The position numbers were made by a program, and so were the translations under genes. Below are positions 1 through 64,000 of a stretch of DNA of 64,000 bases, piece after piece. The notes below the pieces were generated by a model. The model was given only the letters and a program-made list of their open reading frames with translations, did not search any database and was not told where the DNA came from. How positions within the stretch are numbered: the stretch's first letter is position 1; each line of letters begins with the position of its first letter. Source of the DNA: an uncultured Planctomycetia bacterium (GTDB lineage Bacteria > Planctomycetota > Planctomycetia > CAXEIY01); contig CAXEIY010000213.1 of the NCBI GenBank assembly GCA_963996245.1, positions 1,371-65,370 on the forward strand. Reading direction: 5' to 3'.

Positions 1-584
1 ACTCTATTCGATCAAAAATTCTGGAAGGTCTTCCGACAGCTGGACTACCGCCAGTAATGCGCAACTGGACTGAATATACTTGGTTAGTGAACCATCTTAT
101 CCAAACGGGTTTTATTAATACTGTTCGTGAAATCTGGTGGGATGTCCGCCCTCATCATCAATTTGGAACGGTTGAAGTCCGAGTATGTGACATACCTGGA
201 AATCTACACGACACGCTAGGGCTGGTAGCCCTGGTCCAGTGCCTTGTGAAAACTCTTTCAGACCGGATTGATAGAGGAACATATCAATCGGAACATCATT
301 CCATGATGGTGAGACAAAATAAGTGGCGTGCTTGTCGGTTTGGTGTCCATGCTCAACTTGTCGATTCTTCAACTTACGAAGTAAGGTCCGTAGAACAGAT
401 CACAGAACGTCTAATCACAATGGTTATGCCCGTTGCACGACAACTTGACTGTGAATCTTTTCTGGAACGGGTGCGAATGCTAGCCAAGGGACCAGACTGG
501 GCTGACCGACAACTTACAACACGCCAAAACAACCCAAATCCCGAAGCCTTAGTAAAATGGATGACTCTACAATCGAAACTATAA
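1..584 (+). CDS. Carboxylate-amine ligase / glutamate-cysteine ligase family 2 (YbdK-like), C-terminal part; 5' end lies upstream of the window
   Basis: The ORF is open to the window start. The 'EIWWDVRPHHQFGTVEVRVCD' segment matches the conserved GCS2/YbdK block (WWDIRP..FGTVEVR). Confidence 0.7.
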   Translation, partial: SIRSKILEGLPTAGLPPVMRNWTEYTWLVNHLIQTGFINTVREIWWDVRPHHQFGTVEVRVCDIPGNLHDTLGLVALVQCLVKTLSDRIDRGTYQSEHHSMMVRQNKWRACRFGVHAQLVDSSTYEVRSVEQITERLITMVMPVARQLDCESFLERVRMLAKGPDWADRQLTTRQNNPNPEALVKWMTLQSKL

Positions 585-646
585 AATCTCGCAGGTTCGG
601 CTTACTCCTGTCCGCCAAAAACGCGGCCTGAATTCATGACACCACT

Positions 647-2125
647 TCAATCATAACCAGGCGGAGGTTGAAACCCGCCTATTTCATTGGTAAGAAGCCG
701 CGCAAAGTCGATTATCCTCAAGTCGTGCATCGACGGACCGATCATCTGAACGCCCACGGGTAGTCGGGATCTTGTACATCCCACAGGCGCCACGGTAGAA
801 GGTAAATAGACCACACTACTCATTCCCGCCCAAAACAATTGATCCATCGTGCATTGTGGCTTTCCATTTACGACAATGACACGATCTGGACGTTCTCCCT
901 GCTGGTCATGAAAGAAAGCTGCAGAGGAGGCAACAGGACATAGTAAAAGATCCCAGTCCTGAAAAAATTCATGCCATCGCCATCGCATCTTTGCTCGTTC
1001 TTCATTGACACTCATCCATTCGCGATGATATTGAACGGACGCACGAAGATTGCGCGCAAAGTAATCGTCATCGTCGGGCTTCAATGCCGCGGATTTCTTC
1101 CTGTTTTGTTCAAAACAATCCAGTGGTTGTCTCGCTGTTGTTACAGCTCGTAACAACTGAAGATAGACAGCATGCGAACGAGCTAGGTCGATGTCGGGCC
1201 TTGCAGAATCACTTACAACCACCCCTTTCCTGGCCATCATATCCACTACACGTTGAATCTGATCTCCATACTCTCCATCAACTGGACAGTTGTCGTCACT
1301 CAACATTACGGCTACACGGAATTCCGAAAGACGCCTCTTAATGGGCTTTACCAAATCCAATTTCCAGCCATCCGACTCCAGATCATCGGATCCTGCCATA
1401 CACTTCAGTGCCACCGCTAAATCATCGGCACCACGCGCCAAAGGACCCACAACGGCAATATCGGTATCTGCCAGATCACCCGGTAACGCCTGACCACGAA
1501 TCGGAACCACACCCCAAGTTGGTTTATGACCATAGACACCGCAGTAATGTGCCGGATTGCGAATCGACCCTCCAATATCACTGCCACTTTCAATGCCCGT
1601 CAAACCCGCACTCAATGCGGCAGCGGAACCTCCCGATGAGCCTCCCGGAACACGCTCCAGATCCCATGGATTCGAGGTCGTCCCATAAATCTCATTAAAC
1701 GTTTGCCAATCACCCAACAGAAGGGGAACATTGGTTTTTCCAAATAAGACTACTCCCGCCTTCAACATTCGATCCACAACGACAGCATTGGTCTGCGCGA
1801 CATGCGATTTGTATTCGGGGACACCCCAGGTTGTGGGCAATCCACTGACATCGTAACTCTCTTTGATGGTCATGGGGACACCATGCAGTGGCCCCCAGAT
1901 GTCACCTTTCTCCAATGCGACGTCTGCAGCCTCGGCTCGAATACGAGCGGCCTCCGTATTCCAGGCTATGATTGCATTAACGGATTCATTGTAACGACGA
2001 CACCGGTCAAGAAAGTACTCGAGAAGCTCAACACATCCAACCTCTTTATCCCGTACTTTTTTCGCCAGCTGAACCGCTGTCAAATGATGGAGCATGCTCA
2101 CCACACCCCCAGTTCTAACACCCAC
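647..2125 (-). CDS. Amidase (amidase-signature family, GatA-like)
   Basis: A 492-aa ORF carries the Gly/Ser-rich amidase signature 'GGSSGGSAAALSAGL'. The catalytic Ser-cisSer-Lys context is conserved. Confidence 0.85.
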   Translation of the reverse strand: MGVRTGGVVSMLHHLTAVQLAKKVRDKEVGCVELLEYFLDRCRRYNESVNAIIAWNTEAARIRAEAADVALEKGDIWGPLHGVPMTIKESYDVSGLPTTWGVPEYKSHVAQTNAVVVDRMLKAGVVLFGKTNVPLLLGDWQTFNEIYGTTSNPWDLERVPGGSSGGSAAALSAGLTGIESGSDIGGSIRNPAHYCGVYGHKPTWGVVPIRGQALPGDLADTDIAVVGPLARGADDLAVALKCMAGSDDLESDGWKLDLVKPIKRRLSEFRVAVMLSDDNCPVDGEYGDQIQRVVDMMARKGVVVSDSARPDIDLARSHAVYLQLLRAVTTARQPLDCFEQNRKKSAALKPDDDDYFARNLRASVQYHREWMSVNEERAKMRWRWHEFFQDWDLLLCPVASSAAFFHDQQGERPDRVIVVNGKPQCTMDQLFWAGMSSVVYLPSTVAPVGCTRSRLPVGVQMIGPSMHDLRIIDFARLLTNEIGGFQPPPGYD

Positions 2126-2231
2126 AAAAGGAGTGAAAAATTTTACCCGATCGCTCAGTTACCCAGAGTGCCAGACAGTTCAACACATGTGTTTACAACA
2201 AATCAAGACACAAAACCTAGCCTCCTCACCA

Positions 2232-3578
2232 TCAACGTGCTTCAAGGCTAGCACAGACCAATTCCTTGTCGTTGCGCGCGAAGACGTGTCGATAGGCGAA
2301 TGCGGGATGAGACCAGCAAACCCCGGGTTGTAGTCTACCGGAACGTGAAGGTAGTTGATTCAATGTCGGTTCAATAAGTTTTGCGCGACTGATTTCTTCA
2401 AAACCTCCGGGAGATAATCGGCTGATAATCAACTCACCACGCTCGTTAAACATCCACACTTTATCAGCATTACGAACAAAATAAATGTTGCTCCATCGCG
2501 CCTTGGGGACAGCGGTTAAGTCTTCCCAAACACGATCGCCCGTCGTGGCTTCCAGACATCGCAACTCACCATAACTATCACATCCATAAATGTAATTTCC
2601 ATCGAGAAAAGGCGTCGACATGATACTGTGCAAACTATCTGTCTTCCGCTCGCTGCCTCCGCGTCGTCGCCATACTTTTTCAATTGTGGGTTGTGATCTG
2701 TCGATCTTTAACATCAAGGATCCGTCATAAAATCCGGTTACAAAGAGATGATCGTTTTCCACAACAGGAGAAGCGATAGCTAAAACCATATTCACAGGTG
2801 TGTACACATGCTCCCAGTACAACTGAGCGGTCTGTGGATTTAATCCTACAATCCGATCACCTGTCCAACATACCAACACGCGTTGACCACCTTGTTCAAT
2901 CATGATGGGAGCGGAGTAGGATGTTCTATCGGCCAAAGCATGCCATTGTTCTTTTCCAGTCACTTTGTTAAACGCAACAAGACAAGACTCATTTTCTCCC
3001 CCAATTTGCACAATAACCAAATCACCTTCAATCAACGGCGCTGAGGCTATGCCCCATATTGGCATTCGAATGGTGTATTGTGCATCAAGATCATGCCCCC
3101 AAAGTACTTCACCGCTGGCAGCATCAAAACAATATAAGTGTCCCATCGTCCCTAAAGAGTAGGCACGTCCTTCATCAAGCGTAACCGATGCCCTTGGCCC
3201 TGCTGTATAACCCACATTACGGTAAACACAGTCATATGAGTAGGACCAGACTGCATCTCCGGTGTTTGCATCAAAGCAATGTACACGTTCTATCTGGTCC
3301 GGCTCAATGACCCTGTCCGATACGTAGACCAAACCATTGGCCACAGTAGGTCCGCTATAGCCACTCGATATTTCTGTACGCCATTTAATCTTGAGCTCTG
3401 ATGACTCAAAGGACTCCACGATTCCCGTTTCGTTCCACACACCATCTCGCCCGGGCCCACGCCACTGCGGCCATTCGTCTGCAATAACAGTCGTGGTCCA
3501 TACCATTAGCATCAACAGCAAAGCCAGTGGTTCCCTCTCCAATATTTGCCTGCTCTTTTTCTTCATCACTGATACCAC
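2232..3578 (-). CDS. PQQ-like beta-propeller repeat protein (BamB-like), secreted
   Basis: An N-terminal signal peptide is followed by a WPQWRGPGRDG motif. Repeated 'G.VY..S.DG.LYA(F)DA.TG..LW' PQQ-type propeller blades follow. Confidence 0.7.
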   Translation of the reverse strand: MVSVMKKKSRQILEREPLALLLMLMVWTTTVIADEWPQWRGPGRDGVWNETGIVESFESSELKIKWRTEISSGYSGPTVANGLVYVSDRVIEPDQIERVHCFDANTGDAVWSYSYDCVYRNVGYTAGPRASVTLDEGRAYSLGTMGHLYCFDAASGEVLWGHDLDAQYTIRMPIWGIASAPLIEGDLVIVQIGGENESCLVAFNKVTGKEQWHALADRTSYSAPIMIEQGGQRVLVCWTGDRIVGLNPQTAQLYWEHVYTPVNMVLAIASPVVENDHLFVTGFYDGSLMLKIDRSQPTIEKVWRRRGGSERKTDSLHSIMSTPFLDGNYIYGCDSYGELRCLEATTGDRVWEDLTAVPKARWSNIYFVRNADKVWMFNERGELIISRLSPGGFEEISRAKLIEPTLNQLPSRSGRLQPGVCWSHPAFAYRHVFARNDKELVCASLEAR

Positions 3579-3849
3579 TCCTGAAACGCAATTCTTGGCG
3601 TATAGGCCCTGTGCCCCTTATTGCCCCAGATCTACCCGGAAAACTGGAACTTACTCATGTCTTCGGCGCGTAGAACAAATGCAAACCACTGGTTAGCCTT
3701 ACCGCCGAAGTATCATCGTACCACTTGTGGCTGCTGACACTAGTCATTCCGGCAGAAAAGATACTTCAGAAATCAGGGTGTCCAAGTATCGTCTTAGCTC
3801 AAGGCAGATCGTATACCCAAACTTAAACGCACCCCAATAACCGTCGTTA

Positions 3850-4518
3850 TTATTTTTCAGGAACCGGCAACTGCTCCAGTACCGAATCAATCAAGCCGTA
3901 TTCCTGCGATTCTTCTGCAGACATAAATTTGTCGCGATCCGTATCCTGCTCAATCTGTTCCAGTGATTGCCCGGTATGTTTAATTAGAATTTCATTCAAA
4001 CGGCGTTTGAGTCGAATGAACTCTTTCGCATGAATGCTGATATCTTCGGCTGTCCCTTCCATCCCAGCCAGTGGCTGGTGGATCATAATGCGTGAGTTAG
4101 GTAGAGAGTGGCGACGTCCGGCCTTCCCTGCAGCTAACAGCACAGCTCCCATGCTCGCAGCCTGACCTACACAGTAAGTTGCCACACCGCATGTAAGAAA
4201 CTGCATCGTATCGTAAATCGCCATACCCGCACTAACCGATCCCCCAGGTGAATTGATGTATAGGCTGATTTCCTTCTTAGAATCTTCATGATGGAGAAAA
4301 AGCATTTGGGCCACCATGAGATTTGCCACCGTATCATCAATCGCAGAACCGAGAAAAATAATGCGGTCTCTTAGCAAACGACTGAAGATATCCATGGCAC
4401 GTTCTTCACGACCACTTTTTTCGATTACAAACGGAACTAAGGCTCCTTGTAATGACCCGGAATTGTGTGATTGAGCATGCATTGGATTCTCATTTAATCG
4501 ATAGAGGAGATCTTTCAT
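3850..4518 (-). CDS. clpP: ATP-dependent Clp protease proteolytic subunit
   Basis: The ClpP core is present: '[10 protein letters not shown]', 'YINSPGGSV', '[15 protein letters not shown]' (catalytic Ser) and 'IMIHQPLAG' (catalytic His). Confidence 0.9.
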
Positions 4519-5171
4519 TTCTTTTCCTCCTCTTCGGGAAGTCCCAGAATCTCATCAATTAATCCGTACTCTACCGCTTCTTTGCCACCCATAATCCGAT
4601 CACGCTGTGTGTCTTTCTCAATCCGTTCCGTGGATTGCCCCGTATGCTGGGCAAGAATCGTATTTAGCTGTTCTCGCGTATTAATAATGTCTTCTGCCTG
4701 AATCTCTATGTCTGAAACCTGCCCACCCACGGAACCCCACGGTTGATGGATCATGACCTTTGAATGAGGTAATGCGAATCGCTTCCCCTTAGTCCCGCCA
4801 GCCAAAAGAATTGCAGCACCACTGGAAGCCTGCCCAACGCAGTAGGTAGCAATGTCACATGCAACAAACTGCATGGCATCGTAGATAGCCAGACTTGCAG
4901 TAACCGATCCACCCGGACTGTTGATGTAAAGATGGATATCCTGCTTGGCATTCTCTGACTGCAAATGCAGCATTTTCATAACAATAATGTTTGCCAGCAA
5001 ATCGGTAATAATGCCCTGGGGCTCCTGGTATTCTTGGGTTCCTCCCAAAAAGATAATACGATTATCCAACAACAAATCACTCAACGTCATTTGTCGTTGC
5101 CTTTGATAGTCGCGGTACCCCTGCGCCCGCCAATCCGGATCCCTAAGTCCGAAAGGATTATTCATAGTCAA
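4515..5171 (-). CDS. clpP: ATP-dependent Clp protease proteolytic subunit, second paralog with N-terminal extension
   Basis: '[17 protein letters not shown]', '[15 protein letters not shown]' and 'VMIHQPWG' motifs are present. Its stop overlaps the start of the downstream clpP (ATGA). Confidence 0.9.
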
Positions 5172-5362
5172 GCCACTGCCTTTATCCAGAACGCATGTAA
5201 TGCAGGATCGACTGCCTTGTGCGATCCTATCTTCTTTCCCAATTCATCAATTTCTACTTACTTCTATCAAGCCTTCCATACTTCAAGCCTGGTTACACTC
5301 AGATGGGAAAAACGCGAACAACCAGGCCTCACCTTCCTTGGAATTTTCGTTCAATGCTGTCT

Positions 5363-7003
5363 TCAGGAACTTTCTTTTTCCTCAGTTCCTTTTTCCTCAG
5401 TTGCGTCGTCCTCGGTTGCTTCTGATTCGTCTTCTGATTCGTCTTCTGATTCCAGTTCCTCTGGAATATCTCCACTGGCATGTTCTGCCACCGCTTCGAC
5501 CTGTGTCAGATCATCTTCTTCAAAAGGAATATCTTCATACTCAGCATATTCCAGTATGCAGTCGATTGCTTTTCGTTCCAAAATCTGGGTCGAAAGATCA
5601 TCCATCAGATTATCTTTCTGCAATCGTGCACGCGTTCGCCTTGGTGACTCTCCAGCCTGCGCTGCCAGCAAACGAATTTCCTCTTCAATATCGCTGGGCT
5701 CTATTTCAACCTTTTCCATTTCGGCAATTCGATCCAGCATGAAATGCTCGGCCAAAGTCTGGCGAGTCGACTCCAAACTGTTTTGCCACAGATGCGCTTC
5801 GCGCGCGCGAATTTCTGCCTCACCGAATCCGGACCGCCGCATCTCCATCACGCGATGGGACAAAGCCACACGTGCCTGCCGTCTCATAACACCTTCAGGA
5901 AGGTCCCATTCTTTCACATTGACCAGCTTCTCTATAACCTGCTTCCTCGCAGAACTACGCTGCTCGTACTCCAACCGTCGTTCCAAAGCGCGTCGTACCG
6001 CTCCGCGCATCTCTTCTGCAGTTTCACAACCAAAACGTTCGAGAAACGGTCGTGTCAGCTCAGGCAACTGCAACGACTTCACTTCCTTAATCTCAAACAC
6101 GGCTTCGAGCTCATTACCACGAAGTTCTTCGTTCATCGCTTCCTGAGAAATCTTGACCTTCAGCTTTTTCACATCTCCTGCAGTAACACCTTTCATTGAC
6201 CGGTCAAATTTCTCGATATTTCCATCGTGAAATCTCAGAACCGGTTGCAACCGCAGTGTTAGTTCATCACGGCGGTTCACTTCCTGATCCCCGTTAAAAA
6301 AGGCCACATCCGTGGTGATATAATCGCCTGGACGTGCCGGTTCTTCGCGGGACAGTAACGTACCATGTTCACTGAGAAACAGCTCCAGCTGGCGTTCGAC
6401 ATCGTCATCTGAAAATTCCCGCAAAGGTCTCGTGATCGCAAGACCCTTGTACTCTGGAACATCGAATTCGGGTCGAACCTCGACATTGAACTCATATTCC
6501 ATAGAGCCTTCGTCTGGCAATTCAATCTTTCTCGGGTTGATGTCCGGTTCGGAAATCGGCTGCAGTTCATAATCTTCCATTATCTGCTGCAGACTCGCCA
6601 TCAACAACGAGCTCTTAACCTGATCGACCACATCTCTACGATATCGTCTTTCAATAAGCTTACGGGGGGCATATCCCGGACGAAAACCGGGTACGGAGGC
6701 CGTATCCACCAACTCGCTGAATGCCTCGTCATACTGTGATTCGATGTCCTCCCGGGGAATCGAGACTTTGATATGACGCTTGCAGGGTCCTGCATCATCA
6801 ATTTCTACAACCTGAGATAACCGCGCGCCTTGTTCGTCATCTTCTGGTTCTTGACCCTGACTTCCATCAAAATCATGCTGATCATCAGACGCGATCTCAG
6901 CCTGTTTTGCTTCTTCACCCTGGTCATCTGTATCCGATGATACAACTGTTGACTCATCACGTTCAGAGGAGTCTCGCTCTTTGTTCGATTGTTTGTCTGG
7001 CAA
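5363..7003 (-). CDS. tig: Trigger factor with acidic N- and C-terminal extensions
   Basis: The N-domain, PPIase-like and C-domain architecture of trigger factor is visible ('GFRPGYAPRKLIERRY', 'TRPLREFSDDDVERQLE'). The gene sits immediately upstream of clpP-clpP in the conserved tig-clpP arrangement. About 70 aa of D/E-rich N-terminus and an ESEDESEDESE tail are present. Confidence 0.8.
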   Translation of the reverse strand: MPDKQSNKERDSSERDESTVVSSDTDDQGEEAKQAEIASDDQHDFDGSQGQEPEDDEQGARLSQVVEIDDAGPCKRHIKVSIPREDIESQYDEAFSELVDTASVPGFRPGYAPRKLIERRYRRDVVDQVKSSLLMASLQQIMEDYELQPISEPDINPRKIELPDEGSMEYEFNVEVRPEFDVPEYKGLAITRPLREFSDDDVERQLELFLSEHGTLLSREEPARPGDYITTDVAFFNGDQEVNRRDELTLRLQPVLRFHDGNIEKFDRSMKGVTAGDVKKLKVKISQEAMNEELRGNELEAVFEIKEVKSLQLPELTRPFLERFGCETAEEMRGAVRRALERRLEYEQRSSARKQVIEKLVNVKEWDLPEGVMRRQARVALSHRVMEMRRSGFGEAEIRAREAHLWQNSLESTRQTLAEHFMLDRIAEMEKVEIEPSDIEEEIRLLAAQAGESPRRTRARLQKDNLMDDLSTQILERKAIDCILEYAEYEDIPFEEDDLTQVEAVAEHASGDIPEELESEDESEDESEATEDDATEEKGTEEKESS

Positions 7004-7568
7004 CGTTCATCCCAATATAGACAGCAATCCACGAATCGTTGCGCCAAGCGCAACTGGTACTAGCGGCTGTGAGAACCTGCTGTAGCCTTACTCACCCGCA
7101 TACGCAAACCAACAAGAATAATTATGCGCACCTCACGAATTCTATACCGCCACCTTTAATTATTGCAAGGGCTTTAATGAATCTGGAACGACACACGGGC
7201 TATCTTTGTGACTGCCAGGCTACTCAGAAAGACTCGTTTTTAATTCACACAGGGCCGTTTCCTCCAAGTTATTCTTTCGCTAAACCACCATACGAAGTCG
7301 AATTCCTTCGGAAGGATTCCGATCACTCCGAGGATCGAAAACGGCCCTGTTGCAACAGCCATTCGATCGATTTGCTGAAAGAAATACGAGTGCCATAGCC
7401 GTGCTCAAAAGAAATGGTAAGATGACTGTGGGTAGTCAGGATTTCCTGTTACCTGATGACCCTCTGACCAAACAAGCAGCACACAATACGGCTAATTCCA
7501 AACACTCGTCATACCATATTGTCTTTTTCCTTAAAGCGTTATCCTAATCACGACGAGGAACAAGAACC

Positions 7569-8651
7569 ATGACGCTTAACATCATTCGAGCGGTTTTCCT
7601 GGTCGCGATAGTGAGCGCCGCTAGCGCCATGTCATTTGATTATGCAGACATGCACTATGGTTCTGACCAAACTCCTACTGACGCACCCAGTGGATCGATT
7701 ATTCCTTTGGCCATTGTACTTGTAGTTTTTCTTCTATCAGTGCTCACTATCGCAATTGATCTTTGGTTACCAAATAAAAAGATTTCAACTATATCCGCTA
7801 TTTTTTTTGGTCTCATTGTAGGCTTGATTCTGACCTATCTTTTTCAAATTACAGGTACCGCTGTTTTTACAGAAATGGGGATTCACCCTTCGATGCAGCG
7901 CTGGATCTATGTCATCGCAAGTGTTTTACTATCCTATATTTGTGTCACGGTTCTGTTACAAACTCAGGGGCAATTCCGATTTGTGATCCCCTACGTCGAA
8001 TTTTCAAAAGAGATCAAAGGATTCAAACCCCTTGTTCTTGACACCAGTGTGATTATTGACGGCCGCATTGCAGACATCTGTAATACCCATATTCTTGACA
8101 GCCCTCTGGTAATTCCAGATTTCGTACTTAACGAACTTCAAGGCATTGCAGACAGCAATGACAAATTAAAACGCAATCGCGGTCGGCGTGGACTTGAAAT
8201 TTTGAAAACACTTCAAAAAAGTCCGGACACGGAATATCAGGTCCATGATGAACAACTGCCCGAATTAGCCGGCCAAAGCGTTGATCAGCAAGTCGTCCTG
8301 CTCGCTAAACATCTTCGTGGGAAAGTCGTAACCAATGACTATAACCTGAATCAAATGGCACAGGTTCAGGGAGTGAATGCCATCAACATTAACGAGTTGT
8401 CCAACGCCGTCAAACCGGTGGTCCTGCATGGTGAATCATTGCAGGTAAAACTCATTAAAGAAGGCGAGGAATCTGGCCAGGGCGTGGGTTATCTTGACGA
8501 CGGAACCATGGTCGTTGTGGAAGACGGTCGTTCGGAAGTTGGACAAGACATCCTGTTGACTGTTACCAGTGTTCTGCAAACCAGTGCCGGAAGAATGATC
8601 TTTGGCAAATTTGAGAGACTGTTGCGTCCCGCTAATTCCCTGCAACACTGA
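7569..8651 (+). CDS. Membrane-anchored PIN + TRAM domain protein (YacL-like)
   Basis: Three or four N-terminal TM helices are followed by a PIN domain ('LVLDTSVIIDGRI') and a C-terminal TRAM-like beta-barrel ('GQDILLTVTSVLQTSAGRMIFGKF'). Confidence 0.7.
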   Translation: MTLNIIRAVFLVAIVSAASAMSFDYADMHYGSDQTPTDAPSGSIIPLAIVLVVFLLSVLTIAIDLWLPNKKISTISAIFFGLIVGLILTYLFQITGTAVFTEMGIHPSMQRWIYVIASVLLSYICVTVLLQTQGQFRFVIPYVEFSKEIKGFKPLVLDTSVIIDGRIADICNTHILDSPLVIPDFVLNELQGIADSNDKLKRNRGRRGLEILKTLQKSPDTEYQVHDEQLPELAGQSVDQQVVLLAKHLRGKVVTNDYNLNQMAQVQGVNAININELSNAVKPVVLHGESLQVKLIKEGEESGQGVGYLDDGTMVVVEDGRSEVGQDILLTVTSVLQTSAGRMIFGKFERLLRPANSLQH

Positions 8652-8794
8652 GATGCATCCCACGCATCAGGTACATAATCCGACCTCTGTCCTACAACAG
8701 AGGCAGATTACTGGATTTGCGCAAACCAGCCAAAATTCAGCCCTCGCCTTGAATAGGCCGATGACTACAACAAAAGTACGGGCAAACGACTTAC

Positions 8795-10141
8795 TTAAAT
8801 ACTCCAACCTTTTCGATATTCCCGTCGGATATAGGAATCTGCTTCACCACAATTGGTAGCACGCAGTTGCAGATCATCCCAAACCAACTTTTCCCCGCCA
8901 AGACGATAGGAAACATTGCCGAGCAGAACTGTTTCCGTCAAGGCACCAGAATAATCAAAATTACATGTCGTATTATCGCGATGCTTCACAGCTTCAATAA
9001 ATTCGGCATGATGTCCCAGTGAATTTGGAATGGTTGGAGCAGGAGAAGCAAAAGCAGAACCTTCCGTCATAAAAACTTTCTTAGAACCGTAATCAGCCAG
9101 CAATCGACCCTTTTCTCCCTCAAAAAGAACAGCGGATCCTTTTCCATCCCCATATTCGGTAAATTCTGAGGGACGATAATCGCCCTGATACCATGTCAGA
9201 TGAACCGGAGGAAGATCATCCCGGGCAGGATAACGATAGTCGACTCGCATGTGATTTGGACACTCATTGTCACCTTCATGTCCTTTTTCCCCGGAAGCCT
9301 GAACCGTCTCCGGAGCCCTCAACTGAAGCGCCCAGTGGGGTAGATCCATATAATGGCACCCAAAGTCACCCAAGTTGCCGTTGCCAAAATCCCACCAATA
9401 TCTCCAGTTAAAATGGAAATGATCGCTGCTAAATGGTCGCATTGGTGCCGGTCCAGTCCAAAGGTCATAATTGATATGCGGGGGAACCGGACCTGTTTTG
9501 GATTCTGAAAACACCCGAACCTTACCGCCATACCAGACATGAACACGCGTAACGGCACCGAGCGCACCAGACTGTACGATCTCGACCGCACGACGATAAT
9601 TATCTCCTGCGTGAATCTGGGTTCCCAGTTGCGTTACTGCTTTTTGCCGTGCAGTCCATTCCCTGATGTGTCGCGCTTCCCATACGGAGTGCGCCAAGGG
9701 CTTCTCGCAATAGACATCGAAGCCTGCCTGCAATGCCGCTATTACCGGAAAGAAATGCATGTGGTCAGGTGTTGAAACCACCACACAATCAAGATCCGAA
9801 TGATCGATAACGCGTCGATAGTCATCATAGGCACTGGCAGACGGATACTGTTCCATTGCCATCCCAAGTCGTTGTGAATCGATATCACACAAAGCAACTA
9901 TATTTTCCGATGAAACGCCCGAAAGATTGGAAGCTCCACGAGCAGCTACCCCAATTACTCCTACATTCAGTTTCTCATTTGGAGATTTAGAAAGCGCAGG
10001 AACGCTGTCAGCTCCAACGGGATCCTGACAAGGGATTACAGAAATCGCTGTTCCCGCTAATGTTGCCTGACGAAGGAACTGTCGCCGACTGAAGGCTGCG
10101 CGCATTGTTTGCTCCTTGTTAAAAAGTCGCTTTTCCACCAA
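8795..10141 (-). CDS. Gfo/Idh/MocA family oxidoreductase with Tat signal
   Basis: A twin-arginine leader 'RRQFLRQATLAGTA' is followed by an NAD-binding Rossmann fold 'LNVGVIGVAARG' and the EKP motif 'YCEKPLAHS'. Confidence 0.8.
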   Translation of the reverse strand: MVEKRLFNKEQTMRAAFSRRQFLRQATLAGTAISVIPCQDPVGADSVPALSKSPNEKLNVGVIGVAARGASNLSGVSSENIVALCDIDSQRLGMAMEQYPSASAYDDYRRVIDHSDLDCVVVSTPDHMHFFPVIAALQAGFDVYCEKPLAHSVWEARHIREWTARQKAVTQLGTQIHAGDNYRRAVEIVQSGALGAVTRVHVWYGGKVRVFSESKTGPVPPHINYDLWTGPAPMRPFSSDHFHFNWRYWWDFGNGNLGDFGCHYMDLPHWALQLRAPETVQASGEKGHEGDNECPNHMRVDYRYPARDDLPPVHLTWYQGDYRPSEFTEYGDGKGSAVLFEGEKGRLLADYGSKKVFMTEGSAFASPAPTIPNSLGHHAEFIEAVKHRDNTTCNFDYSGALTETVLLGNVSYRLGGEKLVWDDLQLRATNCGEADSYIRREYRKGWSI

Positions 10142-10328
10142 GTCTAAAGAATAACCTCGATCTGCGGCGTAAACCAGTCACGAAAGGACAACAAGGATAT
10201 GACTGATAGTGACGTCACGCAAAGAAAACCTAGTTCAACAAACGCGAGATTAAATTCCTACATCCAGCTTCACAACGTACAATAGTCTCTGTTACATAAC
10301 TCCCTGCACCATCACTGAAGTTTGTTTC

Positions 10329-11132
10329 ATGCAAAATGCAGACGATTCACCCCGTTCTCTTGAATTCGTTTTCCTTGGTACAGGCACGTCCCATGGAGTA
10401 CCCATGATTGGTTGCAGGTGTCCGGTTTGCATCTCAACCAATCCTCGCAACAAACGGACACGCTGTGGTGTTGTTGTCAAAACACCCTCCGGGAATATCC
10501 TCATTGATACGCCACCAGAACTGCGATTGCAGTTGGTTCGCGAAGACATCAGAGTGATTCACTCCGTTTTGTACACACACAGCCATGCAGATCACCTGTT
10601 CGGTCTTGATGATATCCGTATCTTCCCCCACTACCTCGACCAACCCGTTCCCATCTATTGCGAATCGTCTGTTGAAACCCAGATACGACAATCTTTTTCC
10701 TATGCGTTCGACCCACTGACCAAACAAGTCCCCTCCGGGGGACTACCACAGATGGTATTTCGTAGCATTCAACTTGATCCCTTCGAAGTTTTGGGCTTAC
10801 CAGTTATACCGATTCGACTCGAACACGGACGATATCAGGTCCTTGGTTTTCGCATTGGAAATCTCGCATACTGTACAGACGTTAAGGTCATTCCGCCTGA
10901 AAGCTGGCCGCTTCTGGAAGGTCTCGACATTTTGATACTGGACGCGTTGCGGGAAAAACCCCATCCCACACACATGTGTATCGCGGAAAGCCTCGAAGTA
11001 GTTGAAAAAGTTCGTCCTAAACAGACGTATTTTACCCATATAGCACACCACCTCGACCACGATGCTACCATGGCTCAATTACCGGATGGGGTTGCTCTGG
11101 CATATGATGGGTTGTCTTTTCCATTTGCATAA
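10329..11132 (+). CDS. MBL-fold metallo-hydrolase (PhnP-like)
   Basis: The 'THSHADHLFGLDDIR' H.H.DH metallo-beta-lactamase motif is present, with an N-terminal Cys cluster 'CRCPVC'. Confidence 0.75.
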   Translation: MQNADDSPRSLEFVFLGTGTSHGVPMIGCRCPVCISTNPRNKRTRCGVVVKTPSGNILIDTPPELRLQLVREDIRVIHSVLYTHSHADHLFGLDDIRIFPHYLDQPVPIYCESSVETQIRQSFSYAFDPLTKQVPSGGLPQMVFRSIQLDPFEVLGLPVIPIRLEHGRYQVLGFRIGNLAYCTDVKVIPPESWPLLEGLDILILDALREKPHPTHMCIAESLEVVEKVRPKQTYFTHIAHHLDHDATMAQLPDGVALAYDGLSFPFA

Positions 11133-11317
11133 CGAATCAGAAATCGAATTCCCTTTTCCGAAGAACCCGTAACACCTATACCCATAATCCATTGTTACTT
11201 CGTGTGTCAGGAAAATATTCCGTTGTCACAAGAATGTAAGAACCCGACCAACATGTTTCATCTGTTAGATTTGGCACCTCAGCGAACAACTGGAAAACCA
11301 AAATAAGGAGAAGACGC

Positions 11318-12475
11318 ATGCCCCTGGAACGCAATGTCTCAAACCGCCGATCTTTCTTAACCCATACAGTGGGCCTTGCTGCACCGACCTTTTTGGCACA
11401 TCAGAGTGCCTACCCGGCCTTGGGGAAAAATACATCAAACCGTAGCTCCACTCCTGCTGTGGCTGCTAGAAAAACTTCGAATATTCGGATTGGTATTCGG
11501 ATTCACCAGGGATGGTTGAATAGTAAAAATGACAATGACCTTCTCTTTCTCAAACAAATCGGCGTAAATCACGTCGACATCACTTTAAATCTGATCAAAG
11601 GCTACCAAGAGAACGGAATTTTTACTAAAGACAATTTGCGCGCGCTCATTCGCAGGTTGGATGGCTCTGGACTCGTGATTGAACGCGCTAACTCACTGGG
11701 TAACCACTACCTGCATGCTCATCTTCATGATGCCCAGGGACAACGGGAAATAGATCACTTGAAACGAATTGGCGATATGCTTTCCGACTGCGAAATACCT
11801 GTCTACGGAATCCAGGCATGCCAGGCAGCCTCCCATGTAGAAAATTCAAGAGGTGGCTGGGTCTATGAAAAAGGTCGTGGCGGCTATCGTTTTCCATCAT
11901 TTGATGTCAAGCGTGCTCTATCTGCGGCACCTAAACCAAAATACCTCATAACCGCAGAACAGCTCTGGAAAGGGCTCCTCAATATTTACCGGCAGGTCAT
12001 ACCACATGTTGAGGGCAGTAAAACAAACATAGCCATGCATGGCAATGATCCGCCATTATATCACTACCTTGGTAACCCGCAGATTTTGTGTCGATTTGCA
12101 GACTTCGACCGTCTTTTCTCAGAAGTTCCAAGCTCTCATAATGGAATCACTTTTTGTGTGGGAACACGCTACGAGTCTGGCCAGAACATTCTTGATGGGA
12201 TCCGTCACTTTGGCAATCAAGGAAAACTATTCCATGTCCACTTTCGGAATGTCATAGGTACTCTGCCAAAAGATGGCCATTATTCGGAAGTTTTTGTTGA
12301 TGACGGTGATATCCGCATGCCGGATGTTTTGCGTGCGCTCCACGAGGTCGGTTATCAGGGAGTGATTGATTACGACCACCCCATGGGCATTACTGGAGAT
12401 GAGCCCTTACCTAAGCAGTACATCTCATTTTGCGTTGGTTATATGCGAGGCTTATTACAGAGCTTAGATCGTTAA
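11318..12475 (+). CDS. Xylose-isomerase-like TIM-barrel protein (UxuA / sugar phosphate isomerase-like) with Tat signal
   Basis: A Tat leader 'RRSFLTHTVGLAAPTF' is present. The C-terminal 'GYQGVIDYDHPMG' segment resembles the mannonate-dehydratase / AP-endonuclease-2 TIM-barrel metal site. Confidence 0.5.
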   Translation: MPLERNVSNRRSFLTHTVGLAAPTFLAHQSAYPALGKNTSNRSSTPAVAARKTSNIRIGIRIHQGWLNSKNDNDLLFLKQIGVNHVDITLNLIKGYQENGIFTKDNLRALIRRLDGSGLVIERANSLGNHYLHAHLHDAQGQREIDHLKRIGDMLSDCEIPVYGIQACQAASHVENSRGGWVYEKGRGGYRFPSFDVKRALSAAPKPKYLITAEQLWKGLLNIYRQVIPHVEGSKTNIAMHGNDPPLYHYLGNPQILCRFADFDRLFSEVPSSHNGITFCVGTRYESGQNILDGIRHFGNQGKLFHVHFRNVIGTLPKDGHYSEVFVDDGDIRMPDVLRALHEVGYQGVIDYDHPMGITGDEPLPKQYISFCVGYMRGLLQSLDR

Positions 12476-12573
12476 CACAAAACATAACGAACAAGTATTC
12501 CGTTCGGACAACTTTCGGCTTGTCCTGGGATAGACTACTACCGAATCCCTTTATCCACTTACGTATTTTCAAG

Positions 12574-13302
12574 ATGTTTATCATACCTGTTGTTGATCTA
12601 AAGAATGGCCAAGTTGTGCACGGGATAGCTGGACAACGGGATCAGTACCAACCTGTTCAAAGCGTGCTTACCTCGAGTAGCAAGCCCCTGGATGTCATTT
12701 GTGCTTTTGAAAAGCATTTCCGATTTCAAAACACGTATCTGGCTGATCTGGATGCGATTGAAGGTGGGCCGCCCGCTTACTCTCTCTATCAAGCGATTCA
12801 GGACCTGGGAACGCGCCTGTGGGTTGATGCCGGCATTCACAACCTCACCGACGCGCGAAACCTGATCCAATATGGTGTGGATCAAGTGATCGCTGGTCTA
12901 GAGACACTTTCCGATGCATCGATACTCGGGGAACTTGTCGCTGAAGTGGGTCCAGACCAACTTGTTTTCAGTTTAGATCTCAAATCCGGAAAACCGATGG
13001 GTGTCTCGACAGGCTGGAAAAGCCGAACTGTTCATGGGATGGTGGAACAGGCTGTAGATCTTGGAGTACGGAAGCTGATTGTTCTGGATCTATCCCGAGT
13101 GGGTGTTGATCAGGGAACGGGTACCTTGGACCTCTGCAGATGGATCAAGAACCACTTTCCTGATCTTGTACTTGTTTCGGGTGGAGGAATCCGCGACATA
13201 ACAGACCTGCAGGCTTTGTCAAAAACCGGTCTCGAAGCTGCGCTCGTCGCTTCTGCACTGCATGACGGCCGCATTGGAACTGCAGATCTTGCATTGATTT
13301 GA
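12574..13302 (+). CDS. HisA/HisF family (beta/alpha)8-barrel protein
   Basis: 'MFIIPVVDLKNGQVVHG' matches the HisA/HisF N-terminal phosphate-binding strand. C-terminal 'VSGGGIRD' matches the second phosphate-binding motif. The start was moved to the ATG at 12574, because the track ORF start at 12430 overlaps the upstream gene. Confidence 0.65.
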   Translation: MFIIPVVDLKNGQVVHGIAGQRDQYQPVQSVLTSSSKPLDVICAFEKHFRFQNTYLADLDAIEGGPPAYSLYQAIQDLGTRLWVDAGIHNLTDARNLIQYGVDQVIAGLETLSDASILGELVAEVGPDQLVFSLDLKSGKPMGVSTGWKSRTVHGMVEQAVDLGVRKLIVLDLSRVGVDQGTGTLDLCRWIKNHFPDLVLVSGGGIRDITDLQALSKTGLEAALVASALHDGRIGTADLALI

Positions 13303-13328
13303 ATTTCTTACGTACCGCAACGGACTTC

Positions 13329-13853
13329 CTAATCCGACCATTCACAAATCCCTCGTTGACCATAGCATTCATCCACGTCTACTCGAAGCATAGACGGATA
13401 AAAGTGTTTTTGCTCATCCAGCACCTGTTTCAACTGCAGGCCAATCCATTCTGCGAGTAATTCGGCAGTCGTGTTGGCAACCGGTAACAAGACACAGTCT
13501 TCTTCAGGAAAAACCCATCTGCGGTCTTGGAACTGAACCACTACTTCCTGCCCTTTTTCCGTCACCTGTATCCGTTTACTCCGTAATGGCAGCAGTACAT
13601 GATGATCCAGAATTCCCGTAATTTCACGCAATGTTTCGCGGAGCCAAATGAAATCAACGACATAAGAATTCTCATCCAGAGGCCCTTCGATCACAATTTC
13701 TGTTCGATAATTGTGTCCATGCAGTCGTTCGCACTCATTTTCATTAAAGGTAATAAAATGTGCTGCACTGAACACCAGATCATCTTTGGTTACCTTCACT
13801 TGATACCGAGGTAACTTGGTATCCATGACCGTAGAGCTTTTCAAACTTGACAT
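13329..13853 (-). CDS. 6-pyruvoyl-tetrahydropterin synthase family protein (PTPS/QueD-like)
   Basis: The 'CERLHGHNY' Cys..HGH zinc/catalytic motif is characteristic of the PTPS/QueD fold. Confidence 0.7.
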   Translation of the reverse strand: MSSLKSSTVMDTKLPRYQVKVTKDDLVFSAAHFITFNENECERLHGHNYRTEIVIEGPLDENSYVVDFIWLRETLREITGILDHHVLLPLRSKRIQVTEKGQEVVVQFQDRRWVFPEEDCVLLPVANTTAELLAEWIGLQLKQVLDEQKHFYPSMLRVDVDECYGQRGICEWSD

Positions 13854-14272
13854 GACACCCTCGTATATACAAACCTTATTAATATTTCAGACAAAAGCCT
13901 GGCCATAGTGCGCCGTATAGCCCCTTCCGTGAAAGGTTCCTCTCGGTTTCTGTAATCGCTTACCCGACTTGCCACTCGAAATACGGGTAGCAAACCCTAT
14001 CGTCGGTTATTTACTGAAATAGCCAAAACTGAATGCCTCATGTTCATCAATCGCTTTACCCTCTCACGGCATTCAGTCACTCATAACTGCATAGTTCTTA
14101 CGATTTATCGTAGCGAATCCCGTATCCTCCTCGTATCTTAATGACTATTACTGTACTACCAGCAGCGGAATGGGATTTCTTACTGCTCAGGGACATACTG
14201 GGTTGCTGGTAACTCAGTGATTTCCGTTCATAGCTTAATCCGTTCATTCATCCTCAATCCAGTCGCCACTTT

Positions 14273-15067
14273 ATGGTAATACCATCCGTTAAAAAAACCC
14301 GTGTCCTGGCCATTCATGCGCATCCTGACGACATTGAATTTCAATGCGCAGGCACATTGTCACTACTCCAGCGGGCCGGATGTCAACTTCATCTGACCAC
14401 CATGACTGCTGGTGATTGTGGATCAGCCGACTTAAAGCCGGAGGAAATTGCCCAAATACGGCGAGACGAAGCACGGCAATCCGCCTCCGTTATCGATGCA
14501 GAATACCAGTGTTTGGAATTCATGGACCTTTCTATTACAGCAGACACGACATCCCACCGTCGTGTTACGGAAGCCATACGAAAAACTCGACCTGACATTG
14601 TATTGACAGCCCCTCCAATCGACTACATGTCTGATCACGAAGTGACCAGTCGCCTGGTGCGAGATGCTTGTTTTAGCGCTTCAGTTCCCAATTTTTCAAC
14701 TCATCAGTGGGATCCATGTGCACCTCTTGAACATATTCCACATCTCTACTACATGGACCCGATGGAAGGCGTTGACTGGTTCAGAAATCCCGTAGAACCT
14801 GATTTTTACATCAATATTTCATCCACCTACGAACAAAAAAAACAGATGCTGGCCTGCCATAACAGCCAACGCACATGGCTACAAAAACAACACGGTATCG
14901 ATGAATATCTGAGCAGTATGCACCGTTGGTCCTCACAGCGTGGCAAAGAAATTCGGGTGCCTTTCGCTGAAGCATTCCGTCAGCACACGGGCCATCCTTA
15001 CCCGCAAGACAACCTTTTACTCGCTCTTGTCTGTCAGGATGGAAAGGGGAAAACGGAACAAACTTAG
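14273..15067 (+). CDS. PIG-L family deacetylase (LmbE/BshB/MshB-like)
   Basis: An N-terminal 'VLAIHAHPDDIEF' zinc-binding motif is typical of PIG-L/LmbE N-acetylglucosaminyl deacetylases. Confidence 0.8.
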   Translation: MVIPSVKKTRVLAIHAHPDDIEFQCAGTLSLLQRAGCQLHLTTMTAGDCGSADLKPEEIAQIRRDEARQSASVIDAEYQCLEFMDLSITADTTSHRRVTEAIRKTRPDIVLTAPPIDYMSDHEVTSRLVRDACFSASVPNFSTHQWDPCAPLEHIPHLYYMDPMEGVDWFRNPVEPDFYINISSTYEQKKQMLACHNSQRTWLQKQHGIDEYLSSMHRWSSQRGKEIRVPFAEAFRQHTGHPYPQDNLLLALVCQDGKGKTEQT

Positions 15068-15234
15068 ATATCCGTTACCGCCATTCTTTTTTATTTAGTT
15101 AAAGAATCATTCCCCCACCAAAACAATCCGCTAAACTGACAACCTGGTCCCATTGAGTCCTTCTGTATATCCATTTGCAGGAATGACCGCATTCAGAAAC
15201 TCCCTTTTTTCTCAGGTGGCTGGAACCCGTAACG

Positions 15235-15627
15235 ATGGCCTTTGTCCTATCTCCTTTAAACAGTGACGGGCCCACAATTCCCGTTGACAAGCCAATCCTG
15301 GTTGTGGGACGCCATGTGGATTGTGACGTTTCCCTGAATGCATCGAAAGTCTCTCGTCGCCATTGCTGTATTGGCCAAATTGGAGAGTCACTCGTCATCA
15401 AAGATCTCGGTAGTACTAACGGTTTCAAAATCAATGGAAAAGCTATGATAGAAGCAGTACTTCATGTGGATGACAAACTGACTATCGCTCATTTCACCTG
15501 GACAGTGGGAAAAGTTTCCACGCCTTCCCGAACGCAATCCAAACCGGATGTTCTTACATCGGATAAACCCATTCCCGTTTCCGATGCAGAACTTAATTTT
15601 GAAGGTTTTGATCCCCACCGAGAATAG
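15235..15627 (+). CDS. FHA domain protein (stand-alone)
   Basis: 'ILVVGRHVDCDVSL..KVSRRHCCI......VIKDLGSTNGFKINGK' is the canonical FHA core (GR...SR.H...STNG). Confidence 0.8.
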   Translation: MAFVLSPLNSDGPTIPVDKPILVVGRHVDCDVSLNASKVSRRHCCIGQIGESLVIKDLGSTNGFKINGKAMIEAVLHVDDKLTIAHFTWTVGKVSTPSRTQSKPDVLTSDKPIPVSDAELNFEGFDPHRE

Positions 15628-15844
15628 CGTGTGTCTCTTTTAAGACTCGGATTACCAGTCGTTTTGCTTTTGGAACCCAATCGCCCCGCTGTCGACGGGA
15701 CGGACTCCCTTTTCAATCTGTATGGAAAACGAAGTCCGGTTTCCACTTCGTAACCACTTAACCATGATTTTTTATACTTTACCCACTATGCTAATATCCA
15801 GTTTGATTAAGTCATTGTCATGTCAATCACATTGAGTTACGACT

Positions 15845-16318
15845 ATGGACAAGCAAGATGTCGGCCCGGCTCTGGGAAAAATTGTAAGTGGTATTTATAT
15901 TCTTACGGCAAAACATGCATCAAACGAAACCGGGATGCTTGCCTCATGGGTTCAGCAGGCCGGCTTTGATCCCCCTGCGATTACTGTCGCCATTAAAAAA
16001 GGCCGATATGTTGTTGATTGGATTAACGATGGAGCGCCGTTTGTCGTTAACGTTCTGTCCGATGAAAACAAGCAAATGCTTGCTCACTTTGGCAAGGGTT
16101 TTCCTGAAGGTGATCCGGCATTTGAAAGTCTTCTGATTCGCCGATCCAATCAGGGTATCGCCCTCCTTTCAAGTGCCTTGGCCCACATTGAATGCCAGGT
16201 TATCAGTCAACTTGAAAGCTCCGATCATCACATTTTCCTAGCCGAAGTAGTCAGTGGGGCACTACAGAACGAAGGCATCCCTATGACTCATGTGCGCAAG
16301 AATGGATTCCATTACTAG
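15845..16318 (+). CDS. Flavin reductase family protein (NADH:FMN oxidoreductase-like)
   Basis: At 157 aa, 'LGKIVSGIYILTAKH...GMLASWVQQAGFDPPAITVAI' matches the flavin_reduct split-barrel domain. Confidence 0.7.
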   Translation: MDKQDVGPALGKIVSGIYILTAKHASNETGMLASWVQQAGFDPPAITVAIKKGRYVVDWINDGAPFVVNVLSDENKQMLAHFGKGFPEGDPAFESLLIRRSNQGIALLSSALAHIECQVISQLESSDHHIFLAEVVSGALQNEGIPMTHVRKNGFHY

Positions 16319-16401
16319 TTATCTTCTGTTGATTACCAACCACTCAGGACGTTACACACACGCTTCCATCTGTGAATCGTTTGCATTTTTCGAGGTTTAA
16401 C

Positions 16402-17844
16402 ATGGCCCTTTCCACCTCTTTGTCTGGTGAACTCTGCAAACTCCTCGGTGAGGAGGCCGTCCTTTCTTCTGAAGACGAACTCCTGGTATATGAATGTGAT
16501 GGCTATGTCGTTGAAAAAAATCGCCCTGATCTTGTAGTATTTCCAGAGTCCACGCAGCAGGTTTCCGATATCGTCAGGCTTTGTAATGAGAACCATGTTC
16601 CATTTCTTCCAAGAGGTGCCGGAACCAGTCTCGCCGGTGGCTGTCTGCCCGTTGGTGGCGGCGTTATGATATCGTTAACCCGGATGAAGCGCATTCTGGA
16701 AGTTAATCTGCGTGATCGCTACGCCATCGTGGAACCCGGCCTGGTGAATCTTCATCTTTCACAACATCTTCGTGGTACCACCTATCATTACGCACCGGAT
16801 CCATCCAGCCAAGGTTCTTGCACCATCGGTGGTAATATCGCTACGAACTCTGGGGGACCTCACACTCTTAAATACGGTGTTACGGTTAATCATGTTCTTG
16901 GTATGGAACTGGTGCTACCAAACGCTGAGATTATACAGACCGGTGGAATTTCAGAGGACAATCCCGGATACGATATAACGGGAGTCCTTGTCGGTTCAGA
17001 AGGAACATTTGGAATCTGTACCCAAGCAATTGTACGGATAACCCGTGATCCCGAAAGCTGTAGAACCATGCTGGCAGTCTTTGAGTCAGTTGACGACGCG
17101 ACAAACACAATCAGTGATATTATTGCCAGCGGCATCATCCCTGCTGCACTTGAGATGATGGACCAGGGAATACTGGTAGCGCTGGAGGACGCATTTCACA
17201 TCGGTTTTCCACTTGATGCAGAGGCTGTACTGCTGATTGAAGTCGACGGTCTCGAAGTCGGGATGGACAAAGAAGCTTCTCAGATCATGACCATCTGCAA
17301 TACCCATGATTGTCGTAGCGTGAAACTTGCCAAGAATGCCGCAGAGCGTCAACAGCTATGGAAATGTAGAAAACAGGCTTTTGGTGCTGTTGGCCGACTT
17401 GCTCCAAGTTATTGCACACAGGATGGTGTCGTGCCACGCACCAAATTGCCTGAGGTCCTGAAAACGATTACTCAAATCGGACAACAGTTCGATGTTCGTA
17501 TCGTTAATGTATTCCATGCCGGAGACGGAAATCTTCACCCTATTGTGCTGTTTGATGAACGGAATTCAGATCAAACAAAGCGTGCATTAGCCGCCAGCAA
17601 TGCGATTCTGGACGAATGCATCCGTGTTGGAGGAAGTGTCACCGGTGAACATGGAATTGGCGTAGAGAAAATCGATTTTATGCCCAAACTATTTTCGCCT
17701 ACCGACCTCTCAACCATGATGAAATTACGAGATGCCTTCAATCCCGACAATCGTCTCAGCCCTAACAAAATGCTCCCCACTTCCGCTGGATGCAGCATGG
17801 AATCAATTGAACAAATAAAACCCGGACGTCGTGCGGCTCTCTGA
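16402..17844 (+). CDS. FAD-linked oxidase (GlcD / D-lactate dehydrogenase family)
   Basis: A FAD-binding PCMH domain ('FLPRGAGTSLAGG', 'AIVEPG') is followed by a C-terminal FAD-oxidase domain ('TGEHGIGVEK'). The start was set at the ATG at 16402, which is preceded by GAGG. Confidence 0.8.
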   Translation: MALSTSLSGELCKLLGEEAVLSSEDELLVYECDGYVVEKNRPDLVVFPESTQQVSDIVRLCNENHVPFLPRGAGTSLAGGCLPVGGGVMISLTRMKRILEVNLRDRYAIVEPGLVNLHLSQHLRGTTYHYAPDPSSQGSCTIGGNIATNSGGPHTLKYGVTVNHVLGMELVLPNAEIIQTGGISEDNPGYDITGVLVGSEGTFGICTQAIVRITRDPESCRTMLAVFESVDDATNTISDIIASGIIPAALEMMDQGILVALEDAFHIGFPLDAEAVLLIEVDGLEVGMDKEASQIMTICNTHDCRSVKLAKNAAERQQLWKCRKQAFGAVGRLAPSYCTQDGVVPRTKLPEVLKTITQIGQQFDVRIVNVFHAGDGNLHPIVLFDERNSDQTKRALAASNAILDECIRVGGSVTGEHGIGVEKIDFMPKLFSPTDLSTMMKLRDAFNPDNRLSPNKMLPTSAGCSMESIEQIKPGRRAAL

Positions 17845-18053
17845 AATTCAGGCTTCCTGGAGAACTTCCTTCTGAACCATTCCACTCAAACAAGTCCACC
17901 CGTTGAGATGCTCTCCACTTCGTGAACCTTGACCGTTAGCGAACCTGGACCTAGAATTTCGTTGTGTTCAATCCGGTCACAAACGTCCCGGGAAAAACAG
18001 CCATTCGGAAATTTTGATGCCAACTGCCACAGCCTACTGGAGGAATCCCACAC

Positions 18054-19007
18054 GTGTCAAATCACGACAAGATCGTTGACAATATCACACAAGTGATCGG
18101 AAATACCCCACTTATTCGACTGCAAAAGATCACCGGGGAATGCAAAGCATCGGTTGTCGCTAAAGTAGAAAACATGAATCCCTTATGGTCTGTGAAAGAT
18201 CGTATTGGAAAAGCGATGATCGATGCAGCTGAACGAGACGGAAAAATTCAGGCTGACACCACCATCATTGAACCAACAAGCGGCAACACGGGTATTGCAC
18301 TTGCTTTTACCTGCGCAGCCCGAGGTTACAAGCTCATGGTAACGATGCCTGAAAGCATGAGTGTTGAACGCCGAAGATTACTCAAGGCATTGGGTGCAGA
18401 GGTTGTCTTGACGCCTGCCGCTAAAGGGATGCCTGGCGCTGTTCGTCACGCCGAAGAATTAGCGGCCAGTGATCCAACTTTTTTCATGCCTCAGCAATTT
18501 AACAACCCTGCGAATCCGGAAGTACACCGGCAAACCACTGCTGAAGAAATATGGAACCATACGGATGGATCCTGCGACATTCTTGTGTCTGGCGTCGGTA
18601 CGGGAGGAACGATTACAGGTGTTGGAGAAGTCATTAAATCTCGTAAACCTGAATTTCAATGCATCGCTGTCGAACCTGCAAAATCACCCGTTATTTCACA
18701 AACACGTTCCGGAAATGAACTACAACCTGGTCCACACAAAATTCAAGGCATCGGCGCAGGTTTTATACCGGGTGTCTTCAATGTTGATATTGTCGATGAC
18801 GTAGTCCAAGTAACGGAAGAAAATGCATCGGATACCGCACGAAGACTGGCTACAGAAGAAGGTATCTTTTGCGGTATTTCCTCCGGTGCTGCATGTTGGG
18901 CAGCTATTCAAGTTGCGAATCGTGATGAAAATGAAGGAAAATTAATCGTCGTTGTTCTGCCCGATCTCGGAGAACGCTACCTTTCAACCGGACTGTATCC
19001 GGAATAA
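18054..19007 (+). CDS. cysK: Cysteine synthase A (O-acetylserine sulfhydrylase)
   Basis: 'IGNTPLIRL' and 'SVKDRIG' (PLP lysine) motifs are present, with 'GTGGTITG' and a C-terminal 'GISSGAA'. A GTG start is preceded by a GGAGGA ribosome-binding site. Confidence 0.9.
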
Positions 19008-19037
19008 CCGCTGTTTCGGAGTATTTCCAAGCATTAG

Positions 19038-20504
19038 TCAGATAAGCACATTCTTCACAACACTAGCTTTCGTGACCGGGGCATCTGTCAACGTTTCATC
19101 GCGACCTGAATGGCGGTAACTCAAACGTTCATGGTCCAACCCCATCTGATGCAATATTGTCGCGTGAAGATCGGGCACACTGACCGTGTTTTCAACCGAC
19201 CTGTAACCTATTTCATCCGTAGCCCCGTGAACATAGCCGGATTTAAATCCACCACCAGCCAAAAGCAGTGAAAAGGCATTCCGGTTATGATCACGACCTG
19301 TTCCATTCTGTGAAACCGGTAATCGTCCAAATTCACCAGACCAGATAACAATCGTCTGCTCCAGTAATCCTCGCTGTTTGAGATCTCGAATCAGCGCAGC
19401 AGCGGGTTGATCGGTCTCCCGGCAGATTGTATTCAAAGAGTCTTGTGTTGCTTTATGACTATCCCATGGCTGGAACGGTTTGGGATGCACCTGAACAAAA
19501 CGCACACCTGATTCCACTAGTTTTCTTGCCATCAGACAGCGTAATCCATACGGGCGAGTTTTTTCATCGTCCAGACCATATTGTCTTTGAACAACTTTCG
19601 ACTCTTTTGAAATATCCAAAAGATTTTCTGCCTCCAGTTGCATTCGGCCGGCCAGTTCATAATTCTGAATACGTGTTTCCAATTCATTTTCATGTGGATA
19701 CCGCTTCTGATACATACGATTGATGCGGTCTAGAAATGTTCTGTTTTCCTGTTGTATTTTATAAGACCTTTTCTTTGCAGATCGAAGATTTAACACAGCC
19801 TCACCCTGCGTGTTGAATTCCGTACCTCGAAACAAAGAAGGCATCCATCCTGAACTCCACGTGAGCGTTCCACTCGTGTTGTAACCACGCGGATCCCGAA
19901 GCACCACATACGCTGGAAGATTGCTATTCTCGGTACCCAGCGCATAGCTGATCCAAGACCCAAAAGACGGCCGTCCCTGAAAAATACGTCCCGTCATAAA
20001 CATAATCAGCGCTTCGGTATGGTTGTTGTGATCGGAATACATCGATCGAATCATGCACAGATCATCCGCAATTGCACCCAGCTCTGGAATTACATCTGCC
20101 ATGGGCATTCCGGATTTACCGCAACGCCGAAAAGAAAAAGGACTCGCCATTAATTCATTTTTCTCACTACCACTCTGAAACATCTCTACTTTGAATGAAT
20201 GCTGTTTACCGTTGTATTTCTGAAGTTCTGGTTTGGGATCAAACAGATCCATCTGGCTGGGACCACCATTCTGCATCAACAGAATGACGGACTTCGCCTG
20301 GCCTGCAAATGACGAGTGCTTTGGACGTAGATCAAAAGATGGAAACTGTGATCCGATATCGCTGGAATGTCCTCGGGACAATTCCTCACCGCGCATTACC
20401 TGTGCCACCAGATTTCCAAAACTCAATCCTGTCAAATGGAGCATCTGTCGCCGGGAAAGAGATCGGCTGCAGGACTGCCGACACAACGGATTTGAAAGCA
20501 CCAT
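19038..20504 (-). CDS. DUF1501 domain protein (sulfatase-like fold), Tat signal
   Basis: It has a Tat leader 'RRQMLHLTGLSFG' and the typical DUF1501 C-terminus 'GGGFKSGYVHGATDEIGY...PDLHATILHQMGLDHERL'. It is paired with the adjacent DUF1549/DUF1553 gene. Confidence 0.85.
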   Translation of the reverse strand: MVLSNPLCRQSCSRSLSRRQMLHLTGLSFGNLVAQVMRGEELSRGHSSDIGSQFPSFDLRPKHSSFAGQAKSVILLMQNGGPSQMDLFDPKPELQKYNGKQHSFKVEMFQSGSEKNELMASPFSFRRCGKSGMPMADVIPELGAIADDLCMIRSMYSDHNNHTEALIMFMTGRIFQGRPSFGSWISYALGTENSNLPAYVVLRDPRGYNTSGTLTWSSGWMPSLFRGTEFNTQGEAVLNLRSAKKRSYKIQQENRTFLDRINRMYQKRYPHENELETRIQNYELAGRMQLEAENLLDISKESKVVQRQYGLDDEKTRPYGLRCLMARKLVESGVRFVQVHPKPFQPWDSHKATQDSLNTICRETDQPAAALIRDLKQRGLLEQTIVIWSGEFGRLPVSQNGTGRDHNRNAFSLLLAGGGFKSGYVHGATDEIGYRSVENTVSVPDLHATILHQMGLDHERLSYRHSGRDETLTDAPVTKASVVKNVLI

Positions 20505-20565
20505 AAAAAGATCCTTGTGTTAACTTTTCCTAATCGATACGTACCGTTGCTTATTTTCAAACATG

Positions 20566-23217
20566 TCACTCAACATAAAGAAATTCATTTGCACTCAACA
20601 ACATATGGCACAGTTCCTGGAGCGAGTGATCGCACGCCTGTGATTTTTCCATGTCCTTTTCCAACTGCAACTGATGGGCTTGACTCTCGAGAAAACTGAA
20701 ACTGGTTTCCCATTCGGAATCGGTCGGAAGACGGCAAAAGGCTAGCATGAACGCTTCGCGAATACGTAGCTTCTGGTTCGATCCAGCTCGCTCGATAACC
20801 CTTTTGGAAAACTGTACCGCCTGGTCGGAAATAAATTTTCCATTCACCATCAAGAGTGATTGTAAAACCACGGCAGAATGCTGACGCCGAGTGCAATTAT
20901 GAGCAACCAGTGGTTGGTCAAAAACACTGAGTTCACTTAATTGGTAATTCCGGCGGGCAAATATATACAGACTTCTCCTGTACTGGTCTGTTTTGTCGGT
21001 AAGTTTGTCGACGTTAATATCGACACTGCCATCCGAATGGGGTATCAGCGGGATCGGTGGTCCTCCGATCCGGTGCTCAAGCAGACCACTAGTCGCCAGA
21101 ACTCGATCTCGTATCACTTCTGACTCTAGTCGACGCAATGGCATGCGCCAGAGAAGTCGGTTTTCGGGATCCTTTTTGTATGGATCAGCAATCTTGCGTA
21201 CGGCCACTTTTAGTCGAGATCCCTGACGATAAGCGCTGGACCGAAGTATCAATCGATGCAGTTCTTTGAAACTCCAACCTCGATCCACAAACTCACAGGC
21301 TAGCCAGTCCAAAAGTTTGGGATGACTGGGCAAGGTACCGGAACGGCCAAAATTGTCCGGGGTTTCTACAATTCCTTTCCCAAAGTACTGCTGCCATACG
21401 CGATTAACAATTACCCTGGCTGTCAAAGGGTGATCGGGATGAGTTAACCAGTTTGCCAGCGCTAAACGCCTTCCACTACTTCCCGTTACCGATCCTTTTT
21501 CGGGTATCTCCAACCCCTGAATTACTCGTTCGAGTACCTTTGGGACACCAGGATTTACTGGGGCTCCCGGTGTCGTGTACTCTCCTCTGCGGAAAAGATA
21601 CGTAGATGGCACTGACCCTGGTTCCCAAAAAGCACGAATAATTCCGTAGGACTGTTTTCCCCGGGCGAGAGATTTTATCTGCTCCTTAAAAGCAGCGACT
21701 CTGGATCGATCCTTCTCGGACAATGCCCGGTCGATCTCCTCTGGACTCACCTCCAACTGCGTACTTAATTTCGACAAGAGGTATTTTTGGACTCCTGTTC
21801 TCTGATCTTCAGAAGTCTGAATAGCCTTTTTAAGATCCGCCCTGATCACCTCAGGCATTTCCTTCAACTTTGCTTCCAACAACCGTTTCTTGGTCTGCTG
21901 ATGGATACACCCTATCTGTTCTTCTGCTCTGCTAATCTCTTTTTCAATCTGGTCATTATTTATATCTATGCGATCTTTTTCACTTTTGGAAACATCCGCA
22001 ATCTGTCGCTCCGAACCCGGAATCCAGCGATGAACGTTGTATCCCGGTGTAAAACAGGCTGCGAGACGATAATAGTCTACATGTGAAATAGGATCGAACT
22101 TATGGTCGTGGCAGCGCGCGCAGTGAACCGTCAAACCAAGAATGTTGGTTGAAAAAGTCTGAAGCGTGTCGAAAAGCACTTGATATCGGATATCGGCTGT
22201 GTTGAGTTCTTGTTCATCGGTCACATCCGCAGATTGTCGGAGAAAACCGGTAGCGATTAACTGGTTCTTTATCTCTGGTGAAAAGGTTTTTGCATTTCGC
22301 CAATCCACTCGCTCATCCCCGGCAATCTGCTCCATCAGGAACTGATCATAAGACTTGTCCTCATTGAAAGCCGCCACCACATAGTCCCGATATTTCCACA
22401 TCCCCTCAGAAACTTTGATGATCTGAGCATCATTATCTGTACCTCGTGAATCGACATACCCTGCTGCGTCGAGCCAGTGACGGCCCCATCGTTCACCGTA
22501 ATGGGGGGACGCCAGAAGCTCATCTATGAGTCGCTCATATGATTCCGGTGACGAATCGGAAACAAACGCCCTTACTTGGTCCGGTCTGGGTGGTAGTCCA
22601 ATGACATCCAGAAAAACTCTTCTGACAAGCGTCTCTGGATCTGCGTCGGACAAGAATTGAAGACCTTGTGCTTCCAATTTATCCAGCAGAAACGCATCCA
22701 CGGGTGTACGAACAAGATTTTGATTCCGGACGCTCGGAACTGGATATCGACGTGGTTCCTGAAAGGCCCACCACTGCTTTTTGTGCTGCGGCAATTCTGA
22801 CACGGAAACTTCTGTGTTCAAAGGTTGATCAAATTGGGCAGAAGCACCCTCATCAATCCAGGATCGCAGTAGCTCTAAGTGCTGATTGGTTGGTTTCAGA
22901 GCATTTTCCGGTGGCATTTCACCAGATTTAATCTTTTCAATAATCAAACTCTCTTTAGACCTGCCTCTAACCAGTGCCGGACCACTCGTCCCACCTTTTA
23001 GCAACAGAGGCAAGGTGCGCATGTCCAGATCCCCCTCTAGTGCTTCACCACCATGACACTTCCAGCAGTAAGCCGTCAGAATGGGAACAATTTCTCGCTC
23101 GAAGGAGAGTGATTGTTGGGCCGGCTGTGCATGAACCAGGATAGGAATCATATTGCTGATGACAACAAAGCCGACCACGGAGAACCTTCTTTTCCGACTG
23201 ATTTCGTAACGGCTCAT
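20566..23217 (-). CDS. Planctomycete PSCyt1/PSCyt2(DUF1549)/PSD1(DUF1553) protein
   Basis: A signal peptide and the 'CWKCHGGE' PSCyt1 heme-like motif are present. DUF1549 ('RRVFLDVIGLPP') and DUF1553 ('CARCHDHKFDPISHVDYY') blocks follow. Confidence 0.85.
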   Translation of the reverse strand: MSRYEISRKRRFSVVGFVVISNMIPILVHAQPAQQSLSFEREIVPILTAYCWKCHGGEALEGDLDMRTLPLLLKGGTSGPALVRGRSKESLIIEKIKSGEMPPENALKPTNQHLELLRSWIDEGASAQFDQPLNTEVSVSELPQHKKQWWAFQEPRRYPVPSVRNQNLVRTPVDAFLLDKLEAQGLQFLSDADPETLVRRVFLDVIGLPPRPDQVRAFVSDSSPESYERLIDELLASPHYGERWGRHWLDAAGYVDSRGTDNDAQIIKVSEGMWKYRDYVVAAFNEDKSYDQFLMEQIAGDERVDWRNAKTFSPEIKNQLIATGFLRQSADVTDEQELNTADIRYQVLFDTLQTFSTNILGLTVHCARCHDHKFDPISHVDYYRLAACFTPGYNVHRWIPGSERQIADVSKSEKDRIDINNDQIEKEISRAEEQIGCIHQQTKKRLLEAKLKEMPEVIRADLKKAIQTSEDQRTGVQKYLLSKLSTQLEVSPEEIDRALSEKDRSRVAAFKEQIKSLARGKQSYGIIRAFWEPGSVPSTYLFRRGEYTTPGAPVNPGVPKVLERVIQGLEIPEKGSVTGSSGRRLALANWLTHPDHPLTARVIVNRVWQQYFGKGIVETPDNFGRSGTLPSHPKLLDWLACEFVDRGWSFKELHRLILRSSAYRQGSRLKVAVRKIADPYKKDPENRLLWRMPLRRLESEVIRDRVLATSGLLEHRIGGPPIPLIPHSDGSVDINVDKLTDKTDQYRRSLYIFARRNYQLSELSVFDQPLVAHNCTRRQHSAVVLQSLLMVNGKFISDQAVQFSKRVIERAGSNQKLRIREAFMLAFCRLPTDSEWETSFSFLESQAHQLQLEKDMEKSQACDHSLQELCHMLLSANEFLYVE

Positions 23218-23236
23218 TTGTTGACATACTCCAACA

Positions 23237-24724
23237 TTACACCAGCCATTTTTGATTTAGTTGCAATAGCCTAGACAAGGCTGGCTTGGGAGTCCCATCT
23301 GGTCCGACGAGACCTGCATGAGGTAATTCGTGTGGCTGGCTGTCATATAAATGACACCAGGTAACACGCTTCACAAAGGGCTTGGAAAGGATCATAGGGA
23401 AAAATCTTTCCACCCACTCTTTCTGAAGGGATTCGTCCCAAGACCGTTGCCAAACATTCTTAACGGAAATTTCTTTCTGGATCGAAACACTGTCCGACCC
23501 ATGTGAAGAAGGGACCGCAAGCATCAGGTGCACATCGATTCCCAAATATCCCCAGTCATCCAGCATGCGTGAAAATTCAAGGCTATCTCGCATCCAAGAG
23601 CCCGGAGAAGAATACCCCATGCTCACTTCAAGACTCACTGCTTTAATTCCCAGATCAACCCGCAACAACGTGTCCACAAAATTTATCGGGGCCACACTCT
23701 GATCACCGTTTGCAACATACTCTCCCCAGGGTTGATCTACGCGTACAACCCATTGTGCCGCCGGATCAACCTGATGAGCCACTTCCAGTAAATAAACCGA
23801 AAGCCGCAAGCGTTGTTCTTCAGAAAGGGAAAGAATCCGTGATGAATTCATACGTGCGGTCACTTCCCATACGGAAATTTTTCCACGATAACGATTGATT
23901 ACCGACTGCATGAATTCTGCCGCACAATTTTGCAAATTGTCAAAATCCCCTTCCCAAAGCCACAGCCAGTCCGGAATTGTTGTCGGAGATAACGAAAACA
24001 GTGGACCGCCACAGATGGACAATCCCTTGGTGATGCACCATTCGATCTGCGCATCGTACAGATCCCATTGGCTTTCTCCCTCTACTGGCTCAATGTATTT
24101 CCAGTTCAAAGGAACTCGTGCTGAATTAAAGGAACCGGAGAGTTGAGTATCCCAGAGTTGCGTAGGCAACTCGTGAGGCAGTTCACACCCAGAATACACC
24201 GCGATGACACCTTGTTTTCGCCGTTTGTCTAAATTGTGATTACTGTATCGCTCAACCAGTTTCTCACCAACTAAAACTGCCGCAGCCAATGCGCGGTCAG
24301 CATCGCGACAACAAATCTCAGGACTGTGCTGCGACATGGCCGCCGAATGAAATATTCGTTGTGCTTCGTAAAGGTATTTTGATAACTGCTTGACACCTGT
24401 CCAACCCTGTCGCTCATAAACTGCCATTTGATTCCGAACTTGATTCAACTTGCCACGCGCAAGTTCCAATGGCAACCAGTAATCGGTCTCACCAGCAAGC
24501 AGCGTCGATGTCGAAAGCATCGGCTGACCAAAGCCAGCTACCGGCCAATGAGTAACAAACTTCCCCCTGTCGGTCTGGGGAAGTGACAGGAGTAACCGTC
24601 CGTCCTCAAGGTGCCCCTGAGTAACCCACGGAACCGAATCCGGTCCACAAAAATAAGATCCCTTACCGAGTTGCACGTCTTCAAGGAGATTCTGCGGATG
24701 AACTCGGAATTTAATAGCACCCAT
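23237..24724 (-). CDS. Hypothetical protein, possibly clan GH-A TIM-barrel glycoside hydrolase-like (GH10-like?)
   Basis: A 495-aa ORF has weak resemblance to GH10 blocks ('GKISVWEVTARMN' vs WDVVNE; 'VSLEVSMGY' vs ITELD). Assignment is tentative. Confidence 0.3.
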   Translation of the reverse strand: MGAIKFRVHPQNLLEDVQLGKGSYFCGPDSVPWVTQGHLEDGRLLLSLPQTDRGKFVTHWPVAGFGQPMLSTSTLLAGETDYWLPLELARGKLNQVRNQMAVYERQGWTGVKQLSKYLYEAQRIFHSAAMSQHSPEICCRDADRALAAAVLVGEKLVERYSNHNLDKRRKQGVIAVYSGCELPHELPTQLWDTQLSGSFNSARVPLNWKYIEPVEGESQWDLYDAQIEWCITKGLSICGGPLFSLSPTTIPDWLWLWEGDFDNLQNCAAEFMQSVINRYRGKISVWEVTARMNSSRILSLSEEQRLRLSVYLLEVAHQVDPAAQWVVRVDQPWGEYVANGDQSVAPINFVDTLLRVDLGIKAVSLEVSMGYSSPGSWMRDSLEFSRMLDDWGYLGIDVHLMLAVPSSHGSDSVSIQKEISVKNVWQRSWDESLQKEWVERFFPMILSKPFVKRVTWCHLYDSQPHELPHAGLVGPDGTPKPALSRLLQLNQKWLV

Positions 24725-24946
24725 CGTTCACTAACCGCCTCGAGGTGAAGTCTTGTCATGACAAGTAATGCAGGGGGCATCCTTAATTCATCTACCGGTA
24801 ACCCGATGCCTTACTTCACGCAAGTTATATTGAGTTTATCGCCTTCTCGAACGCTGTTCAAGTAAGCGCACGTGTGATAAGATGCATCCTCGTTTCGCCT
24901 CGCGATATAACTGAGAACTCCATATTGCCGTCCATTCGATAGAAAG

Positions 24947-25903
24947 GTGAGCCCTTTGACCTCACAATCCGCTCCTTCAAATGCCAGTGCAGCAACCTCG
25001 TCACCAAAGCATCCAGATGCCGGCCAGGTGTTGCTCCAAACGGAAATTGATGGTTTTCCTGTCCGGCGTGGAAAAGTGCGAGACATCTATGACCTGGGTG
25101 ACCGATTACTCATCATTGCTACCGATCGAATCAGCGCATTTGATAGAGTTCTCCCAACCGGCATTCCTGACAAAGGACGCATTCTTACTGCTCTGAGTGT
25201 TTTTTGGTTTCAACATCTGGATTGCCCCAATCACCTCATTTCTTCTGAGATTGAAGACCTGACCGCTGTTAACGATTGCCGCGATCAGATCGCCGGCCGA
25301 TTCATGCTTGTGCACAAGGCTGAAGTAGTTCCCATTGAATGCGTTGCGCGCGGATATCTGGCCGGATCTGGATGGAAAGAGTATCAGAAATTCGGAACCG
25401 TATGCGGCATCCAATTACCAGCAGGGCTGCAGGAAAGTGATCGTTTGCCAGAACCTATTTTCACACCTGCCACCAAAGCGCAAGAGGGACATGATGAAAA
25501 TATTTCTTTTGAACGCATGACAGAAATCGTTGGAAGTGCTACATCAGAAGAACTCAGAACCAAAACACTAGACCTGTACAAACAGGCCTCCGACTATGCG
25601 AGAGAACGAGGTATTATCCTGGCTGACACCAAGCTCGAGTGGGGCTGGATAGACAACCGACTGGTTTTGGTAGACGAAATATTCACCTCAGACAGTTCTC
25701 GCTTCTGGCCCGAAAATCAATATCAACCTGGTCGATCGCAACCTGCATTCGACAAGCAATTTGTCCGAGACTGGTTGGAAACAACCGATTGGGACAAAGA
25801 AGGCACACCACCTGAATTGCCGGAAGACATCGTTGCACAAACACGATCGAAATACATAGAGGCCTATGAAGTTCTTGCCGAAAAAGCTTTTCCTTGGAAA
25901 TAG
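24947..25903 (+). CDS. purC: Phosphoribosylaminoimidazole-succinocarboxamide synthase (SAICAR synthetase)
   Basis: 'GKVRDIYDLGDRLLIIATDRISAFD' and 'LADTKLEWG' are hallmark PurC motifs. Confidence 0.9.
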   Translation: MSPLTSQSAPSNASAATSSPKHPDAGQVLLQTEIDGFPVRRGKVRDIYDLGDRLLIIATDRISAFDRVLPTGIPDKGRILTALSVFWFQHLDCPNHLISSEIEDLTAVNDCRDQIAGRFMLVHKAEVVPIECVARGYLAGSGWKEYQKFGTVCGIQLPAGLQESDRLPEPIFTPATKAQEGHDENISFERMTEIVGSATSEELRTKTLDLYKQASDYARERGIILADTKLEWGWIDNRLVLVDEIFTSDSSRFWPENQYQPGRSQPAFDKQFVRDWLETTDWDKEGTPPELPEDIVAQTRSKYIEAYEVLAEKAFPWK

Positions 25904-26047
25904 AACTTCCCCCTTAGATAATCCCTAGGCCACGGTTACCACTAATGGGGGAATACCTCGAAAACCTCCATTGCCATCAATCTGAATTCCGACACCCTAT
26001 CAGGTCAAATTGAATTTTACCTAATTGCATAAAAGCATCTTACCCTT

Positions 26048-27190
26048 ATGTTGCGTTATCTCACGGCTGGCGAATCACATGGAAAAACCCTCGTGGCCAT
26101 CGTTGATGGACTGCCAGCCGGAATACATATCGACTGTTCGCTGATTGATTATGAACTGAAAAGACGACAGGGGGGATACGGTCGTGGAGGCCGTCAAAAG
26201 CTTGAAACGGACCAAGTCGAAGTGCTATCGGGTATCTGGCAAAATACCTCTCTGGGAAGTCCTATTGCTCTTCAGGTAGTGAATCGTGATTACAAGCTGG
26301 AACGGCTGGAAGATTTACCGCGACCACGACCAGGACATGGTGATTTAGCCGGGGCGGTAAAATATCTGGCGCCTATTCGAGCAATACTGGAACGGGCCAG
26401 CGCCCGGGAAACAGCCATCCGTGTGGCGGCTGGGGCCTTGACAAAACAACTCCTTTCACTGTTTGATATTTCTGTTTTTGGCTTCGTTTCAGAACTGGGT
26501 GGAATACCCGCTGAAGTTCCTCCAGACACAAGTCTGAAGGATCTGCATTGCTTGCGAGATGAAAGCCCGGTTTACTCTGTTAACCCTTCTGCAGACGCCG
26601 ATATCGTAGCACACATTGATCAGTGTGCTGATGAAGGAGACACTCTTGGTGGTGTAGTTGAAGTACTTGTTGAAGGCGTTCCCTTTGGTCTTGGCAGTCA
26701 CACCCAATGGGACAAAAAGCTGGATGGGCGTTTGGCACAGGCTGTGATGAGCATTCAGGCTTTCAAAGGTGTTGAAATTGGGATGGGATTTGAAGCAGCC
26801 CGACAGCATGGTTCTTCCGTGCACGACCCAATTCAATTTGACGCTTCTCTTAAAGACCGGCCCCATCTCGGCTACATACGACCATCGAACAATGCCGGTG
26901 GAATAGAAGCAGGCATGACCAATGGACAACCCATTGTTATCCGTGCTGCCAAAAAGCCCATTAGCACACTCCGTCAACCGCTGGAATCCGTCGATTTCGC
27001 AACCAAAGAACCTCAAAAAGCCAGTTACGAACGCAGTGATGTATGCGCTGTGCCAGCTGCTAGTGTGATTGCAGAAAACGTTGTCGCTTTTGAAATTGCT
27101 CGGGCTTTTCTTGAAAAATTCAGCGCCGATAGTGTTGAAGAGATTCGGGAAAACTACGATACTTTTCTTCGTCTTGCACGTGAACGTTAA
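26048..27190 (+). CDS. aroC: Chorismate synthase
   Basis: 'MLRYLTAGESHGKTLVAIVDGLPAG' and 'GRSSARETA' are conserved AroC blocks. Confidence 0.9.
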   Translation: MLRYLTAGESHGKTLVAIVDGLPAGIHIDCSLIDYELKRRQGGYGRGGRQKLETDQVEVLSGIWQNTSLGSPIALQVVNRDYKLERLEDLPRPRPGHGDLAGAVKYLAPIRAILERASARETAIRVAAGALTKQLLSLFDISVFGFVSELGGIPAEVPPDTSLKDLHCLRDESPVYSVNPSADADIVAHIDQCADEGDTLGGVVEVLVEGVPFGLGSHTQWDKKLDGRLAQAVMSIQAFKGVEIGMGFEAARQHGSSVHDPIQFDASLKDRPHLGYIRPSNNAGGIEAGMTNGQPIVIRAAKKPISTLRQPLESVDFATKEPQKASYERSDVCAVPAASVIAENVVAFEIARAFLEKFSADSVEEIRENYDTFLRLARER

Positions 27191-27257
27191 CCTGGTGCTT
27201 TGATCCATTCAACTCCTGAATCAATGTACCTACAGGGTCCTGACAAGAAGGATTGCC

Positions 27258-28523
27258 TTGTACCGGAAATCACGCCGAACGATCGCGTTGTTAGTGTTCT
27301 TTACACTCTGCTTGGTACCCACAGCAGCAGCCATATGGATCTCATATAGCATCCAGCAACCTCAACACTCCAAACAGATTGCCCTTGAAATCAGCCAGGG
27401 GCTGGGAATGGATGTTCGATTGGGTGAATTGCGTTATCCAAAGCCCGGACAGGTTGAATATCACAACCTTATTCTCACCCATTCCGGTCATGATAGCCCC
27501 ATTGCTTCCGTAACCCGATTACACGTCCGGAATTCCGGATCAGAGATCCAGGTTGACGGAATGAAGATCGCTGCACAATCCGCAGATTACTCCATATCGA
27601 GAGTGAGCAAGTCCGTCTTACTTGAAATTATGCGACGTCTGATTCCTGTCCATCAGAATCTGCTGACTGTGAACATTGCTTCACTGGAACTTGAGACACC
27701 GGATGAGCGTTACTTCTTCCCACAGGTTCAACTACTCTACCATCAAACCCCCCAAGGACAACCCATCGCCCGTATCAGGATGACACCTGATGATACCCTT
27801 GTCTCGCGACCCATCGAATTAAAACTTACCTTTTCCAATGCGGACCTTTTTTCTGTCGCGGACATCCGGCTCTCATCTGAGGATTACCCCATTTCGCTTT
27901 CGTTCATGCAATCCCTAGCACCCTGGGTTGATTCCATGGGGCCAAAAACCTCTTTACTGGGTAAATTGCACGCGAAGCGAAACGACAATCAGTCCTGGAA
28001 AATCCAGTTCAAAGGAATCATGCAATCTATTGACCTGAACGTACTCGCAGACAGTTACATTCCACATCACCTGAGCGGTTCTGCCAAATGGACCATCAAC
28101 CATTTCTTGTGGAATAACAATCAACTGGAAAAATTTAAGGGTTCGATGCGAGCTGGCCCGGGTAAAATCGGCACACAACTCATTGACTCGTTAATACGGG
28201 AAACCGCCTGCACCACTCAAATCACATTACCCGAGGCTGACCAAATTCATTATTCAGAAATGGCCTTTCAACTGACCATTGAAAATGGACTGTATCAAAT
28301 GGAGGGAATGAGTGATTCGGGCGGTATGCCTGCCCCATTGCTGCACATAAACCAGCAACCGATACTTTACAGCCCTATCAAACCACAATCGACCATGGCA
28401 CTGGCCCGTGCTTTCAGTGAGACTTCAAGCGATAATCCGGTTCCATCCTTCTCTTTGAGTACCAGATGGCTGACTCGGGCCTTTGGAAGCGCGGCTGAAC
28501 TTCCCTCTGAAACAGAACCCTAA
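27258..28523 (+). CDS. Hypothetical membrane-anchored protein, AsmA-like N-terminus
   Basis: An N-terminal TM/signal anchor 'IALLVFFTLCLVPTAAAIW' is followed by a beta-rich region. There is weak resemblance to the AsmA N-terminal pattern. Confidence 0.35.
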   Translation: MYRKSRRTIALLVFFTLCLVPTAAAIWISYSIQQPQHSKQIALEISQGLGMDVRLGELRYPKPGQVEYHNLILTHSGHDSPIASVTRLHVRNSGSEIQVDGMKIAAQSADYSISRVSKSVLLEIMRRLIPVHQNLLTVNIASLELETPDERYFFPQVQLLYHQTPQGQPIARIRMTPDDTLVSRPIELKLTFSNADLFSVADIRLSSEDYPISLSFMQSLAPWVDSMGPKTSLLGKLHAKRNDNQSWKIQFKGIMQSIDLNVLADSYIPHHLSGSAKWTINHFLWNNNQLEKFKGSMRAGPGKIGTQLIDSLIRETACTTQITLPEADQIHYSEMAFQLTIENGLYQMEGMSDSGGMPAPLLHINQQPILYSPIKPQSTMALARAFSETSSDNPVPSFSLSTRWLTRAFGSAAELPSETEP

Positions 28524-28554
28524 ACGCGATTTGCCATTGGATCATTGTACTGCT

Positions 28555-31500
28555 TTATACGGTTTCAGCCGCTCTATCAGAACTACTGCGCCACAATCGA
28601 ATGGGCAACGAACCCAGTCCCACAAGTGCTAATTGACTGGTTGCAAACAAAAGTAGCCAATCCTGCGTGGAACTTAGAAATCCATAGGAATGCAACCCTA
28701 CTCCCAACAGGTTAACACCAAACCAGGACCATGCCGTTACAATATTTCCTGTAATGGCCAGTACTGCCACTCCCCGTTGTCGAATCATACCACCCCAACG
28801 TGCATGAAGGATTAGCGCATTCCATAGCACAATAATCAGAGCCCCATTTTCCTTGGGATCCCATCCCCAAAATCGGCCCCAAGACTGATCGGCCCATATC
28901 CCACCGAGAACCGTTCCGACAAAACTCAAGAGGGTTGCAAAACAAACGATGCCATAAATCATCCTCCCCAGTGTCTGCATTCCTTTTTGACTCAGAGTTT
29001 TAGTAAACAGTCCCAGAAGCACAAAAAGGATACCCAGAAAACCCGCAAGAAAGGTTGCCGAGTATCCAAAAGTGATACAGGTTACATGTGTTGCCAGCCA
29101 AAAATTGGTATCCAGAACCGCCTGCATCATTTCCATGGTATCGCCGTCACCGGCCAGTCCATCGGCAATGCGCAATGTCAGAAACCCTGTGACACCACAA
29201 ACGACATTACCAATACCATTACGAAATATCCCTTCCAGCAACATCGACATCACAACACATCCCCACCCGATAAAAATGGCAGAGGAATAGAGATTCGTAA
29301 CGGGGGGCCGTTCCTGCAAATACATACGTCCAACAAGCGCACCGGTATGAACAACCAAAGTCGGAACCATGATCCAGAATGCTGCTCGATTTAATGGACG
29401 ATTCCACCCTAACCATGACAGACAACTTAAGAGAAAGATTGCCACATACAAAACGGAACATCTGTTAAACGGGTCAAACGCATTGAACCGGACTTCCCAC
29501 TCAGCTTTTGTAAGCACCGGATCGATGTGATCCTGAAGTTGATTTCGATAGGATCTCAGCGAGCTATTGAATTTATTATGATCTCTTTGTGCATAAGTCC
29601 TCGAAAGATTAATCAGCGAAGTAACCGCCTCCTGCAATTCGTTCGCCTCACTCCGGTCACGGTTGCCTGCTGCCTGAATCACGGCATCGACTGCAGGTGA
29701 CCATTCACCTTCTTCTTCTAGCGGAGGAACCAGATGTGGCATGGGAAATCGCTTCATCATCTGATAGCGACGAACATCCTCCAGTAATTCTTCCTGACCT
29801 TTTTCCTGAAGAATCGAATGCGGTACAGCCAATCGCCAGAACAGTTGCAGATGTTCTGCCAGTGCCACCACTTGCTGATCGAAAACCGTGCGCTGCTTAG
29901 CATCAACCGAACGTGCTCGATTCGCTTCCCTTTCAAGCTCAATGATTTTATCCGGATCTCGAAATTCCTCGAGTGCATATCGAAACCGCTTCCGTTCCTT
30001 TAGCTCTAATAGATCCCGCACTTCTTCATTCGGAATCTTAAATACTTCATGTAAAAACGCTGTTTCGGTGTCAAACATGACATCCATCAACCACACTATG
30101 GCAGGGCTCCTTGCACCTTCATTATTCTCAAAATAATCACGACCAGAAATAATCGTGAGCGCATTACGTGCCAGCGTATCGAGCGGTTTTGCACGCCCTT
30201 GATACACAACGGGCATACGTCCAAACGCCTGAACATTCATAGAACTAGTATCTTCTGGAGTCCGCATGCTATAACCAAAAAATACGATTCCCAAAGCGCA
30301 TGCAACCGTCGCACACCACAAAGAAGGATCACTAAGATCCCAGACCGACTGGTTCTCCTTGTGTTGGACACCCCGACCCAGAAAACTGAAAATACCCAGA
30401 CCAAACTGTATCAGCATTCCAATAGAAACCAGCCCACAGGAAACATAGGGCATTAACCATCCAGGATTCTTCACTACCTGCAAAATGGTACCCCGATCCC
30501 CTGGAAGAAACGAGGACTGAAAAAATGTCTCACCCGAATAACGCAGAGGGTGATTCATATAAATGTTCACATCCCTCTCCACCCCCTGGTCGGGATCAAG
30601 CAGACGAACCCGGCTGGAATAGTTCCTAGGAGTATCCGTTCCGATATAAAGATCGTGCTTAAAATCTTCGAGATATACCGAATATGATTTGTAGCTTCGA
30701 CGAAATCTAAGGGCTACCTGATACGACGAACTTTTAATCGAAACAGGTTGCTCGTTGAAGTGCTGTGAAAACAAAAAAGTGCCGATTCTTTTTTGGGTAT
30801 TCTTTTGTAAAAGTCGGACATAGATAGACGCGATATCGACCTGCGATTCCGTACCGGTCACCTCAGGAGTTTCCCGGGCGACACTTGTACGACCGAAACC
30901 GGACGTTGCATGATTTTCGTCACTAACCAAAAATCCGACACGAAGTTTTTGATCTCCCAACTGAAATCCGTCGCGCGCATTGATGGCCGCAAGGGCCTCT
31001 CGGTGCGCCCGCATGCGCACCCATGCGACATTAGCGGTTAATTTCACCAGTGTGACCGTTTGTGAATCGAGTTCTATCTCACGAATTACTGGTTTTACGG
31101 ACTGATCGTCGAAAGGTGATATCGCGAGCTGATTAGCCCATCGATTCACGTGTTCCAGAACCGATTCCGAGTCATTCTCTCGCGATGTAGCGGTGACAAC
31201 AACCTGTGACTCTTCATGGTCTCCGAGATGAAACTCCACAAAACCCAGTTCAGAACCCGAATGCTGATGCCACTGCTCCGGAACATCCCATTCGATCGGT
31301 TTGCTGTTGCCAGAAAAACGGATCGATCGAACAAACTGCTCAAATTCGCGACTGTGCAACTTAACCTGTTCTCGGGGCCCGGCCAGTTTTAACAACCACG
31401 TTTCATGCTGACCCGACACAATCGCTCCCTGCACTTCCTGTACAAGCAGTATCGATTGCACAGAGCCGAAAGGCGAAAACAGACTTTCCAAATCGACCTT

Positions 31501-32250
31501 CGAATACGAAGAAGGGAACTGTTCCACTCGCAGAATTTCAGGAATCGTCTGGGAATTGACCATGTACCGAACCACTTCCACATCGAAAGGTAAATCGGCA
31601 TGTTCAATCCGTTGTGTATCAGACACGGAAGAAAATCCAAAAAACGATTTGATCTGACGCAGCCGATTTTCAGGAACAACAACAACGTCATCATCTTTAC
31701 CATCACGAGACCGTATTACGGCTAGTTCGGTCGTTCGGATGTCTTCTATATAGTTGGAACTTTCTCCTTCGACAATCGTCATATTGCCTTCAACGGCGCT
31801 CAATCCTGTTATAAGCTCGCCGAGTAACATTACGATTAAGCCACCGTGAATCAGCAAAACACCCGATCGCCTCCAATTGAGCTTGAATCGAATCGCATGG
31901 GCGGCCACCAAATTAATCAACATGGCGCTTCCTAGTAACCAGCCACCAAAAAACGGAAAGTGGTACGGCAGGTCATTCAGCCATGGAAACCAGCTTCCGA
32001 AACCGGGGATGTGATAAAAGATCCGAACGGGAAACCAGGCAAAAGTGAAATTCCTAAAATACTTGTGGACGACCGTCCAGATCCCCTCGTCCACCTGAAC
32101 CAGTGTTCCGCAGAATATAAGAATAACGGACAGAGCAACCAATATGACGGTTAGCTTCAGAGAGGCCAAAGGTGCAACCAGGTACCTTGCGATTTTCCAC
32201 AAGCTCGGCTGTTCAACCATGGCTTGATCAAAACGGGGCATTTCAGCCAT
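28555..32250 (-). CDS. ccsBA: Fused cytochrome c biogenesis protein CcsBA (ResB/Ccs1 N-terminal part + CcsA C-terminal part) with inserted periplasmic module
   Basis: The N-terminus '[23 protein letters not shown]' and the pre-TM block '[17 protein letters not shown]...[14 protein letters not shown]' match ResB/CcsB. The C-terminal half carries the CcsA WWD domain '[25 protein letters not shown]' and multiple TM helices with His residues. Confidence 0.8.
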   Translation of the reverse strand: [1231 protein letters not shown]

Positions 32251-32278
32251 TACATTCTCCTGGTTCGCCCTTGGACAT

Positions 32279-33388
32279 CTAAAAATGAACTGACTGTACC
32301 CACTCCTGAAAAGCAGTTTTATTTCTGCTCACAAGCTCCGACTCTCCTCGCATCTTGAAAAACCAGGTGCGATTATTGCGATTGTAAATCACTCCCAGTG
32401 TTCTCTCAGAGTTATTTTGCGATGCGGGTCCTGCAATTTCGACAAACGATGCTTGCTTTCCGTCAATTTCAAGTGTCTCAACCTCTGTCTGAATTTCCTG
32501 TTCTGTTGCTTTCTTAAGTCCCAATTCATCACGCCACCTGTTAACATTCGCAACCAGACCACCAGCCGCTCCTGACAATGGAATAGCCGTTACTTCCGCC
32601 TTCACTTCACCGTCACGTATGACAAAGGATGCAGCACGCATTCCACGGGGAGGCTGTGCAACCCAGCCCTCAGGCACTACGTGATACTGAAAATTGCCTT
32701 CTGTTGCTGTTTCACTACTGCTCTCGGGTACCGCCTGACTGCTGTTGAAAAATGGGGGCATCTGATTTCCACCCTCCACAGCTGTGCCTCTCATATCCAC
32801 AAGCGTTGCCGTCACCGCTTCGAGTTTCACCTCCTCAATCACCTGCGCGACCGATTGCTCATTGAAAGGAGGCAGGCCTATCTGACCCGCCCAGCGATTC
32901 ACATTTGCCAAAACTGAACCCGACTCCGATCCGAGCGCAGTAACGGTCACTATCAAAGGGTTATCCTCATGTTCTCCTAAATGAAATTCGGCAAAACGCA
33001 TCCCTGTCCCATCGTGTTGATGCCAGCTATCCGGTACATTCCAGTCGATGCGCTCACCGGTGTTCCCACCAAAACGAACAGACCTCACAAACCGGTCAAA
33101 GTCCTGATGGTGCATTCCGATCTGATCCAGTGGCCCCATAAGCTTAATGAACCATGTTCGATCCGGGTTGGGAATGATGGCACCCAGTAATCTTTGTTCC
33201 ACTGATTCAATTTCGGGTTTAACGGCTGATGATACCGCGTATCGCTCAATGCCAGGTTCCTCACAACCGATTAATCCAACGGCAGCCAGCCATAAGATCG
33301 ACGCCAAGAGAAATGGTGTATGGAAATGGGTGCAAAATCTCTGTAATACCAACATAATTAAACCGCACCGTGGAGATACTTTGACCAT
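32279..33388 (-). CDS. Lipoprotein paralogous to the periplasmic insert of CcsBA (internally duplicated, uncharacterised module)
   Basis: It has a lipobox 'AAVGLIGC'. Two internal repeats containing 'VANVNRW' are present. Blocks 'WFIKLMGP..FDRFVRSVRFGGN...WNVPDSWHQHDGTGMRFAEFHLGEHED' are nearly collinear with residues ~285-400 of the CcsBA protein. Confidence 0.6.
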   Translation of the reverse strand: MVKVSPRCGLIMLVLQRFCTHFHTPFLLASILWLAAVGLIGCEEPGIERYAVSSAVKPEIESVEQRLLGAIIPNPDRTWFIKLMGPLDQIGMHHQDFDRFVRSVRFGGNTGERIDWNVPDSWHQHDGTGMRFAEFHLGEHEDNPLIVTVTALGSESGSVLANVNRWAGQIGLPPFNEQSVAQVIEEVKLEAVTATLVDMRGTAVEGGNQMPPFFNSSQAVPESSSETATEGNFQYHVVPEGWVAQPPRGMRAASFVIRDGEVKAEVTAIPLSGAAGGLVANVNRWRDELGLKKATEQEIQTEVETLEIDGKQASFVEIAGPASQNNSERTLGVIYNRNNRTWFFKMRGESELVSRNKTAFQEWVQSVHF

Positions 33389-33796
33389 GGCTGTGAATCT
33401 GGTGACGTCTGGTATAACCGCAAAAGAAACGACCGGTCCGTGACGGAACTAATCTGGAACTCCGTTTCCCGATGTCAAAAATTACTGATTTACTTACGAA
33501 TTATAGCGCACGCGAGTTACAAAATACAGTAGAGATCCCCGGTGTCAGACGAGTAACAACTGGAATTACAGATCCACTGGATCCATATTCGGCCGACTTC
33601 TAGACAGACTTCTAAAATTCTTCTTCAACCAGAATGTGGAACAGCCCTAAAAACAAACGCTGATTCCACTGTCTGATGATGAGATTGAACTGGCAGTTCC
33701 ACTTCCAGAAGGTTAAAGGCTGTACCTAGCCCGCTATTTTGAAACGCTTGGATTTTTAAACTAACCGGTATCGGGAATCCTGCTTTTCAAATAGAA

Positions 33797-33832
33797 CAAA
33801 AAAACCCGGTTCTATGACGAGAACCGGGTTTA
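33797..33832 (-). terminator. Rho-independent terminator downstream of the ompA-like gene
   Basis: On the minus strand this reads AAACCCGGTTCT-cgtcat-AGAACCGGGTTT followed by TTTTTTGT, a GC-rich hairpin plus T-tract, 25 nt past the stop at 33857. Confidence 0.7.
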
Positions 33833-33856
33833 TCCATGCCTATGAGTCCAAAGGAC

Positions 33857-34681
33857 CTAACGATTGAGCCTGTCATCCATCGCTACGTTTGTATCGGGCA
33901 GTGGATTAGCTGCCTGAGCACGGTCCAGACTACGTCCTGCCACTGCAGCATCCGGAGCAAGGACGTAAATTTCCACACGGCGGTTCCTTTGGCGGCTACC
34001 GTTTGTGCTGTTCGCCTCGACAGGTTGGTGCTCACCATAGCCCGCTACCCCCATTCGGGAGGCACGCACTCCGGAATCCTGAAGAAAGTCCTGCACGGAA
34101 ATAGCACGATGGGCACTTAGATGCCAATTCGTAGGATGTTTTTCCCGTGTCGCAGTTCTCGCTATCGGACGGTCGTCGGTATGACCTACGATCATGATAT
34201 TGTAATCATATACCTCACGTTCATTAACAATATTGGCGAATTCGCCAAGTAGACTGCGTACTTCGGTGCGCAGTTCATCCTTACCGGTTGAAAAAAGAAT
34301 GTCGGAATTGAGCTTACTGATTCCAGTAGCGGGATCAAACTCAAAGCTTTCCGGATAGCGTCTAGCAAGATCTGCCAAACGATTACTTGTTTCAGAAGGC
34401 AGGGGATTGTTTGGATCCCACTGGTTGCGCAACCCGTTCAGCTGGTCTCGAAGACTCAGCAACTCATCTTCACTCATCCGGGTTTCTTCTGCCAATTCGC
34501 GGGCATGACGATCAAGATCATGCTTTTCGGCCATCGTGGAACGTAAACGTGCCGTTAGGCTTCGATTGACTTCCTGGCAGCGCGCCAGCTGATTTTGTGG
34601 AACCATCGCACAACCCGCAGACAACACGCCAGCGGTAAGTGCGATAACGGGAAAGAGCTGATTATACCCACTACGTATCAT
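33857..34681 (-). CDS. OmpA/MotB-domain lipoprotein
   Basis: The C-terminal OmpA-like peptidoglycan-binding domain 'IVGHTDDRP...NRRVEIYV' is present. The start was set at the internal Met (ATG at 34681) that gives lipoprotein signal 'VIALTAGVLSAGC'. Confidence 0.75.
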   Translation of the reverse strand: MIRSGYNQLFPVIALTAGVLSAGCAMVPQNQLARCQEVNRSLTARLRSTMAEKHDLDRHARELAEETRMSEDELLSLRDQLNGLRNQWDPNNPLPSETSNRLADLARRYPESFEFDPATGISKLNSDILFSTGKDELRTEVRSLLGEFANIVNEREVYDYNIMIVGHTDDRPIARTATREKHPTNWHLSAHRAISVQDFLQDSGVRASRMGVAGYGEHQPVEANSTNGSRQRNRRVEIYVLAPDAAVAGRSLDRAQAANPLPDTNVAMDDRLNR

Positions 34682-34905
34682 GTGATCCGACTCCTTTCGA
34701 ATCGACACGCAAATGCCAATTTCTTGCTTCGCGTTAACCTCGAACAAACTGGTTCTAATGGCATACCGAGCGACGGTCCTTCGTCGACGATTTACTTCTG
34801 CCACACAATCCTTTTCTACTTTTTCGCGTATAAGAAACCTGTACACACGCGTGCAACCCAGCTCTCCTACACATTCATACCCTTACTAAGATTTTCTGCT
34901 GCTTA

Positions 34906-35832
34906 TCAAAATAAGTTCGCAATCATATCAATTACGGGACTCGTCAGTTGATTTGGTTGATGAGGACTCCACAGAGTTCGAACCAACTCCAACATCAAAA
35001 CACTCGCAAAAGCCGTGACAACAGTAGTACAGGTTAAACCAACCAATACAATCGTGCTCCAACCGGTTTCCTGAGCTCGCATTGAAGGCACCTGGGCAGC
35101 GAAGTCACTTTCACTGTCTTCACTCAATCCAGCTGTCATCCCGACATCATCGCTTTCATCCAGCATCACTTCCGAATGGTCGGCAAGTGCGGTAGCTGCT
35201 GCGGGATCAACCGCTTCATCTTCATCGAGGGAAATCACTTGTGTTTCGTTATCCGCGGGAGCTTCATCGAGAGATTCAAGTTCAAAATCAGAATTAACAG
35301 CAAGGTCAACTTCCGTTGCATCTTCCAGCTCAAGTACCGGAACTTCGAAGTCTGTTTCCAGCAAATCGTCACTCATTTCCTCACCGGCAGCCGGTTGCTC
35401 AAGCGAAATACCGCTGTCAGCGGGTTGTTCAAGAGAGATACCACTGTCAGAAAGTGCGTCTCCACCGTCTTCGCCTTCATCGGTTACCAGCACCAGATCA
35501 CTGTCGAAGGGATTGTCATCGGCCCCTTCATCGCCACTGTCTACTAGCAGCACATCGCTGTCGCCACCTTCTGGCTCATCAAAGGTAATTTCCACATCAC
35601 TGTCAGCCGCAATATCATCCAATATCAGAACCTCTTCTTCATCCGAAGTTTTTGCCTCGGAATCACCCGTGCCCTGCTGCTCAGCCAACGAATGTACGTC
35701 TTGGGCACGAATTTTCGACATCCCCTGATCCATAAACGTTTTCAATGATCCGTCATCGATGAGCGTCTTAAGCGCATCATCAGAAATGCCCAGTTTGGAC
35801 GCAGCTTCTTCTAGGGTGTAATATTTCGCCAT
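34906..35832 (-). CDS. Excisionase/MerR-type HTH protein with long polyacidic linker and C-terminal TM anchor
   Basis: The N-terminus 'YYTLEEAASKLGISDDALKTLIDDGSLKTF...KIRAQDV' fits the excisionase-family HTH. About 200 aa of D/E-rich low complexity follow. The C-terminal helix 'IVLVGLTCTTVVTAFASVLMLELV' is hydrophobic. Confidence 0.55.
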   Translation of the reverse strand: MAKYYTLEEAASKLGISDDALKTLIDDGSLKTFMDQGMSKIRAQDVHSLAEQQGTGDSEAKTSDEEEVLILDDIAADSDVEITFDEPEGGDSDVLLVDSGDEGADDNPFDSDLVLVTDEGEDGGDALSDSGISLEQPADSGISLEQPAAGEEMSDDLLETDFEVPVLELEDATEVDLAVNSDFELESLDEAPADNETQVISLDEDEAVDPAAATALADHSEVMLDESDDVGMTAGLSEDSESDFAAQVPSMRAQETGWSTIVLVGLTCTTVVTAFASVLMLELVRTLWSPHQPNQLTSPVIDMIANLF

Positions 35833-35964
35833 CTAAAAGACCTCCTCAGTTCGGTGCGGTCTCAACATACTTCGGTACGTTGAGATTGACGAAATGCTAA
35901 AAAGGTATGACTCCATTATTCAACCGCCTTTCAACATGTTCGCTGCATCAAAACCTTTTGGTAT

Positions 35965-36303
35965 TCAGGGTCTCAGGATCCCCCGAACAGACCTTACTTC
36001 AGGTTTGTGGACACCTCCAAATTGTTTCAATTCCATATCCGGACGGAAGTCACGAGCCAATGTTAATGTCACATCCCCGTTTTCGGAGTTCAGTCTATAT
36101 AGACCAAACCATGAGCGTTGGCTGTCAACAATCAAAAGATGTTGCATACGCTCGTCAAACTGTACATGAACACTATTAGCTTGTCCTTCCTGCTGACTGA
36201 TGGAGCGAGGATTACCCTGAGGCGACGCCGCATTAACCATCGACCAACCAGCCAACCCCATTACAACGCCCAGCACGACTCCTGCTACTGCTTGGCGCAT
36301 CAT
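35965..36303 (-). CDS. Small hypothetical secreted protein
   Basis: An ORF with signal peptide 'MMRQAVAGVVLGVVMGLAGWSMVNA' starts at the ATG at 36303. No recognisable domain was found. Confidence 0.35.
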   Translation of the reverse strand: MMRQAVAGVVLGVVMGLAGWSMVNAASPQGNPRSISQQEGQANSVHVQFDERMQHLLIVDSQRSWFGLYRLNSENGDVTLTLARDFRPDMELKQFGGVHKPEVRSVRGILRP

Positions 36304-36703
36304 TGCCCTTCCTTGGGAAATTGGGAAACTTACATGTATTGTATAAGCTGTAAATCCCTTTTCAAGTAGCATCATGCCCATAAATGGGTTCACTTCTGCT
36401 ATCTGAGAGGTAAAATTCGCCTTGTCATGGGTTCATCGGGAGCTAGTGACACGGACACGATAATGCAAATTGTCCCGATTAGTTCTATTATTACAGTGTG
36501 CTTAATGTGGATGGGTCGAGGCGGGAGTGTAACAATCGAGACTAACGCGGGCAATACCAACCCACCAAAATACACTTGAAAATAAGAGGTTATTTTGAAA
36601 CGCTCCGGGTGATAGGAGCACCAACACAAAGTACAACCCTTCGAAAAAGCCTTGAGCTCCTTGCCACAAGGATCCAAAAGGCAATGATAAGGACTTCATT
36701 TCT

Positions 36704-37372
36704 TTGCGTATTCTCATCACAGCTGGGCCAACTCGCGAATATATCGATGACGTTCGTTACATTAGTAACGGATCGAGTGGAAAAATGGGTTATGCAGTGG
36801 CGGAGGCAGCTGTCAAACACAACCACAAGGTGGTTCTTGTCAGCGGACCGGTATCACTTCCTACTCCAAAATCCGTCCACCGTATCGACATAATAACCTC
36901 GAGTGATATGCTTCGAGAGTGCCTGCGTGTTTACCCCGAATGTGATGGGGTGATTGCCGTTGCGGCAGTGTGTGACTATCGACCTGAGAAAATAGCATCC
37001 GGGAAACTTAAGAAGGATGGCTCTACTCGAAACCTGCCTTTAACTGAAACCGAAGATATCCTGGCACATCTCGGGCAACGAAAGGGTCACCAGTGGATTC
37101 TTGGTTTTGCACTGGAAGCAGAAAATGCAGCCCAGGAAGCTATTCGGAAACGACACGCCAAAGGATGTGACGCCATTGTTCTAAATCATACCTCAGCAAT
37201 ATCGGCAGATGTAACTTCGATCCAGATCATCGATCACACAGATCGTGTGGTTCATACCTGCAAGGGACCAAAACCTGATGTCGCCGACAATCTGTTAACG
37301 TGGATTGAATCCGCTCTGGTCGTATCTTCAAAAACGCCTGCTGGAACCTCTGTCAGACAGCCTGACGAATAA
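36704..37372 (+). CDS. coaB: Phosphopantothenate-cysteine ligase (stand-alone CoaB domain)
   Basis: '[27 protein letters not shown]' is the CoaB (DFP) CTP-binding signature. At 222 aa there is no CoaC flavoprotein half. Confidence 0.8.
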
Positions 37373-38555
37373 CGGAAGACAAAATGTTACAACCGTCCTC
37401 AACCTGTTCGGATGAAATGTTCATCGCGGGTAACAAACGAAGTACCGTTTGTTGAGTAGCATTCACCAGAAGACCTTGTTCCATGCATTTCTGAACTAAC
37501 GGAGCTGCTTCTATTTCAAGTTCAATTCCGATCATCATTCCCAGTACACGTACTTCACGAATGACATCCGTATCCGAAGCCAGTGATTCCAATCGTTCCC
37601 GGAACTGTTCGGCCATCAGACGCGTGTGTTCCAAAAGTCCTTCGGATTCAATCGTTTCAATTGTCGCAAGACCGGCTCGAGCGGCTATCGGATTCCCTCC
37701 GAAGGTACAGGCATGCATACCCGGACGCAAACTGGGGGCCACCGTTGTGTTTGTCATAATTCCGCCACAGGCCAGTCCACCTCCGAGGGCTTTAGCCAGC
37801 GACATGACATCTGGAACGGTCTCATGATGCTGATAACCGAACCATTGTCCGGTTCGTCCCATCCCGGTTTGCACCTCATCAAAAATTAAAAGTAACTCTT
37901 GTTCATCACACAAGGCACGCAGACCGGGCAGGAACGCCGCATCGGGTATATTAATACCACCTTCACCCTGGATTGGCTCCACCATGATCGCACAGGTCTC
38001 CTCGTCCACTAAAGAGCGAACGGTCTCCAGATCACCATAGGGAGCGTAAACAAAACCCGCCATTAATGGCCCGAGACCCTGGTGATAGGCAGGTTGGGCG
38101 GTTGCTGTCGTGGCAGCAATAGTCCTTCCATGGAAACCTTTTTCAAACGTGATGATTTTGTAGCGTTCTTCAGGTGTATGTAAACGAGCCAGCTTGATCG
38201 CAGATTCATTCGCCTCGGCACCACTGTTACAGAAAAAAGCCTGACCTCCAAAACTGATCCGACTGAGCGCTTCCGCCCAACGCCCCTGGGCTTCCATGTA
38301 CCAGGTATTAGGAACATGAATCAACTGCCGAACCTGTTCGCATACGGCCTCGACAACCTTCGGTGGACAATGTCCAAGCAAGTTACATCCCCACCCGGGA
38401 AACAGGTCCAGATAACGATTGCCTTCAGCATCCCAGACATAGGATCCTTCTCCCCGTTCCAGAGATACCGGAAATCGCACATAGTTAGGGACGACAAACT
38501 TCTGAAACATCTCGATCGTCTGTTGCGTGTTCATGTCCAATCCTGCGTTATTCAA
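37353..38555 (-). CDS. argD: Acetylornithine aminotransferase (class III PLP aminotransferase)
   Basis: Class-III aminotransferase motifs '[16 protein letters not shown]' and '[15 protein letters not shown]' are present, with '[13 protein letters not shown]' (PLP Lys). It lies adjacent to argB. Confidence 0.85.
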
Positions 38556-38599
38556 ATAGTTACTTGTATCCTGAAAACCGTTCTTGATTTACACACGAA

Positions 38600-39544
38600 T
38601 CAAGGACTGGAAGGTAAAACAATTTCCGTTCCCACGCCCTGATTAGTAAAAATTTCCAACAAAAGAGAATGACTTAAACGCCCGTCAATGATATGTGTTT
38701 TTGATACACCCGCCTGGACACTTTCCAGACAGGCTTCAACCTTGGGAATCATACCTTCCGCAATCACTTCCTCTGCAATCAGCCTGCGACATTCGTCTGG
38801 ATCCAAACTCGGAATCAGTGATTCGGGATTCGTATGATCAGCGAGAATTCCTGGAACATCGCTGAGAAAGATCAGCTTTTCTGCTCCCATCTGCTGGGCA
38901 ACCGCTGCTGCTGCTGTATCGGCATTAATATTCAGTGTTCGCGATTTTTCATCGAGCCCCAAAGAAGGAATTACGGGGACGACCCCGGCCAGGCACAGAT
39001 TGTCCAGAAGCTGACAATCCACCTGATTGACACGACCCACCCAACCTAAATCAAAACATTCACCGGAACCATCCTCAATGAGCAGCTTTTCTGCGCTTAA
39101 TGCACATTTTGTATTTTGATGCAGACCTGCAGCACGACCACCCAGTTGTTCTATTTTCTGAACTAATTCATCATTAATTTCTTCTATCAACACTTGGCTG
39201 ACAATTTCAATCACCGCTTCGTCAGTAAAACGTCGCCCTCGAATAAACTTCGATTCCAGACCAGCCGCAGCCATAGCTCTGCTGATTGCAGCACCACCAC
39301 CGTGTACCACAACCGGACGTACTCCTACTGTTTCCATGAAAACAACATCTTGCAAGATGGCCCGCATTACCGATGTATCGTCCATCACACTTCCACCCAG
39401 TTTTATGATCACAAGGTGGTCGCGAAAAGTACGAATATAGGCGAGTGCTTCAATCAACACTTCGGCTTTTCCAATTGCTTCCTTCAAAGCACTGAACCTC
39501 CTAGGAAAAAGATGCGAGCAAACTGCAGAATTTAACTGTCCCAT
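38600..39544 (-). CDS. argB: Acetylglutamate kinase
   Basis: 'LVIIKLGGSVM', 'PVVVHGGG' and 'NINADTAAA' amino-acid-kinase motifs are characteristic of ArgB. Confidence 0.85.
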   Translation of the reverse strand: MGQLNSAVCSHLFPRRFSALKEAIGKAEVLIEALAYIRTFRDHLVIIKLGGSVMDDTSVMRAILQDVVFMETVGVRPVVVHGGGAAISRAMAAAGLESKFIRGRRFTDEAVIEIVSQVLIEEINDELVQKIEQLGGRAAGLHQNTKCALSAEKLLIEDGSGECFDLGWVGRVNQVDCQLLDNLCLAGVVPVIPSLGLDEKSRTLNINADTAAAAVAQQMGAEKLIFLSDVPGILADHTNPESLIPSLDPDECRRLIAEEVIAEGMIPKVEACLESVQAGVSKTHIIDGRLSHSLLLEIFTNQGVGTEIVLPSSP

Positions 39545-39825
39545 TTATCGCTCACACAACCCTGAGAACGCTTCTGCTCAACTCTACTGGGATACCCGTT
39601 AGGACCGAGTTTTCGAAAGTTGTCTGAAGAAACCCCGGTGCATCATAACAAAGGCACCCGGATTCGCCAGATCGGGAAATCGTGGATACACCGCTGCCCT
39701 TCCGGTCATCGCGATATGAGCGGTCCCTCGTAAGACTCAAATGGCTAAACATACCGGAAACACGACGACTAATATGGATTGCGATAGGCCACTGGCAGGA
39801 AGATCACCTCGGCGTTGACGGAAAC

Positions 39826-40779
39826 TCATTCTCCAGATTCACTTAATGGTTGAGCACCTCTCATATCGCCATATCCTCCCCCTTTGGACCCTGACGGGTT
39901 CCTGCCAAAGTATCGTTTGTCTTCCGTCGTCTCCTTCGCAGGCTGGTAACGTACATCACAAGACAATCGGGTTCTCCCAACGGTGGATTGATTATCCAGT
40001 GAGCCATGCAACAGCAACATGCTGAAAAAAAGAAGATCGCCGGCTCGAAAATCAGTTGTAAGAATTCTTACCTGCCTTCGTCTGGCCAAATCGACTGGAT
40101 GTTCATCTGCAGCACCGGAGTAGGCAGCGTGCTGGACCATTTCATTCGCTCGACTTTTATCGTAATCATGACCCAGAAGAGGGTTAATCATATCGAGAAA
40201 TTGATTTGACTTCTCAATCAGCGCAATGGGGCCATCTGACATCGGGATGTCACCCAGTGGAACCCAGGCGGTGTAAATGGGCTGTGCATATCCCGCAAAA
40301 AAGGCATGATCATAGTGCAGCTGGGTACTCTTACCTCTCACAAGCGGCCGAAGATATAATAAATCGTGGGCACGAGCTGGTTCATTTAGAAGTAAACTGG
40401 CCCACTGGTGCAGTTCATCTCCATGCGTAACGTCGCGCAGGTGCGGTCCCTCGCTTACCTCTTTCCAGAACTCGCCGAGCTTATTACCTGACAACTCTCT
40501 ACGCCGACTTGTTCCTGTTGCAATACCATCCAGAACCGGGTCTGTTATTTCTCCCATTCTTTTCAGTTGTCCGAATACCTCAGTTCTCGCCCGCATCACC
40601 TGATCTCGACTGAGCGCATTGCGAATGAATACGTAGCCCTGATTTTCCATTTGGGATCTTAATTGTGAACCTTCTGCATCCACCGCTTCGGCTTCCGTAA
40701 ACATACCCAGCAACGAACCAGGAATCGCTACCTTCTGAATGGAACAGGATTTCATTTCATTCATCTCATGAAAATGCAA
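39826..40779 (-). CDS. Phytanoyl-CoA dioxygenase (PhyH) family Fe(II)/2-oxoglutarate oxygenase
   Basis: A PhyH-like double-stranded beta-helix with an H.D...H metal triad is present ('QLHYDHAF', 'LHGSLDN'). Confidence 0.65.
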   Translation of the reverse strand: MHFHEMNEMKSCSIQKVAIPGSLLGMFTEAEAVDAEGSQLRSQMENQGYVFIRNALSRDQVMRARTEVFGQLKRMGEITDPVLDGIATGTSRRRELSGNKLGEFWKEVSEGPHLRDVTHGDELHQWASLLLNEPARAHDLLYLRPLVRGKSTQLHYDHAFFAGYAQPIYTAWVPLGDIPMSDGPIALIEKSNQFLDMINPLLGHDYDKSRANEMVQHAAYSGAADEHPVDLARRRQVRILTTDFRAGDLLFFSMLLLHGSLDNQSTVGRTRLSCDVRYQPAKETTEDKRYFGRNPSGSKGGGYGDMRGAQPLSESGE

Positions 40780-41581
40780 TCACATTGGCAGCACCGCCAT
40801 CAACCGGGATGGTGTGGCCATTGATGTAACTCGCCGCATCACTTGCCAGAAAGCAGACGGATCCAGCCACATCTTCGGGTTCTCCCCATCGTTGTGCAGG
40901 CACGCGCCTCATTACCTGTGCCGAGCCGTCGGCATTGGATTGTAACGCTTCGGTCATGGGGGTGCGAATCCAGCCTGGAGCTATAGCATTCACACGAATG
41001 CCGTGTCTGCCCCATTCTGCAGCAAGATCTCGGGTAAGAGCAATGATTCCACCTTTGGTCACTCCATACACCGAACCGCCCCGTCCCAGCCCAACCAGCC
41101 CACCTCCCAAAGCAGAAATATTGATGATGCTGCCAGATTGTTGTTGCAGCATTTCTTTTCCAACTGTGCTCGCCATAAAAAGGCAGCCTTTTAAATTCAC
41201 ATCAAAAACCGCCTCTACATCTTCTTCCAACATCAACAACGGATCAACACGCCGATGAATTCCGGCGTTGTTGACCAGGATATCAATACGTCCATACTGA
41301 CAGACGATGTGATCCACACACTCCTTGACCTGCTCTTTTTGACGAACATCGCAAACATACGAACCCAATTGACTGCCCGTTGCGTCGGTAATATCGGCAA
41401 CCGAACGTTTGATTTGATCTTTCTGAATATCACAGATAATCGTGGTCGCCCCATGGGCATTCAAGGCTGCTGCACTTGCTTTGCCCAAGCCACTTGCCCC
41501 ACCTGTAACCAATGCAACCTTATCCGTAAGATCAAAGAGCTGCTTCACGAAAAACTCCTTCTCATAGGTTCCCGAAAACAC
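40766..41581 (-). CDS. SDR family oxidoreductase
   Basis: 'KVALVTGGASGLGKA' (TGxxxGxG) and 'NNAG' are present, with the YxxxK catalytic pair 'YGVTKGG'. Confidence 0.85.
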   Translation of the reverse strand: MFSGTYEKEFFVKQLFDLTDKVALVTGGASGLGKASAAALNAHGATTIICDIQKDQIKRSVADITDATGSQLGSYVCDVRQKEQVKECVDHIVCQYGRIDILVNNAGIHRRVDPLLMLEEDVEAVFDVNLKGCLFMASTVGKEMLQQQSGSIINISALGGGLVGLGRGGSVYGVTKGGIIALTRDLAAEWGRHGIRVNAIAPGWIRTPMTEALQSNADGSAQVMRRVPAQRWGEPEDVAGSVCFLASDAASYINGHTIPVDGGAANVIAFS

Positions 41582-41599
41582 ACTAGACTCAAAATCAGA

Positions 41600-42085
41600 T
41601 TATTTCGGTTGAAACATTTCCAGTACGTAACCATCTGGATCAAAAAAATAAACAACCAGGCCACCCTGGTTGGGACCAGCCGTTATGGGAACCGGGTTAG
41701 ACTTGAATTTCACGCCCCTTGATTGAAGATCACGATAAGCTGCACTCAGATCACTCACAACAATACATAGATGCGTATTTCCGGCGCAGTTGGTATCTGT
41801 ATTGCTGGGTTTACCGATATGGTTCAAATATTGGACAATTTCCAGAGACTGTTTGCTGTTTTGGTTCACTCGAAAAGAAGCAACACTTAACTGAACCCCT
41901 TCATAACCTGTCTGAGCGGCCACATAAGAAGCATCCACACAGGGCCTTCTTCCAATAAGTTCCATACCAAGAAGATCGCGATAAAACACAATGGACTGCT
42001 CAATATCGGCAACCGTCATTCCAAGATGGTGTATATCCTCGAGCTCCCAGCTATTTGATTCCTTCATAATCAATCCTTTTTTCAT
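41600..42085 (-). CDS. VOC family protein (glyoxalase/bleomycin resistance/dioxygenase fold)
   Basis: At 161 aa it has 'HHLGMTVADIEQSIVFYRDLLGMEL' and 'HLCIVVSDL...FFDPDGYVLE', a typical paired beta-alpha-beta-beta-beta VOC module. Confidence 0.7.
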   Translation of the reverse strand: MKKGLIMKESNSWELEDIHHLGMTVADIEQSIVFYRDLLGMELIGRRPCVDASYVAAQTGYEGVQLSVASFRVNQNSKQSLEIVQYLNHIGKPSNTDTNCAGNTHLCIVVSDLSAAYRDLQSRGVKFKSNPVPITAGPNQGGLVVYFFDPDGYVLEMFQPK

Positions 42086-42147
42086 ACCTGCTTAAATAGA
42101 TTCATCCGCAACCTTTTTTACTTGCCGGATCGAAGTGGCTCGCCAGA

Positions 42148-42969
42148 TCAGCCCTCTTGAAAAAGATCCAGCTCTGGATCATATTCAAATTCATTCATTC
42201 CCGAAATCGGTTGCGCGGCACAAGAGGCATAATGATATTGAATGGCACGACGACGCTTCTGTGTCTGATTAACAGGCGTGAAGTGCAGTAATTCACCATG
42301 AAATACAAGTCCATCTCCAGGCTGTAACGGTATGGAAATCATGTTTTCCGTATTCGGAGGTTCTACCGCACCATAAAGATCGCCCTGTCCTGAATGTTCA
42401 ACAATTCCCTGATGGTGAGAACGAGGCAGGACATGCATACAACCGTTTTCACTCGTTGCTTCATCGCACGCAATCCAAAAACCTACGACATCGGGTGGGT
42501 CCACACGGAAATAGGCATTGTCCTGATGCCACACTTTAACCGCACTGACCTCCGGAGGTTTCATTAAGGTCATACTCTGAAGAAGCAAAATCTCAGAACC
42601 CAGAAGGGCTTGTGCAATCTCAAGGAAACGAGGATGAAAAGCCAGTCTGCGAAAACAGTCGCTGTATTTGGCAACGTGAAAAAGCTTGCGTACACCAAGT
42701 TCACGGCTTGCAACCACTTTTTCTCCCGTGATCACAGACGGTTCCATTTGAATCAGATCATCGGGAACATCCGGATAGCGTCCAATAAGGCTTGTGATCT
42801 CTCTCAGTAAAGAGTCTATTTCTGAAGCCTTCAGCAGTTGGGGAACCGTGAAATAGCCTTCACTCCGATACTGTGAAATCTGTTGATCACTAACGCTGCA
42901 CATTTGGCATGACTCCCTATTATTGTTACTCCCCGATTTCAATCCAATTCTATTGAGTTTTGAAATCAT
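42148..42969 (-). CDS. Phytanoyl-CoA dioxygenase (PhyH) family protein
   Basis: 'QYRSEGYFTVPQLL' PhyH N-terminal block is present, with metal triad 'WHQDNAYF' and 'VFHGELLH'. Confidence 0.65.
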   Translation of the reverse strand: MISKLNRIGLKSGSNNNRESCQMCSVSDQQISQYRSEGYFTVPQLLKASEIDSLLREITSLIGRYPDVPDDLIQMEPSVITGEKVVASRELGVRKLFHVAKYSDCFRRLAFHPRFLEIAQALLGSEILLLQSMTLMKPPEVSAVKVWHQDNAYFRVDPPDVVGFWIACDEATSENGCMHVLPRSHHQGIVEHSGQGDLYGAVEPPNTENMISIPLQPGDGLVFHGELLHFTPVNQTQKRRRAIQYHYASCAAQPISGMNEFEYDPELDLFQEG

Positions 42970-43196
42970 CCCTTCGAAAAAAATGCATTTCCTAACCCAA
43001 AAATATTCTCAGCGATGGTCCAGCTTACAAAAGTTCCACGACCGATGTTGACCGTTCAATGTGCGTTCGCCTCTCACATTCCTGAAAAGAAGACCGTTCT
43101 CTTGTAACGTCTGACCAAGAAAACCCTCCACTCCATCGATTGATAGTCAATCGGCATATACATCGTTAAGATAAAAGTGTTTCATGTCGACTAGCA

Positions 43197-44918
43197 TTGC
43201 TCAACGAGGAACCGCGCGTGAGCCTACTAACTGAACTACTCAATCTGCAGGAACAACACGGCTGGTTGTCTAAGGACCGTCTTAGAACTCTTGCAAAACA
43301 AAGCAATGTGCCACTTCATCAACTCCAGAGTTTAGTCAGTTTTTACACGCATTTCCAAACCACCGCTCCAGCACCACTCGAATTGCACGTCTGCCGGGAT
43401 ATGACCTGCCATCTGCACGGTGCAACCCAACAAACGGAGCTTCTTAAGAAGCAAATTGTCGACACGACTCATACCGTCATCAAAGAAGTTTCCTGCCTCG
43501 GACGCTGTGATAACGCTCCTGTGGCTGATATTGACGGGTGTCCTTTTTCTATTACTGATCTCACCGCTTCAAATGCGAACACCACTGATTTAACTGCTTT
43601 TGTCCCACCACCACTTGGTCCATCACGAATGATTCCATGGGACGGAGATCGATTTCGGAGTGATCCATACCACTCAGAAAAGGAGCATTATCAAGCATTA
43701 ACCACCATGCTCGACCAAACTAAAGGCGCAGAACAGGCCATCCAAACACTCAAACAAAGCGGTCTGAAGGGAATGGGTGGTGCTGGATTTCCAACTGGAG
43801 TCAAATGGGAACTGGTACGAAACCAGCCAGGTCATCCGAAATACGTGGTGGTTAATGCCGACGAAAGCGAGCCTGGAACGTTTAAGGACCGGGCGCTGCT
43901 TGAGTACTTTCCACACCTGGTTATTGAGGGGATGCTGATAGCCGCACACTGCGTTGGCTCACAGCAGGCGATCATTTTCATTAGGCATGAATATAGACAT
44001 GAAAAAGAAAAAATCCTTACAGCGATCAGAAAAGCCGAGGACCGTGGTTTGCTCACACTGGTTCCTTTGAAACAGCTTCTCGATAATCAGAATCCGGACC
44101 AGAGCTCTACTCTCGAAGACAACAGAGATGAAAATCTTATTGAGGTTTCCCTGTTTGTGTCACCTGGTGGTTATATTCTCGGTGAAGAAACGGCACTTCT
44201 CGAAGCCTTGGAGGATAAACGTGGAGAACCACGTAATAAACCTCCTTTTCCAGGAACAGCAGGACTGAGAAACCAACCTACTTTGATCAATAATGTCGAA
44301 ACCTTGGCCATGGTGCCAGTCATAATGCAACAGGGAGGAGATTGGTGGAAATCTCAAGGGCTTTCTTCGTTCGAAGGTCTAAAGTTCATTTCGGTTTCAG
44401 GACACATAACCTATCCCGGAACTTACGAAGTTCCTGTAGGTCTTCCTGTTTCAGAATTGATTGAACGAGCCGGAGGTGTTGACTCAGGAAGGCGCTTAAA
44501 AGCGTTTGCTCCAGGTGGTGCGTCTTCCATGTTTCTGCCAGCCGAAAAAGTGGATACTCCCATCGATTTCAAGGCCTTACAGGATGCTGGAAGCATGCTC
44601 GGGTCCGGTGCACTGTTTGTCGTGGCCGAAGGAACCAATATGCTTGATATCGCAGTCAATGTAGTTCGTTTCTTCCGGAACGAAAGCTGTGGAAAATGTG
44701 TACCATGCCGAATAGGAACACAAAAAACCGTCGCCTTGCTGGATCATGTTCGTTTGGGTACCCAGCCTTGTGAACGCCTTCAAGTATTACCGGAACTGGC
44801 AGAAACACTACTACAGACTTCGATTTGTGGTCTGGGACAGGTTGCCCTAAATCCCATCCTCTCTGTATTAGAATATTTTCAAACAGACCTTCCGTCGGAT
44901 ACGAATATCGACACCTGA
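43197..44918 (+). CDS. NADH-dehydrogenase 51-kDa-subunit-like protein (NuoF-like) with fused N-terminal NuoE-like thioredoxin-fold domain (FdsB/HoxF-like)
   Basis: The NuoF NAD/FMN site 'GMGGAGFPTGVKW' and 4Fe-4S ligand block 'ESCGKCVPCRIG' are present. The N-terminal ~150 aa carry NuoE-like 2Fe-2S Cys positions ('CRDMTC', 'VSCLGRC'). Confidence 0.75.
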   Translation: MLNEEPRVSLLTELLNLQEQHGWLSKDRLRTLAKQSNVPLHQLQSLVSFYTHFQTTAPAPLELHVCRDMTCHLHGATQQTELLKKQIVDTTHTVIKEVSCLGRCDNAPVADIDGCPFSITDLTASNANTTDLTAFVPPPLGPSRMIPWDGDRFRSDPYHSEKEHYQALTTMLDQTKGAEQAIQTLKQSGLKGMGGAGFPTGVKWELVRNQPGHPKYVVVNADESEPGTFKDRALLEYFPHLVIEGMLIAAHCVGSQQAIIFIRHEYRHEKEKILTAIRKAEDRGLLTLVPLKQLLDNQNPDQSSTLEDNRDENLIEVSLFVSPGGYILGEETALLEALEDKRGEPRNKPPFPGTAGLRNQPTLINNVETLAMVPVIMQQGGDWWKSQGLSSFEGLKFISVSGHITYPGTYEVPVGLPVSELIERAGGVDSGRRLKAFAPGGASSMFLPAEKVDTPIDFKALQDAGSMLGSGALFVVAEGTNMLDIAVNVVRFFRNESCGKCVPCRIGTQKTVALLDHVRLGTQPCERLQVLPELAETLLQTSICGLGQVALNPILSVLEYFQTDLPSDTNIDT

Positions 44919-44959
44919 ACACCAGCTCTTTGTACCAACAACCCTGATGAGGAACGGGT

Positions 44960-46297
44960 ATGACCTCTTCGGAACAAAATTCAGATGGTTCACCCTCAAT
45001 CGGGATTTCCAAGGCGGATGTTCGCATGCGCGGTTTTCGCGATCGCAGTGAAGTTTCCGACGTAATAAAACTTATAGAAAAGCGAATCCATAAATTAGAC
45101 CAGGAATGGATACCTCTTGATGATACATCGAACCGAATTCTTTCACAGGATGTGACGGCCACGGTAGATGTGCCGGGTTTCGACCGATCCGCTATGGATG
45201 GTTATGCGGTACACGGGGAAGAAACCTTCGGTGCATCGAGTCTGGCTCCCTGCTGTCTGGAAGTCATCGGATCTTCCATGCCGGGACAACCTTTTACCGG
45301 AATTGTTCATTCCGGACAGGCCGTTAGAATCATGACCGGCTCTCCGATTCCCAATGGCGCCGATGCCGTAATCATGGCAGAACACACGCAGCTTCTACCC
45401 GATAACCGTATCGAGGTAACTGATGCTGTAGCACCTGGTCGGCATATTGGTGTCCGGGGGGAAGACATCGCTATTAACGACCAGGTCCTTTATTCAGGGC
45501 GGCGGCTTCGTCCGCAGGATCTGGGTCTCTTGTCTTCCATTGGCATTGGCATGGTTCCTGTATTCAGAAAGGCGCGTGTGGCAATCATCATCACAGGCGA
45601 TGAATTGTTGCCCGCCGGGCATACCCCTTCTGGCTTTCAAATCGCAGACTCCAATTCCGTCATGCTGAACGCACTGGTTCGACGCGATGGAGGATTACCC
45701 ACTATCCTGGGCCCGATTTCTGACCAACGTGAGAAGGTCCGCGAAGCGATTAACCAGCCTGATTTTGATTGTGTACTTGTTTCAGGAGGTTCTTCTGTAG
45801 GAGCGGAAGATCACGCACCCACACTCGTCGCTGAACTTGGCGAATTAACCGTTCACGGCATTGCCATGCGACCATCCAGTCCGGCAGGATTGGGTTTCGT
45901 ACCCTTTCGTTCTACAGAAAGCCAAATCTCTAACCTGGCTACTTCCAACTCACAGACTCCATGTGAGAAGCCGGTTTTCCTCTTACCTGGCAATCCCGTT
46001 TCCTGCCTTTGCGCCTATGACTTTTTTGCCGGTAAAGCTATTCGAATCATGAGTGGCGGAAGTATCAACTGGCCTTACCGATCTCAGATATTGCCACTCG
46101 CACGTAAAATCACTTCCGCTGTTGGCCGTGTTGACTACACTCGTATTCAAATTGAACAAGGCCTGGCAACTCCACTTGCGACCAGTGGTGCTTCTATTCT
46201 ATCGTCCACCACGCGCGCCGACGGTTTTGTTATTATTGGGCAGGACAGTGAAGGAGAACCAGAAGGAAACAGCATTCCTATTTACCTTTACGACTGA
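44960..46297 (+). CDS. moeA: Molybdopterin molybdotransferase
   Basis: 'PGFDRSAMDGYAV' is the MoeA N-domain motif. The MogA/MoaB-like domain 'ARVAIIITGDEL' and 'VLVSGGSSVG' follow. Confidence 0.8.
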   Translation: MTSSEQNSDGSPSIGISKADVRMRGFRDRSEVSDVIKLIEKRIHKLDQEWIPLDDTSNRILSQDVTATVDVPGFDRSAMDGYAVHGEETFGASSLAPCCLEVIGSSMPGQPFTGIVHSGQAVRIMTGSPIPNGADAVIMAEHTQLLPDNRIEVTDAVAPGRHIGVRGEDIAINDQVLYSGRRLRPQDLGLLSSIGIGMVPVFRKARVAIIITGDELLPAGHTPSGFQIADSNSVMLNALVRRDGGLPTILGPISDQREKVREAINQPDFDCVLVSGGSSVGAEDHAPTLVAELGELTVHGIAMRPSSPAGLGFVPFRSTESQISNLATSNSQTPCEKPVFLLPGNPVSCLCAYDFFAGKAIRIMSGGSINWPYRSQILPLARKITSAVGRVDYTRIQIEQGLATPLATSGASILSSTTRADGFVIIGQDSEGEPEGNSIPIYLYD

Positions 46298-46358
46298 CAC
46301 GCTCGGATCTGCCTTGTTGGCCGCCGAGCGTAATTCTACAAAAGAGTGACCACATCTC

Positions 46359-48362
46359 ATGCCACGTCAGGATCAATTCCTAGAAGTCATTGACCGGGAT
46401 GAAGCCGAGCGTCGCTTTCATGCCCAAGTCAACCTTGAACCAATTGGAACAGAGCCCGTATCTCTTCATAAGAGCCTCGGAAGACTGCTTGCCGTAAATA
46501 TTCATTCACAAAGTGATGTTCCCAGTTTTGATCGGTCCAATGTGGATGGGTATGCTACCCGAGCATCGGATACCTATGGTTGTTCTGAAGAAAAACCTGC
46601 TTCACTGATACTGGATAAAGAGGTCATTACGCCCGGTATTATCCCGAACAGCGAATTGCGTGAGGGACACACGATTACCATCGCAACTGGTGCCATGATT
46701 CCACGGGGGGCTGATTCCGTGGTGATGATTGAACACAGCTACCTGTCAGATAAGCAAGTCGCTGTAATACGTCCGGTAACGCCTGGGGCACATATCTCTT
46801 TCGCTGGCACAGACATCGCTTTGGGCGAGGTCGTTCTTCGCAAAGGAATTCGACTGACTTCACGGGAAACCGGTGTACTGGCTGCGCTGGGAATTACAGA
46901 AGTCTGCGTTTACAAACAACCTCGAGTCGGTATTATTTCGACCGGAAACGAGATCATTGCTCCGGGCGAATCAATGAAACCGGGGCTGATTTTCGATTCC
47001 AATGCAAGGATTCTGACGGACGCCGTCTCTGAACTATCCTGCCATCCAATCCCCTTTGGAATTTACAGGGACGACAAGAAACAAATTGATGGTGCGCTTC
47101 AACGGGCGTTAAAGGAATGTGATTTCGTCGTGATGTCCGGTGGAACCTCCAAAGGCGCTGGGGATTTGAATTACCAGGTCGTTGAAAAACTAAAACCCGG
47201 TATTGTAGTTCACGGTGTTGCCTTGAAGCCCGGTAAACCTATCTGTATGGCCGTTTCAGAAATGTTTTCCGACGACAAAACAAACCCCGATGCCGTACGT
47301 AAAATTCCAGTTGTGATTCTTCCTGGATTCCCAACTTCTGCAATCTTCACTTTTCATGAATTTGTCGCTCCGATTCTGCATGCTTTCGCCGGGCATCCGC
47401 AAACATCACGCCATCGCAACCACACACAGTTAATTAACGCATCCTTACCGATGCGCATCCATTCTGAGCGAGGTCGTACTGAATATCTTCTCGTCAATTT
47501 GGTTGAACAGATTGCAAGTGACAAAGGAACCCAGGCATCGGAAACCAACGAAATCCAATGGACTGCCTTTCCCATGGGAAAGGGATCCGGATCTGTAACC
47601 AGTTTTAGTCGAGCTGACGGATTTATTAAAATTGAACGCAACCAGGAATTGCTCGATAGCGGACAAAGCGTGGATGTGTGCCTTCTGGGAGATTCCCTGG
47701 AACCTGCGGATCTCGTTGCCATTGGTAGTCATTGCCAAGGGCTCGACCTCATTCTGAATCATTTTCATGAACAAGGCGGCATCAGTAAATACCTCACACT
47801 CGGATCGCATGGAGGGCTTCGCGCTGTAAAAAACGGGGAATGTGACATTGCTGGCATCCATCTTCTGGACCCCGTCACAAATGTTTATAACATCCCCTTC
47901 CTCAACTCCGAACTAGATCTCATTCCCGGATACAAGAGACAGCAGGGCGTTGTATTTCGTGCAGGTGATGCACGCTTTGAAAATCGAACTCTGGAAGAAA
48001 TTCTCGATCGCACCACATCGGACCCTCACTGCCAGATGGTCAATCGCAATCTTGGAAGTGGAACGCGCATCCTGATTGATCAAATGTTAGCTGATAAACG
48101 TCCCCCTGGTTATGCCATGCAACCCCACAATCACCAAGCCGTGGTTGCAGCGGTACAACAAGAACGCGCTGATTGGGGAATTGCCACCAAAACCGCAATA
48201 CAGGATGAACTTCTTGGATTCCTGCCCATTGTCGATGAAATTTTCGATTTTGTTGTTCTGAAATCGCGACGAGAGAGAGATTCTGTAAAACGCTTCTGTA
48301 ACTTGTTATTTGATAATAAGATACGCGAAGAGCTTTCACATCTTGGCTTAACCGCCTATTAA
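46359..48362 (+). CDS. MoeA-like molybdotransferase fused to a C-terminal periplasmic-binding-protein-like (putative molybdate/tungstate-binding) domain
   Basis: The N-terminal ~410 aa carry MoeA motifs ('PSFDRSNVDGYA', 'PRVGIISTGNEI', 'VVMSGGTSKG'). The C-terminal ~250 aa resemble the PBP type-2 fold ('LVAIGSHCQGLDLI...GECDIAGIHL'). Confidence 0.65.
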   Translation: MPRQDQFLEVIDRDEAERRFHAQVNLEPIGTEPVSLHKSLGRLLAVNIHSQSDVPSFDRSNVDGYATRASDTYGCSEEKPASLILDKEVITPGIIPNSELREGHTITIATGAMIPRGADSVVMIEHSYLSDKQVAVIRPVTPGAHISFAGTDIALGEVVLRKGIRLTSRETGVLAALGITEVCVYKQPRVGIISTGNEIIAPGESMKPGLIFDSNARILTDAVSELSCHPIPFGIYRDDKKQIDGALQRALKECDFVVMSGGTSKGAGDLNYQVVEKLKPGIVVHGVALKPGKPICMAVSEMFSDDKTNPDAVRKIPVVILPGFPTSAIFTFHEFVAPILHAFAGHPQTSRHRNHTQLINASLPMRIHSERGRTEYLLVNLVEQIASDKGTQASETNEIQWTAFPMGKGSGSVTSFSRADGFIKIERNQELLDSGQSVDVCLLGDSLEPADLVAIGSHCQGLDLILNHFHEQGGISKYLTLGSHGGLRAVKNGECDIAGIHLLDPVTNVYNIPFLNSELDLIPGYKRQQGVVFRAGDARFENRTLEEILDRTTSDPHCQMVNRNLGSGTRILIDQMLADKRPPGYAMQPHNHQAVVAAVQQERADWGIATKTAIQDELLGFLPIVDEIFDFVVLKSRRERDSVKRFCNLLFDNKIREELSHLGLTAY

Positions 48363-48372
48363 CGGAAAATAG

Positions 48373-48996
48373 ATGAATACGTTCCTCGCTGGCGGAATTG
48401 TTTTATGTGGTGGAAAAAGCAGTCGAATGGGTCGTCCGAAAGCCTGGCTTCCCTTTGGGCCAGAGGTACTGTTACAACGTATCGTGCGCATTCTCGACTC
48501 GGTTGTAGGACCACTGGTGGTCGTAGCTGCTCCAGATCAGGAGCTGCCTGACCTACCTGAACATGTACTTGTAACCCGCGATGAACTTCCTGGACGCGGC
48601 CCACTGGAAGGCTTGTCTGCTGGGTTACATGCACTGCCAGAAAGTACCACTGTCGCCTATCTGTCAGCCTGTGATGTCCCCTTTCTGAACAACCCATTCA
48701 TCAATAAACTAATATCCGATTTGGGGGATGCCGATATTGCGGTTCCATTTGCCGACGGTCATTACCATCCACTTGCCGCAGTCTACCGGACATCCATCAT
48801 TACGCAGGTCGACTGTTTACTGAACCAGGACCGCTTGAGGCCTTTCTTCCTATTCGACAAGGTCAATACTGTCCGCATCAGCGAAACACAATTGCGCAAA
48901 GTTGATCCAGAACTTGACTGTCTTCAGAATCTCAATCAGCTTTCCGATTATCACCTCGCGCTTGAGAAATTTCGCTCGCTCGCTGAGCCCGGTTGA
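48373..48996 (+). CDS. mobA: Molybdenum cofactor guanylyltransferase
   Basis: 'AGGIVLCGGKSSRMGRPKAWLPF' is the MobA nucleotide-binding signature. It sits 10 bp after the moeA-like gene. Confidence 0.8.
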   Translation: MNTFLAGGIVLCGGKSSRMGRPKAWLPFGPEVLLQRIVRILDSVVGPLVVVAAPDQELPDLPEHVLVTRDELPGRGPLEGLSAGLHALPESTTVAYLSACDVPFLNNPFINKLISDLGDADIAVPFADGHYHPLAAVYRTSIITQVDCLLNQDRLRPFFLFDKVNTVRISETQLRKVDPELDCLQNLNQLSDYHLALEKFRSLAEPG

Positions 48997-49150
48997 AATA
49001 CACAGAAACAGACGTGACTCTGTGGCCGTTGCAAATCATAATCGTCGATGTCGATTGTTATTTTGCGGAATCGATTGCCTAGACACACTAACGTTTTCTG
49101 GCATCGCTTCTCTCACATTCCCAATCCCCAGAAACGCTCACTGAGAACAG

Positions 49151-50065
49151 ATGTCTCACAAAGATCCATTGATTATTGTCGCGCCAAGCCCCACACCGTT
49201 TAAACAGGATCAGGTCGATTTTTCCGCTATTGAACACAATGTGGAACGGTGGATGACCACGGATCTTGATGGATTTGTTCTCGGTACAGAGAACGGAGAA
49301 GAAACGTATCTCAGTGAAAAGGAGCGATTAGATATCGTTCGTCACGTCTGCGCGATGACGGACCGTCGAAAATGGGTAATTGCCGGCATTGACAGTCCAT
49401 CGGTGACCGATACGTTACGTCAAAGCGAACAGCTCGCTGAAGCTGGTACGGACATGATTCGTTTGCGAATCCCTCGTCGCGAGGAAGAAATCTTTCGCTA
49501 CTTCGAACAGGTAGTACCTCGAATACCCGTACCCGTTATCGTCATTCATCAACCGAAGCCAGGATTTTTCGATACTGGACTTGGATCGACCGGTGCTGAA
49601 CCGGAAACCATCATTGAGGCCGTTAGCAGAGAAAATGTCTATGGATACATATGCAGTGGTAATGTACGTGTCGAGGCACGGGTCCGACTGCATTTTCCCG
49701 AAAATAAATCTTTTTGGGCCAGTAATGGATCCCTCCTGCTATCCACATCAACCCTGACAGTAGACGGTGCCTGCTTGATGTTGGGTAATATCCTTCCAGA
49801 AACTTGCAAGCGGCTGCTTCGGGCAATGCAACAGGACGACTTACGGCAAGCCCGCGAGATCCATCAACGCATTATCGAAGCCGACTGGGAAGTGTTGAAA
49901 CATGGTGCCGCCGGCATAAAAGCCGCTCTCAACCTGCTGGGGTTTCAAATGGGCCCACCACGCGATCCTAGCCTGCCGATAACCAAAGATAAAATCGATG
50001 TTCTGGAACACGTACTAAAACAGGCAGGTGCTTTCAGCGAATTCGAACCATCACATTCCACCTGA
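49151..50065 (+). CDS. Dihydrodipicolinate synthase / N-acetylneuraminate lyase family protein (divergent)
   Basis: At 304 aa it has a TIM-barrel class I aldolase-like N-terminus 'PLIIVAPSPTPFKQDQ.VDF.AIEHNVERWM..DLDGFVLGTENGE'. Assignment to the DapA family is tentative. Confidence 0.45.
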   Translation: MSHKDPLIIVAPSPTPFKQDQVDFSAIEHNVERWMTTDLDGFVLGTENGEETYLSEKERLDIVRHVCAMTDRRKWVIAGIDSPSVTDTLRQSEQLAEAGTDMIRLRIPRREEEIFRYFEQVVPRIPVPVIVIHQPKPGFFDTGLGSTGAEPETIIEAVSRENVYGYICSGNVRVEARVRLHFPENKSFWASNGSLLLSTSTLTVDGACLMLGNILPETCKRLLRAMQQDDLRQAREIHQRIIEADWEVLKHGAAGIKAALNLLGFQMGPPRDPSLPITKDKIDVLEHVLKQAGAFSEFEPSHST

Positions 50066-50217
50066 ACGTCCCTATTTGATTGCCTTCATAAAGTCCGGTA
50101 TTGCATCATAAGATTCCCATACCAAAAGACCTTTGAACATAAGTTGCAATGGGCCGTGTCACATCTCCCAGGCTGGGCTGTCATCGAAACCGGTGCCCAT
50201 AACATGCGCCAGATTGG

Positions 50218-51249
50218 CTATGACGGTGTCGAATCCGGAACTTGAATATTTGATAGATATTCAACAATCGTATCGGAAATATCGACATTACTGACACGCG
50301 CTGTCGCACGCCAACCAGGTACGGCATTCACTTCCACAACATAGAGCGATCCATCTTTTGCTGGTAACAGATCGACTCCCGCCAACGTCGCTCCAACCGC
50401 ATTCGCTGCCTGAACAGCGATCTGCTCTTCTTCTTTACTCAGCGTTGCTGGTTCTGCCTTTGCCCCACGAGAAACATTCGTCCGCCAATCCAGTGTCGAT
50501 CGTCGTCGCATGGCAGCTACCACCCGGCCATCGAGGACCATTGCGCGTACATCATATCCAAAATGAGGAATGAACTCTTGCTGAAAAATGACCGCTCCAA
50601 TGCGCTCAAGTGTAGAAAAAACACGATAGGCCATTTCCTTATCCGTTACCCGAGTAATTCCCCTGCCTTCACTACCAAAGATAGGTTTCACCACCACATC
50701 ACCGTTCATGGAATCAAACGAGTCCATAGCGATCATTTGTGTTTCGCACACCGCGGTTCTAGGGACTAACAATCCGGATGCACCAAGACGAACTCCACTA
50801 AGATACTTGTCTACCGCAGTCTCTAATGCTCTGGGCGGATTCACAACAGGCACTCCCGTCCCTTGTAGACTATGAAGTGCATCCATGCGATAGACCACTT
50901 GCTCAAGAGATCCCGGCGGCATGGTGCGCACCAGAACTGCATCGACATCACTCAGCGAGAACATTTCATGCGTCCCACGGGATGATAACAAGGCCGGTGA
51001 TATTGGTACTTGCCGGCTATTAGTATTCCTGCGGGCAGCAGAACGGTGAAATCTCTTTATCGCATCAGAATCAACAGGAGCCTGAACGTCAGAAATCGCT
51101 TGAGCAACCATTCCATGAAGCTGACGGAACGGTATTCCAATAACCGAATGACCACGCTTAACGGCTGCGCGTGTAATATCTTTGAGATACCAGCTTTCCA
51201 ACGACCCAAGAACAGCAATCAACATGAGACCCATGCGCCAACAATACAA
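50218..51249 (-). CDS. RimK-like ATP-grasp ligase (H4MPT/alpha-L-glutamate ligase-type, co-located with mch/fhcC)
   Basis: ATP-grasp fold blocks 'VVKPIFGSEGRGI' and 'FIPHFGYDVRAMVLDGRVV' are present. It is the last gene of the fhcC-mch operon. Confidence 0.6.
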   Translation of the reverse strand: MYCWRMGLMLIAVLGSLESWYLKDITRAAVKRGHSVIGIPFRQLHGMVAQAISDVQAPVDSDAIKRFHRSAARRNTNSRQVPISPALLSSRGTHEMFSLSDVDAVLVRTMPPGSLEQVVYRMDALHSLQGTGVPVVNPPRALETAVDKYLSGVRLGASGLLVPRTAVCETQMIAMDSFDSMNGDVVVKPIFGSEGRGITRVTDKEMAYRVFSTLERIGAVIFQQEFIPHFGYDVRAMVLDGRVVAAMRRRSTLDWRTNVSRGAKAEPATLSKEEEQIAVQAANAVGATLAGVDLLPAKDGSLYVVEVNAVPGWRATARVSNVDISDTIVEYLSNIQVPDSTPS

Positions 51250-51318
51250 CGTGCAGTACCTTCATCTCGCCGTAGTTCTCATTACGCGTATACGGAATGA
51301 GATCGTACACAACATAAC

Positions 51319-52368
51319 TCAGGCTAACGATTGTCCCAAGAAAGAATCTTTCAGAATCTCTGGTTTCAAACCACCAAAACGAAAACTACGCCCACTTGAA
51401 AGATTCTGGAATACCACTTCGGCAGGACTGAACAATTTAGGATCTATCTTGTAAAAATCACGGTTGTAACGTTCAAAAATATCTATGAAAGGAACACCAT
51501 AATCAGAAGAAGCAACAGAGGGCACAACGGGGCCCAATTCGTCGATTATTTCATCCTCAGTTCGCACCCACAAAATAACACGGCCACCATAAAGTATGGC
51601 ATCATTTGTTCTTCCAATGGCTTCCATGTCTTCTTTTGCCACAGGGGGAAGAGGAGCGGTTCCAAGCGCACTTTGGATGCAGGAGAGATCAAAGTTCAGC
51701 TCCATTAATTTATGCAGACACGTTTCAACCGATCGAGCTACCACCTGTACTGTACCTGCCTGACTGGCGGTTGGAGCCACCAGTAAATGGGCCTGTACAT
51801 GGTCATCTCCAATTTGATCTCTCAAACACTGCATCATTCCCTGATCAGGAAGTTGACGTCCTTCCACAACCCCTACCGCCATTTCACTCTGTTCCTGATA
51901 ACCCAATACATCGAACAAAGGCTCACGTGCAGCAATAGCTCTCATGGGCCCCGATCCCATCCCATAAAACGTTCCGTTTGACATGAGCTGCCAGCCTGCA
52001 TATTGCGCATACATGCACGCGGCGACTGGATGGTCTGTAGCTACCTGGACAACCGGAGTCGGCCACCCATGCGATTCACCTAGGTTAAGGGTCACATCTG
52101 CCAAATCGGCCATGCAAACTCGTGCCATCGCCAGACCCGCATCAAGCCCCCCTTCTACCTCCAGTCCGCAATCGATCGCGTGGCCGCCTCCAGGCAGATC
52201 ATGGACAGCTACCCGCAAACGATCCTGCTCTCTGATTATTGCGTTCACCTGTTCCATGGCGCGCTTGTTTAAATGATAATCCACCGAATTCCTAGCCTGA
52301 ATGAATGAGAATTTCACCTTTTCCGAGCGCGACAAGATCCCCGCTGAAACGGGTGAACAAACCTTCAA
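51319..52368 (-). CDS. mch: Methenyltetrahydromethanopterin cyclohydrolase
   Basis: A ~330-aa protein is collinear with Mch. It is co-located with fhcC. The true start may be the internal Met 'MEQVNAII', since the track start overlaps fhcC by 77 nt. Confidence 0.6.
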   Translation of the reverse strand: MKVCSPVSAGILSRSEKVKFSFIQARNSVDYHLNKRAMEQVNAIIREQDRLRVAVHDLPGGGHAIDCGLEVEGGLDAGLAMARVCMADLADVTLNLGESHGWPTPVVQVATDHPVAACMYAQYAGWQLMSNGTFYGMGSGPMRAIAAREPLFDVLGYQEQSEMAVGVVEGRQLPDQGMMQCLRDQIGDDHVQAHLLVAPTASQAGTVQVVARSVETCLHKLMELNFDLSCIQSALGTAPLPPVAKEDMEAIGRTNDAILYGGRVILWVRTEDEIIDELGPVVPSVASSDYGVPFIDIFERYNRDFYKIDPKLFSPAEVVFQNLSSGRSFRFGGLKPEILKDSFLGQSLA

Positions 52369-53173
52369 AACATCGCTCCGGTACCACCATGCCCAGCCTA
52401 CGAATTTCCCTGAGATAAATATCTACAAAAGCTGGTCGATAGGAGCAATTATACCGGAAGGTCGACAACAAATCGGAACGCGCTTCCGAAAGGGCATTTG
52501 GATCCTCTTCTGACCCTATGGTGGAGTATAATAAGATTAGACTACCTCGCTTCATCCCCGCGCCTAATCGAACTCCTATCTTCCCAAATAGAAAAACCGA
52601 ACCGGCAATCATGGATACACCCGTAAAATCTCCACACGCTCCACCAATCGCGATCAAACCACGACGCATGTGACCGGCCACTTCATTGCCTGCCGAACCA
52701 TGAACAAGGATGACCCCTCCGCGCATACCTTTCTCCGCGCCTCGATAGGCCGCACCAACCAGATGCCCCGCATCTCCCTTTACCTGAATAAGACCTCCTC
52801 GAAGTTCCGCACCCAGCCAGTCACCGGCATCCCCTTGAATATCAATGCTCCCACCGGTCATTTCAGAACCGCAATGCATCCCGACGTTACCCTGCACTGT
52901 TATCTTGCCGGTTGTCATGCCGGCCCCGATCCACTTGACTCGACGACAGTCACCTTCTACCCGTACATTCTGATCCGAAGCATCGCCACTTACCGTGAAA
53001 TAATCACCTAACCGCTCCTTTCTGTTTCCGTGAAACACGGTCAACGCCCGAATCTCGTCGAGATTATGATCGGCTAGCTGGTCAGGCCGAATACACTCTG
53101 CCTCTACCGGAACACTGGTTTCGGCTTTCCATTGCAGTGTCAACATGTACGTTTCCTTAATCCCATTAATCAA
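52292..53173 (-). CDS. fhcC: Formylmethanofuran dehydrogenase subunit C-like / formyltransferase-hydrolase complex subunit C
   Basis: Tandem GltB-C-terminal-type repeats 'G.VG...G.EMTGG.I.IQGDAGD.LG' occur four or more times, typical of FwdC/FhcC. Confidence 0.7.
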   Translation of the reverse strand: MINGIKETYMLTLQWKAETSVPVEAECIRPDQLADHNLDEIRALTVFHGNRKERLGDYFTVSGDASDQNVRVEGDCRRVKWIGAGMTTGKITVQGNVGMHCGSEMTGGSIDIQGDAGDWLGAELRGGLIQVKGDAGHLVGAAYRGAEKGMRGGVILVHGSAGNEVAGHMRRGLIAIGGACGDFTGVSMIAGSVFLFGKIGVRLGAGMKRGSLILLYSTIGSEEDPNALSEARSDLLSTFRYNCSYRPAFVDIYLREIRRLGMVVPERCFEGLFTRFSGDLVALGKGEILIHSG

Positions 53174-53392
53174 TCAGTCATCCGATCCTGAAAGTCAATA
53201 CATTGACTTTAGATAACGGTAACGGCCCCACCGGTTCTGGGCAAGCGATGCCCATTCAAATAAATAGCCGCCGCCACTTGTATTGTCCTGTTTTTCCTTC
53301 ACCGTTAATTTATGGCTGTTTATCGGCTTGATCATAACTCGAAACTCCTCTTTCATGACCGCAATCGTGCTATTTCATGTAAGGAACTCTTT

Positions 53393-54316
53393 ATGATTCG
53401 TATGGGTATCCTGGATTTCGACACTTCACACGTTACAGAATTCACAAAAAGGATAAACCATATCGATATCGCTGAAGACCAGTGGGTTGAGGGGGCACGG
53501 ATCGTAGTCGGGTGTGCTGGTCAGTCAACCATAGCTCCTCATCGAATCGACGAATACCGAACCCAGATGATCAACTATGAAATTCCGCTCGTAGCCCAAC
53601 CCGACGAAATGATCGGTAAAATAGATGCTGTTCTTGTCGAGTCACTCGCCGGTGAGCCGCACCTGGAACGGGTACGCCCTTTTCTTGAGGCAAGGATTCC
53701 CACTTTTGTAGACAAACCCTTTTCTTGTAACCTGCACGATGCGATTGAAATGGCGAGGTTATCCAAACTTTACAACACACCCATTATGAGCGCATCCTCC
53801 TTGCGATTTGCACCTGAAGTTGTCACCGCATCCGATGACCTGTCCAGCAACGAAACCATTCAGGGTGCCTTTGTCTTCGGACCTGCCCCTTTGGATCCTG
53901 GAAACCCCGGATTGTTTCACTATGGTATTCACAGTGTGGAAATGCTCTACACATTCATGGGAACCGGCTGTAAATGGGTTTCATCCAGAAAAACAGAGCA
54001 CCAACCCGAAGATCGAGCAACGGAAGTTGTAACCGGATTATGGGAAGACGGTCGCATAGCGACACTACGTGCCCTGAGAGACGATCCCTATCAGTTCGGA
54101 TTTACCTTATTTAGACAAAACGTGATTCACTCCGAAATGATCAGCACGCGCTATTTGTACCGCGAACTATTGAAACAGATTGTGAAAATGTTTGAAACCA
54201 ATCAGGTTCCCGTTGCCATAGAAGAAACCCTGGAGATTATTGCTTTTATGGAAGCAGCCCTGATTAGCGCCAGGCATGGCGGTAGTCGTATTACCCTGAA
54301 TCATAAAAATACTTAA
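53393..54316 (+). CDS. Gfo/Idh/MocA-like oxidoreductase (divergent)
   Basis: 'MIRMGILDFDTSHV' N-terminal strand is followed by 'FVDKPFS' (EKP-like motif). The start was chosen at the ATG at 53393, which is preceded by AAGGA. Confidence 0.45.
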   Translation: MIRMGILDFDTSHVTEFTKRINHIDIAEDQWVEGARIVVGCAGQSTIAPHRIDEYRTQMINYEIPLVAQPDEMIGKIDAVLVESLAGEPHLERVRPFLEARIPTFVDKPFSCNLHDAIEMARLSKLYNTPIMSASSLRFAPEVVTASDDLSSNETIQGAFVFGPAPLDPGNPGLFHYGIHSVEMLYTFMGTGCKWVSSRKTEHQPEDRATEVVTGLWEDGRIATLRALRDDPYQFGFTLFRQNVIHSEMISTRYLYRELLKQIVKMFETNQVPVAIEETLEIIAFMEAALISARHGGSRITLNHKNT

Positions 54317-54381
54317 ACTCCTTCCACGTTCTCTTCCCAAGGACATACTCTTGTTACGACATGCGACAGGGAGGTCGATTA

Positions 54382-55272
54382 ATGTCAAAACCAAAATCGT
54401 GGCTCTGCTTAATGGTAGTCGCACTCGTCATACTCGGGTTTTCCATTGCTACGGACACCTTATCTTTCGGAATGCTGAAAGCTTTACCCCCGTCAGCTGT
54501 CGAGGAGCCGTTATTCGGAACTTTTTCCATAGCCACTACTGTTCATGTCAAGAAACAGGATAAACCGGTTACACAAACACTATCCATTTTTCACGGTGGC
54601 AAAGCTTACGACTTCCTTCAACCGGCGAATGAAATTGCTATTTTCGATCCCGTGAAACAACAGATCACACTGATAAACGCACCGAAAAATAAAGCCTGTG
54701 AACTATCATTTAACGAGTTGAACAACTGGATTACCGTTTCCAGAAACCAACTGGAAAATCAGTTACTGCAACTATCCGGACAAGAAGATGTCCGATTGCA
54801 ACAGCGCTTGAAACTGGGACAATTTCTACTGAATCCCAAATTCCATGTCTTTTATGAATCGGCCCAACAACGGCTCAAACTGGCGAGTCCCTACCTCGAA
54901 TACAACATTGAAGGGACAAAACTCACAGAAAAGTCCGTGTTACATGCTTCTTTGGTTGTACAAAGCCTGCACCGATACTGGGACCTCAACGCACGATTAA
55001 ACCGAATCATTAATCCCGGTGGTTTACCAGCCAGCGTCCGAAGCAAGGTCAACGAAGCTCTATCGCAGCACACACTATTACCGGAACAGCTTACCTTGAA
55101 AATCAGATTTGGTCAGCCTGTCACTCTTCAAAGTCTCCATCGGACACAATGGAATCTAACCGCATCTGATATGCAGCAGGTGGAAAACGCAGAACGGTTT
55201 CGGAAAACGATCCCCCAGATCGATCTTGAACAATATCTCACTCTGCATGACAAAGGGAAATCCATTCCCTGA
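54382..55272 (+). CDS. Hypothetical secreted protein
   Basis: A signal peptide 'MSKPKSWLCLMVVALVILGFSIA' follows a GGGAGG ribosome-binding site. No recognisable domain was found. Confidence 0.4.
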   Translation: MSKPKSWLCLMVVALVILGFSIATDTLSFGMLKALPPSAVEEPLFGTFSIATTVHVKKQDKPVTQTLSIFHGGKAYDFLQPANEIAIFDPVKQQITLINAPKNKACELSFNELNNWITVSRNQLENQLLQLSGQEDVRLQQRLKLGQFLLNPKFHVFYESAQQRLKLASPYLEYNIEGTKLTEKSVLHASLVVQSLHRYWDLNARLNRIINPGGLPASVRSKVNEALSQHTLLPEQLTLKIRFGQPVTLQSLHRTQWNLTASDMQQVENAERFRKTIPQIDLEQYLTLHDKGKSIP

Positions 55273-55423
55273 CACGCTCTCTATCGACATGTTTTTGTTT
55301 CGAGACATAACGCAGACATCTGAGTGTCTCTTTTCGCCTGACCGGGCTGATTATGCTAGGCTCTCCTGAAAGATCCGTCTGATTCTCATTATTGTCTACC
55401 TTCCTGGAACAGGATAACCCGTT

Positions 55424-56455
55424 TTGATCGAAACGACACTGGCCTCTCTTGCAGAAAGAGTTTCACTGGATTCTCAAACTGTTCAGAAAACGGTATCCGC
55501 AGTGCTTAAAGGGGAATGCTCCGATATCGAAATTGCAGCTTTGTTGACCGCACTGCGCATAAAAGGTGAAACCATTGACGAAGTGGTGGGTGCGGTTCGC
55601 GCTCTGAGGGCACATGTTACACCTATCCAACACAAACACGACGTCTTGCTCGACACTTGTGGAACCGGAGGCGATGGTCTTCATACGTTCAACATCAGTA
55701 CGGCGACCGCTCTGGTCGTCGCAGCTTGTGGTGTTCCGATTGCAAAACACGGAAACCGCGGAATCTCAAGCAGCAGCGGTTCGGCTGATGTTCTGCGTGA
55801 ACTGGGGGTGAATATTGAAGCGGATGTACCCACAGTAGAGCGTTGCCTTGATCAGCTGAACCTTGGCTTCTGTTACGCACCGTTACTGCATACGGCCATG
55901 AAACATGTGGCACCTGTACGAAGGGCTTTGAGGTTTCGAACACTGTTCAACCTGTTGGGACCGCTCACCAATCCGGCAGGAGCGGATTTTCAACTCCTTG
56001 GTACCAGCCAACCCGAAATTGGCGAAAAACTTGCTCAATCCTTGTGTCAGCTCGGTTGCAAGCGTGCATTTGTAATATGTGGGATGGATGGCCTCGACGA
56101 AGTTTCTTTGAACGATGCTACTCGGGTCTGGGAAGTAAACCCTGGTGATTCTGACAATCCCATAGCATCTTTCACCTGGACACACGAAGATTTTGACTTA
56201 CCCAGCCGATCCCTCCAGGAAATCGAAGTTGATTCTCCTAGTGCAAGCGCCAGGGTTATTACAGCCGTGCTGGAGGGACAACAGAATGCTGCTCGTGACG
56301 TGATCCTAGCCAATTCTGCTGCTGCTTTGTATCTCGTGGGTAAGGTTGATAGTCTCCCGTCAGGTGTTCACAAAGCTGCCGCAATCATTGACACCGGAAG
56401 CGCGCAAACGTTACTTAACCATCTTTCAGAAATGAGTCATGCCGGTCAAAATTAA
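55424..56455 (+). CDS. trpD: Anthranilate phosphoribosyltransferase
   Basis: 'LDTCGTGGDGLHTFNISTA', 'VAKHGNRGISSSSGSADVLRELG' and 'LLGPLTNPAG' are canonical TrpD motifs. A TTG start is inferred. Confidence 0.85.
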   Translation: MIETTLASLAERVSLDSQTVQKTVSAVLKGECSDIEIAALLTALRIKGETIDEVVGAVRALRAHVTPIQHKHDVLLDTCGTGGDGLHTFNISTATALVVAACGVPIAKHGNRGISSSSGSADVLRELGVNIEADVPTVERCLDQLNLGFCYAPLLHTAMKHVAPVRRALRFRTLFNLLGPLTNPAGADFQLLGTSQPEIGEKLAQSLCQLGCKRAFVICGMDGLDEVSLNDATRVWEVNPGDSDNPIASFTWTHEDFDLPSRSLQEIEVDSPSASARVITAVLEGQQNAARDVILANSAAALYLVGKVDSLPSGVHKAAAIIDTGSAQTLLNHLSEMSHAGQN

Positions 56456-56687
56456 GTTTGCTGTCCTGCTTTCGAATCAGACAAAGCAATAAGCCCAACC
56501 CGCCAATCGATCTACTGCAAACTTGTCATTTACGTGTTTTGCAACTCTATCCAACCGGTGCTCAGAAAATCCCTTCTAGATCATTGCGAATCTCTCACAT
56601 GATGAAAGTACCCTTAAAAAGAGTTTACAGGTACCCGTTTTCACTCTACCACTCCCGTGTTAAGATGTTCGTTCTAAGCGTACCGCT

Positions 56688-56761
56688 GGCGCCGTAGCCA
56701 AGTGGACCAAGGCAGCGGATTGCAAATCCGCGATTCGTGGGTTCGAATCCCACCGGCGCCT
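56688..56761 (+). tRNA. tRNA-Cys (anticodon GCA)
   Basis: A cloverleaf is visible. The 7-bp acceptor stem is GGCGCCG/CGGCGCC. The anticodon stem GCGGA/TCCGC encloses the loop TTGCAAA, giving anticodon GCA. The T-arm is GGGTTCGAATCCC. Length is 74 nt. Confidence 0.85.
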
Positions 56762-56926
56762 CTTTCCGTGTGAGTTATCTGGTTTTTCTATATGCCGCCC
56801 TATTCCGAAAATATACCGGCAACCGCTTCAAGAATGTAGATCCTGTTTCTCGTAACGGTTCATAGAATCGATCCTGTTACAATCACAACACCACGGTGCT
56901 GAAAACATTGGACCCCGACAAACTCG

Positions 56927-58273
56927 TTAAATGATTAGTTTATCGAGAACGCGTCCGGAAACATCTGTCAGTCGGAAGTCTCGCCCGGCATAGCGATAAG
57001 TCAACCGAGTATGGTCAAGTCCAAGCAGCGCTAATACGGTGGCGTGTAAATCGTGCACATGCACGGTGTTGTGAACGGCCTTAAATCCAAACGTATCCGT
57101 TTCTCCGTAAGCCATTCCACCGCGAATGCCGCCCCCTGCCATCCACATCGTCATTCCATAATGATTGTGATCCCGGCCATTGCCGTTTTCAGAGACAGGT
57201 GTCCTGCCAAACTCTCCACCCCAGATAACCAACGTGTCATCCAACATCCCTCGTTGTTTGAGATCACCCAGTAGTGCAGCAATGGGCTTATCGATATCCG
57301 CGGCAAGCTTTTTAACGGATTCATTATGGTTGTTGTGTGTATCCCATGGTTGCCCATTACCATAATAGACCTGAACAAATCGTACATCACGTTCAGCTAA
57401 ACGACGCGCCAGAAGACATCCGTGAGCAAAATGTCCCGTGCCATATTGCGAGTGAATGGTTTGCGGCTCTTGAGACAAATCGAAGGCTTCATGACCAGCA
57501 GACTGCATTCGAAAAGCTGTTTCCATAGCTTGAATTCGAGCCTCGAGCCGACCATCTACAACACGTTGCTTCAAATGCCGTTGATTTAACTGTTGAACGA
57601 GATCTAGATGCTCCCGTTGCGCTTGCTGTGACAACCTGTCATTTTTAAGAAAGGGAATCATTTTTCCTGGATCAATCTGAGAATGATTGATATAGCTTCC
57701 TTGAAATTGCGCTGGGAGAAAGGCACTATTCCACAGTATCGAAAATCGGACCGGTCTTCCCGGACACAACACCACATAACCCGGTAGATTTTCATTTTCA
57801 CTTCCTAAACCATACAGCATCCAAGAACCCATACTGGGCACCGTTGGTGTGATGGTGCCGTTGTTCATCAGCAACAACGCCGGACCATGGTTGGGATTGT
57901 CCGTATACACACTTCGCAACACGCACAGGTCATCGGCATGGGCTCGTAACCGGGGCAGTAACTCACTGATAGGCAAACCTGATTGCCCACACTTCGAATA
58001 TTGGAACGGCGATCCCAAAAGACCTCCCGTTTGGCGTTCCGTGCGCAGTTTTACTTCATTTGGACGCTGACCCTCATATTGATTGAGAGCCGGCTTAGGA
58101 TCAAAGAAATCACCCTGAAACGGCCCACCATTCATAAACAGCTGAATCACCCGTTTCGCACGTGGTCGATGATGATACGAATCTGCATTCTGCGGCCTGG
58201 CTTGCGCCAGCGCGCTCAGCCCAACCACACCCAGGCCACCTCCCATTGTCGAAATCCACTCGCGCCGGTTCAC
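56927..58273 (-). CDS. DUF1501 domain protein, Tat signal
   Basis: 'GGGIRGGMAYGETDTFGFKAVHNTVHVHDLHATVLALLGLDHTRL' is the DUF1501 C-terminal block. An N-terminal Tat-like leader is present. It is paired with the next gene. Confidence 0.85.
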   Translation of the reverse strand: MNRREWISTMGGGLGVVGLSALAQARPQNADSYHHRPRAKRVIQLFMNGGPFQGDFFDPKPALNQYEGQRPNEVKLRTERQTGGLLGSPFQYSKCGQSGLPISELLPRLRAHADDLCVLRSVYTDNPNHGPALLLMNNGTITPTVPSMGSWMLYGLGSENENLPGYVVLCPGRPVRFSILWNSAFLPAQFQGSYINHSQIDPGKMIPFLKNDRLSQQAQREHLDLVQQLNQRHLKQRVVDGRLEARIQAMETAFRMQSAGHEAFDLSQEPQTIHSQYGTGHFAHGCLLARRLAERDVRFVQVYYGNGQPWDTHNNHNESVKKLAADIDKPIAALLGDLKQRGMLDDTLVIWGGEFGRTPVSENGNGRDHNHYGMTMWMAGGGIRGGMAYGETDTFGFKAVHNTVHVHDLHATVLALLGLDHTRLTYRYAGRDFRLTDVSGRVLDKLII

Positions 58274-58307
58274 TTTTCAGATCCCACCTTAACCCTTGTT
58301 GGTCCAC

Positions 58308-60620
58308 TTAGTCGACAAATCCAAATTCATTCGCAATCAACAACGCATGCACATAACGAATCCAGGACTCTTTTCCAGACAATGCAACGTAGGACGTACC
58401 CATTTTTAATTCCGATGGAACGGCCTCTCGGCTGAAAAACCTTCGGAACAGTTGAGCTAAACGTTCTTCCACAGACAATGATTCCTTCCAACTCTCAACA
58501 TATTGCCCGGAACGCGACCATATAAAACTGCTGTTAAGTGAGTAAAGCTGCTGCAGGGGTGTCAACACTTGGTCACGTTTGGGACTATGCCCTGTTGGGT
58601 CTGGAAAACCGTGCATCTTGAGAACCGTATCCAGTTCCCGCCGTTTAATGGTTGCATAAAGCGTGCGACGGTTATTTTCCTGTACAGACAAATCTACAGA
58701 CGGGCCACCCATCGTCAGGTCTAACGATCCAGTTACTTTCAGGACGGAATCTCGCCAGGATTCAAAATCCAAGGAACGACGATTGGCACGCCAGTAGCTG
58801 GCGTTTTCAGGATCTTTTTCAAAAGAGTCGAGATGGATCTCTGATGACAGCTGATAGGTGTCACTGGTAACGATTATTCGATGTAACCATTTAAGTGACC
58901 ATCCATTGGCTACCAGTCCTGCCGCCAGATCACTGAGCAACTCCGGATGTGTTGATTTTTCACCTTGAAATCCAAAGTTACTGGGAGTCGCAACCAATCC
59001 TTTTCCAAAATGGTGCATCCAAACCCGGTTCACAATAACTCGTGCAACCAACCCTTGGGAGTATCGAAAAAGCGATTCCGCCAGTTCCAGTCGCCCACTC
59101 CCTTTTACAAAAGGAGCTGTTTCCTTATCAAAAACTTGCAAATAGCGCCGTGAAACCTGTTCTCCAACATAGGATGGATTGCCACGTAACTGAACATGCA
59201 GATTGCGCGCCTGACCTTTTGAGTAAACAAGTTTGGTACCCCATACGCCCGTTGGTTCGGGCAGCACCATGATACTGGCGTCGATGACCCCAGGAATGCG
59301 GGGTACCTCATAAAAAGGCGTACTCGCTTTTAACTCAGAAATTTTTTGTTTTGCGCGGTCAATCGCATTTTGAACCGTGTCTTTTTCACCTTTTTTCTCC
59401 TTCAGAAGTTGCATCTGCTGTTCTATTTTCAGCTCTATTTGCGTAATGCGCTCATCGGTTTCGATGATGGCTTCTCGATGATTTCTCTGAAGCAGAGGAA
59501 TATCGAAAATACGGCTACTCGCAAACACTCCCGCTAATGCGTAGTAGTCCTTCTGAGAAATCGGGTCAAATTTATGGTCATGGCAACGCGCACAGGCAAG
59601 GGATAATCCAAGGAAAGTTCGACCTAACATATCCACACGCTCTTCCCACTCTTCGGCTACGACGACCTTGATCACCTCGGGACTCAACTTGGGTTCTTTC
59701 CAATAGGTAGGACTGAGACCCAGTAGTCCCAATGCTGCAATATCTTCAGACCGGGACTCGGGTATATGATCTGCCGCCAGTTGCAGTTTGGCAAACTGGT
59801 CGTAGGGCATATCCTCATTGAAAGCACGTACGACCCAGTCTCGATAATAGTGAGAACCTGCTGTGCTCTTTAACCAACTTGAGGTTGTATCCGTATAACG
59901 CACCAGATCCAGCCAGAAGCGGGCCCAACGTTCACCATATTGCGGCGAGGCCAAATATTGATTTACCAGTAGTTCATATTGTTCAATCGATGGATTATCA
60001 ACAAATCGATTTACCACACTCCAGTCCGGAGGCAAGCCCGTCAAATCAAAACTCAAACGCCGAACACGTTGATTGCTCGAAGCGCGAGCAACTGGCATTA
60101 GCAGCTCCGCTTTTCGTCGTTTCTCTATCCAGTAGTCGATCGGATTGACTGTTTTGTCTCTCCAATCGTAGTTCGGCAGTGATTGAAAGGCCCAATGCTT
60201 GCGCCCCTCGGCGAAATCAATTACTACTTCTTTCCGGGGGATAGTTGCACCGGCAGGCATCTTGGCACCCTGTTTAATCCATTGCACCAGGATTGCCATT
60301 TCCTGGTCTGTGATCGGGTTTTCTGGAGGCATCTGAAGTTCAGCGTTTCGGTAAGAAACAGCGATGGCAATGAGGCTTTCTTCCGGTTTGCCAACAACCA
60401 GAGCCGGACCACGATCACCACCCACTAATACCGATTCTCTTGAATCAAGACTGAGACCCGCCTCTTTCCGTCCGCTCTCCTCGCTGTGACATTTATAACA
60501 ACGGGCAACAAACAACGGCCGTACTTTACTTTCAAAAAAGTGAAATTCTTCCGACTGCCCATTTGCACTTGTGAAAAGGCAACAACCGAAAACCAGAGCA
60601 AGTCTGTTTTTTAGATCCAT
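58308..60620 (-). CDS. Planctomycete PSCyt1/DUF1549/DUF1553 protein
   Basis: A signal peptide and PSCyt1 motif 'RCYKCHSEE' are present. DUF1549 ('RRLSFDLTGLPP') and DUF1553 ('CARCHDHKFDPISQKDYY') blocks follow. Confidence 0.85.
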   Translation of the reverse strand: MDLKNRLALVFGCCLFTSANGQSEEFHFFESKVRPLFVARCYKCHSEESGRKEAGLSLDSRESVLVGGDRGPALVVGKPEESLIAIAVSYRNAELQMPPENPITDQEMAILVQWIKQGAKMPAGATIPRKEVVIDFAEGRKHWAFQSLPNYDWRDKTVNPIDYWIEKRRKAELLMPVARASSNQRVRRLSFDLTGLPPDWSVVNRFVDNPSIEQYELLVNQYLASPQYGERWARFWLDLVRYTDTTSSWLKSTAGSHYYRDWVVRAFNEDMPYDQFAKLQLAADHIPESRSEDIAALGLLGLSPTYWKEPKLSPEVIKVVVAEEWEERVDMLGRTFLGLSLACARCHDHKFDPISQKDYYALAGVFASSRIFDIPLLQRNHREAIIETDERITQIELKIEQQMQLLKEKKGEKDTVQNAIDRAKQKISELKASTPFYEVPRIPGVIDASIMVLPEPTGVWGTKLVYSKGQARNLHVQLRGNPSYVGEQVSRRYLQVFDKETAPFVKGSGRLELAESLFRYSQGLVARVIVNRVWMHHFGKGLVATPSNFGFQGEKSTHPELLSDLAAGLVANGWSLKWLHRIIVTSDTYQLSSEIHLDSFEKDPENASYWRANRRSLDFESWRDSVLKVTGSLDLTMGGPSVDLSVQENNRRTLYATIKRRELDTVLKMHGFPDPTGHSPKRDQVLTPLQQLYSLNSSFIWSRSGQYVESWKESLSVEERLAQLFRRFFSREAVPSELKMGTSYVALSGKESWIRYVHALLIANEFGFVD

Positions 60621-60811
60621 ATTGCCAACTCGAAATATGCTACTTGATGTCTGAAATCCCGTTTCGTTTCAATCTATGGCACCCTGGCTTTTTCCAAGGC
60701 AACTGCAACCCCGTAAAACCGGTGGGTCATCACGCGTCGTTGTCGAAAACAACAACTGCGTTAACCGCTCCAGTTGACCACCACCAATCGTTCGTTTTGA
60801 AACGTTTCCTA

Positions 60812-61633
60812 TTACATATGCGAAGCCTGGCCCTGATCGGTGCTTATCTCATCTTCCGAAATTTTTTCCACACTCTGTGGATTAAATGTTTGTTGGGTAT
60901 CCACGCGCAATGCCACTTCAATTTTTCCACCCTGTAAGACAAAGAACTGAATCAGAAAGCCTCCACCCTGCATCTCTTCAATTTGGTAATGATCCGAATC
61001 CAGTTCCTGCAGCCAAGTTTCCTTTACGGAGTTGAAGTCTGGTTGTTCGATGACGGCCCTGGGCAACGCACAAATCAACGTTCCGGGTTCCTGACCCAAA
61101 GAATGAGCAATGGTTTTACGGATGTCCACCATATAGGGAATGACACGTGCCGCGTAGTTAATATCATCATCACCGTTACGCAATAATGGCTGTATTCCAA
61201 AAGTCAAATGATGAATAAATGGATTTCCATACCCTTGCGATAGCATTTGTTCACGAGCATGCTGATCAACGGGATGTACCACAGCCACATAATCAAACCA
61301 TCCTTCAGAACGCCTGGGGGAATCGACAGGCAAACCAGCAGGAACATTGATGTAATCACAGCCATCAACCGGAGATGGATAACATCGTGTATCCCATCCA
61401 TTTCGATAACCAACCGACTTCAGAAGCCCAGCAACGCGCGATGGCGGATCTGAAAAAATAGCGGCATGATCCGGTTGCGGCAACAACTGGACACCCGAAG
61501 CAAGAAGCTTGGTCGCAACAAGACGTGCTTCCTCAAATCGCTCTCTGGCATTTTCGATCTGCAGAATTTCTGCAATCTTGTCGGGCAAGTAAGTAACCGT
61601 TTTTTCATTTGTGATCGTCACAAGTAATGGCAC
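60812..61633 (-). CDS. Hypothetical protein
   Basis: A 273-aa ORF has coding-like composition. No recognisable motif was found. Confidence 0.4.
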   Translation of the reverse strand: MPLLVTITNEKTVTYLPDKIAEILQIENARERFEEARLVATKLLASGVQLLPQPDHAAIFSDPPSRVAGLLKSVGYRNGWDTRCYPSPVDGCDYINVPAGLPVDSPRRSEGWFDYVAVVHPVDQHAREQMLSQGYGNPFIHHLTFGIQPLLRNGDDDINYAARVIPYMVDIRKTIAHSLGQEPGTLICALPRAVIEQPDFNSVKETWLQELDSDHYQIEEMQGGGFLIQFFVLQGGKIEVALRVDTQQTFNPQSVEKISEDEISTDQGQASHM

Positions 61634-61819
61634 TCCCCTCTCGAATTTCTTCTAATTCCTAACCCCATCTTAACAGCATAACGCTGCCAACGTATTACCA
61701 GAAGATGCTAATACCCATCTGGACGAAACAACAAAATAATAAAATTGACAACCGCACAGCGCCTTGTAACGATGGAAATTAGCACTTGCTACCGGTTTTT
61801 CCCCTCTCTGAGGTAGCAG

Positions 61820-62332
61820 TTGAATATGTCTGCGTACTATTGCACACCGTTTCTAATTCTGGTTCGTGCGTTCAAAGTGGTGCACGCTTCTAGTGTCGCC
61901 CTGTTGGGGATAGGCATGTTTCTGGCATGCTTGACGGGTACTGTTGAAGCAGGCTGTCGTCATCCTTCGCTATCTCCGGATCAAATCTTCCGCCACGCCA
62001 AGAATCGAGTTGATGCGCGCAATCCATCCGCTCTTATAGAACGCACTGTGAACAAAAGTACCGCCCCAGAAAAAAACACTTCAAAACCCGAGACTCACAG
62101 CTTGGATTCTGATCGTGTGCAAACAGAAAAACCAGTCGAATTAAATCGCCTTTCCTGTGACATATCTGACCGCCAGAAAAGCACATCGTCTCATTCCGGT
62201 CCGGTTGGATCCATCTCCTCCCACACGCTGTTCTTTTATCCTGCGCCCCGAGTACCTTCCTCTTGTCGGTCACAACCGATTCTGTTGCAGCAGACAGTTG
62301 CCATCGAGCTTCCCCCTCCTCGAGTGAATTAG
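61820..62332 (+). CDS. Hypothetical secreted protein
   Basis: A hydrophobic N-terminal segment 'VALLGIGMFLACLTGTVEA' is present. No recognisable motif was found. Confidence 0.3.
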   Translation: MNMSAYYCTPFLILVRAFKVVHASSVALLGIGMFLACLTGTVEAGCRHPSLSPDQIFRHAKNRVDARNPSALIERTVNKSTAPEKNTSKPETHSLDSDRVQTEKPVELNRLSCDISDRQKSTSSHSGPVGSISSHTLFFYPAPRVPSSCRSQPILLQQTVAIELPPPRVN

Positions 62333-62556
62333 GTGTCTTTCAGACACCATTCATTCCTGTACATGGATTCGTACGAATTGCCATCAAGAGCAAAGGGTGT
62401 CTAATACCTCTCGACACAACTCTGCCAGTAAACTTTGTGCATTCACATCGATCTTATCGGGAATGAAGATCGTTCCGTTTAGGCTAGAAAATCGGATTCG
62501 TGCGTACCTAAATATAATGAATCCCTTTTCACCCAGATGACCTACTCACAAGGGGA

Positions 62557-63120
62557 TTGCTATACATGGCCACTCATATTGATTGGATTGAAGACCAGGA
62601 TGCAACTGGTGAACTCGCGTCGTTGTATCAAAACTGGAAGGAGAAAAATCCAGGCCGAGAGGAAATTCCGGGCATCCTCAAGTGTTTCAGCCTGTCTCCG
62701 TCTTTCCTGCGAGACATCATCCGTGCCAGTGATACCGTCCATTTTACAGATGGACATCTTGATCGACGCACCAAAGAAATGATCGCCACCTATGTTTCCG
62801 GATTAAACCAATGTCCCTATTGAATCGGTTCCCACGCATATTTCTTGCAGTTGCAAGACGGAACTGACGACCTTGTTCAGGCACTCCTAAATAACAACCT
62901 ACTACACAAGTCAGTTTCTGAAAAAGAACGATATTTATTGACGTTTGTTAAACAAGTTACAGAACATGCCTATCAGACCAGCAGGGATGACACTGACGTT
63001 TTACGACAATCGGGATGGACGGATCCTGAAATTGCAGAAACCGTCTATATTACGGCTCTGTTTGCGTTCTTCAATCGTGTCGCGGACGCTTTTGGGCTTG
63101 AGGACCCTGGTTATCGCTAA
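62557..63120 (+). CDS. AhpD-like / carboxymuconolactone-decarboxylase-family peroxidase-related protein; candidate selenoprotein (in-frame TGA at 62821-62823 in place of the active-site Cys)
   Basis: Two track ORFs (62557..62823 and 62845..63120) are in the same frame, separated only by a TGA. Read-through gives 'NQCPY-U-IGSHAY', the AhpD C-x-x-C-x-x-x-H catalytic motif with Sec at the second Cys. A hairpin lies 21 nt downstream of the TGA. Confidence 0.55.
62842..62859 (+). promoter_or_regulatory. Candidate SECIS-like hairpin downstream of in-frame TGA
   Basis: tcCTTGCagttGCAAGac: a perfect 5-6 bp stem with a G/U-containing apical loop lies about 21 nt 3' of the UGA. This is compatible with a compact bacterial SECIS. 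Confidence 0.35.
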
Positions 63121-63196
63121 CTTTCCAAAGACCATGTGAACAATCGTACAGTACCCATCGATTCAGACTGCTTCGCAGAACCAAGGAATACCTGTC

Positions 63197-64000
63197 ATGT
63201 GTGCCTCACCAGATACCTTACGAGACCGTAAAGGCCGTATTTACGAACCTGCTGTAGGTGCGAAGTTAAAAAAGCTTCTTTTGGTGCTTTTTGCTGTTAT
63301 TGCACTGCTGGGTGCTAACAGCTTTTACTTGGTCACCATACGTATTCTCGGGCCCACGGTTCAAAACTGGTTGTATCCCTGGATGTTTCTGATGCATCTG
63401 ATTCTGGGACTGCTCATTATTGTCCCGTTTATGATCTTCGCCGTACGTCACCTGTGGGCTGCCTGGGGACGGACCAATCGACGCGCGGTGCGCGCCGGAG
63501 TTGCCTTGCTTATCACCGCTGTGGTTCTCATCGTCAGCGGAGTGACCCTTTTACGATTACCCGGTGTATACGAAGTCAAAAATCCTACGACACATGGTTT
63601 CATGTACACCCTACATGTTGTCACACCTTTACTTGCTATTGCACTTTACATCGCACATCGTCGTGCTGGACCTCGTATTCAGTGGAAGTGGGGTTACCTT
63701 TGGGGCACCGTTGCTATTGTTATGACAGGTGGTCTGGCCATCTTACATCACGAAGATCCGCGACAATGGAACCTGCAACAATCAAGGGAAGGTTTGAAAT
63801 ATTTTGATCCTTCAGAAGCACGCACCAAAACAGGAGGATTCATTTCTGAGGAAATTCTAAGTTTCGATTGTCGTAGATGTCATGAGGATGTTTATCAGGG
63901 CTGGTTTCACTCCGCGCATCACTTGAGTTCCTTTAACAATCCTCCCTATTTATTCAGCATATCTGAGACACGTGATATGGCTCAAAAACGGGATGGCAAT
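63197..64000 (+). CDS. Membrane-anchored protein with a CxxCH heme-binding motif (putative c-type cytochrome), partial; runs off window end
   Basis: The frame is open from the ATG at 63197 to the window end. It is not in the ORF track because no stop falls in the window. Four predicted TM helices are followed by 'FDCRRCHEDVYQGWFHSAHH'. Confidence 0.45.
   Translation, partial: MCASPDTLRDRKGRIYEPAVGAKLKKLLLVLFAVIALLGANSFYLVTIRILGPTVQNWLYPWMFLMHLILGLLIIVPFMIFAVRHLWAAWGRTNRRAVRAGVALLITAVVLIVSGVTLLRLPGVYEVKNPTTHGFMYTLHVVTPLLAIALYIAHRRAGPRIQWKWGYLWGTVAIVMTGGLAILHHEDPRQWNLQQSREGLKYFDPSEARTKTGGFISEEILSFDCRRCHEDVYQGWFHSAHHLSSFNNPPYLFSISETRDMAQKRDGN

Follow-up and report, generated by a model that had tools for sequence, protein, structure and literature searches.

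Results

Organisation of the locus

The window, a stretch of 64,000 nucleotides from an uncultured Planctomycetia bacterium, carries two neighbouring ORFs on the minus strand, one of 369 aa (32279..33388) and one of 1231 aa (28555..32250). The first is a predicted lipoprotein gene and the second is ccsBA, and together they form a two-gene operon. A terminator-like hairpin marks the 5' boundary of this operon. In relatives, an HTH_17/OmpA-like gene pair is often found upstream of the lipoprotein gene. The features are listed below; the promoter entry has to be read with care, as sigma-70-like matches were no more common in the region than in shuffled sequence.

33802..33831 (-): hairpin of terminator type that follows the upstream OmpA-like gene, with a 12-bp stem and then a T-run
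33521..33548 (-): weak match, and no more than that, to a sigma-70-like promoter consensus (9/12 positions), ahead of the lipoprotein gene
32279..33388 (-): lipoprotein gene, 369 aa, two tandem PsbP/Mog1/LpqN-like domains
33263..33388 (-): predicted signal peptide and lipobox (…AAVGLIG-C42)
32783..33199 (-): domain 1 of the lipoprotein (aa 64-202), hairpin-plus-helices element preceding the sheet; source-like counterpart of the module in CcsBA
32282..32692 (-): lipoprotein domain 2, aa 233-369, permuted so that the sheet leads and the hairpin plus helices follow
32251..32278 (-): intergenic spacer of 28 nt with a GGAG Shine-Dalgarno-like motif, consistent with a bicistronic arrangement
28555..32250 (-): ccsBA, fused System II cytochrome c synthase, 1231 aa
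31549..32250 (-): CcsB part, aa 1-234, with TM1-TM3 (His118, His135), running into the periplasmic domain and ending in the conserved VVRYMVNS
31435..31548 (-): RRM N-terminal half, aa 235-272, beta1-alpha1-beta2
31033..31434 (-): lipoprotein-type module (aa 273-406), set into the RRM beta2-beta3 loop
30925..31032 (-): RRM C-terminal half, aa 407-442, beta3-alpha2-beta4
30361..30924 (-): rest of the CcsB periplasmic domain (Pfam ResB core, MNHPLRY…QVVKNPGW) and TM4, aa 443-630
29461..30360 (-): TM5 and the periplasmic domain of the CcsA part, aa 631-930, motif GRAKPLDTLAR
28555..29460 (-): CcsA core, aa 931-1231
28837..28881 (-): WWD haem-handling motif WGRFWGWDPKENGAL, aa 1124-1138

The CcsBA synthase

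By its domains and motif the 1231-aa protein is a predicted single-polypeptide System II cytochrome c synthase. ResB and CcsA follow each other collinearly, with Pfam matches to ResB (E 6.8e-15) and, in the same ORF, to Cytochrom_C_asm (aa 985-1187, E 4.1e-23), and among solved structures the cryo-EM chain 7s9y of H. hepaticus CcsBA is the best match (E 2.8e-45). Both the fusion and a lipoprotein ORF 28 nt upstream of it had been proposed in the original prediction and both were borne out. In the alignment to 7s9y, His1055, His1149 and His1187 correspond to His761, His858 and His897, and His135 to a His in the CcsB part; we take the aligned histidines to have the P-His and TM-His roles. The periplasmic domain at aa 631-930 is likewise homologous to the same region of the H. 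hepaticus protein. The NCBIfam model TIGR03144 (cytochr_II_ccsB equivalog) matched aa 962-1190 with 128.2 bits (E 4e-37), which is below its cutoff of 187.6, as expected for a divergent fused protein. Fused CcsBA is the majority form among the sampled relatives (48, compared to 24 split pairs).

We located the CcsB loop that carries the additional sequence described below in the periplasm. There is no hydrophobic segment across aa 148-603, the TM2-TM3 loop is positively charged, and both halves of the CcsBA structures solved so far contain a large periplasmic domain (PMC13645880).

The lipoprotein and its family

The 369-aa protein is predicted to be a lipoprotein by its signal peptide and lipobox. 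A hydrophobic stretch leads into L-I-G-C42; Cys42 is invariant in 61/61 homologues and the preceding Gly nearly so. The protein matches solved PsbP/Mog1/LpqN-like members structurally, and domain 2 holds the elements of domain 1 in permuted order. The lipoprotein of the window has no Pfam or NCBIfam family match. Among the 61 homologues, 11 gave sub-threshold matches to Pfam PsbP (best E 8.5e-4) and three to Lpp-LpqN. The family is large: an exhaustive HMMER search of 1.84 billion representatives returned ∼2,300 clusters at 50% identity, with two to three modules per protein. A mixed alignment of CcsBA homologues and lipoproteins, in which the lipoproteins were scattered along the whole protein, was discarded.

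The PsbP/Mog1/LpqN-like fold is a generic adaptor fold that does not specify a ligand. Among the His, Tyr, Met and Cys residues of the 61 homologues only the lipobox Cys is conserved, and therefore the chemistry of the family cannot be read from its sequences. This bears directly on a haem-handling role, one of the options in the original prediction, in which the module would bind haem or some other hydrophobic ligand and act as a periplasmic haem chaperone or protector comparable to CcmE of System I. The Arg and Trp of the conserved N-x-N-R-W-R helix could, we infer, touch the haem propionates, but the missing residues leave no obvious axial ligand or covalent site, and System II channels haem within CcsBA to the WWD site without a soluble carrier (PMC13645880). 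We consider haem binding by the module improbable.

A nested insertion in the CcsB periplasmic loop

The CcsB periplasmic loop contains an insertion of ∼208 aa (aa 235-442, nt 30925..31548). A BLASTP comparison aligned CcsBA aa 226-404 with lipoprotein aa 47-199 (E 4e-42), and for the module alone, CcsBA aa 272-406, the identity to lipoprotein aa 69-199 is 48% (E 7e-46), a similarity far above chance. The inserted module scored 145 bits against domain 1 of its own lipoprotein and at most 109 bits against other homologues. The module is a copy of domain 1 of the neighbouring lipoprotein that was inserted into the CcsB periplasmic loop. The match to the second copy in the lipoprotein (aa 238-320) is weak, with 23% identity and E-values of 2e-5 to 6e-5. 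The original prediction that the module is duplicated in the upstream gene holds. It had also described a segment of ∼140 aa in the ResB loop, which is real but only the inner part of the insertion; the enclosing domain had been missed, and the module lies at nt 31033..31434 (aa 273-406) rather than at the proposed 30990..31407.

The inserted copy seems to be functional. It retains all 10 columns that are invariant among 35 domain-1 sequences. Compared to the related locus L004, the insertion shows 20 synonymous and 6 non-synonymous differences (dN/dS = 0.085) and is hence maintained under purifying selection. We found the insertion in three independent assemblies (L004, L005 and L088). It was confined to this one lineage in a survey of >130 CcsB/CcsBA sequences and a search of 1.84 billion representatives, and it is therefore dispensable in general. 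Two other explanations were ruled out: an assembly chimera, given the in-frame position of the insertion, its low dN/dS and its recurrence in independent assemblies, and recent foreign DNA, as the GC content is 0.50 in the insert and 0.476 in the gene.

We then consider the sequence that encloses the module. With the module removed, the spliced flanks match the Pfam RRM_1 profile (PF00076) over positions 1-70 of 70 with 39.3 bits (E 5.8e-10; gathering cutoff 20.7 bits). In the native protein the N-terminal half by itself reaches 26.3 bits, and the precomputed Pfam annotation of the 98%-identical protein P0121 likewise lists PF00076. The alignment to HuR shows that RNP2 reads L-R-V-E-Q-F, with a non-aromatic Arg at position 2, and that RNP1 reads A-N-V-A-W-V-R-M, with Ala at position 1 and Val at position 3; only Trp409 at position 5 is kept. 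The outer part of the insertion is thus best described as a putative degenerate RRM that is split around the module. In an AlphaFold2 model of aa 226-450, alpha1, beta2, beta3 and alpha2 are present while beta1 and beta4 are absent; the flanks have a pLDDT of 33-67 because there is no alignment depth for them. The insert model yielded nothing informative in fold searches. No RRM-bearing ResB of another lineage was detected by tblastn with the RRM in 86 loci, and we found no paper describing a periplasmic RRM.

A functional RNA-binding domain that joins RNA to cytochrome c maturation would account for the full-length profile match and for the best PDB sequence matches of the RRM, which are ELAV/HuR, PABP and PTB. 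However, the loop is periplasmic (window topology; PMC13645880), the canonical RNP positions are mostly lost and a domain of 134 aa sits within the beta2-beta3 loop. We regard RNA binding as extremely improbable.

Association of the lipoprotein gene with ccsB and ccsBA

To compare the gene order across genomes, GTDB genomes were scanned for the lipoprotein family with a 7-sequence alignment as query. ResB begins directly after the lipoprotein gene in 78 of the 79 informative loci, which cover Planctomycetota and Verrucomicrobiota. The original prediction had named a loss of this adjacency in related genomes, as well as a common annotated domain in the module, as possible refutations; the adjacency is conserved and the family has neither a Pfam nor an NCBIfam model. 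For four loci (L001, L002, L089 and one JGI contig) the spacing between the lipoprotein gene and the synthase gene ranges from a 4-nt overlap to 5 nt. The reverse search, starting from PVC-type CcsBA, found the lipoprotein gene upstream in L089 and L090; the distant non-PVC CcsBA of L091 has no such gene upstream.

Could the lipoprotein be a general envelope protein, whose position is historical and whose internal copies reflect neutral recombination between neighbouring genes? Its fold is generic, locus L025 holds the gene with no ccsB nearby, and the frequent HTH_17/OmpA-like pair might suggest a broader envelope neighbourhood. Against this, the adjacency persists over two phyla although the flanking genes all differ, and gene starts and stops overlap or nearly abut. 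Moreover, the inserted copies preserve the reading frame and the residues that are invariant in the family, and the insertion evolves under purifying selection. We judge this explanation to be very improbable.

A second fusion and other grafted domains

In a second CcsBA, P0128, the module of its own lipoprotein lies inside a different periplasmic loop, the LVPP loop in the periplasmic domain of the CcsA part. This module is 56% identical to its own lipoprotein (180 bits), compared to 115 bits against others. The P0128 and window lineages represent two independent copying events, each from its own neighbour. As neighbouring genes recombine merely through closeness, the two fusions could partly reflect opportunity and not function.

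Other domains were encountered as well. P0145, from another lineage, has a PDZ domain grafted into the same periplasmic region, and there is a possible ACP-like insert among the periplasmic-loop additions. The collection (RRM plus PsbP-like module, PDZ, possible ACP-like) shows that the periplasmic loops of CcsBA are sites of domain accumulation.

The synteny and the fusions would fit equally well if the lipoprotein were an assembly or stability factor that touches neither substrate nor haem, with the grafted copy rigidifying the CcsB periplasmic domain. Such a role would parallel that of CyanoP or PsbP-like proteins, which sit at the lumenal side of photosystem II and NDH, and would agree with a family that has no conserved ligand-type residues. 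It leaves unexplained why a peptide-binding PDZ domain was added to the same face elsewhere and why the number of modules varies from two to three. We consider it unlikely, albeit a serious alternative.

Discussion

Proposed function

Planctomycetota and Verrucomicrobiota have unusually many large c-type cytochromes of the PSCyt type. Descriptions of System II usually portray a minimal machine of CcsB and CcsA plus thiol-redox helpers. The gene order and the fusions indicate that the lipoprotein is probably a functional partner of CcsBA. In Planctomycetota and Verrucomicrobiota it most likely serves System II as a so far undescribed accessory subunit in the periplasm, and we found no paper tying such a lipoprotein to cytochrome c biogenesis. 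The co-opted accessory role in System II that had been suggested for the module is thus supported by the synteny and by the second fusion in P0128. The same cannot be said of haem handling specifically, since, beyond the lipobox Cys, the family conserves none of its His, Met or Cys residues.

In the arrangement that we favour, the membrane-anchored periplasmic lipoprotein would dock on the periplasmic domains of the synthase, and the grafted copy would be an extra, cis-tethered unit with the activity of the lipoprotein. The RRM would serve as a structural scaffold and not as an RNA binder, with its beta2-beta3 hairpin extended as a stalk that bears the module. As a whole explanation, the combination of operon, docking accessory lipoprotein and cis-tethered grafted copy seems to us somewhat more probable than its negation. 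The most likely activity would be protein handling on the outer face, in which unfolded apocytochromes could be held or presented, or the open chamber for haem attachment could be stabilised or gated. The docking of the apocytochrome and the trigger for chamber opening are both stated to be unresolved in the structural work (PMC13645880). Apocytochrome handling or chamber gating as the specific mechanism is a tentative proposal that we hold with some doubt.

A lipoprotein whose gene directly precedes that of the synthase over two phyla, and which has been copied into the synthase twice, is a concrete and testable candidate for the missing periplasmic partner. It also provides the first functional lead for this unannotated family. 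The strongest form of the proposal would make the PsbP-like lipoprotein an obligatory and hitherto unrecognised third subunit of System II in Planctomycetota and Verrucomicrobiota, acting as apocytochrome receptor or holdase, and the RRM copy the first extracytoplasmic RRM_1 scaffold. We regard this form as speculative and rather unlikely. If true, System II would possess a receptor or holdase after all, contrary to the usual view, and an RRM_1-family domain would for the first time be known to act as a structural scaffold beyond the cytoplasm.

Comparison with known systems

PsbP, CyanoP and PsbP-like proteins, for example PnsL1 of the chloroplast NDH, are p-side accessories of membrane complexes, and CyanoP is itself a lipoprotein. 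The lipoprotein of the window is only 9-16% identical to these proteins and differs from them in being a tandem pair with one circularly permuted copy; instead of a photosystem or NDH, its partner is a cytochrome c synthase. LpqN, also a lipoprotein, acts together with the MmpL transporters, which are large inner-membrane proteins with periplasmic domains. The identity to LpqN of M. tuberculosis (PDB 6E5D) is 9%, and LpqN is a single-domain protein of a cell-envelope lipid export pathway.

For CcmI and CcmH, which chaperone and handle apocytochrome in System I, there is a functional analogy only: the proposed shared role, inferred here, is the presentation of apocytochrome to the synthase by an accessory that faces the periplasm, whereas CcmI (TPR) and CcmH (thiol-redox) have no sequence or fold kinship to the lipoprotein. 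ResA/CcsX (thioredoxin fold) and CcdA (DsbD-like membrane protein) are also partners of CcsB and CcsA in System II. Both are thiol-redox proteins, and as the lipoprotein family has no conserved Cys beyond the lipobox it is no substitute for ResA/CcsX or CcdA; a ResA-like thiol-redox role was ruled out on this ground. Compared to RRM_1 domains (PF00076), the RRM of the window is split by a 134-aa domain, lies in a periplasmic loop and has mostly non-canonical RNP1 and RNP2.

The CcsBA proteins of H. hepaticus (7S9Y/7S9Z) and Bacteroides thetaiotaomicron (PMC13645880) likewise consist of one polypeptide with CcsB before CcsA and the WWD motif. The GRxKPxxTLA periplasmic region is common to the H. 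hepaticus and window proteins. That the CcsB periplasmic domain can carry variable extra domains is established: H. hepaticus CcsBA has a beta-barrel insertion there (PMC13645880). In contrast to both proteins, the extra domain of the window enzyme is an apparent RRM that encloses a PsbP-like module copied from the neighbouring gene, and the enzyme has a dedicated lipoprotein gene as its upstream partner.

Genes and signals around ccsBA in the window
19038-23217, minus strand: DUF1501 gene beside the PSCyt1/PSCyt2/PSD1 gene
20566..23217, minus strand: PSCyt1/PSCyt2/PSD1 cytochrome gene, 883 aa
28555..32250, minus strand: CcsBA ORF, 1231 aa, in the orientation of the lipoprotein ORF
32279..33388, minus strand: lipoprotein ORF, 369 aa
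33831..33802, minus strand: strong terminator-like hairpin 3' of the upstream OmpA-like gene
33857..34846, minus strand: OmpA-like protein gene, ahead of the lipoprotein gene
34906..35832, minus strand: gene for an acidic, membrane-anchored protein, HTH_17 domain at its N-terminus, ahead of the lipoprotein gene
56688-56761, plus strand: tRNA gene, the sole Rfam match in the window

The synthase and its gene pair

The 1231-aa protein matches both Pfam ResB and Cytochrom_C_asm and carries the WWD motif at aa 1124-1138. It aligns with the cryo-EM chain of the H. hepaticus CcsBA (7s9y) at E 2.8e-45, and in this alignment His761, His858 and His897 of 7s9y correspond to His1055, His1149 and His1187. 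Its score of 128 bits does not reach the NCBIfam equivalog cutoff of 187.6 bits. Judged by homology, this is a System II synthase of the fused type. The DUF1501 and PSCyt1/PSCyt2/PSD1 genes form a pair typical of planctomycete c-type cytochromes, and this cytochrome is a likely substrate type of CcsBA.

A spacer of 28 nt with a GGAG motif separates the lipoprotein gene from ccsBA. As the hairpin lies upstream and the next gene downstream of ccsBA is convergent, the two ORFs form a unit of their own; they are an operon. An HTH_17 gene was also seen upstream of the lipoprotein gene in three more loci (L089, L090 and L025).

The adjacency to ccsBA described in the original prediction is conserved in related genomes. 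The synteny scan covered one genome per GTDB species and returned 80 loci, and in 78 of them ResB starts right after the lipoprotein gene. The contig of L042 stops too early to be informative, and L025 is the sole locus with a lipoprotein homologue (468 aa, 5691-7097) and no ccsB nearby. In L025, from a MAG labelled Actinomycetota, the homologue is followed by a gluconolactonase fragment and a DinB-type polymerase. By labels that derive from metagenome bins, Planctomycetota (Gemmataceae, Pirellulales, Planctomycetales, Phycisphaerae) make up most of the loci, Verrucomicrobiota account for about nine, and a few loci have odd labels. Fused synthases were counted in 48 loci and split ones in 24. 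For L001, L002, L089 and one JGI contig the flanking genes are all different, and the lipoprotein-synthase gaps range from a 4-nt overlap to 5 nt. When the search was begun from CcsBA, the lipoprotein gene was found upstream in both PVC-type loci examined (L089 and L090) and not upstream of the distant non-PVC CcsBA L091. At L035:6001-7821 the lipoprotein ORF continues, without a change of frame, into the beginning of ResB, after which the frame shifts; this is probably an assembly indel error and not a real fusion.

Anatomy of the insertion

A segment of the lipoprotein is indeed repeated inside CcsBA, as originally predicted: aa 226-404 of the synthase match aa 47-199 of the lipoprotein with E 4e-42. 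The module proper (aa 272-406) shares 48% of its residues with lipoprotein domain 1 and matches the second copy weakly (23% identity). The predicted location was right, with exact coordinates slightly shifted. Two relatives, the fused L002 (1113 aa) and the split ResB of L001 (441 aa), align on either side of a gap: VVRYMVNS (ending at aa 233) is followed ∼10-20 residues on by the equivalent of aa 443 onward. Because they close the gap in so few residues, CcsBA aa 235-442 are an insertion.

The ends of this insertion resemble an RNA-recognition fold. Pfam finds RRM_1 at aa 240-272 and NCBIfam an ELAV-type match at aa 408-444. With aa 273-406 deleted, the flanks match positions 1-70 of 70 of the RRM_1 profile (E 5.8e-10, 39.3 bits, cutoff 20.7), and their top PDB sequence matches are HuR, PABP and PTB. 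This full-length match suggests that in the cassette the beta2-beta3 loop of an RRM houses the lipoprotein-type module. Read from the alignment to HuR, the canonical RNP positions are mostly gone and Trp409 alone is kept. In the AlphaFold2 model of aa 226-450 the module has pLDDT 82-96, and beta2 and beta3 of the low-confidence RRM flanks pass unbroken into its first and last strands. The folds assigned to the inserted copy and the RRM are those predicted by sequence homology. CcsBA aa 148-603 contain no hydrophobic segment and the TM2-TM3 loop (RFKLNWRRSG) carries positive charge, so that the loop in its entirety lies on the non-cytoplasmic side, in agreement with solved CcsBA structures (PMC13645880).

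Distribution of grafts and other inserts

In all 80 loci the insert query matched solely within lipoprotein genes. The insertion in ResB is carried only by the same-species contigs L004, L005 and L088 (95-98% identical). L004 and L005 (Logan DRR683879 and DRR683875) are independent assemblies of a close relative known from metagenome assemblies, and both break within ccsBA at codon 1135. Among 56 CcsBA homologues only P0121, which is 98% identical, has the RRM. In a search of 1.84 billion representatives the 150 best-scoring matches covered the module part only, with no extension into the RRM flanks. On this distribution of matches, the graft is lineage-specific.

A second graft was found in P0128 (L087:2768-6340), a fused CcsBA of another assembly. 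Its lipoprotein-type module (aa ∼642-800) sits in a different loop, in the periplasmic domain of the CcsA part, and is 56% identical to its own upstream lipoprotein (L087:1564-2649; 180 bits, next best 115 bits). The different site and the closest match to its own neighbour show that a lipoprotein module was copied into the adjacent synthase on two independent occasions. In the fused CcsBA P0145 (L089:4001-7942), whose lipoprotein gene stops 5 nt ahead of it, a PDZ domain (PDZ_6, E 6.6e-9) occupies aa 679-740, within the periplasmic region of the CcsA part. At the CcsB loop site of the window cassette, L074:3975-4201 (Planctomycetaceae MAG JBLFXD010000455.1) has a different insert of ∼70 aa resembling an acyl-carrier-protein domain (Pfam PP-binding, positions 3-66 of 67, E 0.0064, under cutoff).

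The lipoprotein family and selection on the graft

The lipoprotein matched no Pfam or NCBIfam family, so that its description as uncharacterised holds. A word-indexed search gave >3,500 matches, every one unnamed or hypothetical, and an exhaustive search with the insert as query gave 2,320 cluster representatives. The fold class is clear: two tandem PsbP/Mog1/LpqN-like domains. All 61 aligned homologues keep the hydrophobic leader and the invariant Cys. The conserved motifs WFFK-x-x-GP, W-x-x-P-x-x-W and N-V-N-R-W-R occur twice each. A hairpin-plus-helices element lies ahead of the sheet in domain 1 and in the CcsBA copy and behind it in domain 2. We read this as a circular permutation, which probably explains why the insert model by itself gave weak matches when folds were searched. 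Family members of 490-550 aa with four or five matched stretches (P0200, P0206, P0232, P0257, P0275 and L066:6001-7473) suggest three modules and not two.

The graft is under purifying selection. It retains 10 of the 10 columns that are invariant among 35 domain-1 sequences, and the comparison with L004 gives 20 synonymous against 6 non-synonymous differences (dN/dS 0.085, like the rest of the gene). For L088 the substitution counts are too small to be informative. The GC content of the graft is unremarkable.

Proposed role and comparison with known systems

We propose that the lipoprotein docks onto CcsB and CcsA at their periplasmic domains as a protein-handling accessory, of which the graft would be an additional copy, tethered through a stalk derived from the RRM. 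The activity that we favour is that it holds or presents apocytochromes, or gates the open chamber, because its fold family serves as a protein adaptor at the outer face of membrane complexes and because a peptide-binding PDZ domain was added to the same face elsewhere. A purely stabilising role for the lipoprotein is almost as probable, and haem binding is less so: the 61 aligned homologues share no conserved His, Met, Tyr or second Cys, and this lack of redox or haem-ligand residues also argues for holding or gating.

The literature searched, with incomplete coverage, contained no dedicated PsbP-like lipoprotein partner of CcsBA, no grafting of such a lipoprotein into the synthase and no periplasmic loop with an RRM_1-family domain. 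Synthases of the fused CcsBA type, and inserts that vary within the periplasmic domain of CcsB, have already been described (PMC13645880). The CcsBA of the window is an ordinary synthase; its lipoprotein partner and the graft are out of the ordinary.

Follow-up and report, generated by a model that had tools for sequence, protein, structure and literature searches.

An AhpD-like gene with an in-frame UGA from an uncultured marine planctomycete is very probably an intact, mis-annotated selenoprotein gene

Analysis of the window, i.e. the whole 64-kb stretch of DNA considered here, reveals a gene for an AhpD-like protein that is very probably one intact gene, mis-annotated in public records, in which the in-frame UGA at 62821-62823 encodes selenocysteine (Sec). 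It is a further, hitherto mis-annotated member of a selenoprotein family that has been known since 2005, and biologically the result is an expected one. The AhpD-like protein (COG2128) with a CxxU motif was reported as a new selenoprotein family from the Sargasso Sea metagenome, where it was represented by 27 sequences (Zhang, Fomenko & Gladyshev 2005, PMC1088965). The family is present in the comparative-genomics census of 2006 (PMC1794560), "AhpD-like 1" ranked fourth in abundance among the selenoprotein families of the Global Ocean Sampling study, with 299 sequences from 37 samples (PMC2398784), and a 2026 review lists an "AhpD-like protein, TIGR01926, CxxU" (PMC13188914). An earlier, sequence-only reading of this DNA had referred to AhpD-like proteins as a known bacterial selenoprotein family, in agreement with the 2005, Global Ocean Sampling and 2026 sources. 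The window copy, which comes from an uncultured marine planctomycete lineage, exhibits no essential difference from this family (COG2128/TIGR01926): it belongs to the same HMM family, has a CxxU motif with the predicted Sec in the second position, is of marine origin, and likewise possesses a SECIS hairpin with a small, G-containing apical loop just past the UGA.

Gene structure and translation start

On the forward strand, positions 62557-63120 form one reading frame, in which the TGA at 62821-62823 is the sole internal stop and the TAA at 63118-63120 is the terminator. A mechanical ORF list divides this frame into two ORFs (62557-62823 and 62845-63120), and the earlier observation that both share one frame is correct. 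Translation likely starts at the ATG at 62566 rather than at the TTG at 62557, because a Shine-Dalgarno-like purine run, AAGGGG, can be read 10 nt upstream of this ATG (62550-62555, forward strand), a homolog of 96% identity begins with MATHIDW, and the public gene calls use the ATG at 62566. The full-length gene for the TIGR01926/COG2128-type AhpD-like selenoprotein would thus extend over 62566-63120 on the forward strand (184 codons plus the TAA stop). With this start the product would be 184 aa long, so that of the joined protein of about 187 aa proposed in the sequence-only reading the single joined frame stands, while the length has to be revised.

Public gene calls contain either an 85-aa product that ends at the TGA or a product in which the TGA is read as Trp. 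Many contigs from marine metagenomes (TARA, LUOE20, ERZ27288389) carry identical or near-identical copies of the gene. An error of sequencing or assembly as the origin of the TGA has a negligible probability, as 117 blocks of independent assemblies, of which 23 contigs were read, contain the identical 85-aa product, and the loci L088-L091 and L001, which originate from different samples, all have TGA.

Family assignment, active site and predicted fold

For the family searches, Cys was substituted at the TGA position in the joined product. This sequence matches the Pfam CMD domain (PF02627, E 4e-13) and, over residues 11-178, the NCBIfam model TIGR01926 "peroxidase-related enzyme", with 96.2 bits (E 1.9e-27); the score exceeds the curated HMM cutoff of 81.8 bits and makes the joined product a member of this family. 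Another model, NF041238 (AhpD_rel_CFYUT (seleno)protein), was tried and rejected: only the C-terminal half of the model was matched, with 55 bits vs. the cutoff of 175. The CMD Pfam domain was the only feature seen in common with gamma-carboxymuconolactone decarboxylase (PcaC), and no pca genes are present among the neighbors listed.

The redox motif of the joined product comprises E71 and the segment C83-P-Y-(TGA)86-I-G-S-H90, all encoded on the forward strand. Glu71 (GAA, 62776-62778), located 12 residues ahead of Cys83, is invariant in the alignment; Cys83 (TGT, 62812-62814), the first Cys of the CxxU motif, is Cys in 100% of the sequences of both clades analyzed (see below); and His90 (CAC, 62833-62835), the last residue of the C-x-x-U-x-x-x-H motif, also corresponds to an invariant column. 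The TGA (62821-62823), according to the alignment of homologs, takes the place of the nucleophilic Cys, the second one in CxxC, and is predicted to encode selenocysteine 86. Its column aligns with the second Cys of CPYC..SH in the Cys-containing homologs, exactly where the sequence-only reading had placed it in the C-x-x-C-x-x-x-H motif.

The AlphaFold model of the joined product (pLDDT 94.5, pTM 0.89) comprises nine helices arranged in the all-alpha AhpD/CMD fold, and resembles the AhpD-like structure 2prr with a TM score of 0.86 (E 1e-8). Taken together with the 96.2-bit match to TIGR01926 and the match to PF02627, this similarity confirms the initial assignment to the AhpD/CMD fold. The solved "peroxidase-related" proteins 2prr, 2pfx, 2oyo and 3c1l, as well as AhpD from Deinococcus radiodurans (6k40), are matched by phmmer with E-values between 6e-16 and 4e-13 and superimpose with TM scores of 0.83-0.86 over about 182 residues, with their CxxC aligned to the CxxU of the window protein. 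All of them are Cys forms with 21-26% identity.

The AhpC-reducing CxxC enzyme AhpD from Mycobacterium tuberculosis (Rv2429; PDB 1knc, 1gu9) shares the all-alpha AhpD/CMD fold with the window protein, but the similarity is only remote (Foldseek E 0.08-0.5, TM 0.5-0.6, 11% identity), and phmmer detected no match between the two at E <= 0.01. The active-site residues of the M. tuberculosis enzyme are Glu118, Cys130, Cys133 and His137, with the second Cys acting as the nucleophile. The spacings within E...C-x-x-C-x-x-x-H (12, 3 and 4) are identical in both proteins, and the window protein would have Sec where the M. tuberculosis protein has Cys. Among the called genes of the 20-kb stretch around the gene in L088, none encodes an AhpC-TSA or Redoxin domain that would indicate ahpC or another peroxiredoxin. 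The assignment to canonical AhpD, i.e. the AhpC reductase of the M. tuberculosis type, was rejected, with neither a close relationship nor, within this 20-kb stretch, a pairing with ahpC found.

The predicted structure bears on the reading in which the TGA is a genuine terminator, giving rise to an 85-residue N-terminal fragment and possibly to a separate C-terminal fragment initiated at the TTG at 62845. Two ORFs can formally be drawn, and a by-product that stops at the UGA is expected under selenium scarcity, but the split would fall inside the active-site motif and cut a single compact domain through its middle. Moreover, the sequence upstream of 62845 provides no ribosome-binding context, and the relatives keep in frame the SHAYF peptide, which is encoded after the TGA and ahead of this putative second start. 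We regard genuine termination as highly unlikely.

Conservation of the TGA codon and selection on the downstream frame

To survey the relatives, we scanned one genome per species and obtained 80 loci with 56-67% identity, of which 78 were parsed (L020 and L064 remained unmatched by the pattern). The equivalent codon is TGA in 80 of the 80 parsed relatives, i.e. in these 78 genomic loci and in L001 and L002. The relatives belong mostly to Planctomycetota and Acidobacteriaceae/Terriglobales, with single MAGs labeled as Deltaproteobacteria and Eisenbacteria, and the best named relatives are Planctomycetota. Cultured carriers of the TGA include Tundrisphaera lichenicola P12, Tautonia sociabilis GM2012 and Acidobacteriaceae bacterium KBS 83. 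More distant homologs have Cys at this codon. Thus, to the question raised in the sequence-only reading, whether homologs carry Cys or TGA at this position, the answer is TGA throughout the parsed relatives and Cys in the next tier. The same reading had held that close homologs simply truncated at this point would speak against Sec; in the relatives with TGA, the downstream frame is conserved, and the FFNR motif is fixed at +82 codons from the TGA in all 81 sequences, the window included.

Among the best 120 homologs in the protein database, about 50 read "CPYW" at the site and the rest "CPYC". Two of the "W" proteins were checked at the DNA level, namely L001 (from TARA, 96% identity) and L002 (60% identity), and both have TGA. 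Trp in the position of Sec is presumably an artifact of gene calling with genetic code 4 on short contigs. Among the ordinary stops in the window TGA is the most frequent, terminating 21 of 48 long ORFs, and therefore the codon is not reassigned genome-wide.

Comparison of the window with L001 (96% identical) reveals 11 synonymous and 2 non-synonymous changes before the TGA, and 13 synonymous (plus a TAA to TAG change of the terminator) and 4 non-synonymous changes after it. The strain variants L088, L090 and L091, from other marine assemblies, exhibit solely synonymous differences on both sides of the TGA. Hence, the downstream frame is translated and under purifying selection in the window's own lineage, and the 13:4 ratio after the TGA together with the synonymous-only strain variants therefore excludes a pseudogene or a true truncation in this lineage.

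More generally, a pseudogene could have arisen by a chance nonsense mutation of the active-site Cys codon, leaving the two ORFs as decaying remnants. The conversion of TGC or TGT to TGA needs only a single-base change, the public annotation presents the gene as truncated, and the window itself is devoid of Sec genes. Against this stand the presence of the same TGA in all 80 parsed relatives across phyla, the intact downstream frame with its invariant motifs, the 13:4 ratio of synonymous to non-synonymous changes found downstream of the TGA in the window's lineage, and the conservation of the hairpin at synonymous sites (see below), and we consider a pseudogene extremely unlikely.

The hairpin downstream of the UGA

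The conserved core of the candidate SECIS element (62843-62858, forward strand) consists of a 6-bp upper stem, in which 62843-62848 pair with 62853-62858, and of the apical loop AGUU (62849-62852), which begins 25 nt after the UGA. The perfect hairpin CTTGCagttGCAAG pointed out in the sequence-only reading is real and corresponds to this core, although it begins 19-20 nt past the UGA, and not about 21 nt as originally stated. In the minimum-free-energy fold, the core is enclosed by an 8-bp lower stem (62825-62832 paired with 62860-62867) to give an extended stem-loop at 62825-62867 on the forward strand. This structure has an energy of -18.1 kcal/mol (z = -2.06 vs. shuffles), and 5 of 200 shuffled sequences fold as well.

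We compared the hairpin with the bSECIS consensus model taken from the legend to Fig. 2 of PMC13188914. In this model, an upper stem of 4-16 bp carries an apical loop of 3-9 nt; G is present among the first two loop nucleotides, with G or U usually next; the apical loop follows the UGA at a distance of 16-37 nt; and the minimum free energy is at most -7.5 kcal/mol (PMC13188914). The window hairpin has a 4-nt loop on a 6-bp stem, with G as the second and U as the third loop nucleotide (A-G-U-U), a spacing of 25 nt, and energies of -16.2 and -18.1 kcal/mol. It conforms to the model in all four respects, which substantiates the SECIS-like element proposed earlier downstream of the UGA.

Similarly to the SECIS element of E. 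coli fdhF, the archetype of bacterial Sec insertion elements, the window hairpin is a stem-loop located right after the UGA, with an internal loop and a short upper stem, and in both elements the loop comprises 4 nt with G-U at positions 2-3 (GGUC in fdhF, AGUU in the window). The two elements differ in that the apical loop is 25 nt past the UGA in the window and 18 nt in fdhF folded in the same way, and in that the upper stem of the window hairpin lacks an evident bulged U. The relatives have the apical loops AGUU, GGUC or CGUGUU, and in L024, L060 and L066 the loop is exactly GGUC, as in fdhF.

In 49 distinct sequences, 97.6% of the cells of the upper stem are paired. A compensatory double change from C-G to U-A is found in the window and, independently, in the Isosphaeraceae MAG L023, and its U-G intermediate is present in L074. 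The lower stem (62825-62832/62860-62867) is paired in 43.6% of cells across lineages, no better than in slid controls, and is not in register elsewhere; it was ruled out as a family-wide feature and may be specific to the lineage of the window.

A shuffle control of the pair count as a test of covariation was not significant, the conserved helix hardly varying at all. Because this low variation left the shuffle control uninformative, we resorted to the conservation of synonymous sites, analyzed over a 146-codon segment separately for the planctomycete-type and the acidobacterial-type clades. In both clades, codons +7 to +12 (F-L-Q-L-Q-G/D) form the 6-codon stretch with the highest third-position conservation, which amounts to 0.88 vs. 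0.58 elsewhere in the planctomycete-type clade and to 0.95 vs. 0.64 elsewhere in the acidobacterial-type clade. All of the 41 sequences (41 of 41) encode Leu+10 by TTG, in contrast to other conserved Leu columns, in which CTG, CTC and TTG are mixed. Part of the conservation of the hairpin is at the protein level, because the hairpin overlaps the conserved peptide FLQLQ. In the Cys-form homologs L092 and L093 (n=2) the site is occupied by other residues and there is no hairpin. Finally, the 66 nt that begin at 62818 (62818-62883) are identical between the window and L001, compared with about 6% divergence over the remainder of the gene. The hairpin is under selection at the RNA level.

The Rfam scan of the whole window at the gathering threshold returned tRNA-Cys alone and no SECIS family, and the permissive scan of 62780-62930 returned only chance matches (SNORD21 and Mu-gpT-DE, E > 3). 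Bacterial SECIS elements being short, the absence of an Rfam match is weak counter-evidence.

Sec machinery next to the orthologs

Within the 64-kb window ARAGORN detected no tRNA-Sec, and tblastn with E. coli SelA, SelB and SelD detected no selA, selB or selD; nor were sel genes found in the 10 kb beyond the 3' end of the window. Other TGA-split ORFs in the window were scanned as well, and no further convincing selenoprotein candidate was found among them. The presence of a complete Sec machinery has been reported for several Planctomycetes (PMC4807772).

In at least 24 acidobacterial loci that possess all three genes, the ortholog directly follows selD-selA-selB on the same strand, and 28 acidobacterial loci have at least two of selD, selA and selB upstream of the ortholog. 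In nearly all of the acidobacterial loci scanned with ARAGORN, selD is itself immediately preceded by a tRNA-Sec gene of 95 nt (anticodon UCA) in divergent orientation. The sequence-only reading had implied a complete Sec-insertion machinery elsewhere in the genome of the window; its probable presence there is supported indirectly, but strongly, by this linkage and by the purifying selection downstream of the TGA in the window's own lineage. In the literature on Acidobacteria we found no description of sel genes linked to an AhpD-like gene, which is not proof that the linkage is unreported.

This gene arrangement is informative about the possibility that the UGA is recoded as an amino acid other than Sec, i.e. 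as Cys by a tRNA-Sec-like tRNA(Cys) with the UCA anticodon (the selC*/selB* type), or as Trp or Cys by near-cognate read-through. DNA does not tell which residue is inserted, and some anaerobic bacteria possess opal suppressors of the selC* type, in which a tRNA(Cys) mimics tRNA-Sec (PMC5389517). However, they have been reported in Firmicutes, Thermodesulfobacteria, Nitrospirae and Proteobacteria, and not in the phyla considered here (PMC5389517). Furthermore, the machinery beside the orthologs goes beyond a SelB-like factor and includes the Sec-synthesis genes selD and selA, and suppression of the selC* type is disfavored because selA and selD make Sec, not Cys. The 95-nt tRNA beside the orthologs is called as tRNA-SeC by ARAGORN, and a plain TGC codon would give Cys at no cost. 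Non-Sec recoding is therefore very unlikely in our estimation, and Sec remains the preferred reading of the UGA.

Genomic neighborhood

The selenoprotein gene is preceded by a gene for a hypothetical protein of 168 aa. A gene for a 963-aa membrane-anchored protein begins 77 nt downstream of it and runs off the window (63198-64000, forward strand); the protein carries a Cytochrome_C554 domain, five CxxCH heme motifs and C-terminal TPR repeats. The cytochrome gene is followed by one encoding an FG-GAP/UnbV_ASPIC protein. A PSCyt/PSD1 and DUF1501 pair, typical of Planctomycetota, is also found in the neighborhood.

A pair of genes for the pentaheme-TPR and FG-GAP/UnbV_ASPIC proteins adjoins the AhpD-like Sec gene in at least 9 other planctomycete loci, at about 50% identity. 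The pair is located before the Sec gene in some loci and after it in others, and appears more weakly near two acidobacterial loci. It may be functionally linked to the AhpD-like Sec gene. The conservation of this cytochrome/ASPIC neighbor pair, in varying order, hints at an undescribed selenium-dependent, envelope-linked redox module. A bolder scenario is that the subfamily is an "anchor" selenoprotein to which two phyla owe the retention of the Sec trait, as the principal or even sole user of the machinery in Acidobacteriaceae and as part of such an envelope-linked module in Planctomycetota; we consider this scenario speculative and rather unlikely.

Proposed mechanism and implications

In the mechanism that we propose, positions 62566-63120 of the window would encode a single 184-residue AhpD-like thiol/selenol oxidoreductase, with the UGA at 62821-62823 decoded as selenocysteine. 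The mRNA hairpin at 62843-62858, with its AGUU loop 25 nt after the UGA and lengthened here by the lower stem, would function as the SECIS element. SelB would presumably bind this element and bring the tRNA once the UGA occupies the ribosomal A site, and the resulting read-through of the UGA would allow the C-terminal 98 residues to be translated, on the supposition that Sec is inserted in this organism. The protein would then present the C83-x-x-U86-x-x-x-H90 center together with E71 in the all-alpha AhpD fold, with Sec replacing the nucleophilic cysteine. This center might cycle between the selenol/thiol and the selenenylsulfide states, and thereby reduce either a peroxidatic partner or a small oxidized substrate.

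A reader working from the raw sequence correctly recognized a selenoprotein gene that is mishandled by public pipelines, and a well-supported SECIS alignment has now been added for the AhpD-like family. The finding implies that an abundant uncultured lineage of marine planctomycetes decodes selenocysteine. AhpD-like proteins with CxxU rank among the most frequent selenoproteins of marine origin, and the linkage to sel genes in Acidobacteriaceae and the cytochrome/ASPIC neighborhood in Planctomycetota are possible leads to the role of the enzyme.

Sequence variants of the AhpD-like family

In three relatives (loci L024, L060 and L066) the segment encoded by the predicted SECIS core reads FLRSQ instead of FLQLQ, a change at hairpin codons +9 and +10 after the UGA that replaces the apical loop AGUU by GGUC and leaves the stem unbroken. 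The resulting GGUC loop is the tetraloop of E. coli fdhF.

Analysis of the best 120 database homologs of the AhpD-like product revealed that approximately 50 of them (P0001-P0016 and others) have Trp where Sec is expected. We checked two of these Trp-bearing homologs at the DNA level, and both have TGA at this codon; the Trp presumably arose because genes on short contigs were called with genetic code 4. The same calling extended the product of L002 (a homolog of 60% identity, positions 823-1470 of its locus) by 21 residues beyond the true TGA stop. The 85-aa shortened product of the window gene is on record in 117 blocks.

The gene of the Cys-containing homolog P0036 adjoins a gene for a fusion protein that comprises EF-hand, T4_deiodinase and AhpC-TSA/Redoxin domains (L093:748-1938). 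Deiodinase-like and Prx-like proteins are selenoprotein families in their own right. A Prx-like/AhpD-like gene pair has been recorded in the GOS data (PMC2398784).

Genomic neighborhood

The selenoprotein gene of the window adjoins a conserved gene pair (63198-64000 in the window, L088:10632-15417 in the near-identical marine copy). The pair also lies beside the selenoprotein gene in at least nine loci of planctomycetes, namely L003, L004, L005, L006, L009, L015, L016, L019 and L041. One member is a membrane-anchored protein of 963 aa with five CxxCH motifs and TPR repeats, and the other an FG-GAP/UnbV_ASPIC protein of 627 aa. The order of the pair differs from locus to locus, which suggests that it may be functionally coupled to the selenoprotein gene.

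Elsewhere in the window, a molybdenum-cofactor cluster (44960-48996) comprises two adjoining MoeA paralogs, one of 445 aa and the other of 667 aa with an additional PBP_like domain, followed by an NTP_transf_3 (MobA-like) gene. A tRNA-Cys (GCA) gene at 56688-56762 adjoins a gene pair (56927-60620) encoding a PSCyt1/PSCyt2/PSD1 protein of 770 aa and a DUF1501 protein of 448 aa, which is consistent with a planctomycete origin.

In Acidobacteriaceae/Terriglobales we found a compact cluster in the order tRNA-Sec (minus strand), selD, selA, selB and, last, the AhpD-like Sec gene. It occupies about positions 5100-10540 within each of the loci L026, L027, L031, L034, L038, L039, L044, L047-L050, L053-L055, L057, L059, L063, L065, L067, L071, L076-L078 and L080. 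We found no description of this acidobacterial linkage in the literature searched. In Acidobacteriaceae/Terriglobales the Sec machinery may chiefly serve the AhpD-like gene.
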